The notes beneath the pieces were generated by a model, which had not been told where the DNA came from, did not search any database, and saw only the letters and a list, made by a program, of their open reading frames with translations. DNA of 64,000 bases from Escherichia coli (GTDB taxonomy: Bacteria; Pseudomonadota; Gammaproteobacteria; Enterobacterales; Enterobacteriaceae), in NCBI RefSeq assembly GCF_011045215.1, contig NZ_CP049201.1; one strand, 5' to 3'. Positions 1 through 64,000 of the stretch are shown one piece after another (position 1 is the first letter of the stretch; each line of letters opens with the position of its first letter). The position numbers and the translations under genes were made by a program.

Positions 1-255
1 TTTTAGCTCGTCGCTCAGGCGTTCGCTAGCGGCGGCAATTTCCTCAGCAGACACCTTCAGTGCGGTAACCGTGGTTTTATCAAACTTCGCGCTGTATTCC
101 CGCAGGGCGTCATCACCGCGTGCTTTCACGCTATCGAGAATATCGTTAACAGTGCGGGTAATGCTTTCAGAAGCGGAGATCGCCGGGCGCATTAACAGCT
201 GGCGTTGTTGCTCCGCAGTACAGCTATTCCAGTCAATGATTGTGTTAAAGCTCAT
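1..255 (-). CDS. hisD: histidinol dehydrogenase HisD, N-terminal 85 codons only (runs off window start)
   Basis: Minus-strand ATG at 255 translates MSFNTIIDWNSCTAEQQRQLL...; starts 5 nt after the hisG stop, as in the his operon. Confidence 0.9.
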   Translation of the reverse strand, partial: MSFNTIIDWNSCTAEQQRQLLMRPAISASESITRTVNDILDSVKARGDDALREYSAKFDKTTVTALKVSAEEIAAASERLSDELK

Positions 256-260
256 GGCGA

Positions 261-1160
261 TCACTCCATCATCTTCTCAATCGGCAGGACCAGAATTGAA
301 CTGGCACCCAGCGCTTTCAGTTTTTCCATCGTTTCCCAGAACAGGGTTTCACTGCTGACCATGTGCATCGCTACGCGCTGTTGGTCACCCGCCAGCGGCA
401 GAATGGTTGGGCGTTCGGCACCTGGCAGCAGGGCGATGACTTCATCCAGACGTTCGGTCGGTGCGTGCATCATGATGTATTTTGATTCGCGCGCCTGAAT
501 CACACCCTGAATACGGGTCAGCAGTTTGTCGATCAGTTGCTGTTTGGATTCTTCCATTTCGCCATCGCGTTGTATCAGGCAGGCTTTCGAGCGATAGATA
601 ACTTCGACTTCGCGCAGGCCGTTAGCTTCCAGCGTGGCACCGGTGGAAACCAGATCGCAAATCGCATCCGCCAGTCCGGCACGCGGGGCGACTTCAACAG
701 AACCGTTCAGTAAGCAGGATTTAAAACAGATACCTTTCTGGTCGAGATAACGCTTGAGCAGGTGAGGATAAGAGGTGGCGATACGTTTACCGTTTAAGGA
801 GAGCGGGCCATCCCAGGCTTCATCAACCGGCGTTGCCAGTGAAAGTCGGCAGCCGCCGAAATCCAGACGACGCAGGGTAAAGTAGCGTGGATCTTCACCC
901 TGGGCGCGGCGGTTAAGCAGCTCTTCTTCCAGCACGTTTTCGCCGATAATCCCGAGGTCAACCACGCCGTCCATTACCAGACCGGGAATGTCGTCGTCAC
1001 GCACGCGCAGAATATCAATCGGCATGTTTTCTGCCATCGCGATCAGGCGCTGGGTGTGAAGATTGATTTTAATGCCACAGCGCGCCAGCAATTCGCGTGA
1101 GTCATCACTTAAACGGCCGGATTTCTGCATAGCTATGCGTAAACGAGTGTTGTCTGTCAT
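261..1160 (-). CDS. hisG: ATP phosphoribosyltransferase HisG (299 aa)
   Basis: Six-frame ORF 261..1199; internal ATG at 1160 gives [21 protein letters not shown]..., the canonical HisG N-terminus and length. Confidence 0.95.
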
Positions 1161-1205
1161 TTTCTTATTCCTCTTTAAACCTGTCTGAACCGTTATCAAC
1201 CGCGC

Positions 1206-1244
1206 AATAAAAAAGCCCCCGGAAGGTGATCTTCCGGGGGCTTT
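1206..1244 (-). terminator. his operon attenuator terminator hairpin
   Basis: GC-rich inverted repeat GCCCCCGGAAG/CTTCCGGGGGC followed by a U-run on the minus strand, between hisL and hisG. Confidence 0.85.
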
Positions 1245-1305
1245 CTCATGCGTTCATGCACCACTGGAAGATCTGAATGTCTTCCAGCACACATCGCCTG
1301 AAAGA

Positions 1306-1356
1306 CTAGTCAGGATGATGGTGATGATGGTGGTGTTTAAATTGAACGCGTGTCAT
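1306..1356 (-). CDS. hisL: his operon leader peptide (16 aa, seven consecutive His codons)
   Basis: Reverse complement reads ATGACACGCGTTCAATTTAAACACCACCATCATCACCATCATCCTGACTAG = MTRVQFKHHHHHHHPD*. Confidence 0.95.
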   Translation of the reverse strand: MTRVQFKHHHHHHHPD

Positions 1357-1580
1357 AAAAGTCTCTGTGAATGTTTATTCAACTGATGTCTTTTAACCTA
1401 AACCACTTTCACGTTAGAAAGCAAGGGCTTTTTTATATATTTTATTGCAATGGATTTGTTTAATGAATGAGCGGGGAAAGGAGGGGGCCTGGAGTGACTA
1501 CGTTAGAAAAGTAATCGTGAAAATATGTCTTTAAAACCCTCAAGAACATTGTGGTCTGTAACTAAAGTGGGCTTTGTTCC

Positions 1581-1679
1581 TGCCGGATGCGGCGTGAATG
1601 CCTTATCAGGTCTACAAATGTTGCCTAAATTCAATATATTGATGTTTTGTAGGACTGATAAGCGGAGCGCATCAGGCAA
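1581..1679. repeat. pair of inverted REP (repetitive extragenic palindrome) units
   Basis: GCCGGATGCGGCGTGAATGCCTTATCAGGTCTACA and inverted partner TGTAGGACTGATAAGCGGAGCGCATCAGGCAA; classic REP consensus. Confidence 0.7.
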
Positions 1680-1781
1680 TGGTATATTTGCTAACAGTTT
1701 CGATTTCATTCATAGAATGAATTGTCAGTTTTGATACGCTAGCGTAGCCTTATAGATCTAAGGTGTATCAGGAGATAACGG

Positions 1782-2606
1782 ATGAAAAAGGTCGCAATTG
1801 TCGGGTTAGGGTGGTTAGGCATGCCGCTGGCGATGTCACTTTCAGCGCGAGGCTGGCAAGTCACCGGGAGTAAAACCACACAAGATGGTGTCGAAGCGGC
1901 CCGAATGAGTGGCATTGATAGCTATCTGCTTCGCATGGAGCCTGAGCTAGTTTGCGATTCTGACGATCTGGATGCCCTGATGGATGCCGACGCGCTGGTC
2001 ATTACGCTTCCGGCACGTCGTAGCGGCCCCGGCGATGAGTTCTATTTACAAGCGGTACAAGAGTTAGTGGATAGCGCGCTGGCCCATCGTATTCCCCGCA
2101 TTATTTTCACCAGCTCAACATCTGTCTATGGCGACGCGCAAGGCACGGTGAAAGAAACCACCCCGCGTAATCCGGTGACCAACAGTGGACGAGTATTAGA
2201 AGAACTCGAAGACTGGCTGCACAATTTACCCGGTACTTCGGTCGATATTCTGCGTCTTGCGGGGCTGGTCGGACCGGGACGTCATCCCGGACGCTTCTTT
2301 GCCGGAAAAACCGCGCCTGATGGTGAACATGGTGTTAATTTAGTCCATTTAGAAGATGTTATTGGCGCTATCACTCTGTTGTTACAGGCACCTAAAGGCG
2401 GACACATCTATAATATATGTGCGCCAGCTCACCCTGCGCGTAATGTTTTCTATCCGCAGATGGCCCGTTTACTGGGGCTGGAGCCTCCGCAGTTCAGAAA
2501 TAGTCTGGACAGCGGCAAAGGTAAGATTATTGATGGCAGTCGGATTTGTAATGAACTGGGATTTGAATACCAGTATCCCGATCCGCTGGTAATGCCGCTG
2601 GAGTAA
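1782..2606 (+). CDS. yeeZ: NAD(P)-binding epimerase/dehydratase-family protein YeeZ (274 aa)
   Basis: ORF 1782..2606; N-terminal Rossmann motif VAIVGLGWLG; conserved position beside the his operon. Confidence 0.9.
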   Translation: MKKVAIVGLGWLGMPLAMSLSARGWQVTGSKTTQDGVEAARMSGIDSYLLRMEPELVCDSDDLDALMDADALVITLPARRSGPGDEFYLQAVQELVDSALAHRIPRIIFTSSTSVYGDAQGTVKETTPRNPVTNSGRVLEELEDWLHNLPGTSVDILRLAGLVGPGRHPGRFFAGKTAPDGEHGVNLVHLEDVIGAITLLLQAPKGGHIYNICAPAHPARNVFYPQMARLLGLEPPQFRNSLDSGKGKIIDGSRICNELGFEYQYPDPLVMPLE

Positions 2607-2651
2607 ACGATCACGCCAGCAGGACGCCGCATGCACTGCAAGGGGGCGTGT

Positions 2652-3581
2652 ATGAAACCACTGCTGGATGTGTTGATGATCCTCGATGCTTTAGAAAAAG
2701 AAGGCAGTTTTGCGGCGGCGTCGGCCAAACTCTATAAGACGCCGTCCGCTCTGAGTTACACCGTTCACAAGCTGGAAAGCGACCTTAATATTCAATTGCT
2801 TGATCGTAGCGGTCACCGCGCTAAATTCACCCGTACCGGAAAAATGTTATTAGAGAAAGGGCGGGAAGTTCTGCATACCGTGCGAGAACTGGAAAAGCAG
2901 GCGATCAAACTGCATGAAGGCTGGGAAAACGAGCTGGTGATTGGCGTGGACGACACGTTTCCTTTTTCTCTGCTTGCGCCACTGATTGAAGCTTTTTATC
3001 AACATCATAGCGTGACGCGCCTGAAGTTTATCAATGGCGTACTCGGTGGTTCCTGGGATGCCCTGACTCAGGGGCGAGCGGATATTATTGTTGGCGCGAT
3101 GCATGAGCCACCATCTTCCAGTGAGTTTGGTTTTTCACGGTTGGGCGATCTGGAACAAGTCTTTGCGGTCGCGCCTCATCATCCGTTAGCCCTGGAAGAA
3201 GAGCCGTTAAACCGTCGTATTATTAAGCGATATCGGGCGATTGTGGTGGGGGATACTGCGCAGGCAGGCGCTTCTACGGCCTCACAACTTCTCGACGAAC
3301 AAGAAGCCATTACCGTTTTCGATTTTAAAACCAAGCTGGAGCTGCAAATTAGCGGCCTCGGCTGCGGCTATTTACCCCGTTATCTGGCACAACGTTTTCT
3401 CGATAGTGGCGCGTTAATAGAGAAGAAAGTGGTCGCCCAAACTCTCTTTGAACCCGTCTGGATTGGCTGGAACGAACAGACCGCAGGGCTTGCCAGCGGC
3501 TGGTGGCGGGATGAAATTTTAGCAAATAGTGCGATCGTCGGTGTTTATGCAAAATCTGATGACGGAAAATCAGCCATTTAA
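2652..3581 (+). CDS. yeeY: LysR-family transcriptional regulator YeeY (309 aa)
   Basis: ORF 2631..3581; internal ATG at 2652 gives MKPLLDVLMILDALEKEGSFAAASAKL... with an N-terminal LysR helix-turn-helix. Confidence 0.9.
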   Translation: MKPLLDVLMILDALEKEGSFAAASAKLYKTPSALSYTVHKLESDLNIQLLDRSGHRAKFTRTGKMLLEKGREVLHTVRELEKQAIKLHEGWENELVIGVDDTFPFSLLAPLIEAFYQHHSVTRLKFINGVLGGSWDALTQGRADIIVGAMHEPPSSSEFGFSRLGDLEQVFAVAPHHPLALEEEPLNRRIIKRYRAIVVGDTAQAGASTASQLLDEQEAITVFDFKTKLELQISGLGCGYLPRYLAQRFLDSGALIEKKVVAQTLFEPVWIGWNEQTAGLASGWWRDEILANSAIVGVYAKSDDGKSAI

Positions 3582-3664
3582 AGAAAAATTATTATGACAA
3601 GCCTCTCATTCTCTTGTCATTTCCCCCCCATTTAGGCACAATGCGCCGCTGTCAAAAAATGACT

Positions 3665-3700
3665 AAAAACCGACGTTTCATCAGCGTCGGTTATTTTTTG
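3665..3700 (+). terminator. rho-independent terminator downstream of yeeY
   Basis: Hairpin AACCGACG...CGTCGGTT followed by ATTTTTTG. Confidence 0.6.
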
Positions 3701-3847
3701 CTTCAAACCAATCATTCATACCAAGAGGCCGGGCTTCGTACCGGATAGATATTTACTAAAAATCGACAGTTGTTGTCGCTGAGGAATCCAAAAAAATGGG
3801 GCAATTTTTTGCTTACGCGACGGTTATCACCGTAAAGGAGAATGACC

Positions 3848-5206
3848 ATGTCGCATAACGTTACTCCAAACACCTCTCGCGTGGAATTGCGTAAAACGCT
3901 TACGTTAGTTCCGGTTGTAATGATGGGTCTTGCCTATATGCAGCCGATGACGCTGTTTGATACTTTTGGTATCGTTTCAGGCCTCACGGATGGTCATGTG
4001 CCGACAGCCTATGCGTTCGCATTGATTGCGATCCTGTTTACGGCTCTGAGCTACGGGAAGCTGGTTCGCCGCTATCCTTCTGCTGGCTCTGCATACACTT
4101 ACGCCCAGAAATCCATTAGCCCGACGGTTGGCTTTATGGTGGGTTGGTCTTCTCTGCTCGACTATCTGTTCGCGCCGATGATCAACATTCTGCTGGCGAA
4201 AATTTATTTTGAAGCTCTGGTGCCTTCCATCCCATCGTGGATGTTTGTGGTGGCGCTGGTGGCCTTTATGACCGCCTTTAACCTGCGTAGTCTGAAATCC
4301 GTAGCGAACTTCAACACTGTAATCGTCGTGTTGCAGGTAGTGCTGATCGCGGTGATTCTGGGCATGGTTGTTTATGGCGTATTTGAAGGTGAAGGCGCTG
4401 GTACGCTGGCGAGCACTCGTCCGTTCTGGTCTGGCGATGCGCATGTTATCCCGATGATTACCGGGGCGACAATCCTGTGCTTCTCCTTTACCGGCTTTGA
4501 CGGCATCAGCAACCTGTCGGAAGAAACCAAAGATGCAGAGCGCGTAATCCCGCGTGCGATTTTCCTGACCGCGCTGATTGGCGGCATGATCTTCATCTTT
4601 GCAACTTACTTCCTGCAGCTGTACTTCCCGGATATCTCTCGCTTTAAAGATCCGGATGCGTCACAGCCTGAAATCATGCTGTACGTGGCAGGTAAAGCAT
4701 TCCAGGTTGGTGCGCTGATCTTCTCCACCATTACCGTACTGGCGTCCGGTATGGCGGCGCACGCAGGTGTTGCGCGTCTGATGTACGTAATGGGTCGTGA
4801 CGGCGTATTCCCGAAAAGCTTCTTCGGTTATGTACACCCGAAATGGCGTACTCCGGCAATGAACATCATCCTGGTTGGCGCGATTGCCCTGCTGGCAATC
4901 AACTTCGACCTGGTAATGGCTACGGCGCTGATTAACTTTGGTGCGTTGGTGGCGTTCACCTTCGTTAACCTGTCGGTCATCTCGCAGTTCTGGATCCGTG
5001 AGAAGCGTAACAAGACGCTGAAAGATCACTTCCAGTATCTGTTCCTGCCGATGTGTGGTGCGCTGACCGTTGGTGCGCTGTGGGTTAACCTGGAAGAAAG
5101 CTCAATGGTTCTGGGTCTGATCTGGGCTGCTATCGGTCTGATTTACCTGGCTTGCGTCACCAAGAGCTTCCGTAACCCGGTTCCGCAGTACGAAGACGTA
5201 GCATAA
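3848..5206 (+). CDS. plaP: putrescine importer PlaP (APC-family permease, 452 aa)
   Basis: ORF 3842..5206; ATG at 3848 gives [16 protein letters not shown]...; multi-helix hydrophobic amino-acid-permease profile. Confidence 0.92.
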
Positions 5207-5224
5207 TCATCTTTTCTAATAATA

Positions 5225-5268
5225 AACCGGAGTCGAATGAATATTTGGCTCCGGTTTTTTTATTCTTT
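5225..5268 (+). terminator. putative terminator downstream of plaP
   Basis: ACCGGAG...CTCCGGT inverted repeat followed by a run of seven T; the loop is long, so only moderate support. Confidence 0.45.
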
Positions 5269-5384
5269 TTTATCGACATCCTCATTAATAACCATTTGTT
5301 CTAATTTAGAGAATTTGGTTATTGGTCTGCATTCCACCAGTCATGAATAATTTCCTCATTAACATTCATCTGGTTAATTAATTT

Positions 5385-6443
5385 ATGTTTTCAATGATAT
5401 TAAGCGGGCTAATTTGTGGTGCTCTGCTGGGATTTGTCATGCAGCGTGGGCGTTTTTGCCTGACAGGTGGTTTTCGCGATATGTATATCGCGAAAAATAA
5501 TCGCATGTTTTACGCCTTGCTGATTGCAATTTCGGTACAAAGCGTGGGGGTTTTTGCGTTAATTCAGGCGGGCCTACTGACTTACGAAGCCGGGGCGTTC
5601 CCGTGGCTTGGTACTGTTATAGGTGGGTATATCTTCGGGCTGGGAATTGTTCTGGCGGGTGGATGTGCCACCGGGACCTGGTATCGCGCGGGTGAGGGAT
5701 TGATCGGCAGTTGGATCGCGCTTTTCACTTATATGGTGATGAGTGCGGTGATGCGTTCTCCACATGCCAGTGGTTTAAATCAAACCTTGCAGCACTACAG
5801 TACTGAACATAACTCTATTGCTGAGACTTTTAATTTGTCTGTGTGGCCGTTGGTTACCGTTTTGCTGGTGATAACGCTCTTGGTGGTGATGAAAGAGTTG
5901 AAGAAGCCAAAACTCAAAGTCGCGACCTTACCGCCGCGCCGAACCGGGATCGCTCATATTCTGTTTGAAAAACGCTGGCATCCCTTTGTCACTGCTGTAC
6001 TCATCGGTTTGATTGCGCTTTTAGCCTGGCCCCTGAGTGAAGCAACCGGACGCATGTTTGGGTTAGGAATCACTTCCCCAACGGCCAATATTCTGCAATT
6101 TCTGGTCGCGGGTGACGTGAAATACATTAACTGGGGCGTTTTCCTGGTGTTAGGGATCTTCGTGGGGTCATTTATTGCAGCCAAAGCGAGCCGTGAGTTC
6201 CGCGTTCGCGCAGCTGATGCACAAACAACATTACGTAGCGGGTTAGGTGGTGTACTGATGGGCTTCGGTGCCAGTATTGCAGGTGGTTGCTCTATCGGTA
6301 ATGGACTGGTTATGACTGCAATGATGACCTGGCAGGGCTGGATTGGCCTTGTATTTATGATTCTCGGAGTCTGGACTGCGTCCTGGCTTGTGTATGTTCG
6401 ACCGCAGCGTAAGGCGCGACTGGCAACTGCTGCGGCAAATTAA
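5385..6443 (+). CDS. yeeE: YeeE/TsuA-type thiosulfate transporter inner-membrane protein (352 aa)
   Basis: ORF 5385..6443; polytopic membrane protein with conserved Cys-containing motifs; directly precedes yeeD. Confidence 0.9.
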   Translation: MFSMILSGLICGALLGFVMQRGRFCLTGGFRDMYIAKNNRMFYALLIAISVQSVGVFALIQAGLLTYEAGAFPWLGTVIGGYIFGLGIVLAGGCATGTWYRAGEGLIGSWIALFTYMVMSAVMRSPHASGLNQTLQHYSTEHNSIAETFNLSVWPLVTVLLVITLLVVMKELKKPKLKVATLPPRRTGIAHILFEKRWHPFVTAVLIGLIALLAWPLSEATGRMFGLGITSPTANILQFLVAGDVKYINWGVFLVLGIFVGSFIAAKASREFRVRAADAQTTLRSGLGGVLMGFGASIAGGCSIGNGLVMTAMMTWQGWIGLVFMILGVWTASWLVYVRPQRKARLATAAAN

Positions 6444-6456
6444 GTAAGGTGTAAAG

Positions 6457-6684
6457 ATGGCGATTAAAAAGCTGGATGTGGTGACGCAGGTCTGTCCGTT
6501 TCCACTCATAGAAGCAAAAGCAGCACTGGCAGAAATGGCCAGCGGCGATGAGTTGGTAATTGAGTTTGATTGCACCCAGGCAACTGAAGCAATCCCACAG
6601 TGGGCGGCAGAAGAAGGGCATGCCATCACCGATTATCAGCAGATTGGCGATGCAGCGTGGAGTATCACCGTTCAAAAAGCCTGA
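6457..6684 (+). CDS. yeeD: TusA-like sulfurtransferase YeeD/TsuB (75 aa)
   Basis: ORF 6457..6684; CPFP motif of the TusA family (VTQVCPFPLIEAKAAL). Confidence 0.9.
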   Translation: MAIKKLDVVTQVCPFPLIEAKAALAEMASGDELVIEFDCTQATEAIPQWAAEEGHAITDYQQIGDAAWSITVQKA

Positions 6685-6696
6685 CTCAACATTGAC

Positions 6697-6720
6697 CTCC
6701 GCCGTACCAGCGGCGGAGGC
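6697..6720. terminator. bidirectional terminator between convergent yeeD and sbcB
   Basis: Perfect palindrome CCTCCGCCG-taccag-CGGCGGAGG. Confidence 0.7.
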
Positions 6721-6726
6721 TTCAAA

Positions 6727-8154
6727 TTAGACGATCTCTTCCGCGTACTGCCAAAGCGCTTTTAACAGCGCCACTTTCTCTTTGTTATCGGCATATTGTT
6801 GTGCCAGCATCTGCAATTCATCTGCATAACCTTGTAAAAACTCGGGCGTGAAGACCTGGCGGCGGTGCTCCAGCCAGCGTTGCTGCTCGGCATAATCCAG
6901 CGTCCCCGGGAAGTTGCGTGCCCGATAATTGAACAACAGTTTTTCAATTCGTTTATCAACAAAAGTGATATCCAGTGCCGGTAAATTACGCGGCTCGGTT
7001 TCCAGCACAATTTTCATTGCTGCGCGATCGGCGTCACTGAAAAAGCCGTTATAAAGCTGTGCATCCACGTTATCTGAAGGCGTAAACGGTTCGGCTTCCG
7101 CGAATATCGCCACCACTTTTTCACGCACTTGCGGATTTTCACGCAGAATTTTCAGGTTATCGAGGCAATGCTGACGATTAATTCCCAGTCGGTCGGCATC
7201 TTCCGGGCGTAGCGTATTCGCCTGGGCCAGCACCGGACATTTATTGATGTGCACCAGCTTAACCGGAACGGCGGCGTTATCGCCAAGATCGGTTTTTGCG
7301 GTATATAAACGCTCGCGCAATGTGTCGCTATCCAGTTCCAGTAATGGCGAAATGTCTCCTGCCAAATCCACCATAATTATGGCATTGCGATTTTCAGGAT
7401 GCCACGCCAGCGGTGCCACCCAGCTGGTGTTGCCGCGCCATGCCCCAAACATTCCGGAAACGTGCACCAGGGGTTTCATCTGCGGAACATCAATCAACGC
7501 CATCAGTTTGTGTTTATTGCGATGGGTAAAGAGATAATCAAACAGGCGTGGCTGACGCGTTTTTACCAGCTTTGCCATCGCAATAGTGGCGTACACATCA
7601 GCCATAGCATCGTGGGCGTTGCTATGTTCAATACCATTCGCTTTGGTTAAATGCTCAAGGCGAAAGCTCGGTAGACCGTCATCATTTTCAGGCCAGTTTA
7701 TTCCTTCCGGGCGCAGGGCATAACAGGCACGCATAACATCCAGCAAATCCCAGCGCGAGTTATCATGCTGCCAGCTCCAGGCGTAAGGATCGTAGAAATT
7801 ACGATAAAAAACGTTGCGTGTGACTTCGTCGTCGAAACGCACATTGTTGTAGCCCAGAATACAGGTCTTCGGTACGTTAAAAAGCGAGTGAATACGGGCG
7901 GCAAACGCGGCTTCGTTTTCTCCTTTCGCCCGTGCTTCCTGCGGGGTAATACCGGTAATTAATACTGCTCCAGGCTGGGGCAAATAGTCATCCGCGGGCT
8001 TGCAGTAAAAGACTTCGGGTTCGCCGATGACATTGAATTCGCTATCGGTGCGAATGGCTGCGAACTGTGCAGGGCGATCTAACGCGGGGTGCGTGCCAAA
8101 GGTTTCGTAATCGTGAAACAAAAAGGTAGATTGTTGCTTACCGTCATTCATCAT
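6727..8154 (-). CDS. sbcB: exodeoxyribonuclease I SbcB (475 aa)
   Basis: ORF 6727..8202; internal ATG at 8154 gives MMNDGKQQSTFLFHDYETFGTHPALDRPAQFAAIRTD..., the DnaQ-like exonuclease fold. Confidence 0.93.
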   Translation of the reverse strand: MMNDGKQQSTFLFHDYETFGTHPALDRPAQFAAIRTDSEFNVIGEPEVFYCKPADDYLPQPGAVLITGITPQEARAKGENEAAFAARIHSLFNVPKTCILGYNNVRFDDEVTRNVFYRNFYDPYAWSWQHDNSRWDLLDVMRACYALRPEGINWPENDDGLPSFRLEHLTKANGIEHSNAHDAMADVYATIAMAKLVKTRQPRLFDYLFTHRNKHKLMALIDVPQMKPLVHVSGMFGAWRGNTSWVAPLAWHPENRNAIIMVDLAGDISPLLELDSDTLRERLYTAKTDLGDNAAVPVKLVHINKCPVLAQANTLRPEDADRLGINRQHCLDNLKILRENPQVREKVVAIFAEAEPFTPSDNVDAQLYNGFFSDADRAAMKIVLETEPRNLPALDITFVDKRIEKLLFNYRARNFPGTLDYAEQQRWLEHRRQVFTPEFLQGYADELQMLAQQYADNKEKVALLKALWQYAEEIV

Positions 8155-8362
8155 TAGGTTAAATCCGTTATTTCTGCTGTCTGCCAGAGTATCAAATATC
8201 ACCGTGCTAATCAGCTTTAGCGCGACAATTTGACAGCGAGTAGCAACAGATCATGTCAGATGAAAATGAGAGGGTAGTCACATTTTCTTGCACTTTATTC
8301 CAGCCAGTTCATAAGTATTTCCGTAAAAAGAACAGCTATTTGAAACTCCTGAGGGTTTGCTG

Positions 8363-9529
8363 TTGAAACGCCGTCTTATTATTGCTGCTTCTTTGTTCGT
8401 TTTTAACTTATCGTCTGGTTTTGCGGCGGAAAACATTCCTTTTTCACCTCAGCCTCCAGAGATTCATGCCGGGTCCTGGGTACTGATGGATTACACCACC
8501 GGACAGATCCTCACCGCGGGTAATGAGCATCAACAGCGCAATCCCGCCAGCCTGACAAAGCTGATGACGGGCTATGTCGTGGATCGCGCTATCGATAGTC
8601 ATCGCATTACGCCAGACGATATTGTCACCGTGGGGCGCGATGCGTGGGCGAAAGATAATCCGGTGTTTGTCGGTTCTTCACTGATGTTTTTGAAAGAGGG
8701 CGATCGCGTATCGGTACGTGATTTAAGCCGTGGTTTAATTGTGGATTCCGGAAATGACGCTTGTGTTGCATTGGCTGACTATATTGCCGGTGGGCAACGG
8801 CAGTTTGTTGAAATGATGAACAACTATGCCGAGAAGCTGCATCTCAAGGATACGCATTTTGAAACAGTGCATGGCCTGGATGCGCCAGGTCAGCATAGCT
8901 CGGCTTATGATTTAGCTGTGCTTTCTCGTGCTATCATCCACGGCGAGCCCGAGTTTTATCATATGTACAGTGAGAAAAGCCTCACCTGGAACGGTATCAC
9001 CCAGCAAAACCGTAACGGGTTATTGTGGGATAAAACCATGAATATTGACGGCCTGAAAACGGGTCATACTTCTGGTGCCGGGTTTAATCTCATTGCTTCG
9101 GCTGTAGATGGGCAGCGTCGTCTCATTGCAGTGGTAATGGGGGCTGACAGCGCAAAAGGTCGTGAGGAAGAGGCAAGAAAATTACTGCGTTGGGGGCAAC
9201 AAAACTTTACTACGGTGCAAATTTTGCACCGTGGGAAAAAGGTCGGTACGGAACGCATCTGGTATGGCGATAAAGAAAATATCGCCCTGGGAACAGAACA
9301 AGAGTTCTGGATGGTACTACCGAAAGCCGAAATTCCACATATCAAAGCCAAATATACCCTTGATGGTAAAGAACTCACCGCGCCAATTAGCGCCCATCAG
9401 CGGGTAGGGGAAATTGAACTTTACGACCGTGATAAACAGGTGGCGCACTGGCCGCTGGTTACCCTGGAATCTGTCGGGGAAGGCAGCATGTTTTCTCGCC
9501 TTAGTGATTATTTCCACCATAAGGCCTGA
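8363..9529 (+). CDS. dacD: D-alanyl-D-alanine carboxypeptidase DacD (PBP6b); TTG start, alternative TTG at 8357
   Basis: ORF 8357..9529; signal peptide then SXXK (ASLTKLM), SGN and KTG motifs of class-C low-molecular-weight PBPs. Confidence 0.9.
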   Translation: MKRRLIIAASLFVFNLSSGFAAENIPFSPQPPEIHAGSWVLMDYTTGQILTAGNEHQQRNPASLTKLMTGYVVDRAIDSHRITPDDIVTVGRDAWAKDNPVFVGSSLMFLKEGDRVSVRDLSRGLIVDSGNDACVALADYIAGGQRQFVEMMNNYAEKLHLKDTHFETVHGLDAPGQHSSAYDLAVLSRAIIHGEPEFYHMYSEKSLTWNGITQQNRNGLLWDKTMNIDGLKTGHTSGAGFNLIASAVDGQRRLIAVVMGADSAKGREEEARKLLRWGQQNFTTVQILHRGKKVGTERIWYGDKENIALGTEQEFWMVLPKAEIPHIKAKYTLDGKELTAPISAHQRVGEIELYDRDKQVAHWPLVTLESVGEGSMFSRLSDYFHHKA

Positions 9530-9647
9530 CCTTTCTTTTGCAGCAGACTGGCAGGAGTGCGAGTCTGCTCGCATAATCAACACTCATTCCTTGTGGTTTT
9601 AATATTGCAACTATACTGTATATAAAAACAGTATTAATGGAGGCGTC

Positions 9648-10121
9648 ATGAACTACGAGATTAAGCAGGAAGAGAAACGTACCGTTGCAGGTTTCCATCT
9701 CGTTGGCCCGTGGGAACAGACGGTAAAGAAAGGCTTTGAGCAGTTGATGATGTGGGTAGATAGCAAAAATATTGTGCCGAAGGAGTGGGTTGCTGTCTAT
9801 TACGACAATCCAGATGAAACACCCGCCGAAAAATTACGCTGCGACACCGTCGTGACGGTGCCGGGTTACTTTACGCTTCCCGAAAACAGTGAGGGCGTCA
9901 TTTTGACAGAAATTTCAGGTGGTCAGTATGCGGTGGCGGTAGCTCGTGTAGTCGGTGATGATTTTGCTAAACCCTGGTATCAGTTCTTTAATAGCCTCTT
10001 GCAGGACAGTGCTTATGAAATGTTACCAAAGCCCTGCTTCGAGGTTTATTTGAACAATGGCGCGGAAGATGGGTACTGGGATATCGAAATGTATGTTGCG
10101 GTGCAGCCAAAACATCACTAA
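9648..10121 (+). CDS. sbmC: DNA gyrase inhibitor SbmC/GyrI (157 aa)
   Basis: ORF 9648..10121, [25 protein letters not shown]...; full-length match to the recalled protein. Confidence 0.92.
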
Positions 10122-10319
10122 TTCATCTCAGGGCGGTGTGTTGACGCGATGACCACTCTTTTTTTTGAAAGCGAAAAGAGTAAGATGCGCCTTTCAATTT
10201 TTTCGCTCCTGCCGGGAAATTACACTGTTCCCGGTTTGTCCGTCGGATAATTCAGAGGCGCGCCTTCTGGCCGACAGATGAGTTATGAGCGCTTTTAATC
10301 TTCATTACGGAGTTTCTGC

Positions 10320-11378
10320 GTGCGTGCCGATAAGTCATTAAGCCCGTTTGAAATCCGGGTATACCGCCATTACCGCATTGTGCATGGTACTCGGGTCGCG
10401 CTGGCATTCCTGCTCACTTTTCTCATTATCCGCCTGTTTACTATCCCGGAAAGTACCTGGCCGCTGGTCACCATGGTGGTGATTATGGGGCCCATCTCGT
10501 TCTGGGGTAACGTTGTCCCTCGAGCCTTCGAACGTATTGGCGGTACGGTGTTGGGTTCGATATTAGGTCTTATCGCTCTGCAACTGGAGTTAATTTCGTT
10601 ACCGCTGATGTTAGTCTGGTGCGCGGCGGCTATGTTTCTTTGCGGTTGGCTGGCACTGGGCAAGAAACCGTATCAAGGATTATTGATTGGGGTGACGCTG
10701 GCAATTGTTGTGGGTTCCCCGACAGGTGAAATTGATACGGCGTTATGGCGAAGCGGCGATGTGATCCTCGGCTCTTTACTCGCAATGTTGTTTACCGGTA
10801 TCTGGCCACAACGGGCGTTCATCCACTGGCGCATTCAACTGGCGAAAAGTCTGACCGAGTATAATCGGGTCTATCAATCTGCATTCTCACCGAACTTACT
10901 CGAACGCCCACGTCTGGAAAGCCATCTACAAAAACTCCTGACCGATGCCGTGAAAATGCGTGGGCTGATTGCGCCCGCCAGCAAAGAAACTCGTATTCCA
11001 AAATCGATATATGAAGGTATCCAGACCATTAATCGCAATCTGGTTTGTATGCTGGAGTTGCAAATCAATGCGTACTGGGCCACGCGCCCCAGCCATTTCG
11101 TGTTATTGAACGCGCAAAAACTTCGTGATACCCAGCATATGATGCAGCAAATACTGCTGAGCCTTGTTCATGCGCTGTACGAAGGTAATCCGCAGCCGGT
11201 TTTTGCCAATACGGAAAAATTGAACGATGCTGTGGAAGAGCTGCGTCAGTTGCTCAATAACCACCATGACCTGAAGGTTGTGGAAACACCAATCTATGGT
11301 TATGTGTGGCTGAACATGGAGACGGCACATCAGCTTGAGTTGCTATCGAATCTGATTTGCCGGGCCTTGCGCAAATAA
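10320..11378 (+). CDS. yeeA: FUSC-family inner membrane protein YeeA (352 aa)
   Basis: ORF 10320..11378; hydrophobic N-terminal half, conserved position after sbmC. Confidence 0.88.
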   Translation: MRADKSLSPFEIRVYRHYRIVHGTRVALAFLLTFLIIRLFTIPESTWPLVTMVVIMGPISFWGNVVPRAFERIGGTVLGSILGLIALQLELISLPLMLVWCAAAMFLCGWLALGKKPYQGLLIGVTLAIVVGSPTGEIDTALWRSGDVILGSLLAMLFTGIWPQRAFIHWRIQLAKSLTEYNRVYQSAFSPNLLERPRLESHLQKLLTDAVKMRGLIAPASKETRIPKSIYEGIQTINRNLVCMLELQINAYWATRPSHFVLLNAQKLRDTQHMMQQILLSLVHALYEGNPQPVFANTEKLNDAVEELRQLLNNHHDLKVVETPIYGYVWLNMETAHQLELLSNLICRALRK

Positions 11379-11549
11379 TTCCTGAACTTCAGAATCATCT
11401 TGCTGCTGCTTCGATTCAGCAAGGATAAAGGGTATGATAGTGAAAAGGGATAAAAGCATTGTCATCTGCGGCAGCTATGAGTAATGTTGGCCCTAACGAA
11501 TAGCGGTTGCTTAAACGAATCCGACTCTCACATTATCAGGGGTATAAAA

Positions 11550-11879
11550 ATGGAAACTACCAAGCCTTCATTCCAGGACGTACTGGAATTTGTTCGTCTG
11601 TTCCGTCGTAAGAACAAACTGCAACGTGAAATTCAGGACGTTGAGAAAAAGATCCGTGACAACCAGAAGCGCGTCCTGTTGCTGGACAACCTGAGCGATT
11701 ACATCAAGCCAGGGATGAGCGTTGAAGCAATCCAGGGCATCATCGCCAGCATGAAAGGTGACTATGAAGATCGCGTTGACGATTACATCATCAAAAATGC
11801 CGAGCTCTCCAAAGAACGCCGCGATATCTCCAAAAAGCTGAAAGCTATGGGCGAAATGAAAAACGGCGAAGCGAAGTAA
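11550..11879 (+). CDS. yeeX: DUF496-family protein YeeX (109 aa)
   Basis: ORF 11484..11879; internal ATG at 11550 gives [34 protein letters not shown]... Confidence 0.9.
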
Positions 11880-11893
11880 TTCCTGTTTTATTC

Positions 11894-11920
11894 AATGAGG
11901 GTTGCCCGGCAACCCTCATT
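11894..11920 (+). terminator. terminator hairpin downstream of yeeX
   Basis: AATGAGGGTTGC-ccgg-GCAACCCTCATT perfect 12-bp stem. Confidence 0.65.
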
Positions 11921-11979
11921 GCTCATTGATTCTTATCTGTGTATCACCGTCATCATTCTCATCTGAGAACCTATCGAAA

Positions 11980-12369
11980 TTAGCGACAGACATCTTCTGT
12001 ATGCAGCAAGGAAAAAAGTTCTGTAACTCCATTGTTATTAACCGCACTGGTTACTAACACGTTGTGCGCTCCAGCTTCCCGTAACCAACATTTCACCAAA
12101 GATATGTGTTCCATGCTGGCTAAATCTGCTTTGGTTACTACTCCAATGACCGGGTGATTCATGGCCCGGTAGGGCGTTTTTACCTCTAATTCCTGCCTCA
12201 GCGCTGAGATTCCTGCTTGTTGCCGGAAAAGCATATAGATTTGCATAAGTATGCTCTTTCGTATAGCCAGAATGTGTCGGATTCTGGTTGAACAGATAAC
12301 GTACCCGTTGACTTCTTTCGGAAGTGAGATTGTAATATCTGACATACATGGTTGCCCCTGTTTGCCAAG
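11980..12369 (-). pseudogene. remnant of a EutP/PduV-like P-loop GTPase gene (yoeF-like fragment), abutting the IS100 insertion
   Basis: Minus-strand ORF ends ...NHPVIGVVTKADLASMEHISLVKCWLREAGAHNVLVTSAVNNNGVTELF..., resembling the C-terminal half of EutP/PduV; no intact N-terminal P-loop. Confidence 0.4.
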
Positions 12370-14323
<1,954 letters not shown>

Positions 14324-14574
14324 CCAAGTCCCCGTGTCAAAAAGTCATCTGTGTAAGATTCCAATCATACATATGGACTCAGATTGGCCTGTGTCCGTGC
14401 TTCCTAAAGGAATTCACAGATTCAGTCCTAATCATGATGACACATTAGCGAAGCTATGCCATGTCAGATACAGGTTCACTTAGTCGCGGTCTTACCAGTC
14501 TGGCCTTTAATACTCGTTTATCCTTAGCAATCAGTAGGTTGGTTTTATTTTTCAACAGACAGAAGTAGTTTCAT

Positions 14575-15600
14575 TTACATATATGCAGCTCCCATCACTT
14601 CTTCTGGTGAAATCTCTTTATCGTTGGTTAGCAATACCCAGAGCACTCTGGCATTTTTGTTGTTCAGCGCTACGGTGGCAACATTTTTATTCCGCCGCGA
14701 GACTGGTCTGCCCAGCCAGCTTTCCTGGGCCTGTCTGCCCTTTCTGGCGTTTGACACTGCCTTCGCACCATGGAACAGTAGCGTTCTGATATAGACATCG
14801 TCCCGTTTACTGATAGACCCCAGCGTGTTTTTACCTACGCTGAAGCACTGTCGGGGAACCAGTCCAAGCCATGCAGCAAGCTGACGCCGGTTTTTGAAGC
14901 CGATACTACCCGGTGCTGACAATTGCAGTGGTGGTAAGAATAGCAATCCCCGAAATGGTGGCAATTTTCCTGCACAGTTCGTCGTTCCCGACGTGTTCGT
15001 TGCTAACGGCTTCTATGGTTTCAATGTGTACGCTCAGTTGTTTCACATTTTCATTAGAGATAGGACGACAGCTGTCTGAACGGCATTGTTAAACAGTTTT
15101 CCGCGTCTTCAAGCAGGGCAGGGACATGACGACTGATCGCTACAGTGTCGGGCGGGAGAACGATGCCAAATTCAGCCAGTAATCCTCTGATCTGGTTTAT
15201 CTGCGCAGTCCTTGATTTAACAAACCCCGTCAGGGCACGATGAAAAGACAGTAATGACTACTGCTCAGGCGTCTTGATGCTGACAAACCGCATATTAGGT
15301 CGGGTAACGGCTTCACAGATGGCCTCGGCAGCAGCCATATCATTCTTGTTTGTTTTCACATATGGCTTTACAAATCGCGGGCATTAGTCTGACATTATGC
15401 CCCTAAGTAGACAGCATTCTCACTAATGACGCGCTCCGGCGCAGACCTCCATCCCAATCCGACAGGAAGACATATTCGCGAAGAATACGGGCATCAGGGA
15501 ACGTTTAATCCGTTTTCTGAGCTTAGATTTTTCTGTTCCTAGCCAGACCGTGGATTTGGAATTCATTTTTTGTCAGGTCAATGCTAATCGTTAAAACGGC
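14575..15600 (-). pseudogene. degenerate IS110-family transposase gene (frameshifts and stops)
   Basis: Minus-strand pieces in different frames: MAVLTISIDLTKNEF (from 15600), KTNKNDMAAAEAICEAVTRPNMRFVSIKTPEQ, and the C-terminal block FKNRRQLAAWLGLVPRQ...GKNTLGSISKR (ORF 14575..14964). Confidence 0.7.
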
Positions 15601-15699
15601 CATAACGCACCTCCACTGGAAGGTTTATCAGTAATATCCTACCGTTGCTTCATGGTAGGGGCGTCCATTCCATTATTATCGGTTTTCCTTTCTGTTTAT

Positions 15700-15742
15700 A
15701 AATGAAAACGCCAGCTGTATTCAGGCTGGCGTCAGGGAAAAT
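15700..15742 (-). terminator. putative terminator downstream of the yeeW-like gene
   Basis: CGCCAGC...GCTGGCG inverted repeat followed by a U-rich tract on the minus strand. Confidence 0.5.
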
Positions 15743-15887
15743 GAAGCCTGTTGAGTGAGATTCACCGGTTCTGGTGCAGAAGCTGCAGATGGCGCAGGGT
15801 AAGGACATCTTCTCTTGCCTGCTTAATACAGGACAACAGTGCTGTTTCTGTGGTTAATGGCACTATACCCTGTATCACTGCATTGTC

Positions 15888-16094
15888 TTACAGCAACTGG
15901 TGAGGGCTGGCATAAGTTGCCGGTGTTTCGGTAGAGTCACGTTCATCCACCACGCGGAGTGAATCACCGTTTTCAGCGACCTTGTTAATCAGTTCAGTGA
16001 TATTAACACCATCAATATCAACGACAATTCGCCCCATATTCAGTGCCTGTACGTTAACGCTGTCGGCTTCCAGTGTCAGGGCCAGTTTCATCAT
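15888..16094 (-). CDS. YeeW-like small protein (68 aa), last gene of the toxin-antitoxin cluster
   Basis: ORF 15888..16094 directly after cbtA with a 4-nt overlap, as in CP4-type islands. Confidence 0.6.
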
Positions 16095-16465
16095 TTCGCC
16101 TCCGGATACTTACCCAGGGTGATATTGTTCACCGTTCTGTAGTTGTGGCGGGTCATCAGGCCTGTTGCCCGGCGAGCCCGGAGAATATCAATGCTGTTGA
16201 TTAACTGCGACGAGGCTCCTGCGCTGAATCCCGGCTGGTCAGTTCGTACCAGTGCGTATTTTTCCACGAGAAAGTTCACTGCATCACACAGTGAAATGCC
16301 TGCCTCAATATGCTGCTCAATCACGCGTTCATCCACGAACGGTGTGTCATTCAGCGTAAGGCTGTAATGCTGGTCCAGTAACCGGGTGAGCAGTGTCTGC
16401 CAGATGGTGACGGGAGACGGGCAGCACGATACCTCCCGTACATGCGTGTCGGGTAATGTTTTCAT
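16091..16465 (-). CDS. cbtA: CbtA/YeeV-family toxin (cytoskeleton-binding; 124 aa)
   Basis: ORF 16091..16465, [43 protein letters not shown]...[17 protein letters not shown]; near full-length match to recalled CbtA. Confidence 0.88.
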
Positions 16466-16554
16466 ACTGAAGATTTTCCTGATATGCAGAGATAAAAAAT
16501 GGGACAGTGGCGTGGTGAAAACACCAGGCCGGAGCAGAAGGTTATTCTGGTGGT

Positions 16555-16923
16555 TTACTTTTTCGTTTCAGGTGTCGGATAAACAGCCAGATAAACGTAA
16601 CCACAGGAGCCGAGGGTGTCGGCTTCACAGGTCAGCCCCTTCGCATACAGTGTCACGGTATGCTGATGGCGGGGATTCAGTTCACCACTGGTGAGCATTA
16701 ATTTCAGTTGTTTCATCAGCAGCGGAAAGGCCTGGTCCAGAGGGTACGCATCCGCATCTCTGAACCGGCCTCTGATACCGGCACGGTCGGCAAGGTAATG
16801 CAACCGGTTACCCTCCTGCACCAGACGGGCGCCGAAACAGGGCGTCACTGTGCAGGGTAGTCCCCACCAGGGATGGTCGTTATTGTCATCGGGATGCGTT
16901 GTCCCGGAAAGTGTGTCTGACAC
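16555..16923 (-). CDS. cbeA: CbeA/YeeU-family antitoxin (122 aa, GTG start)
   Basis: ORF 16555..17031; GTG at 16923 gives (M)[48 protein letters not shown]...; immediately upstream of cbtA. Confidence 0.85.
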
Positions 16924-17085
16924 GATAAAATCCTCACAGAAAATCGGTGAATGATAGTTTAACGATGACGGGTCAGCCGGCGCGCAGACCGGCTTCGGTA
17001 AAGGTGTATTCGTTGATGAGCAGGACCTCATCCACAGCGGCGTCTGAGCTCAGCCAGTCGTACTCGTTTTCCGGGTGACGGAACA

Positions 17086-17307
17086 TCAGTTCAGGGTGAC
17101 GCTCATCAGCCGGACATACGGACCAAAACTGTCCTTACGGCGTTCTGCAAACACGGCCAGCACACCGGGAATATCCTGCACTTCACGACCGGTATACGCT
17201 TCAGCACTGCCGTGCCAGCGGTATTTGCCGGTACAGAACGGAAAAAGACGGGATGCCGGATGCTGACGGTGAATACGCATGGCTTCGCCACGGGTGATGA
17301 TTTTCAT
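17086..17307 (-). CDS. yeeT: DUF987-family protein YeeT-like (73 aa)
   Basis: ORF 17086..17307, MKIITRGEAMRIHRQHPASRLFPFCTGKYRWHGSAEAYTGREVQDIPGVLAV... Confidence 0.85.
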   Translation of the reverse strand: MKIITRGEAMRIHRQHPASRLFPFCTGKYRWHGSAEAYTGREVQDIPGVLAVFAERRKDSFGPYVRLMSVTLN

Positions 17308-17369
17308 AGTGGGATACCTCTGAAGACAGAAGATAAAAGTGAAAACAGGTGTGATGTGGTTGTGACGGG

Positions 17370-17846
17370 TTAAAGCAGACCATGTTCGGCAAAGGAGAAA
17401 ACCTGGCTGCCACCGACTATCAGATGGTCCGGCACCCGGATATCCACCAGGCCCAGTGCCTGTACCAGACGTTCCGTGATAAGGCGGTCTGCCTTGCTGG
17501 GTGTGACTTCACCGGACGGGTGATTGTGTGCCAGCACCACGGCAGCGGCATTGTGATACAGGGCGCGTTTAATCACTTCACGGGGATGGACTTCCGTGCG
17601 GTTGATGGTGCCGGTGAAGAGGGTTTCACCGGCAATCAGCTGATTCTGGTTGTTCAGATACAGCACCCGGAACTCTTCACGCTCCAGTCCCGCCATGTTC
17701 AGAATCAGCCATTCTCGTGCCGCACGGGTGGAGGTGAAGGCCACGCCGGGTTCATGAAGATGGCGGTCCAGGGTTTTCAGGGCCCGTTGAATGAGGCTGC
17801 GCTCGCCGGGCGTCATCTCTCCGGGCAGAAAGGAAAGCTGTTGCAT
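17370..17846 (-). CDS. RadC-like JAB/MPN-domain protein (YeeS/YfjY family, 158 aa)
   Basis: ORF 17370..17861; ATG at 17846 follows GAGAGAAG; JAMM motif HNHPSG. Confidence 0.85.
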   Translation of the reverse strand: MQQLSFLPGEMTPGERSLIQRALKTLDRHLHEPGVAFTSTRAAREWLILNMAGLEREEFRVLYLNNQNQLIAGETLFTGTINRTEVHPREVIKRALYHNAAAVVLAHNHPSGEVTPSKADRLITERLVQALGLVDIRVPDHLIVGGSQVFSFAEHGLL

Positions 17847-17861
17847 TGTACTTCTCTCCAT

Positions 17862-18335
17862 TCAGTCGATGATGCGCATAATGGCGCTGCATTCCGGATG
17901 CTGCAGGGCGTAATCCCGCAGCCGGTAATAATGGACCGTCATAGCATAACACTCCGTACGACAGGCATGATGACTGTACGTCATCAGACAGGCAGCAATG
18001 CCGGCGGCTTCCGGGCTCATTTCAGCGCGGTTACCGTTCATGGCATTGAACAGTACCCATGTTTCGTCATCATCGTCATCCGGTTCGGGTGCCATAAATG
18101 CCCCGCCGTTGTTCAGGGTGTACAGATTCCAGATACCACCGCAGTAGTCTTCGCACAGACGGTCCATCCAGCCGAAGACACGGGGCTCCAGGGTCACCCA
18201 CTGTGGAATGAGGCCAAAGTGCTGCGGCCAGAAGCTGATGCGCTGTTCATCAGGGACGAGGGTGGCAACCAGTTGTTGCAGGTCAGTCTCCGGTGCACAG
18301 GCCGAAGAGGTGGTGTTCTGAGACAATGTTTTCAT
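17862..18335 (-). CDS. antirestriction protein, KlcA/ArdB family (YfjX-like, 157 aa)
   Basis: Internal ATG at 18335 of ORF 17862..18743 gives MKTLSQNTTSSACAPETDLQQLVATLVPDEQRISFWPQHFGL...; acidic DDDDDE patch; ORF upstream of 18335 runs into the IS21 end and is not genic. Confidence 0.75.
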   Translation of the reverse strand: MKTLSQNTTSSACAPETDLQQLVATLVPDEQRISFWPQHFGLIPQWVTLEPRVFGWMDRLCEDYCGGIWNLYTLNNGGAFMAPEPDDDDDETWVLFNAMNGNRAEMSPEAAGIAACLMTYSHHACRTECYAMTVHYYRLRDYALQHPECSAIMRIID

Positions 18336-18938
18336 GTATGAAATCCTTGTAATGTGAATAAATGAGAGGGAGTAAAGGTCGGGAGCTGGCAACATCACGT
18401 TCATCACTGACCGTGATGACCCGGTAATATCAGGGATGAATGATATTCGGCTGAAATTCCGGACAGCCGTACGCGTAACCGTTCCGGTCACAGACGGATG
18501 GCCAGATGCCATTGCCTGTATACTCAGTCTGCACAGACTGATTTCTCCGGGACGGTAAATCAGACGGGTACACCAGGCGCACAGGTCATCATCAGAAATG
18601 GAACGACACCCCGGCAGCGCCTCCGGGGCGTCGGGTGATTCTGGTGCCTGAATCACGCCTTCAGGGACATGCTGCATCAGCGCAGGCTCTCCAGCAGCGT
18701 TTCTGCCTGCAAAATGGCATCTGAATCGATCGCAGTTTGGCATTCGAATCGATCATGATTTGGCATCCATCTCCGATCACAGTTTGGCATCACAATCGAT
18801 CACGATTTGGCATACTTCCGATCATTGATTGGAATTCGCCAGTCACTCCGGGAATTAACTCTTTTCACCACAGTCTCCATTGCCGTGTTTAAACCAGTGG
18901 AGACGTCAATGTCCAAAAAGAGAAAATCCAGGAGCACT

Positions 18939-20474
18939 ATGGAAACTTGTTTTAAGATCCTTCAGCTCAAGTTCGATAAGAAGCTGACTAACCGTTGTAT
19001 CGGACTGACGTTACACATCAGCGCCTCAACCGTTTTTGAGGTTCTTGCCCGCTTCAAAGCCTCTTCTCTGTCATGGCCATTACCTGCTGATATATCCCAT
19101 GACACGCTGGAGAAACTCATTTTCCCGCCCAAAGACACCTCTGCGTCAGAGCTTGTTATGCCTGACATGCTGTACTTCGATACGGAAATGAGAAAACCTG
19201 GCGTGACGCGCCAACTGTTGTGGATGGAATACAAGGCACAGGCGGGTGACAAAGCGATGGGATACTCACACTTCTGCCGTTGCTACCGGAAGTGGAAAAA
19301 AACGCGACGCCTCTCCATGCGACAGGAGCATCGTGCTGGCGAAAAGCTCTTTATCGACTTCTGTGGTCCTACGGTCCCTGTTATTAATCCGGACACCGGA
19401 GAGATACGCCGCGTGGCAATCTTCGTGGCTGTAATGGGGGCGTCCAACTATACCTATGTTGAAGCGTGCGAAGGTCAGGACATGATGTCATGGTTAAATG
19501 CCCACAGCCGTTGCCTGACCTTCCTGGGCGGCGTACCGAAGCTGCTCATCCCCGATAACCTCAGAAGCGCAGTGAAAAAAGCCGATCGCTATGAGCCTGT
19601 CATCAACGACAGTTATCAGGCGCTGGCTGAGCACTATGGCACGGTTATTATCCCGGCCCGCCCGCGCAAACCTAAAGATAAACCAAAAGCAGAAAACGGC
19701 GTCCTCATCGTCGAGCGATGGCTTCTTGCCCGCATCCGTAATGAAACCTTCCACACGCTCAGGGCGCTGAATGCACGCCTTCGGGAGTTGCTGACGGACA
19801 TGAATAACCGACCAATGAAGGGATACGGTAATCAAACCCGCGCAGAACGCTTCCGCATGCTGGATGCACCAGCACTCTCTCCGCTGCCTCTGGAGCCTTA
19901 TGAATACACGGAATACAAAGCCGTGAAGGTTGGCCCTGACTACCACGTTGAATATGCCCGTCACTGGTACTCCGTTCCACACGAACTGGTCGGTCAGCGT
20001 CTGTCACTGAAGGTGGGGCAGTCGGTGGTACAGCTCTGGCACAAGGGGCAGTGTGTGGCGCAACATCCGCGCAGCACACATGAATATAAACACACAACCA
20101 ATCCGCTTCACATGCCAGAACGCCACCGGCGGCATGGGACATGGACACCGGAACGCCTTATCGAGCAGGGAAACCGTACAGGTCCGTCCACAGGCCGGGT
20201 GGTTGAATCCATGCTGAAAGCCAAACCCCATCCGGAGCTGGCTTACCGTGCAGTCCTGGGTCTGCTGGCACTTCAGAAAAAATACGGCCCGGAACGGCTG
20301 GAAAAGGCCTGTTACGTTGCCCTGCACTATAACGCCCCGGACAGACGCTTTATCGACAATCTGCTGCGTCATCATCGGGATAACGTTGAGCTTCCGTTAT
20401 CCCGCCAGGGCGAACAACATCCGGCATATGCTTCAGAGCATGAAAACCTGCGTGGTCCTGGCTACTACCACTGA
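18939..20474 (+). CDS. istA: IS21-family transposase IstA (about 512 aa; alternative ATG at 18909)
   Basis: ORF 18807..20474; ATG at 18939 preceded by GGAG; helix-turn-helix N-terminus and DDE core (FIDFCGP...VMGASNYTYVEA...). Confidence 0.85.
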   Translation: METCFKILQLKFDKKLTNRCIGLTLHISASTVFEVLARFKASSLSWPLPADISHDTLEKLIFPPKDTSASELVMPDMLYFDTEMRKPGVTRQLLWMEYKAQAGDKAMGYSHFCRCYRKWKKTRRLSMRQEHRAGEKLFIDFCGPTVPVINPDTGEIRRVAIFVAVMGASNYTYVEACEGQDMMSWLNAHSRCLTFLGGVPKLLIPDNLRSAVKKADRYEPVINDSYQALAEHYGTVIIPARPRKPKDKPKAENGVLIVERWLLARIRNETFHTLRALNARLRELLTDMNNRPMKGYGNQTRAERFRMLDAPALSPLPLEPYEYTEYKAVKVGPDYHVEYARHWYSVPHELVGQRLSLKVGQSVVQLWHKGQCVAQHPRSTHEYKHTTNPLHMPERHRRHGTWTPERLIEQGNRTGPSTGRVVESMLKAKPHPELAYRAVLGLLALQKKYGPERLEKACYVALHYNAPDRRFIDNLLRHHRDNVELPLSRQGEQHPAYASEHENLRGPGYYH

Positions 20475-20490
20475 CAGAAGGAACAACCGT

Positions 20491-21246
20491 ATGAGTGATA
20501 ATCTGTTAAACAAACTGACCCAACTGAAACTCCCGGCGATGGCCGGGAGCCTGATACGGCAACGGGAAACGCCTCAGACTTACGACGAACTGTCGTTCGA
20601 GGAAAGGCTGACACTGCTGGTTGATGACGAGCTTCTGAGCAGAGAAAACAGTCGTGTGGCACGGTTGAGAAAAAATGCCTGCCTGAAATATCAGGCAACA
20701 CCGGAAGGGCTGCGTTATCCGGCCTCAAGAGGTCTGCGGGCTGAACAGATGAGGGAACTGCTGAACGGCCACTACATAATCCACAGGAAAAACCTACTGA
20801 TAACCGGTCCGACAGGATGCGGTAAGAGCTGGATAGCCAATGCGCTGGGCGAACAGGCATGTCGACAGAAATACAGCGTCCGGTACTGTAGAACCGGGCG
20901 ATTACTGGAACAGTTGGCTCAGGGACGTGTTGATGGCAGTTGGCTGAAATATCTGAAACAGTTGCAAAAAATACAGGTTCTAATCCTGGACGATCTGGGG
21001 CTGGAACAGTTAAGTAACGCCCAGTGTAATGACCTTCTGGAGATCACAGAGGATCGTTACGGACAAAGCAGCACGATAGTGGTAAGCCAGTTCCCGGTAG
21101 ATAAATGGCATGGTCTGATGGAGAACCCAACAACAGCAGATGCCATCCTGGACAGACTGGTACATAACTCACACAGAGTGGTCCTTCAGGGAGAGTCCCT
21201 GAGGAAAAATCCCCCGACAGTGGAAAGCAGCGAAAAAACGAGTTAA
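20491..21246 (+). CDS. istB: IS21-family helper ATPase IstB (251 aa)
   Basis: ATG at 20491 (MSDNLLNKLTQLKLPAMAG...); Walker A ITGPTGCGKSWIA and Walker B LILDDLG. Confidence 0.9.
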   Translation: MSDNLLNKLTQLKLPAMAGSLIRQRETPQTYDELSFEERLTLLVDDELLSRENSRVARLRKNACLKYQATPEGLRYPASRGLRAEQMRELLNGHYIIHRKNLLITGPTGCGKSWIANALGEQACRQKYSVRYCRTGRLLEQLAQGRVDGSWLKYLKQLQKIQVLILDDLGLEQLSNAQCNDLLEITEDRYGQSSTIVVSQFPVDKWHGLMENPTTADAILDRLVHNSHRVVLQGESLRKNPPTVESSEKTS

Positions 21247-21348
21247 AAAGCGGTAGAAAAAGTTAAGTTCCCGGTTGATCGAATGGATGCGAATCGCTGA
21301 TCGAACTTCGATGCCAATCCGTGATCGAATAGAGCGGAATACGCATTC

Positions 21349-22140
21349 TGCCATTACCCACAATGCGCGGTTGAGCTTAATATCGGTGTCGATGTTGTGA
21401 ATGGCACGGGTGTGGATACGTTTTCCTTTTGCACTGCGGCCGGAAATCCCGCCTTTCAGCATATTCTCCTGGATGGTCTGATAAGTACTCCACAGGTCCT
21501 TACCGTAATCCTCCCGGCGTCGTGGCGTCAGAATGTCGGCGGTGGTGACGGGCCGATGTTCGTCACCATAACGGTAAGTCAGTGCCGCCTGTGCCAGCGC
21601 CTGGCGTGCCGGTGGCGGCAGGACCAGCGACTGCATGGCATCACGCTTCTCCTCTATCCGGTCAAACACGCCCACCACCTCGTAAGCCCCTTCAATGACT
21701 CTGTCCACCACATTTCCCCGATGCGGAACACGCACTTCCCCCAGAGACTGACCACAGACGCATCCGTTCTGACAGACGAACCTGAAGTAACCCGGCAGCA
21801 TCTGGTAGCTGGAGGTACCGTCATGGGAGTTGAGCAGAATGATTTCAGGGACATGTTCTCCGTTTATCTCTCCGGCCCGCCGCAGACGCAGCATGTGTTT
21901 TGTGTATCCCCGGCGGCCCGGGTCGCGCACACGGGTCTGGCAGGCGAAGAATGGCTGAAAGCCTTCCCGCTGCAGGCTTTCCAGTACGGTGATGGTGGGG
22001 ATGTACGTATAGTTCTGGCTTCGGGACGTGTGTTTCTCTTCCCCGAAAATCCCCGGCACATAGTGCATCAGTTCTTCGTGTGTCAGCGGACGGTCACGGC
22101 GTATCTGGTTCGCATAACCAAAACGACTGGCTAGTCGCAT
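21349..22140 (-). pseudogene. DUF932-family protein (YfjQ/YafZ-like), C-terminus replaced by the IS21 terminus
   Basis: ORF 21169..22140 starts MRLASRFGYANQIRRDRPLTHEELMHYVPGIF...; after about 264 residues the frame reads into IS terminal sequence. Confidence 0.7.
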
Positions 22141-22465
22141 AATTTGCTCCTTATCGGTGGTTAAGATTTACTGGTGTAATAAATGAAAAAGCCACGTCTC
22201 CCGGAGAAGACGCGGCCTGACAGATGAAATGAATGACGTTTATTGTCTGAGAAGCCCTTAACTGGCGAGCTGAGTATTAAGCTGTGTTCCGGCATCACTA
22301 GCGCAACTGACCTTCAGCATTACGGATAACCAGCCGGGAATATGTTCCCTGGTCATCTTCAGTAAACACATTGCGGTAAGCTGTTTTGACGACAACAGCC
22401 TGTTCGCGTGAGAAAGGGCCTTCGGGCAATAAACGTGATGTACAACCCGGCATATCTGTTGCTCC

Positions 22466-22502
22466 CTGAAAGTAAAAGGCCCCGGTCATGATGACCGGGG
22501 CC
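22466..22502 (-). terminator. rho-independent terminator immediately after the flu remnant stop
   Basis: Perfect 12-bp arms GGCCCCGGTCAT / ATGACCGGGGCC (22478-22502) followed on the minus strand by UUUUACUUU. Confidence 0.7.
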
Positions 22503-22523
22503 TGAAGGAGAGTGACCTGATTA

Positions 22524-22595
22524 TCAGAAAGTCACATTCAGCGTGGCCTGACCGTTATAACCTTCAGCGCTGCTGCCGCTGACGCTGTGGGCATA
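22524..22595 (-). pseudogene. flu: 3'-terminal remnant (last 23 codons) of antigen 43 autotransporter gene flu/agn43
   Basis: Minus strand encodes [23 protein letters not shown], an autotransporter C-terminal beta-strand ending in Phe; no ~3 kb ORF upstream. Confidence 0.65.
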
Positions 22596-22758
22596 CCGGC
22601 AGGTACAAAACAGCATGGTCAGATAAAGTGGTTTTTCCCGGACATAAATGCTTCCCCTCTCTCATCCGCCAGAGAAGTATCAGTCCGTTGTGTGCAATTC
22701 CGTTCTGCATGATGAAGAGATTCAGCTGCCTTTTCGCAGACCATTAACCACTATAAAC

Positions 22759-22794
22759 GATCGATAGTAACGATCGATACCTGTTTTATCGATC
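22759..22794 (-). promoter_or_regulatory. agn43-type phase-variation switch: three GATC Dam sites in a putative OxyR-binding region
   Basis: GATC at 22759, 22772 and 22791 inside AAACGATCGATAGTAACGATCGATACCTGTTTTATCGATCG; lies between the GTPase gene and the flu remnant. Confidence 0.6.
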
Positions 22795-33509: not shown

Positions 33510-34361
33510 TTATGCGGTCAATAATCGTCCGGGATTATCGATACAGAGTTTTTTGAGGATCGTTTTATCGACGCCGCGCTCCGCCAGATAGGCCAGAAAA
33601 ACATCTGGAACAAATCCCCAGCCATTACCGCCATTTTTAGCCCACATTTGTTTAAGGAAGACATCGTGGCTGAGAACAAGCTGATCGGCGTATCCCAACT
33701 CAATGAGATGAGCGACGGCATCGGCAGTCTCCTGCACCCCTGGCGCTATTCCCTCTTTCGGGAAGGTAATGTCTAGGCCAATCATGTCGAATTCCAGCCA
33801 GACACCCTTATCAAGCATTTTCCGCTGATACGCCACGTCTTTTCCTGACGGATCCGAGTGTGCGAGAGAGACTTTATTTGGCGAGACGCCCATTTCACCT
33901 AACACAATGTCGAGTACTTCATCACCGCGACGAAGCCAGCCCGGCATGTGAATATTCATCGCCACATGAGGATTGTTAATCTGTGCCAGCGAGGCAGCCC
34001 GCAAGCTGTTATGCTCGGCTTCGGTAAATGTCGGTGAGACACCTATTTCACCGATCATTCCGGCACGAATATCCGTATCGCCAATCCCTTGATTCAATTC
34101 TTTATCAATCGTTGCCGCCAGTTCATCAACCGTTTTATGAATTCTCTGGCTTTCAAATTTTTCCAGGTAGGGACCGGAGGAAGCAACAATATTCAGACCT
34201 GTTTTTAATGCGACTTCTCGTAATGCCTGCGCATCTCGTCCGATAGACTCAGACCCTGTGGCATCAACAATGGTGCGACCACCGAGCGAGATAAAGTTAT
34301 TAATTTCGAAGATCACATCTTCAATAGGTTTGCGGTCCATATTATCAGCGCAGCAATAAGG
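33510..34361 (-). pseudogene. phosphotriesterase-family (Php-like TIM-barrel hydrolase) gene, 5' end removed at the IS3 boundary
   Basis: ORF 33510..34340 (276 aa) resembles Php/YhfV from about residue 35; the N-terminal HxH metal-binding strand is missing; IS3 left end at 34362. Confidence 0.65.
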
Positions 34362-34426
34362 TGATCTTACCCAGCAATAGTGGACACGCGGCTAAGTGAG
34401 TAAACTCTCAGTCAGAGGTGACTCAC

Positions 34427-34726
34427 ATGACAAAAACAGTATCAACCAGTAAAAAACCCCGTAAACAGCATTCGCCTGAATTTCGCAGTGAAGCCCTGAA
34501 GCTTGCTGAACGCATCGGTGTTACTGCCGCAGCCCGTGAACTCAGCCTGTATGAATCACAGCTCTACAACTGGCGCAGTAAACAGCAAAATCAGCAGACG
34601 TCTTCTGAACGTGAACTGGAGATGTCTACCGAGATTGCACGTCTCAAACGCCAGCTGGCAGAACGGGATGAAGAGCTGGCTATCCTCCAAAAGGCCGCGA
34701 CATACTTCGCGAAGCGCCTGAAATGA
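34427..34726 (+). CDS. insE: IS3 OrfA transposase subunit InsE (99 aa)
   Basis: ATG at 34427 gives [52 protein letters not shown]... Confidence 0.9.
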
Positions 34727-35545
34727 AGTATGTCTTTATTGAAAAACATCAGGCTGAGTTCAGCATCAAAGCAATGTGCCGCGTGCTCCGGGTGGCCCGC
34801 AGCGGCTGGTATACGTGGTGTCAGCGGCGGACAAGGATAAGCACGCGTCAGCAGTTCCGCCAACACTGCGACAGCGTTGTCCTCGCGGCTTTTACCCGGT
34901 CAAAACAGCGTTACGGTGCCCCACGCCTGACGGATGAACTGCGTGCTCAGGGTTACCCCTTTAACGTAAAAACCGTGGCGGCAAGCCTGCGCCGTCAGGG
35001 ACTGAGGGCAAAGGCCTCCCGGAAGTTCAGCCCGGTCAGCTACCGCGCACACGGCCTGCCTGTGTCAGAAAATCTGTTGGAGCAGGATTTTTACGCCAGT
35101 GGCCCGAACCAGAAGTGGGCAGGAGACATCACGTACTTACGTACAGATGAAGGCTGGCTGTATCTGGCAGTGGTCATTGACCTGTGGTCACGTGCCGTTA
35201 TTGGCTGGTCAATGTCGCCACGCATGACGGCGCAACTGGCCTGCGATGCCCTGCAGATGGCGCTGTGGCGGCGTAAGAGGCCCCGGAACGTTATCGTTCA
35301 CACGGACCGTGGAGGCCAGTACTGTTCAGCAGATTATCAGGCGCAACTGAAGCGGCATAATCTGCGTGGAAAGCTTCTTTCATTCGCTGAAAGTGGAATG
35401 TATCCATGGAGAACACTTTATCAGCCGGGAAATAATGCGGGCAACGGTGTTTAATTATATCGAATGTGATTACAATCGGTGGCGGCGGCACAGTTGGTGT
35501 GGCGGCCTCAGTCCGGAACAATTTGAAAACAAGAACCTCGCTTAG
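34723..35545 (+). pseudogene. insF: IS3 OrfB transposase InsF, inactivated by an internal deletion
   Basis: ORF 34723..35454 leaves frame after ...QLKRHNLRG; conserved C-terminus [57 protein letters not shown] continues in another frame to 35545. Confidence 0.8.
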
Positions 35546-37033
35546 GCCTGTGTCCATATTACGTGGGTAGGATCACCGCACTCTTGACATAAGAGTGCGG
35601 TCCGTGGAAAACGGAGTTGAAAAAATGGTGTCTGAAAGAAGGTACCATCATTGCGATGACAAACACTTTGGCGTGGATAATGTAATTAATTGCTGAAATT
35701 GACCGTATATGCGGTAAGACTCATATCAGTATCAGGTCCGGTTAATTGCTGATACTGACATAAACTTTTTACAAAAGGATGAATGCAGAAGGTTACTCTA
35801 ATGGCCAGAGTGATGACAATGATGGTCAGACGTTGACCTGCAGAAACTGCATTTTAATTGGTCTATAAAGTCTGCAAGAGGAATCAGGGTCAGATCAGTG
35901 AGTCTTATCGCGGCCCGAAGCTATGACTGAAAGAAGGCTGGATACAGAATTGCAACAATTTGGCAATGTCAGAACACAGAAGCTTTGCAAGCAGGTGAAA
36001 GGTTATGTCTAGCAAAAGGAGTATATCAGAATACATCTACTGATGTACAAAACACAACAATAGCTTCATGATATATAAATACGTGATGACGAGTGGTACT
36101 CCGCATGGTTATTTAACTTCTCAGCACCACTAATGATCCTGAGCAACTTCGTATTTGGGCCATTGCCATGGAGTAGAAAGCTGTGTCTGAGAATGCAGAA
36201 TTTGAGAAAAGAATTCGCTTTCTTGGAGAGCTTCTGAAAATGGCACGCTAACAACGTTTTGTTAAAAAATGTGAATCACTTGCCGAGGCTGCATTTTCTA
36301 TTCGAGGAGAATGTTGACGTAGATATTACAGAAATCTCAGCGCATCAGGATAAACTGCTACCTTAGGTCAACCACCAAAAGAAAATACAATACGTCCAGT
36401 TTGTATGCCTTTAATAACACATCTTTTAAATGTTGAAGAATTATCCCGCCTGCTGAAGAACGTTGCTCTGAGTGTGATAAACCTTTTTATTCTTGATGAT
36501 GTCAGCGAGAAGATGGAATATATCCCCGACTGGGTCGTGGTTACCCGGTTAAACATCTGGTGGCGCTAATAAATCTGGCAAGTCACATTCTGTTGAATGC
36601 TGTGACAGTGCCTTACCGAGAGAGCGAAATTGTGGTGTTCTAGTGCATAGTCGCCACCATTCCGGATAATTCTATTGCGTTGTTTTACAAGTTCTTTTAC
36701 AGCGCAGATCTGTCGCTGACGTTGAATCAATAGCCTGGATTTCAGAACACAATGCCCGTTTGCTGGTTGGTCCGGCAGTAGCATTAATTCATTATCTGAA
36801 TGAAATGTGTCAATCCACAGAAACCGCTGTCAATGACGCATTTTGTCGGACGTTAACACGAGGAAGTCTGGCTATTCCACAATGCCATCTTCTTTCGTAA
36901 TGGATTGAGAATGCTGGATTTTTAATTATATTACGCGCAGTATTGATCGTGTAAATGTTTTGCGGTCAGCAATGGTGGGGGATCCATTGTTCTGTTCAAT
37001 GAATACCATCATACAATTGAATCAGGAGTCGGT

Positions 37034-37579
37034 ATGATGATTTTGGTGACGGGGGGCGCACGGAGCGGGAAGAGTCGCCACGCAGAGGCGCTTATTGGGG
37101 ACTCTTCACAGGTTCTGTATATCGCCACCTCGCAAATCCTTGATGACGAGATGGCTGCACGGATAGAACATCATCGGCAAGGCCGTCCGGCGCACTGGCG
37201 CACGGTGGAGCGTTGGCAACATCTTGATGAATTAATTCATGCAGACATTAACCCGCATGAAGCTGTGTTGCTGGAATGCGTTACCACAATGGTGACTAAT
37301 CTGTTGTTTGATTATGGCGGCGATAAAGACCCTGATGAATGGGATTATCAGGCGATGGAACAGGCGATTAATGCTGAGATTCAGTCGTTGATTGCTGCCT
37401 GCCAACGCTGCCCCGCAAAGGTTGTATTAGTGACTAACGAAGTGGGAATGGGGATTGTGCCGGAGAGTCGTCTGGCACGACATTTTCGTGATATTGCCGG
37501 GCGGGTAAATCAGCAGCTGGCCGCTGCGGCAAATGAAGTATGGCTGGTGGTTTCGGGTATTGGAGTAAAAATCAAATGA
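37034..37579 (+). CDS. cobU: adenosylcobinamide kinase / adenosylcobinamide-phosphate guanylyltransferase CobU (181 aa)
   Basis: ORF 37034..37579; P-loop [10 protein letters not shown]. Confidence 0.93.
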
Positions 37580-38319
37580 GTAAATTATTTTGGGCGATGC
37601 TCTCATTTATTACGCGTCTGCCTGTACCGCGTCGCTGGTCCCAGGGACTGGATTTCGAGCATTATTCTCGCGGTATTATTACTTTTCCTTTAATTGGATT
37701 ATTGCTTGGCGCGATTAGCGGGCTGGTCTTCATGGTGCTGCAGGCATGGTGTGGCGTACCACTGGCGGCACTGTTTAGCGTACTTGTGCTGGCGCTGATG
37801 ACCGGGGGATTCCATCTGGACGGCCTCGCTGATACCTGTGATGGCGTATTTTCTGCACGTAGCCGCGATCGCATGTTGGAAATCATGCGTGATAGCTGTT
37901 TAGGCACCCACGGCGGTCTGGCATTGATTTTTGTGATACTGGCAAAGATTCTGGTGTTAAGCGAGTTGGCTCTGCGTGGCGAACCGATCCTTGCATCGCT
38001 GGCGGCAGCATGTGCGGTCAGCCGCGGGACTGCCGCATTATTGATGTATCGTCATCGTTATGCGCGGGAAGAAGGACTTGGCAATGTGTTCATTGGCAAA
38101 ATTGATGGGCGACAAACCTGCGTCACACTCGGCTTAGCCGCTATTTTTGCTGCCGTATTATTGCCGGGTATGCATGGTGTGGCTGCTATGGTGGTGACGA
38201 TGGTGGCGATTTTCATCCTCGGTCAGCTTCTCAAACGTACGCTGGGCGGGCAAACGGGCGATACGCTGGGAGCAGCCATAGAGCTTGGTGAACTGGTCTT
38301 CCTGCTGGCACTGCTATAA
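37576..38319 (+). CDS. cobS: adenosylcobinamide-GDP ribazoletransferase (cobalamin synthase) CobS (247 aa)
   Basis: ORF 37540..38319; ATG at 37576 ([18 protein letters not shown]...) overlaps the cobU stop; polytopic membrane protein. Confidence 0.92.
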
Positions 38320-38330
38320 AGAGACGTGAC

Positions 38331-39410
38331 ATGCAAATACTTGCCGATTTACTGAATACGATCCCAGCCATCGATTCTGCCGCTATGTCGCGTGCACAAC
38401 GGCATATTGACGGGTTACTCAAACCTGTTGGTAGCCTGGGAAAGCTGGAGGCGCTTGCCATACAACTGGCAGGAATGCCGGGGTTGAATGGCATACCGCA
38501 TGTGGGCAAAAAAGCGGTACTGGTTATGTGTGCCGATCACGGCGTCTGGGAGGAAGGGGTCGCTATTTCTCCAAAAGAAGTGACAGCCATACAGGCTGAA
38601 AATATGACCCGTGGAACAACCGGCGTGTGTGTGCTGGCAGCACAAGCGGGCGCTAACGTCCACGTAATTGATGTTGGTATTGATACTGCTGAGCCTATCC
38701 CCGGGATTATCAACATGCGTGTCGCACGAGGTAGCGGCAATATTGCTTCAGCTCCGGCAATGAGTCGCCGTCAGGCTGAAAAGTTGCTTTTGGACGTCAT
38801 ATGTTATACGCGGGAGCTGGCAAAAAACGGTGTCACGCTGTTTGGTGTAGGTGAACTGGGGATGGCAAACACGACACCGGCAGCGGCAATAGTCAGCACA
38901 ATCACTGGCCGGGATCCTGAAGAAGTGGTTGGGATTGGCGCAAACCTGCCGACAGATAAACTGGCTAATAAAATTGATGTTGTGCGTCGGGCGATTACGT
39001 TGAATCAACCAAATCCTCAGGATGGTATTGATGTCCTGGCAAAAGTGGGTGGATTTGATTTGGTCGGAATAGCTGGAGTGATGTTAGGTGCTGCTTCCTG
39101 CGGTTTACCCGTGTTGCTGGATGGATTTCTTTCTTATGCTGCTGCGCTCGCAGCCTGCCAGATGTCTCCTGCAATCAAACCGTATCTCATTCCTTCTCAC
39201 TTGTCGGTAGAAAAAGGCGCGCGTATAGCGCTCTCGCATTTGGGGCTGGAGCCTTATCTCAATATGGATATGCGTTTAGGTGAGGGGAGTGGTGCAGCTC
39301 TGGCGATGCCCATCATCGAAGCTGCTTGTGCGATATACAACAACATGGGCGAACTTGCTGCCAGTAATATTGTTCTACCGGGGAATACGACTTCTGATTT
39401 GAACAGCTAA
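38331..39410 (+). CDS. cobT: nicotinate-nucleotide--dimethylbenzimidazole phosphoribosyltransferase CobT (359 aa)
   Basis: ORF 38331..39410, [40 protein letters not shown]... Confidence 0.93.
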
Positions 39411-39474
39411 AAACGAAAAGTCTGATAAAAGCTATACTTATCGGATAGTATTCGCGACTTAGGAAAGGGACATG

Positions 39475-40407
39475 ATGCGTCGTGTAAATATTCTTTGCTC
39501 ATTTGCTCTGCTTTTTGCCAGCCAAAATAGCCTGGCGGTAACTTATCCATTACCTCCAGAGGGTAGCCGTTTAGTGGGGCAGTCGCTTACTGTAACTGTT
39601 CCTGATCACAATACTCAGCCGCTGGAGACTTTTGCCGCACAATACGGGCAAGGGTTAAGTAATATGCTGGAAGCGAATCCGGGCGCTGATGTTTTTTTGC
39701 CGAAGCCTGGCTCACAACTCACCATTCCGCAGCAACTGATTTTGCCCGCCACTGTTCGTAAAGGGATTGTGGTTAACGTCGCTGAAATGCGTCTTTATTA
39801 CTATCCGCCAGACAGTAATACAGTGGAAGTCTTTCCTATTGGTATCGGCCAGGCTGGGCGAGAAACCCCGCGTAACTGGGTGACTACCGTTGAACGTAAA
39901 CAAGAAGCACCAACTTGGACGCCAACGCCGAACACTCGGCGCGAATATGCGAAACGAGGGGAGAGTTTGCCCGCATTTGTTCCTGCGGGGCCCGATAACC
40001 CCATGGGGCTGTACGCGATTTATATTGGCAGGTTGTATGCCATCCACGGTACCAATGCCAATTTTGGTATTGGACTCCGGGTAAGTCAGGGCTGTATTCG
40101 TCTGCGCAATGACGATATCAAATATCTGTTTGATAATGTTCCTGTAGGCACTCGTGTACAAATTATTGATCAGCCAGTGAAATACACAACGGAACCGGAT
40201 GGTTCAAAGTGGCTGGAAGTTCATGAGCCGCTGTCGCGCAATCGTGCAGAATATGAGTCTGACCGAAAAGTGCCATTGCCGGTAACCCCATCTTTGCGGG
40301 CGTTTATCAACGGGCAAGAAGTTGATGTAAATCGCGCAAATGCTGCGTTGCAACATCGATCGGGAATGCCTGTGCAAATTAGTTCTGGTTCAAGACAGAT
40401 GTTTTAA
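39475..40407 (+). CDS. ldtA: L,D-transpeptidase LdtA (ErfK, 310 aa)
   Basis: ORF 39472..40407; signal peptide and YkuD catalytic motif ([20 protein letters not shown]). Confidence 0.9.
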
Positions 40408-40427
40408 GAGCGTTGGTAATTGAAAGT

Positions 40428-40456
40428 AAAAAGCCTGCTCGAAAGCAGGCTTTTTT
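40428..40456. terminator. bidirectional terminator between ldtA and tRNA-Asn
   Basis: AAGCCTGCT-cgaa-AGCAGGCTT followed by TTTTTT. Confidence 0.75.
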
Positions 40457-40461
40457 GAATT

Positions 40462-40537
40462 TGGCTCCTCTGACTGGACTCGAACCAGTGACATACGGAT
40501 TAACAGTCCGCCGTTCTACCGACTGAACTACAGAGGA
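40462..40537 (-). tRNA. asnV: tRNA-Asn(GUU)
   Basis: Reverse complement is the 76-nt tRNA-Asn sequence TCCTCTGTAGTTCAGTCGGTAGAACGGCGGACTGTTAATCCGTATGTCACTGGTTCGAGTCCAGTCAGAGGAGCCA. Confidence 0.95.
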
Positions 40538-40657
40538 ATCGTGTGAACGGGGCGCATATTAATGGCAGTGCATGGTGATGTCAAAGGGTGAAATGCATTT
40601 TTTGTTTGTTTGCTGCCAATTTCAACAAAGTGGTGAGCTTTCAATCTTATTGGGTAA

Positions 40658-40674
40658 TGAACCATCGTGGTGCA
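40658..40674 (+). promoter_or_regulatory. putative NtrC enhancer site upstream of nac
   Basis: TGAACCATCGTGGTGCA resembles the NtrC consensus TGCACC-N5-GGTGCA; about 135 bp upstream of the sigma54 promoter. Confidence 0.45.
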
Positions 40675-40791
40675 TACCCTCCTTTTATAGGGCAGGTGAA
40701 TGCGACTGCTGATAAAAAGGGCCAATGACGAATCTATCATAATCTCTTATTTGACAGTTGGTTAGCTTGCGCATCAACGCCAAAATAGAAC

Positions 40792-40807
40792 TGGCAGGCA
40801 TCTTGCA
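40792..40807 (+). promoter_or_regulatory. sigma54 (-24/-12) promoter of nac
   Basis: TGGCAG-gcatc-TTGCA matches TGGCAC-N5-TTGCA; about 55 bp upstream of the nac ATG. Confidence 0.7.
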
Positions 40808-40862
40808 TTCTGGTTGTAAGTAATGGCGGCACTTGGGCCGATTCTTAAAAACCGGAGGCAAC

Positions 40863-41780
40863 ATGAACTTCAGACGCCTGAAATACTTCGTAAAAATTGT
40901 AGATATTGGTAGCCTGACTCAGGCTGCTGAAGTATTGCATATCGCACAACCAGCGCTCAGCCAGCAGGTTGCCACACTGGAAGGTGAGTTAAATCAACAG
41001 CTTTTGATTCGCACAAAACGGGGCGTTACGCCAACAGACGCCGGAAAAATTCTCTATACCCATGCACGGGCCATTTTACGTCAGTGTGAGCAGGCCCAAC
41101 TGGCGGTGCATAACGTTGGTCAGTCATTATCGGGGCAAGTCTCGATTGGCTTTGCGCCAGGAACCGCTGTGTCATCCATCACCATGCCCTTATTACAGGC
41201 GGTTCGCGCTGAATTCCCGGAGGTCGTTATCTATCTTCATGAAAATAGTGGTGCAGTGCTTAACGAAAAACTGATAAATCACCAACTCGATATGGCGGTG
41301 ATTTATGAGCATTCCCCTGTGGCTGGTGTATCCAGTCAGGCTTTACTGAAAGAAGATCTTTTCCTGGTAGGGACTCAAGATTGTCCGGGGCAAAGCGTTG
41401 ATGTTAATGCTATTGCGCAAATGAACCTCTTTCTTCCCAGTGATTACAGTGCTGTTAGACTTCGTGTTGATGAGGCTTTTTCCCTACGACGACTCACGGC
41501 AAAAGTTATTGGTGAAATTGAGTCTATTGCCACGCTTACCGCAGCGATTGCCAGCGGCATGGGCGTTGCAGTATTACCCGAATCGGCCGCGCGTTCGTTA
41601 TGTGGCGCAGTAAATGGGTGGATGTCACGCATTACCACTCCTTCCATGAGTCTCTCTTTGTCATTAAATTTACCCGCCAGAGCGAACTTATCGCCACAGG
41701 CACAGGCAGTGAAAGAGTTGTTAATGTCAGTGATTAGTTCTCCAGTGATGGAAAAAAGGCAGTGGCAATTGGTGAGCTAA
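40863..41780 (+). CDS. nac: nitrogen assimilation control protein Nac (LysR family, 305 aa)
   Basis: ORF 40833..41780; ATG at 40863 after GGAGG; MNFRRLKYFVKIVDIGSLTQAAEVLHIAQPALSQQ... Confidence 0.93.
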   Translation: MNFRRLKYFVKIVDIGSLTQAAEVLHIAQPALSQQVATLEGELNQQLLIRTKRGVTPTDAGKILYTHARAILRQCEQAQLAVHNVGQSLSGQVSIGFAPGTAVSSITMPLLQAVRAEFPEVVIYLHENSGAVLNEKLINHQLDMAVIYEHSPVAGVSSQALLKEDLFLVGTQDCPGQSVDVNAIAQMNLFLPSDYSAVRLRVDEAFSLRRLTAKVIGEIESIATLTAAIASGMGVAVLPESAARSLCGAVNGWMSRITTPSMSLSLSLNLPARANLSPQAQAVKELLMSVISSPVMEKRQWQLVS

Positions 41781-41881
41781 GCGTTATATCGGGATGGAAT
41801 AAGATGCGGGTTTTTATTATTTGTTATGCCGGGCATTAGACTTTAACAATAACGGGAAATCTGAACTGCCCGGAGTTTACC

Positions 41882-42832
41882 GTGAATTTCCAACAACTAA
41901 AGATAATCCGCGAGGCTGCACGTCAGGATTACAACCTGACAGAGGTTGCGAATATGCTTTTTACCTCACAGTCAGGCGTCAGCCGTCATATTCGGGAACT
42001 GGAGGATGAACTTGGCATCGAAATATTTGTTCGACGAGGTAAGCGACTGCTGGGCATGACTGAACCGGGCAAAGCATTACTGGTCATTGCAGAACGTATT
42101 CTGAATGAAGCCAGTAATGTTCGTCGGCTTGCAGACCTGTTTACCAACGATACGTCTGGCGTTCTCACTATTGCAACGACGCATACTCAGGCACGTTATA
42201 GCTTGCCAGAGGTCATTAAAGCTTTTCGCGAACTTTTCCCGGAGGTTCGGCTCGAGCTAATCCAGGGGACGCCACAGGAAATTGCGACATTGTTGCAAAA
42301 TGGCGAAGCTGATATTGGTATCGCCAGCGAGCGTTTGAGTAATGACCCGCAGCTCGTCGCCTTCCCGTGGTTTCGTTGGCACCATAGTTTGCTTGTTCCA
42401 CACGATCATCCGTTGACGCAAATTTCACCATTGACGCTGGAATCAATAGCGAAGTGGCCGTTAATCACTTACCGACAGGGGATTACGGGGCGCTCACGTA
42501 TTGATGACGCATTTGCCCGCAAAGGTTTGCTGGCAGATATTGTATTAAGTGCGCAGGATTCTGATGTCATTAAAACCTATGTTGCTCTTGGGCTTGGGAT
42601 CGGATTAGTTGCCGAGCAATCCAGTGGCGAACAAGAGGAAGAGAATTTAATCCGCCTGGATACGCGGCATCTTTTTGATGCTAATACTGTCTGGTTGGGA
42701 CTGAAGCGAGGACAACTTCAGCGTAACTATGTCTGGCGCTTTCTGGAACTTTGTAATGCAGGACTGTCAGTTGAGGATATCAAGCGGCAGGTGATGGAAA
42801 GCAGTGAAGAGGAAATTGATTATCAGATATAG
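41882..42832 (+). CDS. cbl: LysR-family regulator Cbl (316 aa)
   Basis: ORF 41882..42832, MNFQQLKIIREAARQDYNLTEVANMLFTSQSGVSRHIRELE... Confidence 0.93.
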   Translation: MNFQQLKIIREAARQDYNLTEVANMLFTSQSGVSRHIRELEDELGIEIFVRRGKRLLGMTEPGKALLVIAERILNEASNVRRLADLFTNDTSGVLTIATTHTQARYSLPEVIKAFRELFPEVRLELIQGTPQEIATLLQNGEADIGIASERLSNDPQLVAFPWFRWHHSLLVPHDHPLTQISPLTLESIAKWPLITYRQGITGRSRIDDAFARKGLLADIVLSAQDSDVIKTYVALGLGIGLVAEQSSGEQEEENLIRLDTRHLFDANTVWLGLKRGQLQRNYVWRFLELCNAGLSVEDIKRQVMESSEEEIDYQI

Positions 42833-42834
42833 CA

Positions 42835-42862
42835 AAAAGCCCGCTATAAAAGCGGGCTTTTC
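42835..42862. terminator. terminator hairpin between cbl and tRNA-Asn
   Basis: AAGCCCGCT-ataa-AAGCGGGCTT with flanking T-run on the minus strand. Confidence 0.7.
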
Positions 42863-42869
42863 AGGAATT

Positions 42870-42945
42870 TGGCTCCTCTGACTGGACTCGAACCAGTGAC
42901 ATACGGATTAACAGTCCGCCGTTCTACCGACTGAACTACAGAGGA
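42870..42945 (-). tRNA. asnU: tRNA-Asn(GUU)
   Basis: Identical 76-nt tRNA-Asn sequence on the minus strand. Confidence 0.95.
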
Positions 42946-43105
42946 ATCGCTGTTGAGGCACATCTTAACGGCGAAAAATCTTTTGTCAAACCCGATTTTT
43001 AAATTCCCCAACTGTTTGCCGTTTCTATCAACAGTTTGTTGCATTTGCAGACAATTTGTTGGCGAAAATCTTTGCAGCTTTGCTGATTCTCCCTCATTAT
43101 TTGAA

Positions 43106-44593
43106 ATGTGGTTTCACTTTCTGCAATTAAGGTCGGCTTTGAATATCTCCTCTGCTTTACGCCAGGTTGTTCACGGCACTCGCTGGCACGATAAACGCAA
43201 GAGCTACAAAGTGTTGTTCTGGCGCGAGATAACCCCGCTTGCTGTTCCTATCTTCATGGAGAATGCCTGTGTCCTGTTGATGGGGGTTCTGAGCACTTTT
43301 CTGGTCAGCTGGCTGGGAAAAGATGCGATGGCCGGCGTGGGATTGGCGGACAGCTTCAATATGGTCATTATGGCTTTTTTTGCTGCTATCGATCTTGGTA
43401 CTACTGTCGTTGTGGCATTTAGTCTCGGTAAGCGGGATCGACGACGAGCGAGGGTGGCGACGCGGCAGTCATTGGTGATCATGACGTTGTTTGCCGTACT
43501 GTTGGCAACGCTTATTCATCATTTTGGCGAACAAATTATTGATTTCGTCGCGGGTGATGCCACGACAGAAGTTAAAGCACTGGCGTTGACTTATCTGGAG
43601 CTGACGGTACTCAGTTATCCAGCAGCTGCCATCACTCTTATTGGTAGCGGGGCACTTCGTGGTGCAGGGAATACGAAAATACCGCTATTGATTAACGGTA
43701 GCCTGAATATTCTTAATATTATTATTAGCGGCATATTGATTTACGGCCTTTTCTCCTGGCCGGGACTGGGATTTGTCGGGGCAGGGCTGGGTTTAACCAT
43801 TTCTCGTTATATTGGCGCAGTTGCAATTTTGTGGGTGCTGGCGATTGGTTTTAATCCTGCGCTAAGGATTTCGTTAAAGAGCTATTTTAAACCGCTGAAT
43901 TTTAGCATTATCTGGGAAGTCATGGGGATTGGTATTCCCGCGAGTGTCGAATCAGTGTTATTTACCAGTGGTCGGTTATTAACCCAAATGTTCGTTGCCG
44001 GGATGGGGACCAGTGTTATTGCCGGAAATTTTATCGCGTTTTCAATTGCGGCTCTTATCAACTTACCCGGAAGTGCGCTCGGCTCTGCTTCTACGATCAT
44101 TACAGGCCGAAGGTTGGGGGTAGGGCAGATAGCGCAAGCAGAGATTCAGTTGCGGCATGTGTTCTGGCTTTCCACTCTTGGATTAACGGCCATCGCCTGG
44201 CTAACGGCTCCCTTTGCCGGGGTTATGGCATCGTTTTACACCCAGGATCCACAGGTTAAACATGTCGTTGTGATTCTGATTTGGCTAAATGCTTTATTTA
44301 TGCCTATTTGGTCCGCCTCATGGGTGCTACCCGCTGGATTTAAAGGTGCTCGCGATGCCCGTTACGCCATGTGGGTTTCTATGTTGAGCATGTGGGGTTG
44401 CCGGGTTGTCGTCGGTTATGTGCTGGGCATCATGCTTGGCTGGGGTGTGGTTGGTGTCTGGATGGGAATGTTTGCCGACTGGGCTGTGCGGGCCGTGCTG
44501 TTTTACTGGCGAATGGTTACTGGACGTTGGCTGTGGAAATACCCTCGATCCGAACCGCAAAAGTGTGAAAAAAAGCCAGCTGTGTCGGAATAA
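43106..44593 (+). CDS. yeeO: MATE-family efflux transporter YeeO (495 aa; the ORF is open from 42953)
   Basis: ORF 42953..44593; start set at ATG 43106 (MWFHFLQLRSALNISS...) by recalled length; twelve-helix hydrophobic profile. Confidence 0.85.
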   Translation: MWFHFLQLRSALNISSALRQVVHGTRWHDKRKSYKVLFWREITPLAVPIFMENACVLLMGVLSTFLVSWLGKDAMAGVGLADSFNMVIMAFFAAIDLGTTVVVAFSLGKRDRRRARVATRQSLVIMTLFAVLLATLIHHFGEQIIDFVAGDATTEVKALALTYLELTVLSYPAAAITLIGSGALRGAGNTKIPLLINGSLNILNIIISGILIYGLFSWPGLGFVGAGLGLTISRYIGAVAILWVLAIGFNPALRISLKSYFKPLNFSIIWEVMGIGIPASVESVLFTSGRLLTQMFVAGMGTSVIAGNFIAFSIAALINLPGSALGSASTIITGRRLGVGQIAQAEIQLRHVFWLSTLGLTAIAWLTAPFAGVMASFYTQDPQVKHVVVILIWLNALFMPIWSASWVLPAGFKGARDARYAMWVSMLSMWGCRVVVGYVLGIMLGWGVVGVWMGMFADWAVRAVLFYWRMVTGRWLWKYPRSEPQKCEKKPAVSE

Positions 44594-44693
44594 ACGACAA
44601 AATGCAGATTATTTCAGCAAACGATTTCAAATTTAAAAAACAGGCTTTGACATTATGGGTGGGCATCGCTAATATTCGCCTCGTTCTCACGAT

Positions 44694-44769
44694 TCCTCTG
44701 TAGTTCAGTCGGTAGAACGGCGGACTGTTAATCCGTATGTCACTGGTTCGAGTCCAGTCAGAGGAGCCA
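44694..44769 (+). tRNA. asnW: tRNA-Asn(GUU)
   Basis: Plus-strand copy TCCTCTGTAGTTCAGTCGG...GAGGAGCCA. Confidence 0.95.
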
Positions 44770-45222
44770 AATTTTAGTTTTGAGACATCTCTATGAGTCT
44801 CAAAACAGTTAAAAAATAAAAATTATTTTTACCCGGTTACCTTGTAAAAAAGTGACCGGGTTTTTTGATTTCTGTGTTTCGTGCGCTTAATCGAGTCTCA
44901 CGCTTCAGTGAGCAAATTGCCCCTCCCCAATAGACATCACGATTCGCAAGGTCAAAAACTCTGTTCCATGAAGTACCGTACAAAGATAAAGAGAAAAATG
45001 CCTTATGCGGGATGTCGCTATCGCGTCTTTATCGGGAAACTATGCGTAATTGCCACTTTGCCTTCTGTAATCAGAAAAAGAAGAACTGGAATTTTAATAA
45101 ATATTATTTCTCTGGGAACGAGGGGGGTATAATCAATATGACGAGTTGAATATTATATTTTTTATAAGAATTATATGAGATTAAAGAAATCTGCCGTAAA
45201 GACAGATTTCTTTAAAAGATAA

Positions 45223-64000: not shown

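What the first reader, a model, noticed from the sequence alone, without database searches (positions are those of the whole stretch)
1357..1781. No yefM-yoeB toxin-antitoxin module between hisL and yeeZ; a REP pair occupies the gap
In K-12 the yefM-yoeB pair lies between hisL and yeeZ as I recall. Here the 425-bp interval has no ORF resembling either protein and instead holds two inverted REP units, so this strain carries the empty-site allele.
Basis: partly seen in the sequence, partly recalled or inferred. Interest (0 to 1): 0.3.

Follow-up and report, generated by a model that had tools for sequence, protein, structure and literature searches.

The report
Toxin-antitoxin-free hisL–yeeZ spacer with REPs
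This E. coli strain lacks the yefM-yoeB toxin-antitoxin genes that K-12 carries between hisL and yeeZ and instead has the older, gene-free spacer with a pair of REP repeats; about a fifth of E. coli genomes share this variant and it has already been published.

Summary
Window 1357-1781 is the exact 425-bp spacer between hisL (1306-1356, minus strand) and yeeZ (1782-2606, plus strand). It holds no YefM- or YoeB-like reading frame. It does hold two REP units in inverted orientation (1582-1615 and 1649-1677) around a 33-nt linker with an IHF-like site, which is a BIME-1-type element.

Against K-12 this is a replacement, not a simple insertion or deletion. Window 1489-1704 (216 bp, including the REP pair) stands where K-12 has 658 bp (150 bp upstream, then yefM and yoeB). 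Each allele has sequence the other lacks.

Of 5,426 complete E. coli genomes, about 1,195 (22%) carry the REP allele, including BL21(DE3), O157:H7 and an ST69 strain. 4,212 (78%) carry yefM-yoeB.

E. albertii and two other non-coli Escherichia species have the same roughly 425-bp REP-bearing spacer. Salmonella, Citrobacter, Enterobacter and most other genera sampled have a spacer of about 160-180 bp with neither feature. The window therefore carries the state ancestral to the genus, and the toxin-antitoxin module, which has homologs on plasmids, is the derived state.

Iguchi et al. 2011 (PMC3158064) already reported that O157:H7 Sakai lacks yoeB/yefM here and that REPs sit in this spacer. The finding is ordinary and already known.

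The parts
1207..1330 (-). His operon leader / attenuator (Rfam RF00514)
   Evidence: 131.6 bits against a gathering score of 49, E 1.7e-23, full-length model match
1306..1356 (-). hisL leader peptide gene (MTRVQFKHHHHHHHPD)
   Evidence: Sequence read directly. The first 12,233 bases of the window are gap-free colinear and 99.9% identical with strain ECCHD184, where PGAP annotates hisL at the same coordinates
1357..1488 (.). Left part of the spacer, shared by both alleles. It contains the hisL 5'UTR and, by inference from textbook knowledge of the his promoter, its -10 (about 1395-1400) and -35 (about 1419-1424) on the minus strand
   Evidence: Window 1161-1488 is 99.4% identical to K-12. About 1359-1434 is conserved down to Salmonella and Citrobacter. 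Promoter positions are inferred, not tested
1489..1704 (.). Allele-specific 216-bp segment, absent from K-12, where 658 bp carrying yefM-yoeB take its place
   Evidence: Breakpoints from blastn against K-12. Present at 80% coverage or more in 1,196 of 5,426 E. coli genomes. Present in E. albertii and two other Escherichia species at 88-96% identity
1582..1615 (+). Y-type REP unit (GCCGGATGCGGCGTGAATGCCTTATCAGGTCTAC). Its GTAG end, read on the minus strand, faces the linker
   Evidence: 3 mismatches to the consensus, none expected by chance. Aligns with other copies of the element elsewhere in E. coli
1616..1648 (.). 33-nt linker with an IHF-like site (ATTCAATATATTG at 1629-1641 on the + strand, CATCAATATATTG at 1632-1644 on the - strand; each 12 of 13 to WATCAANNNNTTR)
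   Evidence: The linker motif AATTCAATATATTG is shared with the other copies. IHF binding was not tested
1649..1677 (-). Z1-type REP unit (minus strand: GCCTGATGCGCTCCGCTTATCAGTCCTAC), inverted relative to the first
   Evidence: 2 mismatches to the consensus, none expected by chance. Inverted-repeat arms. Alignment
1705..1781 (.). Right part of the spacer, shared by both alleles. It begins with the palindrome TTCATTCATAGAATGAA and contains the yeeZ ribosome-binding region. A promoter-like match (CTAACA-16-TAGAAT, 1691-1718) straddles the junction
   Evidence: Window 1705-1981 is 100% identical to K-12. The promoter-like site is only a consensus match
1782..2606 (+). yeeZ (SDR-family oxidoreductase)
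   Evidence: 274-aa ORF. Annotated as yeeZ in the matching genomes

Best explanation
The interval is the non-coding region between the divergently transcribed hisL and yeeZ genes, in its ancestral Escherichia form. The left third is the hisL 5'UTR and promoter. The middle is sequence specific to the genus Escherichia and ends in a BIME-1-type element: a Y REP, a linker with an IHF-like site, and an inverted Z1 REP. The right end is the yeeZ upstream region.

Nothing here encodes a toxin or an antitoxin. In the lineage leading to most E. coli, a 658-bp cassette (promoter/operator, yefM, yoeB) related to plasmid-borne yefM-yoeB modules replaced the 216 bp that include the BIME. Both alleles now segregate in the species, roughly 78% to 22%. 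They are probably shuffled by homologous recombination, because the locus lies next to the his/O-antigen recombination hotspot.

Shown: absence of the module, presence and family of the REP pair, the exact breakpoints, the allele frequencies, and the outgroup state.

Inferred: the direction of change, the plasmid origin of the cassette, and any function of the BIME (IHF binding, or acting as a structural or insulating element between the two promoters).
For: - No YefM or YoeB similarity in the window, and no TGTACA operator in the spacer.
- Breakpoints: window 1488/1489 and 1704/1705 correspond to K-12 locus L001 928/929 and 1586/1587.
- Frequencies: 1,192 genomes match the spacer region (window 1161-1981) end to end, and 1,196 carry the 216-bp segment, including BL21-Gold(DE3), O157:H7 strains and an O15:H18 ST69 strain. 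4,212 carry the K-12 cassette, always on chromosomes. The 30 occupied loci listed span the same roughly 1,260 bp, which implies the same junctions.
- Outgroups: E. albertii NBRC 107761, Escherichia sp. E1V33, Escherichia sp. MOD1-EC7003 and a divergent 'E. coli E69' all have a 424-426-bp spacer colinear with the window, REP pair included. The 216-bp segment is 88-97% identical and yeeZ 92-95% identical, which is species-level divergence rather than recent transfer. Of the roughly 45 loci from other genera that reach yeeZ, nearly all have a spacer of about 160-180 bp with no REP. None encodes YefM or YoeB.
- The REP pair belongs to a multi-copy family: 82-87% matches elsewhere in E. coli chromosomes (738 genomes have their best match in the 80-90% identity band), for example in the convergent cmoB-torZ and mnmH-ybbP spacers.
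- Plasmid yefM-yoeB modules in Salmonella, Citrobacter and E. marmotae are 82-86% identical in DNA to positions 87-654 of the K-12-specific segment.
- Literature: O157:H7 Sakai lacks yoeB/yefM between yeeZ and hisL, and REPs are present in the yeeZ-hisL spacer (PMC3158064).
Against: - 'Derived within E. coli' therefore rests on three non-coli species plus one divergent genome.
- The cassette varies by up to about 4.6% among E. coli. It is therefore old, and more than one import through the same flanks cannot be excluded.
- The REP stems are degraded (two stem mismatches in the Y unit). The predicted fold of 1570-1690 is only marginally more stable than shuffles (z = -1.95), so a current structural function of the BIME is doubtful.
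- No mechanism for the replacement is visible: no target duplication and no recombinase site.
Confidence: 0.9

Rival explanations
1. Secondary reversion. This strain's own lineage once carried yefM-yoeB and lost it when homologous recombination, for example together with an O-antigen or his-region exchange, brought in the ancestral REP allele from another E. coli. The allele is still the ancestral type, but the strain's history includes loss of the module.
For: Both alleles occur within closely related backgrounds: K-12 and BL21, both laboratory strains that I recall belong to phylogroup A. The flanks of the window are 99.4-100% identical to K-12 although the centre differs. The his/rfb neighbourhood is documented as a region of horizontal exchange with REPs near the junction points (PMC3158064).
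Against: Nothing in the window distinguishes retention from re-acquisition. No phylogenetic mapping was done.
Confidence: 0.3
2. De novo event. The module was deleted in this lineage and a REP/BIME was later inserted into the scar by a REP-associated transposase (RAYT) or by another route, so the REP pair is younger than the module.
For: REPs are mobile on evolutionary time scales. The spacer is a recurrent insertion spot: an ERIC-like insert in Kosakonia and a different insert in Mangrovibacter.
Against: The same 216 bp with the same junctions occur in E. albertii and two other Escherichia species at species-level divergence. The segment includes about 115 bp of non-REP sequence that is also absent from K-12. 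There are no remnants of the module.
Confidence: 0.04
3. The spacer hides a small gene, either the 69-aa ORF 1525-1734 (+) or the 68-aa ORF 1503-1709 (-), or a small RNA that ends at the REP pair.
For: Two ORFs of 68-69 aa exist. Segment 1501-1578 weakly resembles the hisL start and promoter at 1351-1434, so a degenerate promoter copy could point towards... nothing annotated.
Against: Both ORFs run straight through the REP units and have no Pfam hit. The ATG at 1525 is ACG in E. albertii. The only Rfam match reaching its family threshold in 1100-1900 is the His leader. PGAP annotates nothing here in the two matching genomes inspected.
Confidence: 0.03

Closest known systems
yeeZ-hisL spacer of E. 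coli O157:H7 Sakai as described by Iguchi et al. 2011 (PMC3158064); the same allele occurs in BL21(DE3)
   Same: No yoeB/yefM between yeeZ and hisL, and REP sequences in the spacer. O157:H7 genomes match the window's 216-bp segment at 97.2% over 99% of its length, and BL21-Gold(DE3) at 97.7%.
   Different: Only a few point differences and a 3-nt difference at the left junction. The present analysis adds allele frequencies, exact breakpoints and the outgroup polarity.
BIME-1 / RIP (RIB) elements of E. coli: Y REP, L linker with an IHF site, Z1 REP. This classification is recalled from Gilson, Bachellier, Hofnung, Oppenheim and Boccard, not read here.
   Same: Two REPs of the Y and Z1 types in inverted orientation, with their GTAG ends facing a linker that carries AATTCAATATATTG. 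The unit aligns with other copies of the element at cmoB-torZ and mnmH-ybbP.
   Different: It lies between divergent promoters rather than at the 3' ends of convergent or co-directional genes. The linker is 3 nt shorter. Both REPs carry stem-breaking substitutions. IHF binding is untested.
K-12 yefM-yoeB type II toxin-antitoxin locus
   Same: Same chromosomal position and the same flanks (99.4-100% identity outside the variable segment).
   Different: The window has none of the 658 bp: no operator, no yefM, no yoeB.

Membership tests
REP / BIME (bacterial interspersed mosaic element, BIME-1 type) | Imperfect palindrome of about 35 nt matching the E. coli REP consensus | tested here: met
   Y consensus with 3 mismatches at 1582-1615. 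Z1 consensus with 2 mismatches at 1649-1677. None expected in 100 shuffles. The consensus strings were recalled from memory; independent support comes from alignment to other genomic copies.
REP / BIME (bacterial interspersed mosaic element, BIME-1 type) | Conserved terminal GTAG tetranucleotide on each unit | tested here: met
   CTAC at 1612-1615 (GTAG on the minus strand) and GTAG at 1649-1652.
REP / BIME (bacterial interspersed mosaic element, BIME-1 type) | Two units in inverted orientation separated by a short linker | tested here: met
   Inverted arms 1602-1618/1646-1662 (88%) and 1581-1591/1668-1678 (91%). 33-nt linker.
REP / BIME (bacterial interspersed mosaic element, BIME-1 type) | Many extragenic copies per genome | tested here: met
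   Positions 89-192 of the 216-bp segment match other chromosomal sites at 82-87% in hundreds of genomes. Two such sites that were inspected are intergenic. One further Y-type REP lies in the window at 61609-61642.
REP / BIME (bacterial interspersed mosaic element, BIME-1 type) | L-type linker that binds IHF | tested here: inconclusive
   12 of 13 match to WATCAANNNNTTR on each strand and a shared linker motif. Binding cannot be tested with these tools.
REP / BIME (bacterial interspersed mosaic element, BIME-1 type) | Stable stem-loop as a single strand | tested here: inconclusive
   Minimum free energy -36.3 kcal/mol for 1570-1690, z = -1.95, with 11 of 200 shuffles folding as well. The stems carry mismatches.
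YefM-YoeB type II toxin-antitoxin module | Antitoxin ORF of the Phd/YefM family (PF02604) | tested here: not met
   None of the nine reading frames scanned matches. The K-12 YefM control scores 6.1e-28. tblastn best E is 0.94 in the window.
YefM-YoeB type II toxin-antitoxin module | Toxin ORF of the YoeB/Txe family immediately downstream | tested here: not met
   tblastn best E is 0.72 in the window and 0.18 (11 residues) in the spacer. No Pfam hit.
YefM-YoeB type II toxin-antitoxin module | Operator palindromes with a TGTACA core upstream of yefM (recalled from Kedzierska et al. 2007) | tested here: not met
   TGTACA is absent from 1357-1781 and present twice in the K-12 cassette.

The most novel reading that the evidence does not exclude
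The hisL-yeeZ spacer may be a recurrent landing pad for small mobile DNA across Enterobacteriaceae: a BIME in the Escherichia ancestor, an ERIC-like element in Kosakonia, another insert in Mangrovibacter, and a plasmid-type yefM-yoeB cassette in E. coli. On this reading the BIME itself (its single-stranded hairpins, or IHF or gyrase binding) was the substrate that captured the toxin-antitoxin cassette. That would make REP/BIME elements docking sites through which chromosomes acquire toxin-antitoxin modules.
Probability: 0.08. Interest if true: 0.35.

Novelty: already known. Interest (0 to 1): 0.08.

Why it matters
It matters little beyond bookkeeping.
- It confirms that yefM-yoeB is an accessory module rather than a core one in E. 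coli. It is absent from about 22% of complete genomes, including the widely used BL21(DE3) and O157:H7.
- It shows that the allele without the module is the ancestral state of the genus.
- Strain comparisons of persistence or stress phenotypes that invoke YoeB need to take this into account.
- The exact breakpoints (window 1488/1489 and 1704/1705) give a simple PCR or in-silico typing marker next to the O-antigen/his recombination hotspot.

Tried and rejected
1. HH97 (NZ_CP116409) as a 'third, intermediate' allele. Its 649-bp spacer interleaves K-12-like and REP-allele-like stretches at a scale of a few bases and splits the Y REP around yefM-like sequence. I read this as a consensus artefact from mixed reads, not an evolutionary intermediate.

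2. MEI4BO-21 as an E. coli outgroup. Its 5.2-kb his-plaP region is 98.9% identical to Kluyvera genomosp. 3 and 95.4% to K. georgiana. It serves as a Kluyvera-type short spacer, not as an Escherichia lineage.

3. An apparent 92.5% hisG identity between the window and K-12. This was an alignment effect of a length difference in the ER2796 hisG, which is annotated at 864 bp against 900 bp. Outside it there are 11 mismatches in 434 bp. I draw no conclusion from it.

4. A degenerate duplication of the hisL start and promoter (1351-1434 against 1501-1578). It is only borderline: 2 to 44 of 1000 shuffles reach the score depending on the scoring scheme, and 156 of 2000 under strict scoring. It is recorded as a side note, not used.

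5. The Rfam E-value scan of 1100-1900 found only the His leader above threshold. The weak ES036 and naRNA4 hits (21 and 19 bits, far below gathering) overlap the REP-pair element.

6. The terminator scan found none. The three promoter-like hits are not more than the 1.4 ± 1.2 expected from shuffles.

Full report
**What is at the coordinates.** The window begins inside hisD. It runs through hisG (261-1160, minus strand), the His leader (Rfam RF00514, 1207-1330, 131.6 bits) and hisL (1306-1356, minus strand). After a gap come yeeZ (1782-2606, plus strand), yeeY and plaP. The finding's interval 1357-1781 is therefore exactly the 425-bp hisL-yeeZ spacer.

**Is the toxin-antitoxin module absent?** K-12 (ER2796) does have yefM and yoeB between hisL and yeeZ.
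- I translated those two genes and searched the window with tblastn at a permissive threshold. The best hits were E 0.94 for YefM and E 0.72 for YoeB across the 64 kb. Within 1301-1800 the best was an 11-residue match at E 0.18, which is noise.
- There are 13 stop-to-stop reading frames of at least 20 aa in 1341-1800. Nine of them, including the longest, were scanned against Pfam at E up to 10. None hit the Phd/YefM or YoeB families. The K-12 YefM control scored 6.1e-28.
- The yefM operator core TGTACA, which occurs twice in the K-12 cassette, does not occur in the spacer.

**Is the REP pair real?**
- 1582-1615 matches the Y-type REP consensus with 3 mismatches. 1649-1677 (minus strand) matches the Z1-type consensus with 2. 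No match appeared in any of 100 dinucleotide-preserving shuffles of the window. Both consensus strings were recalled from memory.
- The repeat finder independently reports the inverted arms 1602-1618/1646-1662 and 1581-1591/1668-1678.
- The central 100 bp of the segment matches other chromosomal sites at 82-87% in hundreds of E. coli genomes. Two of these, in the convergent cmoB-torZ and mnmH-ybbP spacers, align with the window unit column by column. The alignment includes the linker motif AATTCAATATATTG.
- The linker has a 12-of-13 match to the IHF consensus on each strand.

This is the architecture recalled as BIME-1/RIP: Y REP, IHF linker, Z1 REP. The copy is somewhat decayed. It has stem mismatches and a linker 3 nt shorter, and its predicted fold is only marginally better than shuffles (z = -1.95).

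**Relation to K-12.** blastn gives two colinear blocks. Window 1161-1488 corresponds to K-12 locus positions 601-928 (99.4%), and window 1705-1981 to positions 1587-1863 (100%). Between them the window has 216 bp (1489-1704). K-12 has 658 bp: 150 bp upstream that begins with a perfect hairpin and contains the operator, then yefM, yoeB and 5 bp more.

Neither allele contains the other. I saw no target-site duplication and no REP remnant in K-12. So 'empty site' is right in spirit, since the module is absent, but the event was a replacement.

When other Escherichia alleles are compared, the left breakpoint can be moved about 7 nt to the right, because they share CTAAGAG with K-12.

**Frequency.** Among 5,426 complete E. 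coli genomes:
- 1,192 match window 1161-1981 end to end, and 1,196 carry the 216-bp segment. These include BL21-Gold(DE3), many O157:H7 strains and an O15:H18 ST69 strain.
- 4,212 carry the K-12 cassette, always chromosomal. The occupied loci that were listed all span the same roughly 1,260 bp.
- About 18 genomes fit neither pattern. The two I inspected are a probable mislabelled Kluyvera (MEI4BO-21) and a probable mixed-read consensus (HH97).

**Which allele is ancestral?** One scan of GTDB species representatives with a 26-nt hisL pattern returned 54 loci. For each I measured the distance from hisL to the yeeZ homolog and searched for YefM and YoeB.
- No locus encodes the module.
- E. albertii, Escherichia sp. 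E1V33, Escherichia sp. MOD1-EC7003 and a divergent 'E. coli E69' have spacers of 424-426 bp. These align with the window over the full length, including both REPs. The 216-bp segment is 88-97% identical and yeeZ 92-95% identical. That level fits vertical descent rather than recent transfer.
- Salmonella diarizonae, Citrobacter, Enterobacter, Kluyvera, Leclercia, Lelliottia and Trabulsiella have spacers of about 160-180 bp that lack both the REP pair and the surrounding roughly 250 bp.

The likely order is a short spacer first, then a roughly 250-bp gain including the BIME in the Escherichia ancestor, then replacement of 216 bp by yefM-yoeB within E. coli.

Plasmid-borne yefM-yoeB modules from Salmonella, Citrobacter and E. 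marmotae are 82-86% identical in DNA to positions 87-654 of the K-12-specific segment. This fits a mobile origin for the cassette. The first three 'plasmid' hits in that search are records of 0.39-4.8 Mb and so are probably chromosomal sequence filed as plasmids.

**Function.** Nothing in the spacer is likely to be coding.
- The 68- and 69-aa ORFs run through the REPs and have no family hit.
- The ATG of the 69-aa ORF is ACG in E. albertii.

The left third (1357 to about 1434) is conserved to Salmonella. From textbook knowledge of the his promoter it holds the hisL 5'UTR and promoter; this is an inference. What the BIME does here is not shown. IHF binding, or a role as a topological or insulating element between two divergent promoters, is the conventional guess. 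Its decay argues against strong constraint.

A promoter-like match (1691-1718) straddles the right junction. The two alleles may therefore differ in how yeeZ is transcribed. This was not tested.

**Literature.**
- Iguchi et al. [quoted passage not shown] They report REP sequences in the yeeZ-hisL spacer and note that indels in the O-antigen flanks often involve REPs.
- The review PMC7167474 notes that no toxin-antitoxin system is conserved across MG1655, W, EDL933 and UTI89.
- Norton and Mulvey 2012 (PMC3464220) show a bladder-colonisation phenotype for yefM-yoeB in CFT073. That is the main reason presence or absence could matter.

**Verdict.** The polymorphism is common and already published, so interest is low.

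Noticed in passing
L004 (NZ_CP116409.1, E. coli HH97) 2325-2973: The hisL-yeeZ spacer of this RefSeq 'complete genome' is 649 bp long. It interleaves yefM-yoeB-like and REP-allele-like sequence every few bases, and the Y REP is split around degraded yefM sequence. It looks like a consensus built from reads of two strains with different alleles, which would be an assembly artefact in a public record.
   Followed up: partly
L003 (NZ_CM149565.1, 'E. coli' MEI4BO-21), whole 5.2-kb locus: The his-yeeZ-plaP region is 98.9% identical to Kluyvera genomosp. 3 YDC799 and 95.4% to K. georgiana, but only 73-86% to the window. It also lacks yeeY. Either the genome is a mislabelled Kluyvera or it carries a large import from Kluyvera.
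   Followed up: partly
window 1351-1434 vs 1501-1578: The left part of the allele-specific segment aligns weakly with the hisL start plus promoter region (shared blocks GT.A.AAAAGT, ATGTCTTT.AA, GGGCTTT.TT). Between 2 and 44 of 1000 shuffles reach the score, depending on the scoring scheme. It may be an old, decayed tandem duplication that helped build the Escherichia-specific spacer.
   Followed up: partly
L036 (Kosakonia oryziphila) and L016 (Mangrovibacter yixingensis), hisL-yeeZ spacers: Kosakonia has an insert of about 280 bp at the same point of the spacer, containing an ERIC-like core (…CCCCGGGAGCTTACATAAGTCCGTGACTGGGGTGAGCG…, recognised from memory). Mangrovibacter has a different extra 150 bp or so. 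The spot between the his promoter T-run and TATGAATTGTCAG seems to collect small inserts repeatedly.
   Followed up: no
window 12234-37000: A CP4-44-like island follows tmaR (yeeX). It holds IS100, IS110 and ISEc12 copies, a CbtA-family toxin (16094-16465, minus strand), a YeeU-family antitoxin (16561-16923, minus strand) and YeeS (17373-17846, minus strand). The window therefore does hold a toxin-antitoxin pair of another type. Compared with strain 2018-11-3CC, the Ag43 autotransporter gene is almost entirely missing (only its last 29 codons match, near 22527-22613), and about 2.6 kb at 18707-21346 is different. cobU starts at 37034.
   Followed up: partly
L061 (NZ_CP033250.1, ECCHD184) 12.2-50 kb: ECCHD184, the genome identical to the window across the spacer, is colinear with the window for only the first 12.2 kb. 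After an IS2 it continues into cspH-cspG-torS-rut-put genes. From memory these lie about 1 Mb away in K-12, which implies an IS-mediated rearrangement in that strain but not in the window.
   Followed up: no
L001 929-1014 (K-12): The first 86 bp of the K-12-specific cassette begin with the perfect hairpin TAAGAGGACTGTCCTCTTA. They have no counterpart in the plasmid yefM-yoeB homologs, which align only from position 87. Their origin is unknown.
   Followed up: no
window 61609-61642: Another Y-type REP copy (3 mismatches to the consensus, minus strand) lies near the far end of the window.
   Followed up: no

Follow-up and report, generated by a model that had tools for sequence, protein, structure and literature searches.

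Genomic context and gene content

Six co-directional open reading frames (ORFs) lie on the minus strand between positions 15888 and 18335 of the window, the 64,000-nt stretch of DNA analysed here (Table 1). The ORF listing places them where the first-pass annotation had described them, and comparison with Pfam and with Escherichia coli K-12 bears out both its gene identities (antirestriction, RadC-like, yeeT, cbeA, cbtA and yeeW-like) and the CP4-type order. Re-inspection revealed neither frameshifts nor premature or internal stops in any of the six, and a Shine-Dalgarno-like motif precedes each start. The description of the genes as tightly packed is apt for some junctions only: from the yeeW-like ORF towards the antirestriction gene, the intergenic gaps are -4 nt (the yeeW-like start overlaps the cbtA stop, ATGA), 89, 162, 62 and 15 nt.

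The cassette is carried by the E. coli chromosome at the usual CP4-44 site, in the interval from tmaR (yeeX) to cobU, and its flanks are those of the K-12 CP4-44 neighbourhood, with dacD, sbmC, yeeA and tmaR on one side and cobUST and asnV on the other. Identity to the corresponding region of many sequenced strains is 99.8%, and the cassette runs collinear with annotated loci of E. coli; in strain OkiPb01717, the PGAP-annotated orthologues have the same lengths, with 7 nt differences over 3,008 bp. Of 5,426 complete E. coli genomes, 4,980 (~92%) contain such a cassette; the copies occupy 14,134 places, and the median genome has 3. The cassette is thus already known and is among the commonest accessory gene sets of E. 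coli, and its CbtA/CbeA toxin-antitoxin pair has been under study since 2003. No second copy was found within the window, and the closest relatives hold a single module copy per record. None of the PADLOC phage-defence models matched the seven proteins searched, and an Rfam search of the spacers (gathering thresholds or E<=1) yielded a single, meaningless hit.

Table 1. Coordinates of the cassette genes, spacers, gene remnants and upstream neighbours in the window.
Feature	Position	Strand	Match or conservation
DUF957 gene remnant	15762..15854	-	Aligned to intact L005
yeeW-like ORF, 68 aa; truncated DUF5983 gene, N-terminal domain only	15888..16094	-	DUF5983_N sole match
cbtA-family toxin gene, 124 aa, full length	16091..16465	-	CbtA_toxin (PF06755) 1-112/112, E=2.5e-60
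cbeA-cbtA spacer, 89 nt; Shine-Dalgarno-like AGGAAAA before cbtA	16466..16554	-	91-100% conserved across copies
cbeA (yeeU) antitoxin gene, 122 aa, native GTG start	16555..16923	-	CbeA_antitoxin (PF06154) 1-100/101, E=8e-53
DUF8835 3' stump, last ~37 codons (113 nt)	16973..17085	-	95% nt identity to 3' end of L021 1838-2482
yeeT (DUF987), 73 aa, full length	17086..17307	-	DUF987 1-65/65, E=1.5e-40
yeeS, RadC-like JAB/JAMM protein gene, 158 aa	17370..17846	-	RadC 2-121/121
ardB, ArdB-type antirestriction gene, 157 aa, full length	17862..18335	-	Antirestrict (PF03230) 1-92/92
Upstream spacer, 341 nt	18336..18676	-	99.4-100% conserved where present
IS21-family insertion sequence (istA/istB), 2,638 bp	18708..21345	+	Junctions vs uninterrupted L002
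DUF932 gene, upstream neighbour of the cassette	21169..22140	-	DUF932 1-227/227, Pfam domain intact

The spacer upstream of ardB is missing from two module variants (L006 and L007). It contains a GC-rich hairpin (18604-18633) located after the DUF932 stop; no family match was found within its 341 nt, nor could any resemblance to the CP4-57 lfgA promoter/ypjI region be detected. A sigma-70 consensus scan of the minus (coding) strand upstream of ardB returned no promoter-like site, so that we infer rather than demonstrate co-transcription: by analogy with the paralogous yfjXY-ypjJ-yfjZF operon, the six genes are probably transcribed together from a promoter upstream of ardB, which probably lies within these 341 nt. 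The insertion sequence (IS), 372 bp upstream of ardB, is bounded by a duplicated 7-bp target (TTCTGCC at 18701-18707 and again at 21346-21352), and the same IS100 insertion is common to the best-matching E. coli genomes. The density of insertion sequences had hinted at a Shigella origin, but no other evidence for one emerged from the collection searched, which does not include Shigella genomes. In place of its last 7 codons, the DUF932 gene has a tail of 59 codons that is read from the IS.

The site and gene order of the surrounding island (11.9-37.0 kb; yeeP ... yeeW) match those of CP4-44, but flu is deleted save for its last ~29 codons and ardB stands in place of yeeR. Neither an annotated integrase nor any transfer or integration machinery was found in the island. 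The first-pass annotation had contrasted the intact cassette with the many pseudogenes around it. Damage to flu, DUF932, DUF905 and hyp305 is indeed evident; the contrast was nevertheless overstated, because many other island genes within the window are intact, including those for the yeeP GTPase, Hha-family, Gp2-family, two zinc-ribbon, HTH and EutP/PduV-like proteins, among others.

Predicted products of the cassette

The ArdB protein is identical at 154 of 157 residues (98%) to ArdB of E. coli CFT073 (PDB 2WJ9; compare KlcA, PDB 2KMG), from whose crystallised form it differs by the substitutions D18G, L26I and D62N. Judging from this similarity, it would block Type I restriction in vivo. 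A longer version of the protein, encoded by ORF 17862-18743, was rejected: the extension carries no domains and runs into the end of the IS. YeeS scores 149.6 bits against TIGR00608 (cut-off 133.85), matches PDB 2QLC and retains, as read from the translation, an intact HxHx7Sx2D metal-binding motif (HNHPSGEVTPSKAD); it is the RadC-like JAB/JAMM metalloprotein of the cassette. The YeeT product is identical to WP_000692345.1.

The CbtA product is identical to WP_000854765.1, reaches 201.8 bits against the CbtA_toxin model (cut-off 25) and shares 85.5% amino acid identity with K-12 CbtA. Its translation includes F65, the FtsZ-contact residue of CbtA (PMC5624674), and a cysteine at position 15, as in YpjF and YkfI; the first 20 residues are YpjF-like (C15), unlike those of K-12 CbtA (R15). 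An R15C change in K-12 CbtA weakens MreB binding, and C15 is the natural residue in YpjF and YkfI (PMC5624674). CbeA matches PDB 2INW and 2H28 (E~1e-75, residues 1-121), and its gene sits directly upstream of cbtA on the same strand, with the 89-nt spacer found in K-12. As judged by sequence, CbtA and CbeA are a type IV toxin-antitoxin pair of the CbtA/CbeA (YeeV/YeeU) family. By extension of the work on K-12, CbtA would bind both FtsZ, with F65 as part of the contact surface, and MreB, so that division as well as elongation would be halted and lemon-shaped cells would result; CbeA would counter the toxin by bundling and stabilising FtsZ and MreB filaments, without sequestering CbtA itself.

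The possibility that the GTG start weakens translation of cbeA, raised because the best-matching genome has ATG, was rejected, as GTG is used in K-12 MG1655, in DH1, in 10 of the 11 near-identical alleles and in 8 of the 9 CP4-44-type (YeeU/CbeA) loci with a readable start. For annotation purposes, the GTG start is therefore native and not a lesion. An extended CbeA (long ORF 16555-17031) was likewise discarded; the additional residues are devoid of domains and run into the DUF8835 stump. The D15N substitution of CbeA affects the N-terminal tail, which the Pfam domain does not cover, and is a singleton among the 11 near-identical alleles.

Decay within the module

Comparison with fuller members of the family reveals that the cassette is itself a partly decayed copy, with DUF8835 deleted, DUF5983 truncated, and DUF957 and DUF4942 lost. 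The apparent spacer of 162 nt that separates yeeT from cbeA contains a DUF8835 stump. The full gene codes for 214 aa; its first ~550 nt have been deleted here, and an ORF of 37 codons has arisen as a result, with an ATG that overlaps the stop of yeeT (TGATG). The yeeW-like ORF can be aligned to just the first 156 nt of the full-length DUF5983 gene, relatives of which encode 162 aa matching PF25638 and PF19419 (both are matched, for example, by L021). Its C-terminal end is that of K-12 YeeW, and K-12 yeeW bears the same truncation. In the DUF957 remnant, the N-terminus "LTTETAL" is fused straight to the C-terminal "...CIKQAREDVLTLR", the mark of an internal deletion; PGAP labels the same stretch in L001 and L002 as "DUF957, incomplete". 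DUF4942 is absent downstream, and an IS110 pseudogene is found there instead. The parts deleted here occur elsewhere, the DUF8835 part in 2,834 places and the C-terminal part of DUF5983 in 7,425.

The earlier statement that all six genes are full length thus holds for five of them, and for the whole set when K-12 serves as the reference, but the yeeW-like gene is truncated with respect to the wider family. Similarly, the module is canonical in its CP4-type gene order, though not in content, with DUF8835 deleted inside it and DUF5983 truncated. More generally, calls of "intact" that are based on K-12 hide decay, for the fullest versions add the DUF8835 gene and a DUF5983 protein twice as long.

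Comparison with known systems

The closest described system is the yeeS-yeeT-cbeA-cbtA-yeeW set of K-12 CP4-44 (b2002-b2006), which has the same site, gene order and strand relationship and shares the cbeA GTG, the 89-nt cbeA-cbtA spacer and the truncated C-terminal end of yeeW. Amino acid identity to its products is 99% for YeeS, 97% for YeeT, 89% for CbeA and 85% for CbtA. It differs in having yeeR where the antirestriction gene stands here, an N-terminally shorter YeeS (148 aa) and a yeeT-cbeA spacer of 73 nt without the DUF8835 stump. The operons lfgA(yfjX)-lfgB(yfjY)-ypjJ-yfjZ-ypjF of CP4-57 and yafX-ykfG-ykfH-yafW-ykfI of CP4-6 display the same order (antirestriction, RadC-like JAB, DUF987, antitoxin, toxin), and the CP4-57 gene set has been described as a single operon (PMC10846083). 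These K-12 operons are, however, only 63-82% identical to the cassette at the amino acid level, have much shorter spacers and lack a downstream DUF5983 gene.

The fullest cassettes (e.g. NZ_OZ546963.1) comprise DUF932, antirestriction, JAB, DUF987, DUF8835, YeeU, CbtA, DUF5983 (162 aa), DUF957 and DUF4942, in the same order and orientation and with ~92% nucleotide identity over the genes shared with the window copy. By comparison, the latter has only a stump of DUF8835, no DUF5983 C-terminal domain, little of DUF957 and no DUF4942, and its DUF932 gene carries an IS within the 3' end.

Selection and recombination

When compared with diverged copies, each gene yields a dN/dS between 0.04 and 0.3. 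This indicates purifying selection across the family, although such ratios mix orthologous and paralogous histories and therefore cannot locate where selection acted. Among the 11 near-identical alleles, the overall pN/pS is 0.32 (binomial p=0.0026 against neutrality), with a value of 0.17 for yeeS and ardB, while recent changes in cbtA amount to 0 nonsynonymous and 2 synonymous. Conversely, cbeA and yeeT together show 7 nonsynonymous and 0 synonymous recent changes (4 and 0 in cbeA alone), a pattern that fits neutrality (p=0.14) but not an omega of 0.15 (p=3e-4). The cbeA stop codon is lost in 2 of the 11 alleles, and stop-loss as well as frameshift variants are present in close relatives. 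Furthermore, the chance that a 2.2-kb segment would escape 12-15 random disruptions is appreciable (p 0.09-0.32). The suggestion of ongoing selection in the first-pass annotation is accordingly upheld by the dN/dS and overall pN/pS values, but not by the cbeA/yeeT changes, the lost stops or the odds of escape.

Locus L005, which lies elsewhere on the chromosome, shares 99-100% identity with the cassette from ardB to cbeA, after which identity drops to 91% in cbtA and 78% in yeeW; L004 presents the reverse pattern. These shifts in identity mark the cassette copies as recombination mosaics.

Origin of the intact genes

We consider it very likely (probability roughly 0.85) that the cassette is the distal accessory gene set of the CP4-44 cryptic integrative element, represented by a conserved but partly decayed copy, and that the integrity of its five intact genes has ordinary causes. 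Three such causes suffice: the family has long been under purifying selection, which probably acts on the element; its numerous paralogous copies recombine with one another; and the target is small. Selection to keep this particular island need not be invoked. Gene conversion cannot operate at present in the closest relatives, given their single module copy.

One alternative is that ArdB, the RadC-like protein and CbtA form a cassette for the establishment of the element, acting on entry into a new cell to counter restriction, to process DNA or protein and to delay division. In that case, horizontal transfer would be the stage at which selection conserved the genes, with the resident copy as a mere passenger. 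The constant association of the cassette with DUF932 in all loci compared, the mosaic copies at many chromosomal sites and the assignment of the ArdB homologue to the host takeover class of PHROGs are all consistent with such a role. The island is, however, devoid of transfer or integration machinery, just 7 of the 14,134 copies are borne on plasmids, and an entry function for these separate small proteins is itself putative; we therefore regard this explanation as possible, but tentative.

Pure chance, whereby the 2.2-kb target has simply not yet been struck and evolution of the resident copy is neutral, would account for the cbeA and yeeT changes, for the disrupted variants in close relatives and for the absence of hits, given the escape probability calculated above. 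It is less easily reconciled with the ratio of nonsynonymous to synonymous changes over all genes, which is below the neutral expectation, or with the low pN/pS of yeeS and ardB and the lack of nonsynonymous change in cbtA, and as a complete explanation it appears rather unlikely.

The cassette might instead be a domesticated host module that helps the cell to tolerate oxidative stress and to control biofilm formation, with the JAB protease as one possible agent. The CP4-57 paralogue LfgB (YfjY) has been reported to cleave MqsA and to protect against H2O2 (PMC10846083), while a triple toxin deletion lowers resistance to oxidative stress and antitoxin deletions increase early biofilm formation (PMC5371832); the preserved JAMM motif of YeeS is compatible with an activity of this kind. 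Yet YeeS and YfjY share just ~78% identity over residues 19-158, the region upstream of the cassette shows no detectable resemblance to that of CP4-57 lfgA, the published phenotypes are modest and come each from single laboratories, and 8% of the 5,426 complete E. coli genomes manage without the cassette. We consequently find this proposal doubtful.

The first-pass annotation had suggested ongoing selection, possibly for island maintenance. On this view, selection in the host would keep the cassette intact because CbtA/CbeA stabilise the island by addiction. Both the family-wide dN/dS and the pN/pS of the near-identical alleles could be cited in its favour, as could the absence of amino acid changes in cbtA and the damage to flu, DUF932, DUF905 and hyp305 nearby. 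Several points nonetheless speak against island maintenance. K-12 cells survive chromosomal deletion of type IV antitoxins of the CbeA family, which show weak expression and no autoregulation (PMC5371832). The island lacks an annotated integrase, and hence any site-specific excision that addiction could counter. Large parts of the island have been lost, including genes within and beside the cassette (flu, DUF8835, DUF4942 and others), and since the cassette is partly decayed, its state is no sign of selection for keeping the island. The antitoxin gene is the very one with four nonsynonymous and no synonymous changes and with lost stops, many other island genes are intact as well, and chance escape is far from negligible. 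We thus judge addiction improbable; an intact small toxin-antitoxin cassette in a decaying island is by itself no evidence of addiction or of island maintenance, and beyond correct annotation the locus has little importance. It seems more doubtful still that the five genes constitute one system rather than a pair with passengers, in which the JAB protein, whose paralogue LfgB reportedly cleaves an antitoxin, or YeeT might, for example, control the activity of CbeA or CbtA, a division delay would be combined with a restriction block upon element entry or stress, and recombination between copies would exchange the toxin segment separately from that of the antitoxin.

Gene content and distribution of the cassette

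The six co-directional minus-strand ORFs reported by the first-pass annotation are recovered by ORF calling with exactly the limits claimed (15888-18335), and the identities assigned to them are borne out by Pfam and NCBIfam matches and by annotated relatives. The cassette proteins cover the complete Pfam models CbtA_toxin, CbeA_antitoxin, DUF987, RadC and Antirestrict, YeeS passes the NCBIfam RadC subfamily model, and a Shine-Dalgarno-like motif lies ahead of each of the six starts. The yeeW-like start overlaps the cbtA stop, and the remaining intergenic gaps measure 89, 162, 62 and 15 nt. The antirestriction protein is identical at 154 of 157 positions to E. coli CFT073 ArdB, for which there is a crystal structure (PDB 2WJ9), CbeA matches two solved structures of YeeU, 2H28 and 2INW (E~1e-75), and YeeS matches a RadC-homologue structure and keeps the JAMM motif HxHx7Sx2D (HNHPSGEVTPSKAD). 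CbtA is 85% identical to its K-12 counterpart and retains F65, substitution of which abolishes FtsZ binding (PMC5624674); at position 15 it has Cys, the residue that also occurs there in two natural paralogues, YpjF and YkfI (PMC5624674). The GTG start of cbeA, which is ATG in the best-matching genome, was considered as a lesion and rejected: K-12 also begins the gene with GTG, as does every CP4-44-type allele with a readable start, except one.

The window is E. coli chromosome, flanked on one side by the his leader, sbcB, dacD, sbmC, yeeA and tmaR and on the other by cobUST, four tRNA-Asn genes and a 2,383-codon ORF, which is the setting of the CP4-44 cryptic island in K-12. Positions 15700-18707 are collinear with, and 99.8% identical to, strain OkiPb01717 (7 differences in 3,008 bp), where PGAP annotates the same six genes at the same lengths. 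Of 5,426 complete E. coli genomes, 4,980 carry the six-gene segment, at 14,134 places in all (median 3 copies per genome, nearly all chromosomal), and multi-copy CbtA with DUF5983 downstream already figures in published surveys (PMC10790755). The cassette is therefore real but entirely familiar: already known, ubiquitous and of low interest.

Coordinates of the cassette genes, gene remnants and neighbouring features
Feature	Position	Strand	Description
IS100	12436-14237		intact; istA 340 aa, istB 260 aa; between EutP/PduV-like gene and IS110 pseudogene
DUF957 remnant	15762-15854		after yeeW-like ORF; middle deleted (alignment)
yeeW-like	15888-16094	minus	68 aa
cbtA	16091-16465	minus	124 aa
cbeA	16555-16923	minus	122 aa from GTG start
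DUF8835 remnant	16973-17085	minus	last 113 nt
yeeT	17086-17307	minus	73 aa
yeeS	17370-17846	minus	158 aa
ardB (antirestriction)	17862-18335	minus	157 aa
Spacer upstream of ardB	18336-18676		341 nt
GC-rich hairpin	18604-18633		within ardB-upstream spacer
IS21-family element	18708-21345	plus (istA/istB)	2,638 bp; 7-bp target duplication TTCTGCC, within last DUF932 codons
flu (Ag43) remnant	22527-22613		deleted but for last ~29 codons; junction ~22586-22600
305-aa hypothetical gene	24645-24788		two frames, frameshift near 24645-24649; intact in 2018-11-3CC
2,383-codon ORF	50783-57934		flank

Decay inside the cassette

The genes had all been taken as full length, which holds for five of the six; the yeeW-like ORF is truncated, and a deleted gene inside the module (DUF8835) had been overlooked. 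The cassette is thus itself decayed. Full-length DUF5983 family members have 162 aa and both N- and C-terminal Pfam domains, whereas the yeeW-like ORF matches the N-terminal domain only; the window aligns to just the first 156 nt of the full-length gene, and ~370 nt are missing. Since yeeW is cut short at the same end in K-12, this truncation is old and specific to the CP4-44 locus. In another relative, DUF5983 is frameshifted.

The 162-nt yeeT-cbeA "spacer" holds the end of a 214-aa DUF8835 gene that has lost its first ~550 nt. A 37-codon ORF (MFRHPENEYDWLSSDAAVDEVLLINEYTFTEAGLRAG) arises from this deletion; its ATG overlaps the yeeT stop codon (TGATG), and it is without PGAP annotation in all genomes compared. 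The fullest cassettes read DUF932, antirestriction, JAB, DUF987, DUF8835, YeeU, CbtA, DUF5983, DUF957, DUF4942; compared with the 14,134 places for the whole cassette, the DUF8835 part missing here was found at 2,834 and the DUF5983 C-terminal part at 7,425.

Neighbouring island genes

The contrast drawn with surrounding pseudogenes stands only in part. Proteins of the close relative 2018-11-3CC, whose IS100 lies at the identical position and which is therefore of shared lineage, were mapped onto the window, and several neighbours proved damaged or lost, but many other island genes are intact. Relative to that strain, ~2.8 kb including most of flu was lost between imperfect ~12-bp microhomologies; the 305-aa hypothetical gene is frameshifted, the IS110 copy has an internal stop, and the IS21-family insertion has cost DUF932 its last 7 codons. 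This element is absent from the same site in every genome compared and shares no nucleotide similarity with the ISEc12 nearby in the close relative. Intact genes comprise the yeeP GTPase, Hha-family, inovirus-Gp2-family and EutP/PduV-like genes, two zinc-ribbon genes, an HTH gene, three small hypothetical genes and both IS100 genes. Given 12-15 disruptive events across 15-25 kb, chance alone would leave a 2.25-kb segment untouched with p 0.09-0.32.

Selection, recombination and island maintenance

All cassette genes give dN/dS of 0.04-0.3 when compared with diverged copies, so the cassette family has been under purifying selection. Ongoing selection at this locus is supported in part. In L005, a copy that occupies a different chromosomal site, ardB through cbeA are 99-100% identical to the window while cbtA is only 91% and yeeW only 78%; a second copy (L004) has the opposite pattern. 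Identity to these and to a third (L006) changes sharply on crossing the cbeA/cbtA spacer or the yeeT/yeeS boundary, with, for instance, 99-100% on one side and 78-91% on the other, and recombination among paralogous cassettes at different chromosomal sites therefore moves segments. Ratios between such mosaic copies do not show at which site selection took place. In a set of 11 near-identical alleles of the locus (the window copy, L001, L002 and L013-L020), the segregating changes comprise 14 synonymous and 14 nonsynonymous ones, giving pN/pS = 0.32 (p=0.0026 against neutrality), with many of the changes within one apparent recombinant tract. Nonsynonymous and synonymous changes number 4 and 0 in cbeA, 3 and 0 in yeeT, and 0 and 2 in cbtA. 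In two of the 11 alleles the stop codon of cbeA is gone (TAA to CAA, 153-aa product), and both are annotated as pseudogenes.

Selection for island maintenance, raised by the first-pass annotation as a possibility, is unsupported. K-12 CbtA blocks FtsZ and MreB function via separable contacts (PMC5624674), and antitoxins of the CbtA/CbeA family neutralise their toxins, are not autoregulators and are weakly expressed; they can be deleted from the chromosome (PMC5371832), which argues against addiction. No integrase is found among the annotated island genes, so that there is no excision to counter, and the island has lost much of its own content. For the paralogous set in CP4-57 a single operon has been described, with a RadC-like protein, LfgB, that is reported to be a protease (PMC10846083). 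ArdB, RadC and CbtA domains co-occur in proteins of conjugative elements, for which a role early after entry has been proposed (PMC5512222); such an element-level role would be a more coherent reading of the cassette than island maintenance.

Upstream region

A consensus scan detected no promoter upstream of ardB, the cassette region matched no Rfam family, and the cassette proteins matched no PADLOC model. No gene, domain or RNA family could be recognised in the ardB-upstream spacer. Where a copy has this spacer, it is conserved at 99.4-100%; other cassette variants carry only ~54 nt in its place.

What the first reader, a model, noticed from the sequence alone, without database searches (positions are those of the whole stretch)
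18708..22140. IS21-family element cuts the 3' end of a DUF932 gene and leaves non-coding sequence upstream of the antirestriction gene
The DUF932 reading frame continues into the IS terminus after about 264 codons. On the other side the 370 bp between the IS and the antirestriction gene start has no credible gene, which suggests that the genes normally lying between the DUF932 and antirestriction genes in CP4-type islands were lost with the insertion. I could not identify a target duplication, so the IS ends are approximate.
Basis: partly seen in the sequence, partly recalled or inferred. Interest (0 to 1): 0.35.

Follow-up and report, generated by a model that had tools for sequence, protein, structure and literature searches.

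The report
ISSso4 insertion in DUF932 gene tail
A known mobile element (ISSso4, IS21 family) made a clean insertion with a 7-bp target duplication near the end of a DUF932 gene in an E. coli CP4-44-type island, and no neighbouring genes were lost, so the finding is ordinary.

Summary
The IS is real and its limits are exact: window 18708-21345 (2638 bp, + strand). It has intact istA and istB, TG...CA ends, and arrays of ~23-bp terminal repeats. It is 100% identical to E. coli copies that RefSeq labels ISSso4.

It sits between codons 265 and 266 of a 272-codon DUF932 gene on the minus strand. It is flanked by a perfect 7-bp target duplication, TTCTGCC (18701-18707 and 21346-21352). Both flanks align without a gap to IS-free islands that are 99.4% and 97.9% identical. 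This is therefore a simple insertion.

The 372 bp between the IS and the antirestriction start is the normal spacer of this island type. About 2578 of 5426 complete E. coli genomes carry it uninterrupted. The spacer is not empty. It holds the displaced last 7 codons and stop of DUF932. It also holds a conserved small Cys-rich gene (81-87 aa) whose ATG overlaps the DUF932 stop. In this lineage a 2-nt insertion, older than the IS, has frameshifted that gene.

The complete Pfam DUF932 domain lies before the junction. Only the variable tail TLLESLR is swapped for 58 IS-encoded residues.

The real gene loss in this island is an Ag43 deletion 1.25 kb upstream, with no IS at its junction.

The parts
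18708..21345 (+). ISSso4 (IS21 family) insertion sequence, 2638 bp, ends 5'-TGCAAAATGG...GGAATACGCA-3'
   Evidence: blastn against the IS-free locus L001 places both junctions. The sequence at the junctions was read directly. It is 100% identical over its full length to copies in strains 357900 and Ceylon31, and 99.5-99.9% identical to further copies labelled ISSso4 family.
18701..18707 (.). Left copy of the 7-bp target-site duplication TTCTGCC
   Evidence: The empty site in L001 reads CCAGCAGCGTTTCTGCCATTACCCAC, with a single copy.
21346..21352 (.). Right copy of the 7-bp target-site duplication TTCTGCC
18708..18835 (+). Left IS end with 5-6 tandem ~23-bp repeats (ATCGATCNNNGTTTGGCAT), presumed IstA binding sites
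   Evidence: the repeat finder families D1 and D2 and inverted pairs I1-I8; IRL/IRR alignment. Binding by IstA is inferred from what is known of the IS21 family.
21276..21345 (+). Right IS end with about 3 copies of the same repeat in inverted orientation
   Evidence: the repeat finder D6, D7 and I1-I8.
18939..20474 (+). istA, DDE transposase, 511 aa, intact
   Evidence: NF033546 transpos_IS21 E=1.4e-85, 287 bits; Pfam rve and Mu-transpos_C_2. The start is placed as in the RefSeq annotation of identical copies.
20491..21246 (+). istB, AAA+ helper ATPase, 251 aa, intact
   Evidence: NF038214 IS21_help_AAA 252 bits; PF01695 E=5e-60.
21346..22140 (-). DUF932 gene, native codons 1-265 (complete Pfam domain)
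   Evidence: PF06067 E=7e-52, aa 36-261, profile 1-227 of 227. 259 of 265 residues are identical to the 272-aa protein of L001.
21169..21345 (-). IS-encoded tail (58 codons plus stop) fused to DUF932 in place of the native TLLESLR
   Evidence: Translation.
18677..18700 (-). Displaced 3' end of DUF932 (codons 266-272, TLLESLR, plus TGA)
18430..18677 (-). Pseudogene of a conserved small Cys-rich ORF. Its ATG (18677-18675) overlaps the DUF932 TGA, and it is frameshifted by +2 nt at 18521-18522.
   Evidence: Homologues of 81-87 aa occur across Enterobacterales. Synteny and the 1-nt overlap are seen in L011-L017. The DNA alignment shows the TA insertion. dN/dS is 0.23.
17862..18335 (-). Antirestriction gene (ArdB/KlcA-type, 157 aa), intact
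   Evidence: PF03230 E=7.5e-37. Coordinates correspond to the annotated CDS in L001 and L004.

Best explanation
One copy of the known insertion sequence ISSso4 (IS21 family: IstA DDE transposase plus IstB AAA+ helper) transposed into the 3' end of the DUF932 gene of a CP4-44-type island next to yeeA/tmaR in an E. coli chromosome. It made a staggered 7-bp cut at TTCTGCC, and repair of that cut gave the flanking duplication.

The IS lies antisense to the island genes. The direct consequences are as follows. (1) DUF932 keeps its whole conserved domain but loses its last 7 residues and gains a 58-residue IS-encoded tail. (2) The native stop/start overlap (TGATG) between DUF932 and the next small ORF is now 2.6 kb away from the DUF932 body, so any translational coupling is broken. 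(3) Any transcription that reached the antirestriction, yeeS, yeeT, cbeA and cbtA genes from upstream of DUF932 must now cross the IS, so a polar effect is likely.

Shown: the identity of the IS, its exact ends, the duplication, the collinearity with empty sites and the altered reading frames. Inferred: the loss of coupling, the polarity, and that the event is recent. Recency is suggested by the perfect duplication, the IS being 100% identical to other copies, and the absence of this junction from all compared genomes.
For: The flanks align to IS-free L001 as window 17000-18707 = L001 1001-2708 (99.4%) and window 21346-22600 = L001 2702-3957 (97.9%), a 7-bp overlap. The junction sequences and the single-copy empty site were read directly. 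IstA and IstB pass the curated IS21-family cut-offs. The IS is 100% identical to labelled ISSso4 copies. Other copies of this IS group carry duplications of 5, 5, 5, 6, 6 and 7 bp, so 7 bp is within its range. Terminal repeat arrays are present. The normal DUF932-to-antirestriction spacing of ~340 bp is seen in L001, L002, L004 and L011-L014, and 2578 genomes hold it uninterrupted. The DUF932 domain is complete before the junction. The native and fused tails were compared.
Against: No copy of this exact junction was found elsewhere: 0 of 5426 complete E. coli genomes and 0 GTDB species representatives. The event is therefore documented only in this window. The effects on expression are untested. 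A simple consensus scan found no sigma-70-like promoter on the minus strand anywhere in 16000-24000, so the transcription units are unknown.
Confidence: 0.95

Rival explanations
1. One reading: the IS insertion came with an adjacent deletion that removed genes normally lying between DUF932 and the antirestriction gene.
For: In K-12 CP4-6, five annotated features (ykfK, ykfL, yafY, ykfB, ykfF) lie between yafZ (DUF932) and yafX (antirestriction).
Against: A 7-bp duplication flanks the IS, and both flanks are gap-free collinear with IS-free islands of the same type. The ~340-bp spacer is the common arrangement. DUF905, the ykfF-type gene, lies upstream of DUF932 in this island type and is present at 22298-22489.
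Confidence: 0.02
2. The IS marks a recombination joint between two ISSso4 copies that sat in different islands, so the two flanks were not originally adjacent.
For: Some copies of this IS group lack duplications and sit among other IS fragments (L007, L008). The window's island is a mosaic in other places (the Ag43-less junction).
Against: The identical 7-bp sequence sits on both sides. Both flanks match the same IS-free loci and abut there precisely.
Confidence: 0.02
3. The 271-codon open frame 17862-18677 is a real, N-terminally extended antirestriction protein, so the gap is coding in its present form.
For: The frame is open from the ATG at 18677 to the antirestriction stop in the window, L001 and L002. 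A protein cluster of this kind (P0001, 193 member sequences) is predicted in Shigella flexneri.
Against: The open frame is the by-product of a 2-nt insertion relative to the conserved 81-87-aa family. The C-terminal half of that family survives in another frame (18430-18582). The extension has no Pfam match, and RefSeq annotates the 157-aa protein.
Confidence: 0.05

Closest known systems
ISSso4 (IS21 family; named from Shigella sonnei in ISfinder; listed in S. sonnei genomes and on plasmid pCT in doi 10.64898/2026.03.18.712784 and PMC6361801)
   Same: It is 2638 bp with istA followed by istB, TG...CA ends and multi-repeat termini. It is 99.5-100% identical in nucleotides to E. coli copies that RefSeq labels ISSso4 family.
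   Different: Nothing in the element itself differs. Only the insertion site is new among the genomes compared. A sister group at ~96.4% identity (L002, L003, L009, L010) is labelled only as 'IS21 family' for IstA.
E. coli K-12 cryptic prophage-like islands CP4-44, CP4-6 and CP4-57
   Same: The chromosomal site is that of CP4-44 (beside yeeA/tmaR). The gene set is shared: GTPase, DUF905, DUF932, antirestriction, RadC/JAB (yeeS), DUF987 (yeeT), and CbeA/CbtA.
   Different: The gene order differs from CP4-6, where several genes separate DUF932 from antirestriction. Compared with its nearest relatives the window also lacks nearly all of the Ag43 gene.
Independent ISSso4-like insertion in the DUF932 gene of E. 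coli APEC E956 (NZ_CP087294, locus L003)
   Same: The IS belongs to the same group (96.4% identity). It has the same orientation relative to DUF932, lies in the 3' part of the gene, and is at the same chromosomal island site.
   Different: The position differs (about 31 codons before the stop, against 7). The duplication is 5 bp (GATAC). The DUF932 allele and island variant differ, and that variant has a short spacer without the small ORF.

Membership tests
IS21 family insertion sequence | Long upstream ORF encoding an IstA DDE transposase | tested here: met
   NF033546 transpos_IS21 E=1.4e-85, 287 bits against cut-off 160. Pfam rve scores 32.2 bits, just under its cut-off of 32.6. Mu-transpos_C_2 scores 70.9 bits.
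IS21 family insertion sequence | Downstream ORF encoding the IstB AAA+ helper ATPase | tested here: met
   NF038214 252 bits against cut-off 200; PF01695 E=5e-60.
IS21 family insertion sequence | 5'-TG...CA-3' termini with imperfect inverted repeats that contain multiple repeated motifs | tested here: met
   Ends are TGCAAAATGG and GGAATACGCA. There are 5-6 left and about 3 right copies of a ~23-bp motif.
IS21 family insertion sequence | Short direct target duplication (4-8 bp by my recollection of the family description; not checked in a paper here) | tested here: met
   7 bp, TTCTGCC. Seven other complete copies gave 5, 5, 5, 6, 6 and 7 bp, with two copies lacking a duplication.
ISSso4 (as a named IS) | Near-identity to the ISfinder reference sequence | not testable with these tools
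   ISfinder is not available. Indirectly, the IS is 99.5-100% identical to copies whose IstA and IstB RefSeq labels 'IS21-like element ISSso4 family'.
Simple transposition without an adjacent deletion | Flanks abut in an IS-free allele and share only the duplicated target | tested here: met
   L001 coordinates 1001-2708 and 2702-3957 overlap by 7 bp. The sequences were read directly.
DUF932 (PF06067) | Full-length match to the Pfam domain | tested here: met
   E=7e-52, profile 1-227 of 227 at aa 36-261, all upstream of the junction at aa 265.
DUF932 (PF06067) | Intact native reading frame (272 aa) | tested here: not met
   The last 7 codons are displaced to 18677-18700, and 58 IS-derived codons are added.
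Antirestriction protein (PF03230, ArdB/KlcA type) | Full-length match to the Pfam domain and an intact ORF | tested here: met
   E=7.5e-37, profile 1-92 of 92. The ORF 17862-18335 is intact.
Conserved small Cys-rich ORF downstream of DUF932 (unnamed; no Pfam, NCBIfam or PHROG model) | An 81-87-aa ORF whose start overlaps the DUF932 stop, with the core motif SISDDDLCxWC...YRPGE.SLC...WP..CD..GY..SC | tested here: not met
   The N-terminal half and the overlapping start are present, but a +2 nt insertion at 18521-18522 shifts the frame. The family itself is supported by synteny, dN/dS of 0.23 and 311 representative clusters.

The most novel reading that the evidence does not exclude
Its core is about 50 aa: SISDDDLCxxC...YxPGExSxC...WP..FDxDGYxxxC. 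In intact islands the gene starts on the DUF932 stop codon and sits directly upstream of the antirestriction gene. The same domain occurs on more than 1100 conjugative plasmids, including beside antirestriction and ssb on an IncL/M plasmid. It could be an unrecognised establishment or anti-defence factor, or a partner of DUF932. The window's copy is dead, so the interest lies in the family and not in this locus.
Probability: 0.3. Interest if true: 0.45.

Novelty: already known. Interest (0 to 1): 0.12.

Why it matters
For annotation, the locus should be recorded as follows:
- a DUF932 gene interrupted by ISSso4, with exact coordinates and a 7-bp duplication;
- a frameshifted small-ORF pseudogene in the spacer;
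- an intact antirestriction gene.
It should not be recorded as an IS-associated deletion.

The case also shows that gene order from K-12 CP4-6 or CP4-57 cannot be used as the template for every CP4-type island. Biologically it is one more private IS insertion in an accessory island.

The only lead of wider interest is the conserved, uncatalogued small Cys-rich gene that is coupled to DUF932 and shared with conjugative plasmids, where on an IncL/M plasmid it lies beside antirestriction and ssb.

Tried and rejected
- Searched for the exact left junction elsewhere. No complete E. coli genome covers at least 80% of a 300-bp junction probe. No exact 32-mer match exists in GTDB species representatives. 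I ran no further search on it.
- Rfam scan of 16000-24000 at E<=1 gave only two sub-threshold chance hits: MicL at 20.9 bits against a gathering score of 56, and a eukaryotic IRES.
- Consensus promoter scans found no minus-strand sigma-70-like site in 16000-24000. I therefore make no claim about promoters, or about an outward IS promoter driving the antirestriction gene.
- Small ORF family. There are no Pfam, NCBIfam or PHROG hits above noise and no PDB sequence relative. The AlphaFold2 model from a 61-sequence alignment was poor (mean pLDDT 54, pTM 0.32), so I ran no fold search. Longer proteins that carry the domain have no informative Pfam partner; the only hit was a weak DUF3846 match.
- tblastn of the small protein against K-12 CP4-6 found no copy.
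- Literature searches for ISSso4, DUF932, and DUF932 with antirestriction gave no paper on this junction or on the small ORF.
- I looked for a target consensus among nine insertion sites of this IS group and saw none.
Full report
CONTEXT. The window is E. coli chromosome. Positions 8357-11378 encode dacD, sbmC and yeeA. They are followed by tmaR and a CP4-44-type island whose genes lie on the minus strand. Reading from high to low coordinates, the island around the finding contains:
- GTPase (22913-23848);
- a remnant of the Ag43 region;
- DUF905 (22298-22489);
- DUF932 (from 22140);
- the IS;
- the antirestriction gene (17862-18335);
- yeeS/JAB, yeeT/DUF987, yeeU/cbeA and cbtA.

THE OBSERVATION. 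An IS21-family element is present. IstA (18939-20474, 511 aa) scores 287 bits against NCBIfam transpos_IS21 (cut-off 160). IstB (20491-21246, 251 aa) scores 252 bits against IS21_help_AAA (cut-off 200) (Pfam results).

blastn of the window against an IS-free relative (L001, strain LCP30S3_I3) gave two alignments. Window 17000-18707 matches L001 1001-2708 at 99.4% identity. Window 21346-22600 matches L001 2702-3957 at 97.9%. The IS is therefore exactly 18708-21345 (2638 bp). The two flanks overlap by 7 bp in the uninterrupted allele.

Reading the sequence confirms this:
- left junction: ...GCGTTTCTGCC|TGCAAAATGG...
- right junction: ...GGAATACGCA|TTCTGCCATTACC...
- empty site: ...GCGTTTCTGCCATTACC...
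This is a perfect 7-bp target duplication, TTCTGCC, around an element with the TG...CA ends typical of the family.

The ends carry 5-6 (left) and about 3 (right, inverted) copies of a ~23-bp motif.

The element is 100% identical over its full length to copies in strains 357900 and Ceylon31. It is 99.5-99.9% identical to further copies that RefSeq labels ISSso4 family.

Seven other complete copies of this IS group that I extracted have duplications of 5, 5, 5, 6, 6 and 7 bp. Two copies embedded among other IS fragments have none. A 7-bp duplication is therefore within this element's range.

THE INTERPRETATION.

In IS-free islands of this type the DUF932 stop and the antirestriction start are about 340 bp apart. 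This holds in L001, L002, L004 and L011-L014. A 671-bp probe spanning the antirestriction start, the spacer and the DUF932 3' part is held at 80% coverage or more by 2578 of 5426 complete E. coli genomes.

The expectation of intervening genes matches K-12 CP4-6. There ykfK, ykfL, yafY, ykfB and ykfF separate yafZ from yafX. In the present island type the DUF905 gene, the ykfF-type gene, lies upstream of DUF932 and is present in the window.

The window's 372-bp gap equals the normal spacer plus the displaced end of DUF932 and one copy of the duplication.

EFFECT ON DUF932. The native protein is 272 aa, and the junction falls after codon 265. The full Pfam domain (aa 36-261, profile 1-227 of 227, E=7e-52) lies before the junction. 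So does the conserved motif KLNRALWVMAE.

Only the last seven residues are replaced. These vary among homologues: TLLESLR, TLLGSMR, ELQQALS, ALLTQLQ. In the window they are replaced by 58 residues read from the reverse complement of the IS right end. Whether the fusion protein works cannot be told from sequence.

THE SPACER IS NOT EMPTY. On the minus strand the DUF932 TGA (18679-18677) overlaps an ATG (18677-18675). The peptide that follows has homologues of 81-87 aa in E. coli, Salmonella, Enterobacter, Citrobacter, Klebsiella, Yersinia, Serratia, Mixta and Kosakonia. Their core is nearly invariant: RSISDDDLCAWC..L.YRPGE.SLC.L....WPS.CD..GYAQSC.

In intact E. coli islands (L011-L014), and in Klebsiella-type islands and plasmids (L015-L017, L020), the gene sits in the same place. 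It has the same 1-nt stop/start overlap with a 272-aa DUF932 gene and is directly followed by the antirestriction gene. Comparison of the E. coli and Klebsiella-type copies gives dN/dS of about 0.23 with saturated dS. This supports a real protein-coding gene.

In the window a 2-nt insertion (GAGTATACAGG against GAGTACAGG, at 18521-18522) shifts the frame after codon 53. The N-terminal half then reads on, by accident, in frame into the antirestriction ORF, giving a 271-codon open frame. The C-terminal half survives as the 50-codon ORF 18430-18582.

The same 2-nt insertion is present in the IS-free relatives L001 and L002. The pseudogene therefore predates the IS.

The family has no Pfam, NCBIfam or PHROG model and no PDB relative. 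A profile search finds 311 representative clusters. Some carry the ~50-aa core at one end of longer proteins. tblastn finds the family on 1174 plasmids, 1131 of them conjugative. One example is an IncL/M plasmid where it lies a few genes from an antirestriction gene and ssb. An AlphaFold2 model was too poor to use.

MECHANISM AND CONSEQUENCES. Shown: a clean transposition of an apparently intact ISSso4, oriented antisense to the island genes. Inferred: it breaks any translational coupling between DUF932 and the small ORF, and it is probably polar on the closely packed downstream genes. Simple consensus scans gave no minus-strand promoter anywhere in 16000-24000, so the transcription units remain unknown.

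The event looks recent and private. The duplication is perfect, and the IS is identical to other copies. No complete E. coli genome and no GTDB representative shares the junction.

WHERE GENES REALLY WERE LOST. Relative to its closest relatives the window lacks L001 3958-6777, which is nearly the whole Ag43 gene. The joint lies at window ~22593-22600 across an ATACCGGC-like microhomology. No IS lies at that joint. The same joint is contiguous in three other genomes at 97.5% identity.

VERDICT. This is a correct sighting of an ordinary IS insertion, and the attached deletion hypothesis is refuted. Interest is low. The one lead of wider interest, outside the finding proper, is the uncatalogued small Cys-rich gene family coupled to DUF932.

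Noticed in passing
window 18430-18677 (- strand); intact copies at L011-L014 4001-4246, L015-L017 4001-4255, L020 6001-6255, L021 4475-4690: A conserved small Cys-rich protein family (81-87 aa; core SISDDDLCxWC...YRPGE.SLC...WP..CD..GY..SC) with no Pfam, NCBIfam, PHROG or PDB match. Its start overlaps the DUF932 stop. It is found across Enterobacterales islands and on more than 1100 conjugative plasmids, and on an IncL/M plasmid it lies a few genes from an antirestriction gene and ssb. The window's copy is frameshifted by +2 nt.
   Followed up: partly
window ~22593-22600 (corresponds to L001 3958-6777): Nearly the whole Ag43/flu gene (~2.8 kb) is missing relative to the closest relatives. The joint lies at an ATACCGGC-like microhomology with no IS at the junction. 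The same joint is contiguous at 97.5% identity in strains 30COLEC, HZ13 and B1 (in 30COLEC in an island beside cadC).
   Followed up: partly
L003 4022-6660 (E. coli APEC E956, NZ_CP087294): A related IS (96.4% identical) made an independent insertion into the DUF932 gene of the island at the same chromosomal site. It has the same orientation, lies about 72 bp further upstream in the gene, and has a 5-bp duplication, GATAC. This could be coincidence or a weak regional target preference.
   Followed up: partly
L002, L003, L005-L010 (IS junctions): The target duplication length of this IS group varies among copies: 5, 5, 5, 6, 6 and 7 bp, plus 7 bp in the window. Two copies (L007, L008) have no duplication and are flanked by fragments of other IS, which suggests later rearrangements.
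   Followed up: yes
window 18604-18633 (- strand): A GC-rich hairpin (11 pairs, 9 of them G-C) followed by TTCCATTTCT lies inside the variable N-terminal part of the small ORF, about 45 nt after the DUF932 stop. It could be a terminator or attenuator after DUF932, or chance. Its conservation was not tested.
   Followed up: no
window 12436-14237 (- strand): A second IS21-family element of IS100 type (istA 340 aa, istB 260 aa) lies near the yeeA-side end of the island. In close relatives it is followed by an IS110-family pseudogene.
   Followed up: no
window 22471-22536 and 22189-22218 (- strand): Two strong terminator-like hairpins bracket the DUF905 gene. The first coincides with a sub-threshold Rfam MicL hit (20.9 bits against a gathering score of 56), which is most likely just the hairpin.
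   Followed up: no
L004 9524-9676 (E. coli NCTC9008): RefSeq annotates a 50-aa 'hypothetical protein' here. It is the N-terminal half of the same small ORF, cut short in that strain by an extra 1-nt deletion on top of the +2 insertion. This shows how the pseudogene gets different annotations in different genomes.
   Followed up: yes

What the first reader, a model, noticed from the sequence alone, without database searches (positions are those of the whole stretch)
40658..40862. nac preceded by a sigma54 promoter and a likely NtrC enhancer
TGGCAG-N5-TTGCA at 40792-40807 fits the -24/-12 consensus, and a dyad TGAACCATCGTGGTGCA lies about 135 bp upstream. This matches the known nitrogen-limitation control of nac and serves as a positive control on reading regulatory signals in this window.
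Basis: partly seen in the sequence, partly recalled or inferred. Interest (0 to 1): 0.2.

Follow-up and report, generated by a model that had tools for sequence, protein, structure and literature searches.

The report
Known nitrogen-controlled promoter of nac

Summary
CTGGCAGGCATCTTGCA (40791-40807, +) is the best sigma-54 PWM hit in the whole window at 16.8 bits. TGAACCATCGTGGTGCA (40658-40674) matches the NtrC consensus TGCACCAnnnTGGTGCA at 13 of 14 positions, against 0.025 such sites expected per 64 kb. The gene downstream (40863-41780) is nac, in the K-12 order cobT-ldtA-asnV-nac-cbl.

K-12 carries CTGGCAAGCATCTTGCA at the same place. That sequence lies under a published sigma-54 ChIP-seq peak and is listed as an experimentally confirmed EcoCyc promoter. 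NtrC ChIP-seq and in-vitro gSELEX also hit this spacer.

In 80 other Enterobacteriaceae species, every nac has a sigma-54 site 50-63 nt before the ATG. Each also has an NtrC-like dyad near -152, or at -141 or -130, which are steps of whole helical turns.

Other conserved parts are a second half-NtrC-like dyad 20 bp downstream of the first and an AT(C/T)-N9-TAT Nac-type site at -75. The divergent tRNA-Asn promoter fills the rest of the spacer.

Verdict: already known, low interest, and a valid positive control. The mapped transcription start could not be read, because the primary papers are not held.

The parts
40658..40674 (.). NtrC (NRI) enhancer site 1, TGAACCATCGTGGTGCA. Its centre, 40666, is -152 from the predicted start.
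   Evidence: It matches TGCACCAnnnTGGTGCA at 13/14 and is the only site with <=1 mismatch in 64 kb, with 0.025 expected. It is the top hit (15.8 bits) of a PWM made from 54 non-Escherichia orthologous sites. An NtrC-like dyad lies at -150..-153 in 71 of 81 sequences, at -140/-141 in 2 and at -130/-131 in 7.
40675..40694 (.). Element 2, TACCCTCCTTTTATAGGGCA, the degenerate Escherichia form of the conserved dyad TACCCC-N4-GGGGCA. It is probably the adjacent low-affinity NtrC site. In this window it also reads as a perfect ATA-N9-TAT (40674-40688).
   Evidence: It lies 19-20 bp downstream of site 1 in 76 of 81 sequences and moves with site 1 when the spacer changes. It is one of the best-conserved blocks of the region. 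Its right half, TGGGGCA, is one base from TGGTGCA. The window version scores only -4.6 bits on the NtrC PWM. The perfect ATA-N9-TAT is confined to the window and K-12.
40736..40750 (.). Nac-type operator candidate ATCATAATCTCTTAT (ATC-N9-TAT), centred at -75, between enhancer and promoter. It is the presumed site of nac autorepression.
   Evidence: AT(C/T)-N9-TAT occurs at -74..-76 in 59 of 81 sequences. It sits inside a 19-bp block that is invariant in six Escherichia lineages while the flanks vary. A weak Nac ChIP-seq peak at U00096.2 2060104 maps to about window 40716 (PMC5217608 supplement). The motif itself is too loose to be informative alone: 333 hits at <=1 mismatch in the window.
40791..40807 (+). 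Sigma-54 (-24/-12) promoter of nac, CTGGCAGGCATCTTGCA.
   Evidence: It is the top PWM hit of the window at 16.8 bits. [quoted passage not shown] A site scoring 14.7-18.5 bits lies with its GC 50-63 nt before the ATG in all 80 other species.
40818..40862 (+). Predicted transcription start (40818, A) and 45-nt leader. The leader holds a small hairpin, CGGC 40827-40830 with GCCG 40837-40840, and the Shine-Dalgarno GGAGG at 40854-40858.
   Evidence: The start is placed 19 bp downstream of the motif centre, following the rule of PMC4591121, which gives 45 nt to the nac start in K-12 as well. The hairpin is in the minimum-free-energy fold, but its energy is no better than shuffles, z = 0.28. Across 67 distinct leaders, 72.7% of cells pair against 27-40% for slid controls, and the covariation score is 0.228 against 0.158 with 0/500 shuffles reaching it.
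40863..41780 (+). nac coding sequence (305 aa), the regulated gene.
   Evidence: See (NF008410 equivalog, 597 bits), and for annotation as nac in 5,400+ E. coli genomes and in K-12.
40556..40632 (-). Divergent tRNA-Asn (asnV) promoter. It shares the spacer but is not part of the nac control region. It has -35 TTGACA (40584-40579), -10 TAATAT (40561-40556), a GC-rich discriminator, and a conserved upstream block at 40605-40632.
   Evidence: The promoter scan matches 10/12. The same hexamers, the same discriminator and a similar GCAGCAAAC block lie upstream of the other Asn tRNA genes in the window. The block is highly conserved across species. The tRNA lies at 40462-40537, minus strand.

Best explanation
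This is the regulatory region of nac, which works as a classic bacterial enhancer-dependent promoter.

RNA polymerase carrying sigma-54 sits on the -24/-12 element (40791-40807) as a closed complex that cannot start on its own. Under nitrogen limitation, phosphorylated NtrC binds the dyad at 40658-40674, probably helped by the adjacent weak element at 40675-40694, and assembles into an oligomer. The roughly 125 bp of DNA in between loops, so that NtrC touches the polymerase and uses ATP to open the promoter. Transcription then starts near 40818 and yields a 45-nt leader and nac.

Nac protein probably binds the ATC-N9-TAT site at -75, between enhancer and promoter, and damps its own synthesis.

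Shown here:
- motif quality, position and conservation
- gene identity
- published in-vivo and in-vitro binding of sigma-54 and NtrC to this spacer in K-12

Inferred:
- the exact start site
- that NtrC contacts exactly this dyad in this strain
- the role of element 2
- Nac autorepression, which is known for Klebsiella from my own recollection of Feng et al. 1995 and was not read here
For: - Sequence and coordinates.
- Gene identity and synteny.
- The regulatory region is 98% identical to K-12, with the dyad identical and one non-critical change in the promoter.
- Sigma-54 PWM top hit.
- Chance estimates.
- Sigma-54 ChIP-seq site OS19 with motif CTGGCAAGCATCTTGCA, 45 nt to nac, marked confirmed in EcoCyc, with RNA rising under nitrogen limitation.
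- NtrC ChIP-seq peak assigned to nac-cbl.
- gSELEX peaks for RpoN holoenzyme, for NtrC and for both together in the nac/asnV spacer.
- Published NtrC consensus.
- About 60-fold induction of nac when glutamine falls, with nac classed among promoters with weak enhancers (PMC10657418).
- All 80 species carry the same architecture.
- Enhancer-promoter distance changes only by about 11 or about 21-22 bp, as expected if the enhancer must stay on one face of the helix.
- The other three Asn tRNA genes in the window have no such dyad, so it belongs to nac and not to the tRNA promoter.
Against: - Taken alone, a sigma-54 site of this score is expected 0.32 times per random 64 kb, and consensus-level matching is at chance.
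- The published NtrC ChIP-seq bin (U00096.2 2059941-2060021) maps to window 40799-40879, over the promoter and not the dyad. The gSELEX peak (2060070) maps to about 40750. So no data set I could read places NtrC on the dyad itself. The ChIP bins for astC, argT and yeaG likewise coincide with the sigma-54 motifs, so this looks like a property of the method.
- Element 2 in this window is a poor NtrC match.
- The window promoter allele, with G instead of A after TGGCA, is rare: an identical 61-mer occurs in 21 genome records, out of 5,426 genomes searched. This allele has not itself been tested.
- The mapped start site could not be consulted.
Confidence: 0.95

Rival explanations
1. The -24/-12 match is a chance resemblance, and nac is transcribed from an ordinary sigma-70 promoter elsewhere in the spacer.
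For: A site of this PWM score is expected 0.32 times per random 64 kb. Consensus matching is at chance.
Against: The only sigma-70-like hits in 40380-40900 are on the opposite strand and serve the tRNA. The site is conserved at a fixed distance from the ATG in 80 species. Sigma-54 is bound there in vivo in K-12.
Confidence: 0.01
2. The dyad at 40658-40674 serves the divergent tRNA-Asn promoter, or a regulator other than NtrC, rather than being the nac enhancer.
For: It lies about 117 bp upstream of the predicted asnV start. The divergent tRNA-Asn/nac arrangement is conserved in all 16 loci checked, so its distance to the tRNA is conserved as well. No available binding data resolve the dyad itself.
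Against: It fits the NtrC consensus at 13/14. The block shared with the other Asn tRNA promoters ends at about 40632, and those genes have no NtrC-like dyad. NtrC alone selects this spacer in vitro. Its distance to the sigma-54 promoter changes only in whole helical turns.
Confidence: 0.03
3. Element 2 (TACCCC-N4-GGGGCA in most genera) is not a weak NtrC site but the target of another, unidentified protein. In E. coli, where it reads ATA-N9-TAT, that protein could be Nac itself.
For: It is conserved at least as well as site 1. Its spacer is one base shorter than an NtrC site, and its left half is unlike TGCACC. The window version scores -4.6 bits on an NtrC PWM. A perfect Nac consensus lies at 40674-40688. 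The weak Nac ChIP peak at about 40716 lies between this element and the -75 site.
Against: The right half is one base from TGGTGCA. The element is always 19-20 bp (two turns) from site 1 and travels with it, as expected for a cooperative second NtrC site. The ATA-N9-TAT reading is not conserved even within Escherichia. From my recollection (not read here), the Klebsiella nac enhancer was described as one strong and one adjacent weak NtrC site.
Confidence: 0.12

Closest known systems
Escherichia coli K-12 nac promoter (nacp; Muse & Bender 1998; site OS19 of Bonocora et al. 2015, PMC4591121)
   Same: It has the same gene, the same neighbours and the same spacing. The NtrC dyad, the -75 block, the leader and the Shine-Dalgarno sequence are identical. 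The region is 98% identical overall.
   Different: Changes in or next to the promoter: A to G at the base after TGGCA and A to T just after TTGCA. The PWM score is 16.8 against 17.6 bits. There are a few substitutions in the variable stretch 40700-40725. The exact 61-nt allele is in only 21 genome records, out of 5,426 genomes searched.
Klebsiella (aerogenes/pneumoniae) nac promoter (Feng, Goss, Bender & Ninfa 1995; cited in PMC4740811)
   Same: The layout is the same in the K. pneumoniae locus L076: TGCACCGTTGTAGTGCG near -152, TACCCCTAATGGGGCA 20 bp downstream, ATC-N9-TAT at -75, and CTGGCAAGCAAATTGCA. PMC4740811 cites it as an example of a repressor bound between activator and sigma-54 promoter.
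   Different: Escherichia has a weaker left half in site 1 (TGAACC instead of TGCACC) and a degraded element 2, with an inserted run and TAGGGCA instead of TGGGGCA. Details of the Klebsiella footprints and of the face-of-helix experiments come from my memory of the abstracts, not from a paper I could read.
glnAp2 and glnK promoters of E. coli (other NtrC/sigma-54 promoters)
   Same: They use the same mechanism: a sigma-54 closed complex activated by NtrC-phosphate from upstream sites through a DNA loop.
   Different: glnAp2 has two strong NtrC sites and fires early. nac and glnK have weaker enhancers and fire only on real starvation (PMC10657418; PMC3870243). nac additionally carries a Nac-type site inside the loop.

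Membership tests
Sigma-54 (RpoN) -24/-12 promoter | GG and GC doublets exactly 10 bp apart within a match to YTGGCACGrNNNTTGCW | tested here: met
   CTGGCAGGCATCTTGCA has GG at 40793-94 and GC at 40805-06. It has one mismatch to TGGCAC-N5-TTGCW and scores 16.8 bits, the top of the window.
Sigma-54 (RpoN) -24/-12 promoter | Correct orientation and short distance upstream of a gene | tested here: met
   It is on the + strand, with the predicted start 45 nt before the nac ATG. The same holds in 80 species.
Sigma-54 (RpoN) -24/-12 promoter | Occupied by sigma-54 holoenzyme; transcription depends on rpoN | not testable with these tools
   This is shown for the K-12 ortholog in the literature (ChIP-seq in PMC4591121; gSELEX in PMC8743547). 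It has not been shown for this allele.
Sigma-54 (RpoN) -24/-12 promoter | Mapped transcription start about 11-12 nt downstream of the GC | not tested
   The primary papers are not held. No start was found in the supplements searched. Only the predicted start, 40818, is available.
NtrC (NRI, GlnG) enhancer | 17-bp dyad matching TGCACCAnnnTGGTGCA | tested here: met
   It matches at 13/14, with 0.025 such sites expected per 64 kb. It is the top hit of the ortholog-derived PWM.
NtrC (NRI, GlnG) enhancer | Located about 100 bp or more upstream of a sigma-54 promoter, with a second site nearby on the same helical face for oligomer assembly | tested here: inconclusive
   The distance is met, with the centre at -152. 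A conserved second dyad lies 20 bp away in 76/81 sequences. Only its right half is NtrC-like, and the window copy scores -4.6 bits.
NtrC (NRI, GlnG) enhancer | Bound by NtrC; activation needs NtrC-phosphate | not testable with these tools
   For K-12, a ChIP-seq peak and a gSELEX peak fall in this spacer. Both lie 80-170 bp from the dyad, so the exact contact is inferred.
Nac (LysR-type) operator, ATA-N9-TAT | Match to ATA-N9-TAT at a conserved position | tested here: inconclusive
   ATC-N9-TAT at -75 has one mismatch. AT(C/T)-N9-TAT occurs at -74..-76 in 59/81 sequences, and the block is invariant within Escherichia. The pattern is very loose, with 333 hits in the window. A perfect but non-conserved match lies at 40674-40688.
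Nac (LysR-type) operator, ATA-N9-TAT | Bound by Nac, with repression of nac | not testable with these tools
   Only a weak Nac ChIP-seq peak (coverage 5) about 27 bp away in K-12 is available.
nac gene (NCBIfam NF008410) | Full-length match above the curated cutoff | tested here: met
   It scores 597.2 bits against a cutoff of 309, over residues 1-305 of 305.

The most novel reading that the evidence does not exclude
The nac control region may hold more than the textbook parts.

1. The dyad TACCCC-N4-GGGGCA next to the NtrC site is conserved as strongly as the NtrC site itself. It could be the target of a further regulator rather than a weak NtrC site.
2. A small leader hairpin with compensatory changes could add post-transcriptional control.
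3. Several genera (Kluyvera, Pseudocitrobacter, the Citrobacter freundii group) have lost the -75 Nac-type site. In the first two this came with deletions of exactly one or two helical turns. That would mean nac autoregulation has been rewired lineage by lineage.
Probability: 0.15. Interest if true: 0.3.

Novelty: already known. Interest (0 to 1): 0.08.

Why it matters
It matters mainly as a calibration point. A reader without tools correctly located a sigma-54 promoter and its enhancer from raw sequence, and the check shows which kinds of evidence carry the call. A single consensus match is at chance level in 64 kb. The call rests on the pairing of the two motifs, their position before nac, and their conservation. 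The cross-species comparison adds a compact natural illustration of helical phasing between a weak enhancer and its promoter.

Tried and rejected
- The primary papers could not be opened: Muse & Bender 1998; Feng et al. 1995a,b; Reitzer & Schneider 2001; Atkinson 2002; Bender 2010.
- Supplements searched for a nac start site or exact binding coordinates gave only the gSELEX motif, a weak Nac peak and expression values.
- The terminator-like call at 40794-40806 is just the partial self-complementarity of the -24/-12 element and has no T run of note. I rejected it.
- No IHF site (WATCAANNNNTTR, <=1 mismatch) lies between enhancer and promoter. The nearest hits are at 40315 and 40992.
- Rfam with permissive thresholds finds only the tRNA. 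The weak hits at 40377-40461 fall on the ldtA/asnV terminator.
- RNAalifold on 67 leaders gave no consensus structure. The hand-drawn 5-bp stem has modest covariation support. An alternative 4-bp stem has none. The window leader folds no better than shuffles.
- The perfect ATA-N9-TAT at 40674-40688 is not conserved within Escherichia, so I do not prefer it as the Nac operator.
- The second-best sigma-54 PWM hit, inside yeeO (43183-43199), lacks the TTGC. It is present in K-12 with one change, yet yeeO is not among the published sigma-54 sites. I treat it as chance.
- PMC10083551 came up in the search but does not mention nac.

Full report
**What is at the coordinates.** CTGGCAGGCATCTTGCA lies at 40791-40807 on the + strand, with GG at 40793-94 and GC at 40805-06. 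TGAACCATCGTGGTGCA lies at 40658-40674, 134 bp upstream start-to-start. The finding ends one base before an ATG at 40863 that opens a 305-codon frame ending at 41780.

That protein is Nac: NCBIfam equivalog NF008410 scores 597 bits against a cutoff of 309 over its full length. The next gene is Cbl. The neighbourhood is cobT, ldtA, tRNA-Asn (minus strand, 40462-40537), nac, cbl, tRNA-Asn, yeeO. This is the K-12 order around 2.06 Mb, and more than 5,400 E. coli genomes carry the same stretch annotated in the same way.

The spacer is 98% identical to K-12. The dyad, the leader and the ribosome site are identical. The promoter differs by A to G after TGGCA and by A to T just after TTGCA.

**Is it more than chance?** Simple consensus matching is not. 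TGGCACN5TTGCW with one mismatch is found 4 times against 3.7 expected. A loose NtrC pattern is found 4 times against 3.5 expected.

I built a weight matrix from 41 intergenic sigma-54 ChIP-seq motifs printed in Bonocora et al. 2015 (PMC4591121), leaving nac out. The nac site is the best of 128,000 positions in the window at 16.8 bits, above the median of the training sites. A first-order random model still gives 0.32 such sites per 64 kb.

The dyad is rarer. It matches the published consensus TGCACCAnnnTGGTGCA (PMC8743547) at 13 of 14 positions. It is the only site with at most one mismatch in the window, and 0.025 are expected. The two together, in this order and within the usual distance, come to about 1.5e-5 per window by my arithmetic. 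A matrix built from the orthologous sites of 54 non-Escherichia sequences also ranks this dyad first in the window at 15.8 bits.

**Evidence from elsewhere.** In K-12 the orthologous 17-mer CTGGCAAGCATCTTGCA is site OS19 of the sigma-54 ChIP-seq. Its motif centre is 3 bp from the peak centre, and the predicted start is 45 nt from the nac start. It is flagged as experimentally confirmed in EcoCyc and was used by those authors as their own positive control for induction under nitrogen limitation.

NtrC ChIP-seq lists a strong peak for nac-cbl (PMC4066584). In-vitro genomic SELEX recovers the nac/asnV spacer with RpoN holoenzyme, with NtrC alone, and with both together (PMC8743547). nac is silent in ammonium and rises about 60-fold when glutamine drops. 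It is grouped with promoters that have weak enhancers (PMC10657418; see also PMC3870243).

One limit applies. After converting coordinates (offset 1976 between U00096.2 and NC_000913.3, checked on the sigma-54 motif), the NtrC ChIP bin maps to window 40799-40879 and the SELEX peak to about 40750. Neither resolves the dyad at 40658-40674. The ChIP bins for astC, argT and yeaG also coincide with their sigma-54 motifs, so I read this as a property of the method.

**Comparison across species.** A scan of one genome per species returned 80 nac loci from Escherichia, Citrobacter, Enterobacter, Klebsiella, Raoultella, Kluyvera, Kosakonia, Lelliottia, Leclercia, Siccibacter and others.

- Every one has a sigma-54 site of 14.7-18.5 bits with its GC 50-63 nt before the ATG, and an NtrC-like dyad upstream.
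- Relative to the predicted start, the dyad centre lies at -150 to -153 in 71 of 81 sequences, at -140/-141 in two (Pseudocitrobacter) and at -130/-131 in seven (Kluyvera and a relative). One ambiguous case remains.
- The spacer therefore changes only by about one or two helical turns. This fits an enhancer that must stay on one face of the helix. I recall that such a dependence was reported for the Klebsiella nac promoter by Feng et al. 1995, but I could not read that paper.

**Other conserved blocks.**

1. A dyad TACCCC-N4-GGGGCA lies 19-20 bp downstream of site 1 in 76 of 81 sequences and moves with it. Its right half is one base from TGGTGCA, so it is the likely weak second NtrC site. Escherichia has a degraded form, TACCCTCCTTTTATAGGGCA at 40675-40694, which scores only -4.6 bits.
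2. AT(C/T)-N9-TAT lies at -74 to -76 in 59 of 81 sequences. In the window it is ATCATAATCTCTTAT at 40736-40750, inside a 19-bp block that is invariant in six Escherichia lineages. This is one mismatch from the Nac consensus ATA-N9-TAT quoted in the supplement of PMC5217608. It sits between enhancer and promoter, where the Klebsiella nac promoter is cited as a case of repression inside the loop (PMC4740811). A weak Nac ChIP-seq peak maps about 27 bp away. The motif is too loose to stand alone. It is missing in Kluyvera, Pseudocitrobacter and the Citrobacter freundii group.
3. The promoter itself, with the A-run just upstream of it.
4. The ribosome binding site.

**The rest of the spacer.** The left part of the spacer belongs to the divergent tRNA-Asn gene. 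It carries TTGACA-17-TAATAT on the minus strand (40584-40556), followed by a GC-rich discriminator. A conserved upstream block at 40605-40632 follows. The same hexamers lie before all three other Asn tRNA genes of the window, and a similar upstream block before two of them; none of the three has an NtrC-like dyad. The divergent tRNA-Asn/nac pairing holds in all 16 loci checked.

**Mechanism.** Sigma-54 polymerase forms a closed complex at 40791-40807. NtrC-phosphate binds 40658-40674, with help from the neighbouring weak element. The DNA loops, and ATP hydrolysis by NtrC opens the promoter. Transcription then starts near 40818. Nac probably binds at -75 and limits its own synthesis.

The motifs, positions, conservation and gene identity are shown here. 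Binding in K-12 is taken from the cited papers. The exact start, the precise NtrC contact, the role of element 2 and autorepression in Escherichia are inferred.

**Rivals.**

- A chance match with a sigma-70 promoter for nac is excluded for practical purposes.
- A role of the dyad for the tRNA promoter or for another regulator is unlikely.
- That element 2 binds something other than NtrC remains open at low probability.

**Side checks.**

- No IHF site lies in the loop, and Rfam finds no family other than the tRNA.
- The terminator-like hit inside the promoter is an artefact of its partial symmetry.
- A 4-5 bp leader hairpin has modest covariation support, but it has no energetic distinction in the window, and RNAalifold finds no consensus structure.
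- The reported GlnZ-nac mRNA contact lies in the coding region, not the leader (PMC10954441).

**Verdict.** The feature is the known nac promoter, so novelty is nil and interest is low. It is a sound positive control. The lesson is that the confidence comes from the combination of motifs, their context and their conservation, not from either motif alone.

Noticed in passing
window 40556-40632 (minus strand): This is the predicted promoter of the divergent tRNA-Asn gene: TTGACA-17-TAATAT, a GC-rich discriminator, and a strongly conserved upstream block GTTTGCTG(A/C)CAATTTCA(G/A)CAAAG. In most genera the block is a near-perfect inverted repeat, TTGCTGA-N5-TCAGCAA. The same hexamers lie before all three other Asn tRNA genes in the window, and a similar block before two of them. 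The block sits where FIS/UP elements lie in stable-RNA promoters, but no binding protein was identified.
   Followed up: partly
loci L038, L047-L049, L057, L060, L064 (Kluyvera group); L052, L053 (Pseudocitrobacter); compare window 40695-40790: The enhancer-to-promoter spacer is shorter by about 21-22 bp in the Kluyvera group and about 11 bp in Pseudocitrobacter. These are whole helical turns. In these lineages the -75 AT(C/T)-N9-TAT site is gone. The Citrobacter freundii group keeps the spacing but also lacks the site.
   Followed up: partly
window 40827-40840; alignment A4 columns 12-16 with 25-29: A small hairpin lies in the nac leader (GCCAG...CUGGC in most genera, CGGC...GCCG in Escherichia). 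It shows some compensatory changes, such as CCGU/ACGG, CCGG/CCGG and CCGA/UCGG. Of the cells, 72.7% pair against 27-40% for slid controls, but about a quarter are unpaired and the window fold is no more stable than shuffles.
   Followed up: partly
loci such as L039, L041, L046, L058, L063-L065, L070, directly after TTGCA of the -12 element (window equivalent 40808-40817): Many genera have ACTCCTCCGA in the 10 bases between the -12 element and the predicted start. This is an anti-Shine-Dalgarno-like CT-rich run. Escherichia has TTCTGGTTGT instead. It would be transcribed only by read-through from upstream. Its meaning is unknown.
   Followed up: no
window 40674-40688: A perfect Nac consensus, ATA-N9-TAT (ATACCCTCCTTTTAT), overlaps element 2 of the enhancer. 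It is present in the window and in K-12 but not in the four other Escherichia lineages compared.
   Followed up: yes
window 40770-40830 and 40400-41900: The window is not K-12-like. The 1.5-kb nac region is at most 99.5% identical to any complete E. coli genome, and most are 95-99%. The exact 61-nt promoter allele (TGGCAG) is found in only 21 genome records, out of 5,426 genomes searched. The Nac protein is closest (98%) to that of an 'Escherichia sp. MOD1' genome.
   Followed up: partly
window 43183-43199 (+), inside yeeO: This is the second-best sigma-54 PWM hit of the window, CTGGCACGATAAACGCA at 15.2 bits, in the sense orientation within yeeO. K-12 has it with one change, yet yeeO is not among the published sigma-54 ChIP-seq sites. 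It is probably a chance match lacking TTGC.
   Followed up: partly
window 40428-40455: A 12-bp stem-loop flanked by A and T runs lies between the end of ldtA (+) and the 3' end of tRNA-Asn (-). It looks like a shared bidirectional terminator. Weak sub-threshold Rfam hits (STnc370, AgrB, leader families) fall on it and are most likely due to the hairpin alone.
   Followed up: no
window 40462-40537, 42870-42945, 44694-44769, 58170-58245, 59237-59326: Four identical tRNA-Asn(GUU) genes and one tRNA-Ser(CGA) lie within 19 kb, as in K-12 (asnV, asnU, asnW, asnT, serU). The 13.4-kb gap between the last two Asn genes is the same length I recall for K-12, so no island seems to be inserted at these tRNA sites. 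This was not checked further.
   Followed up: no
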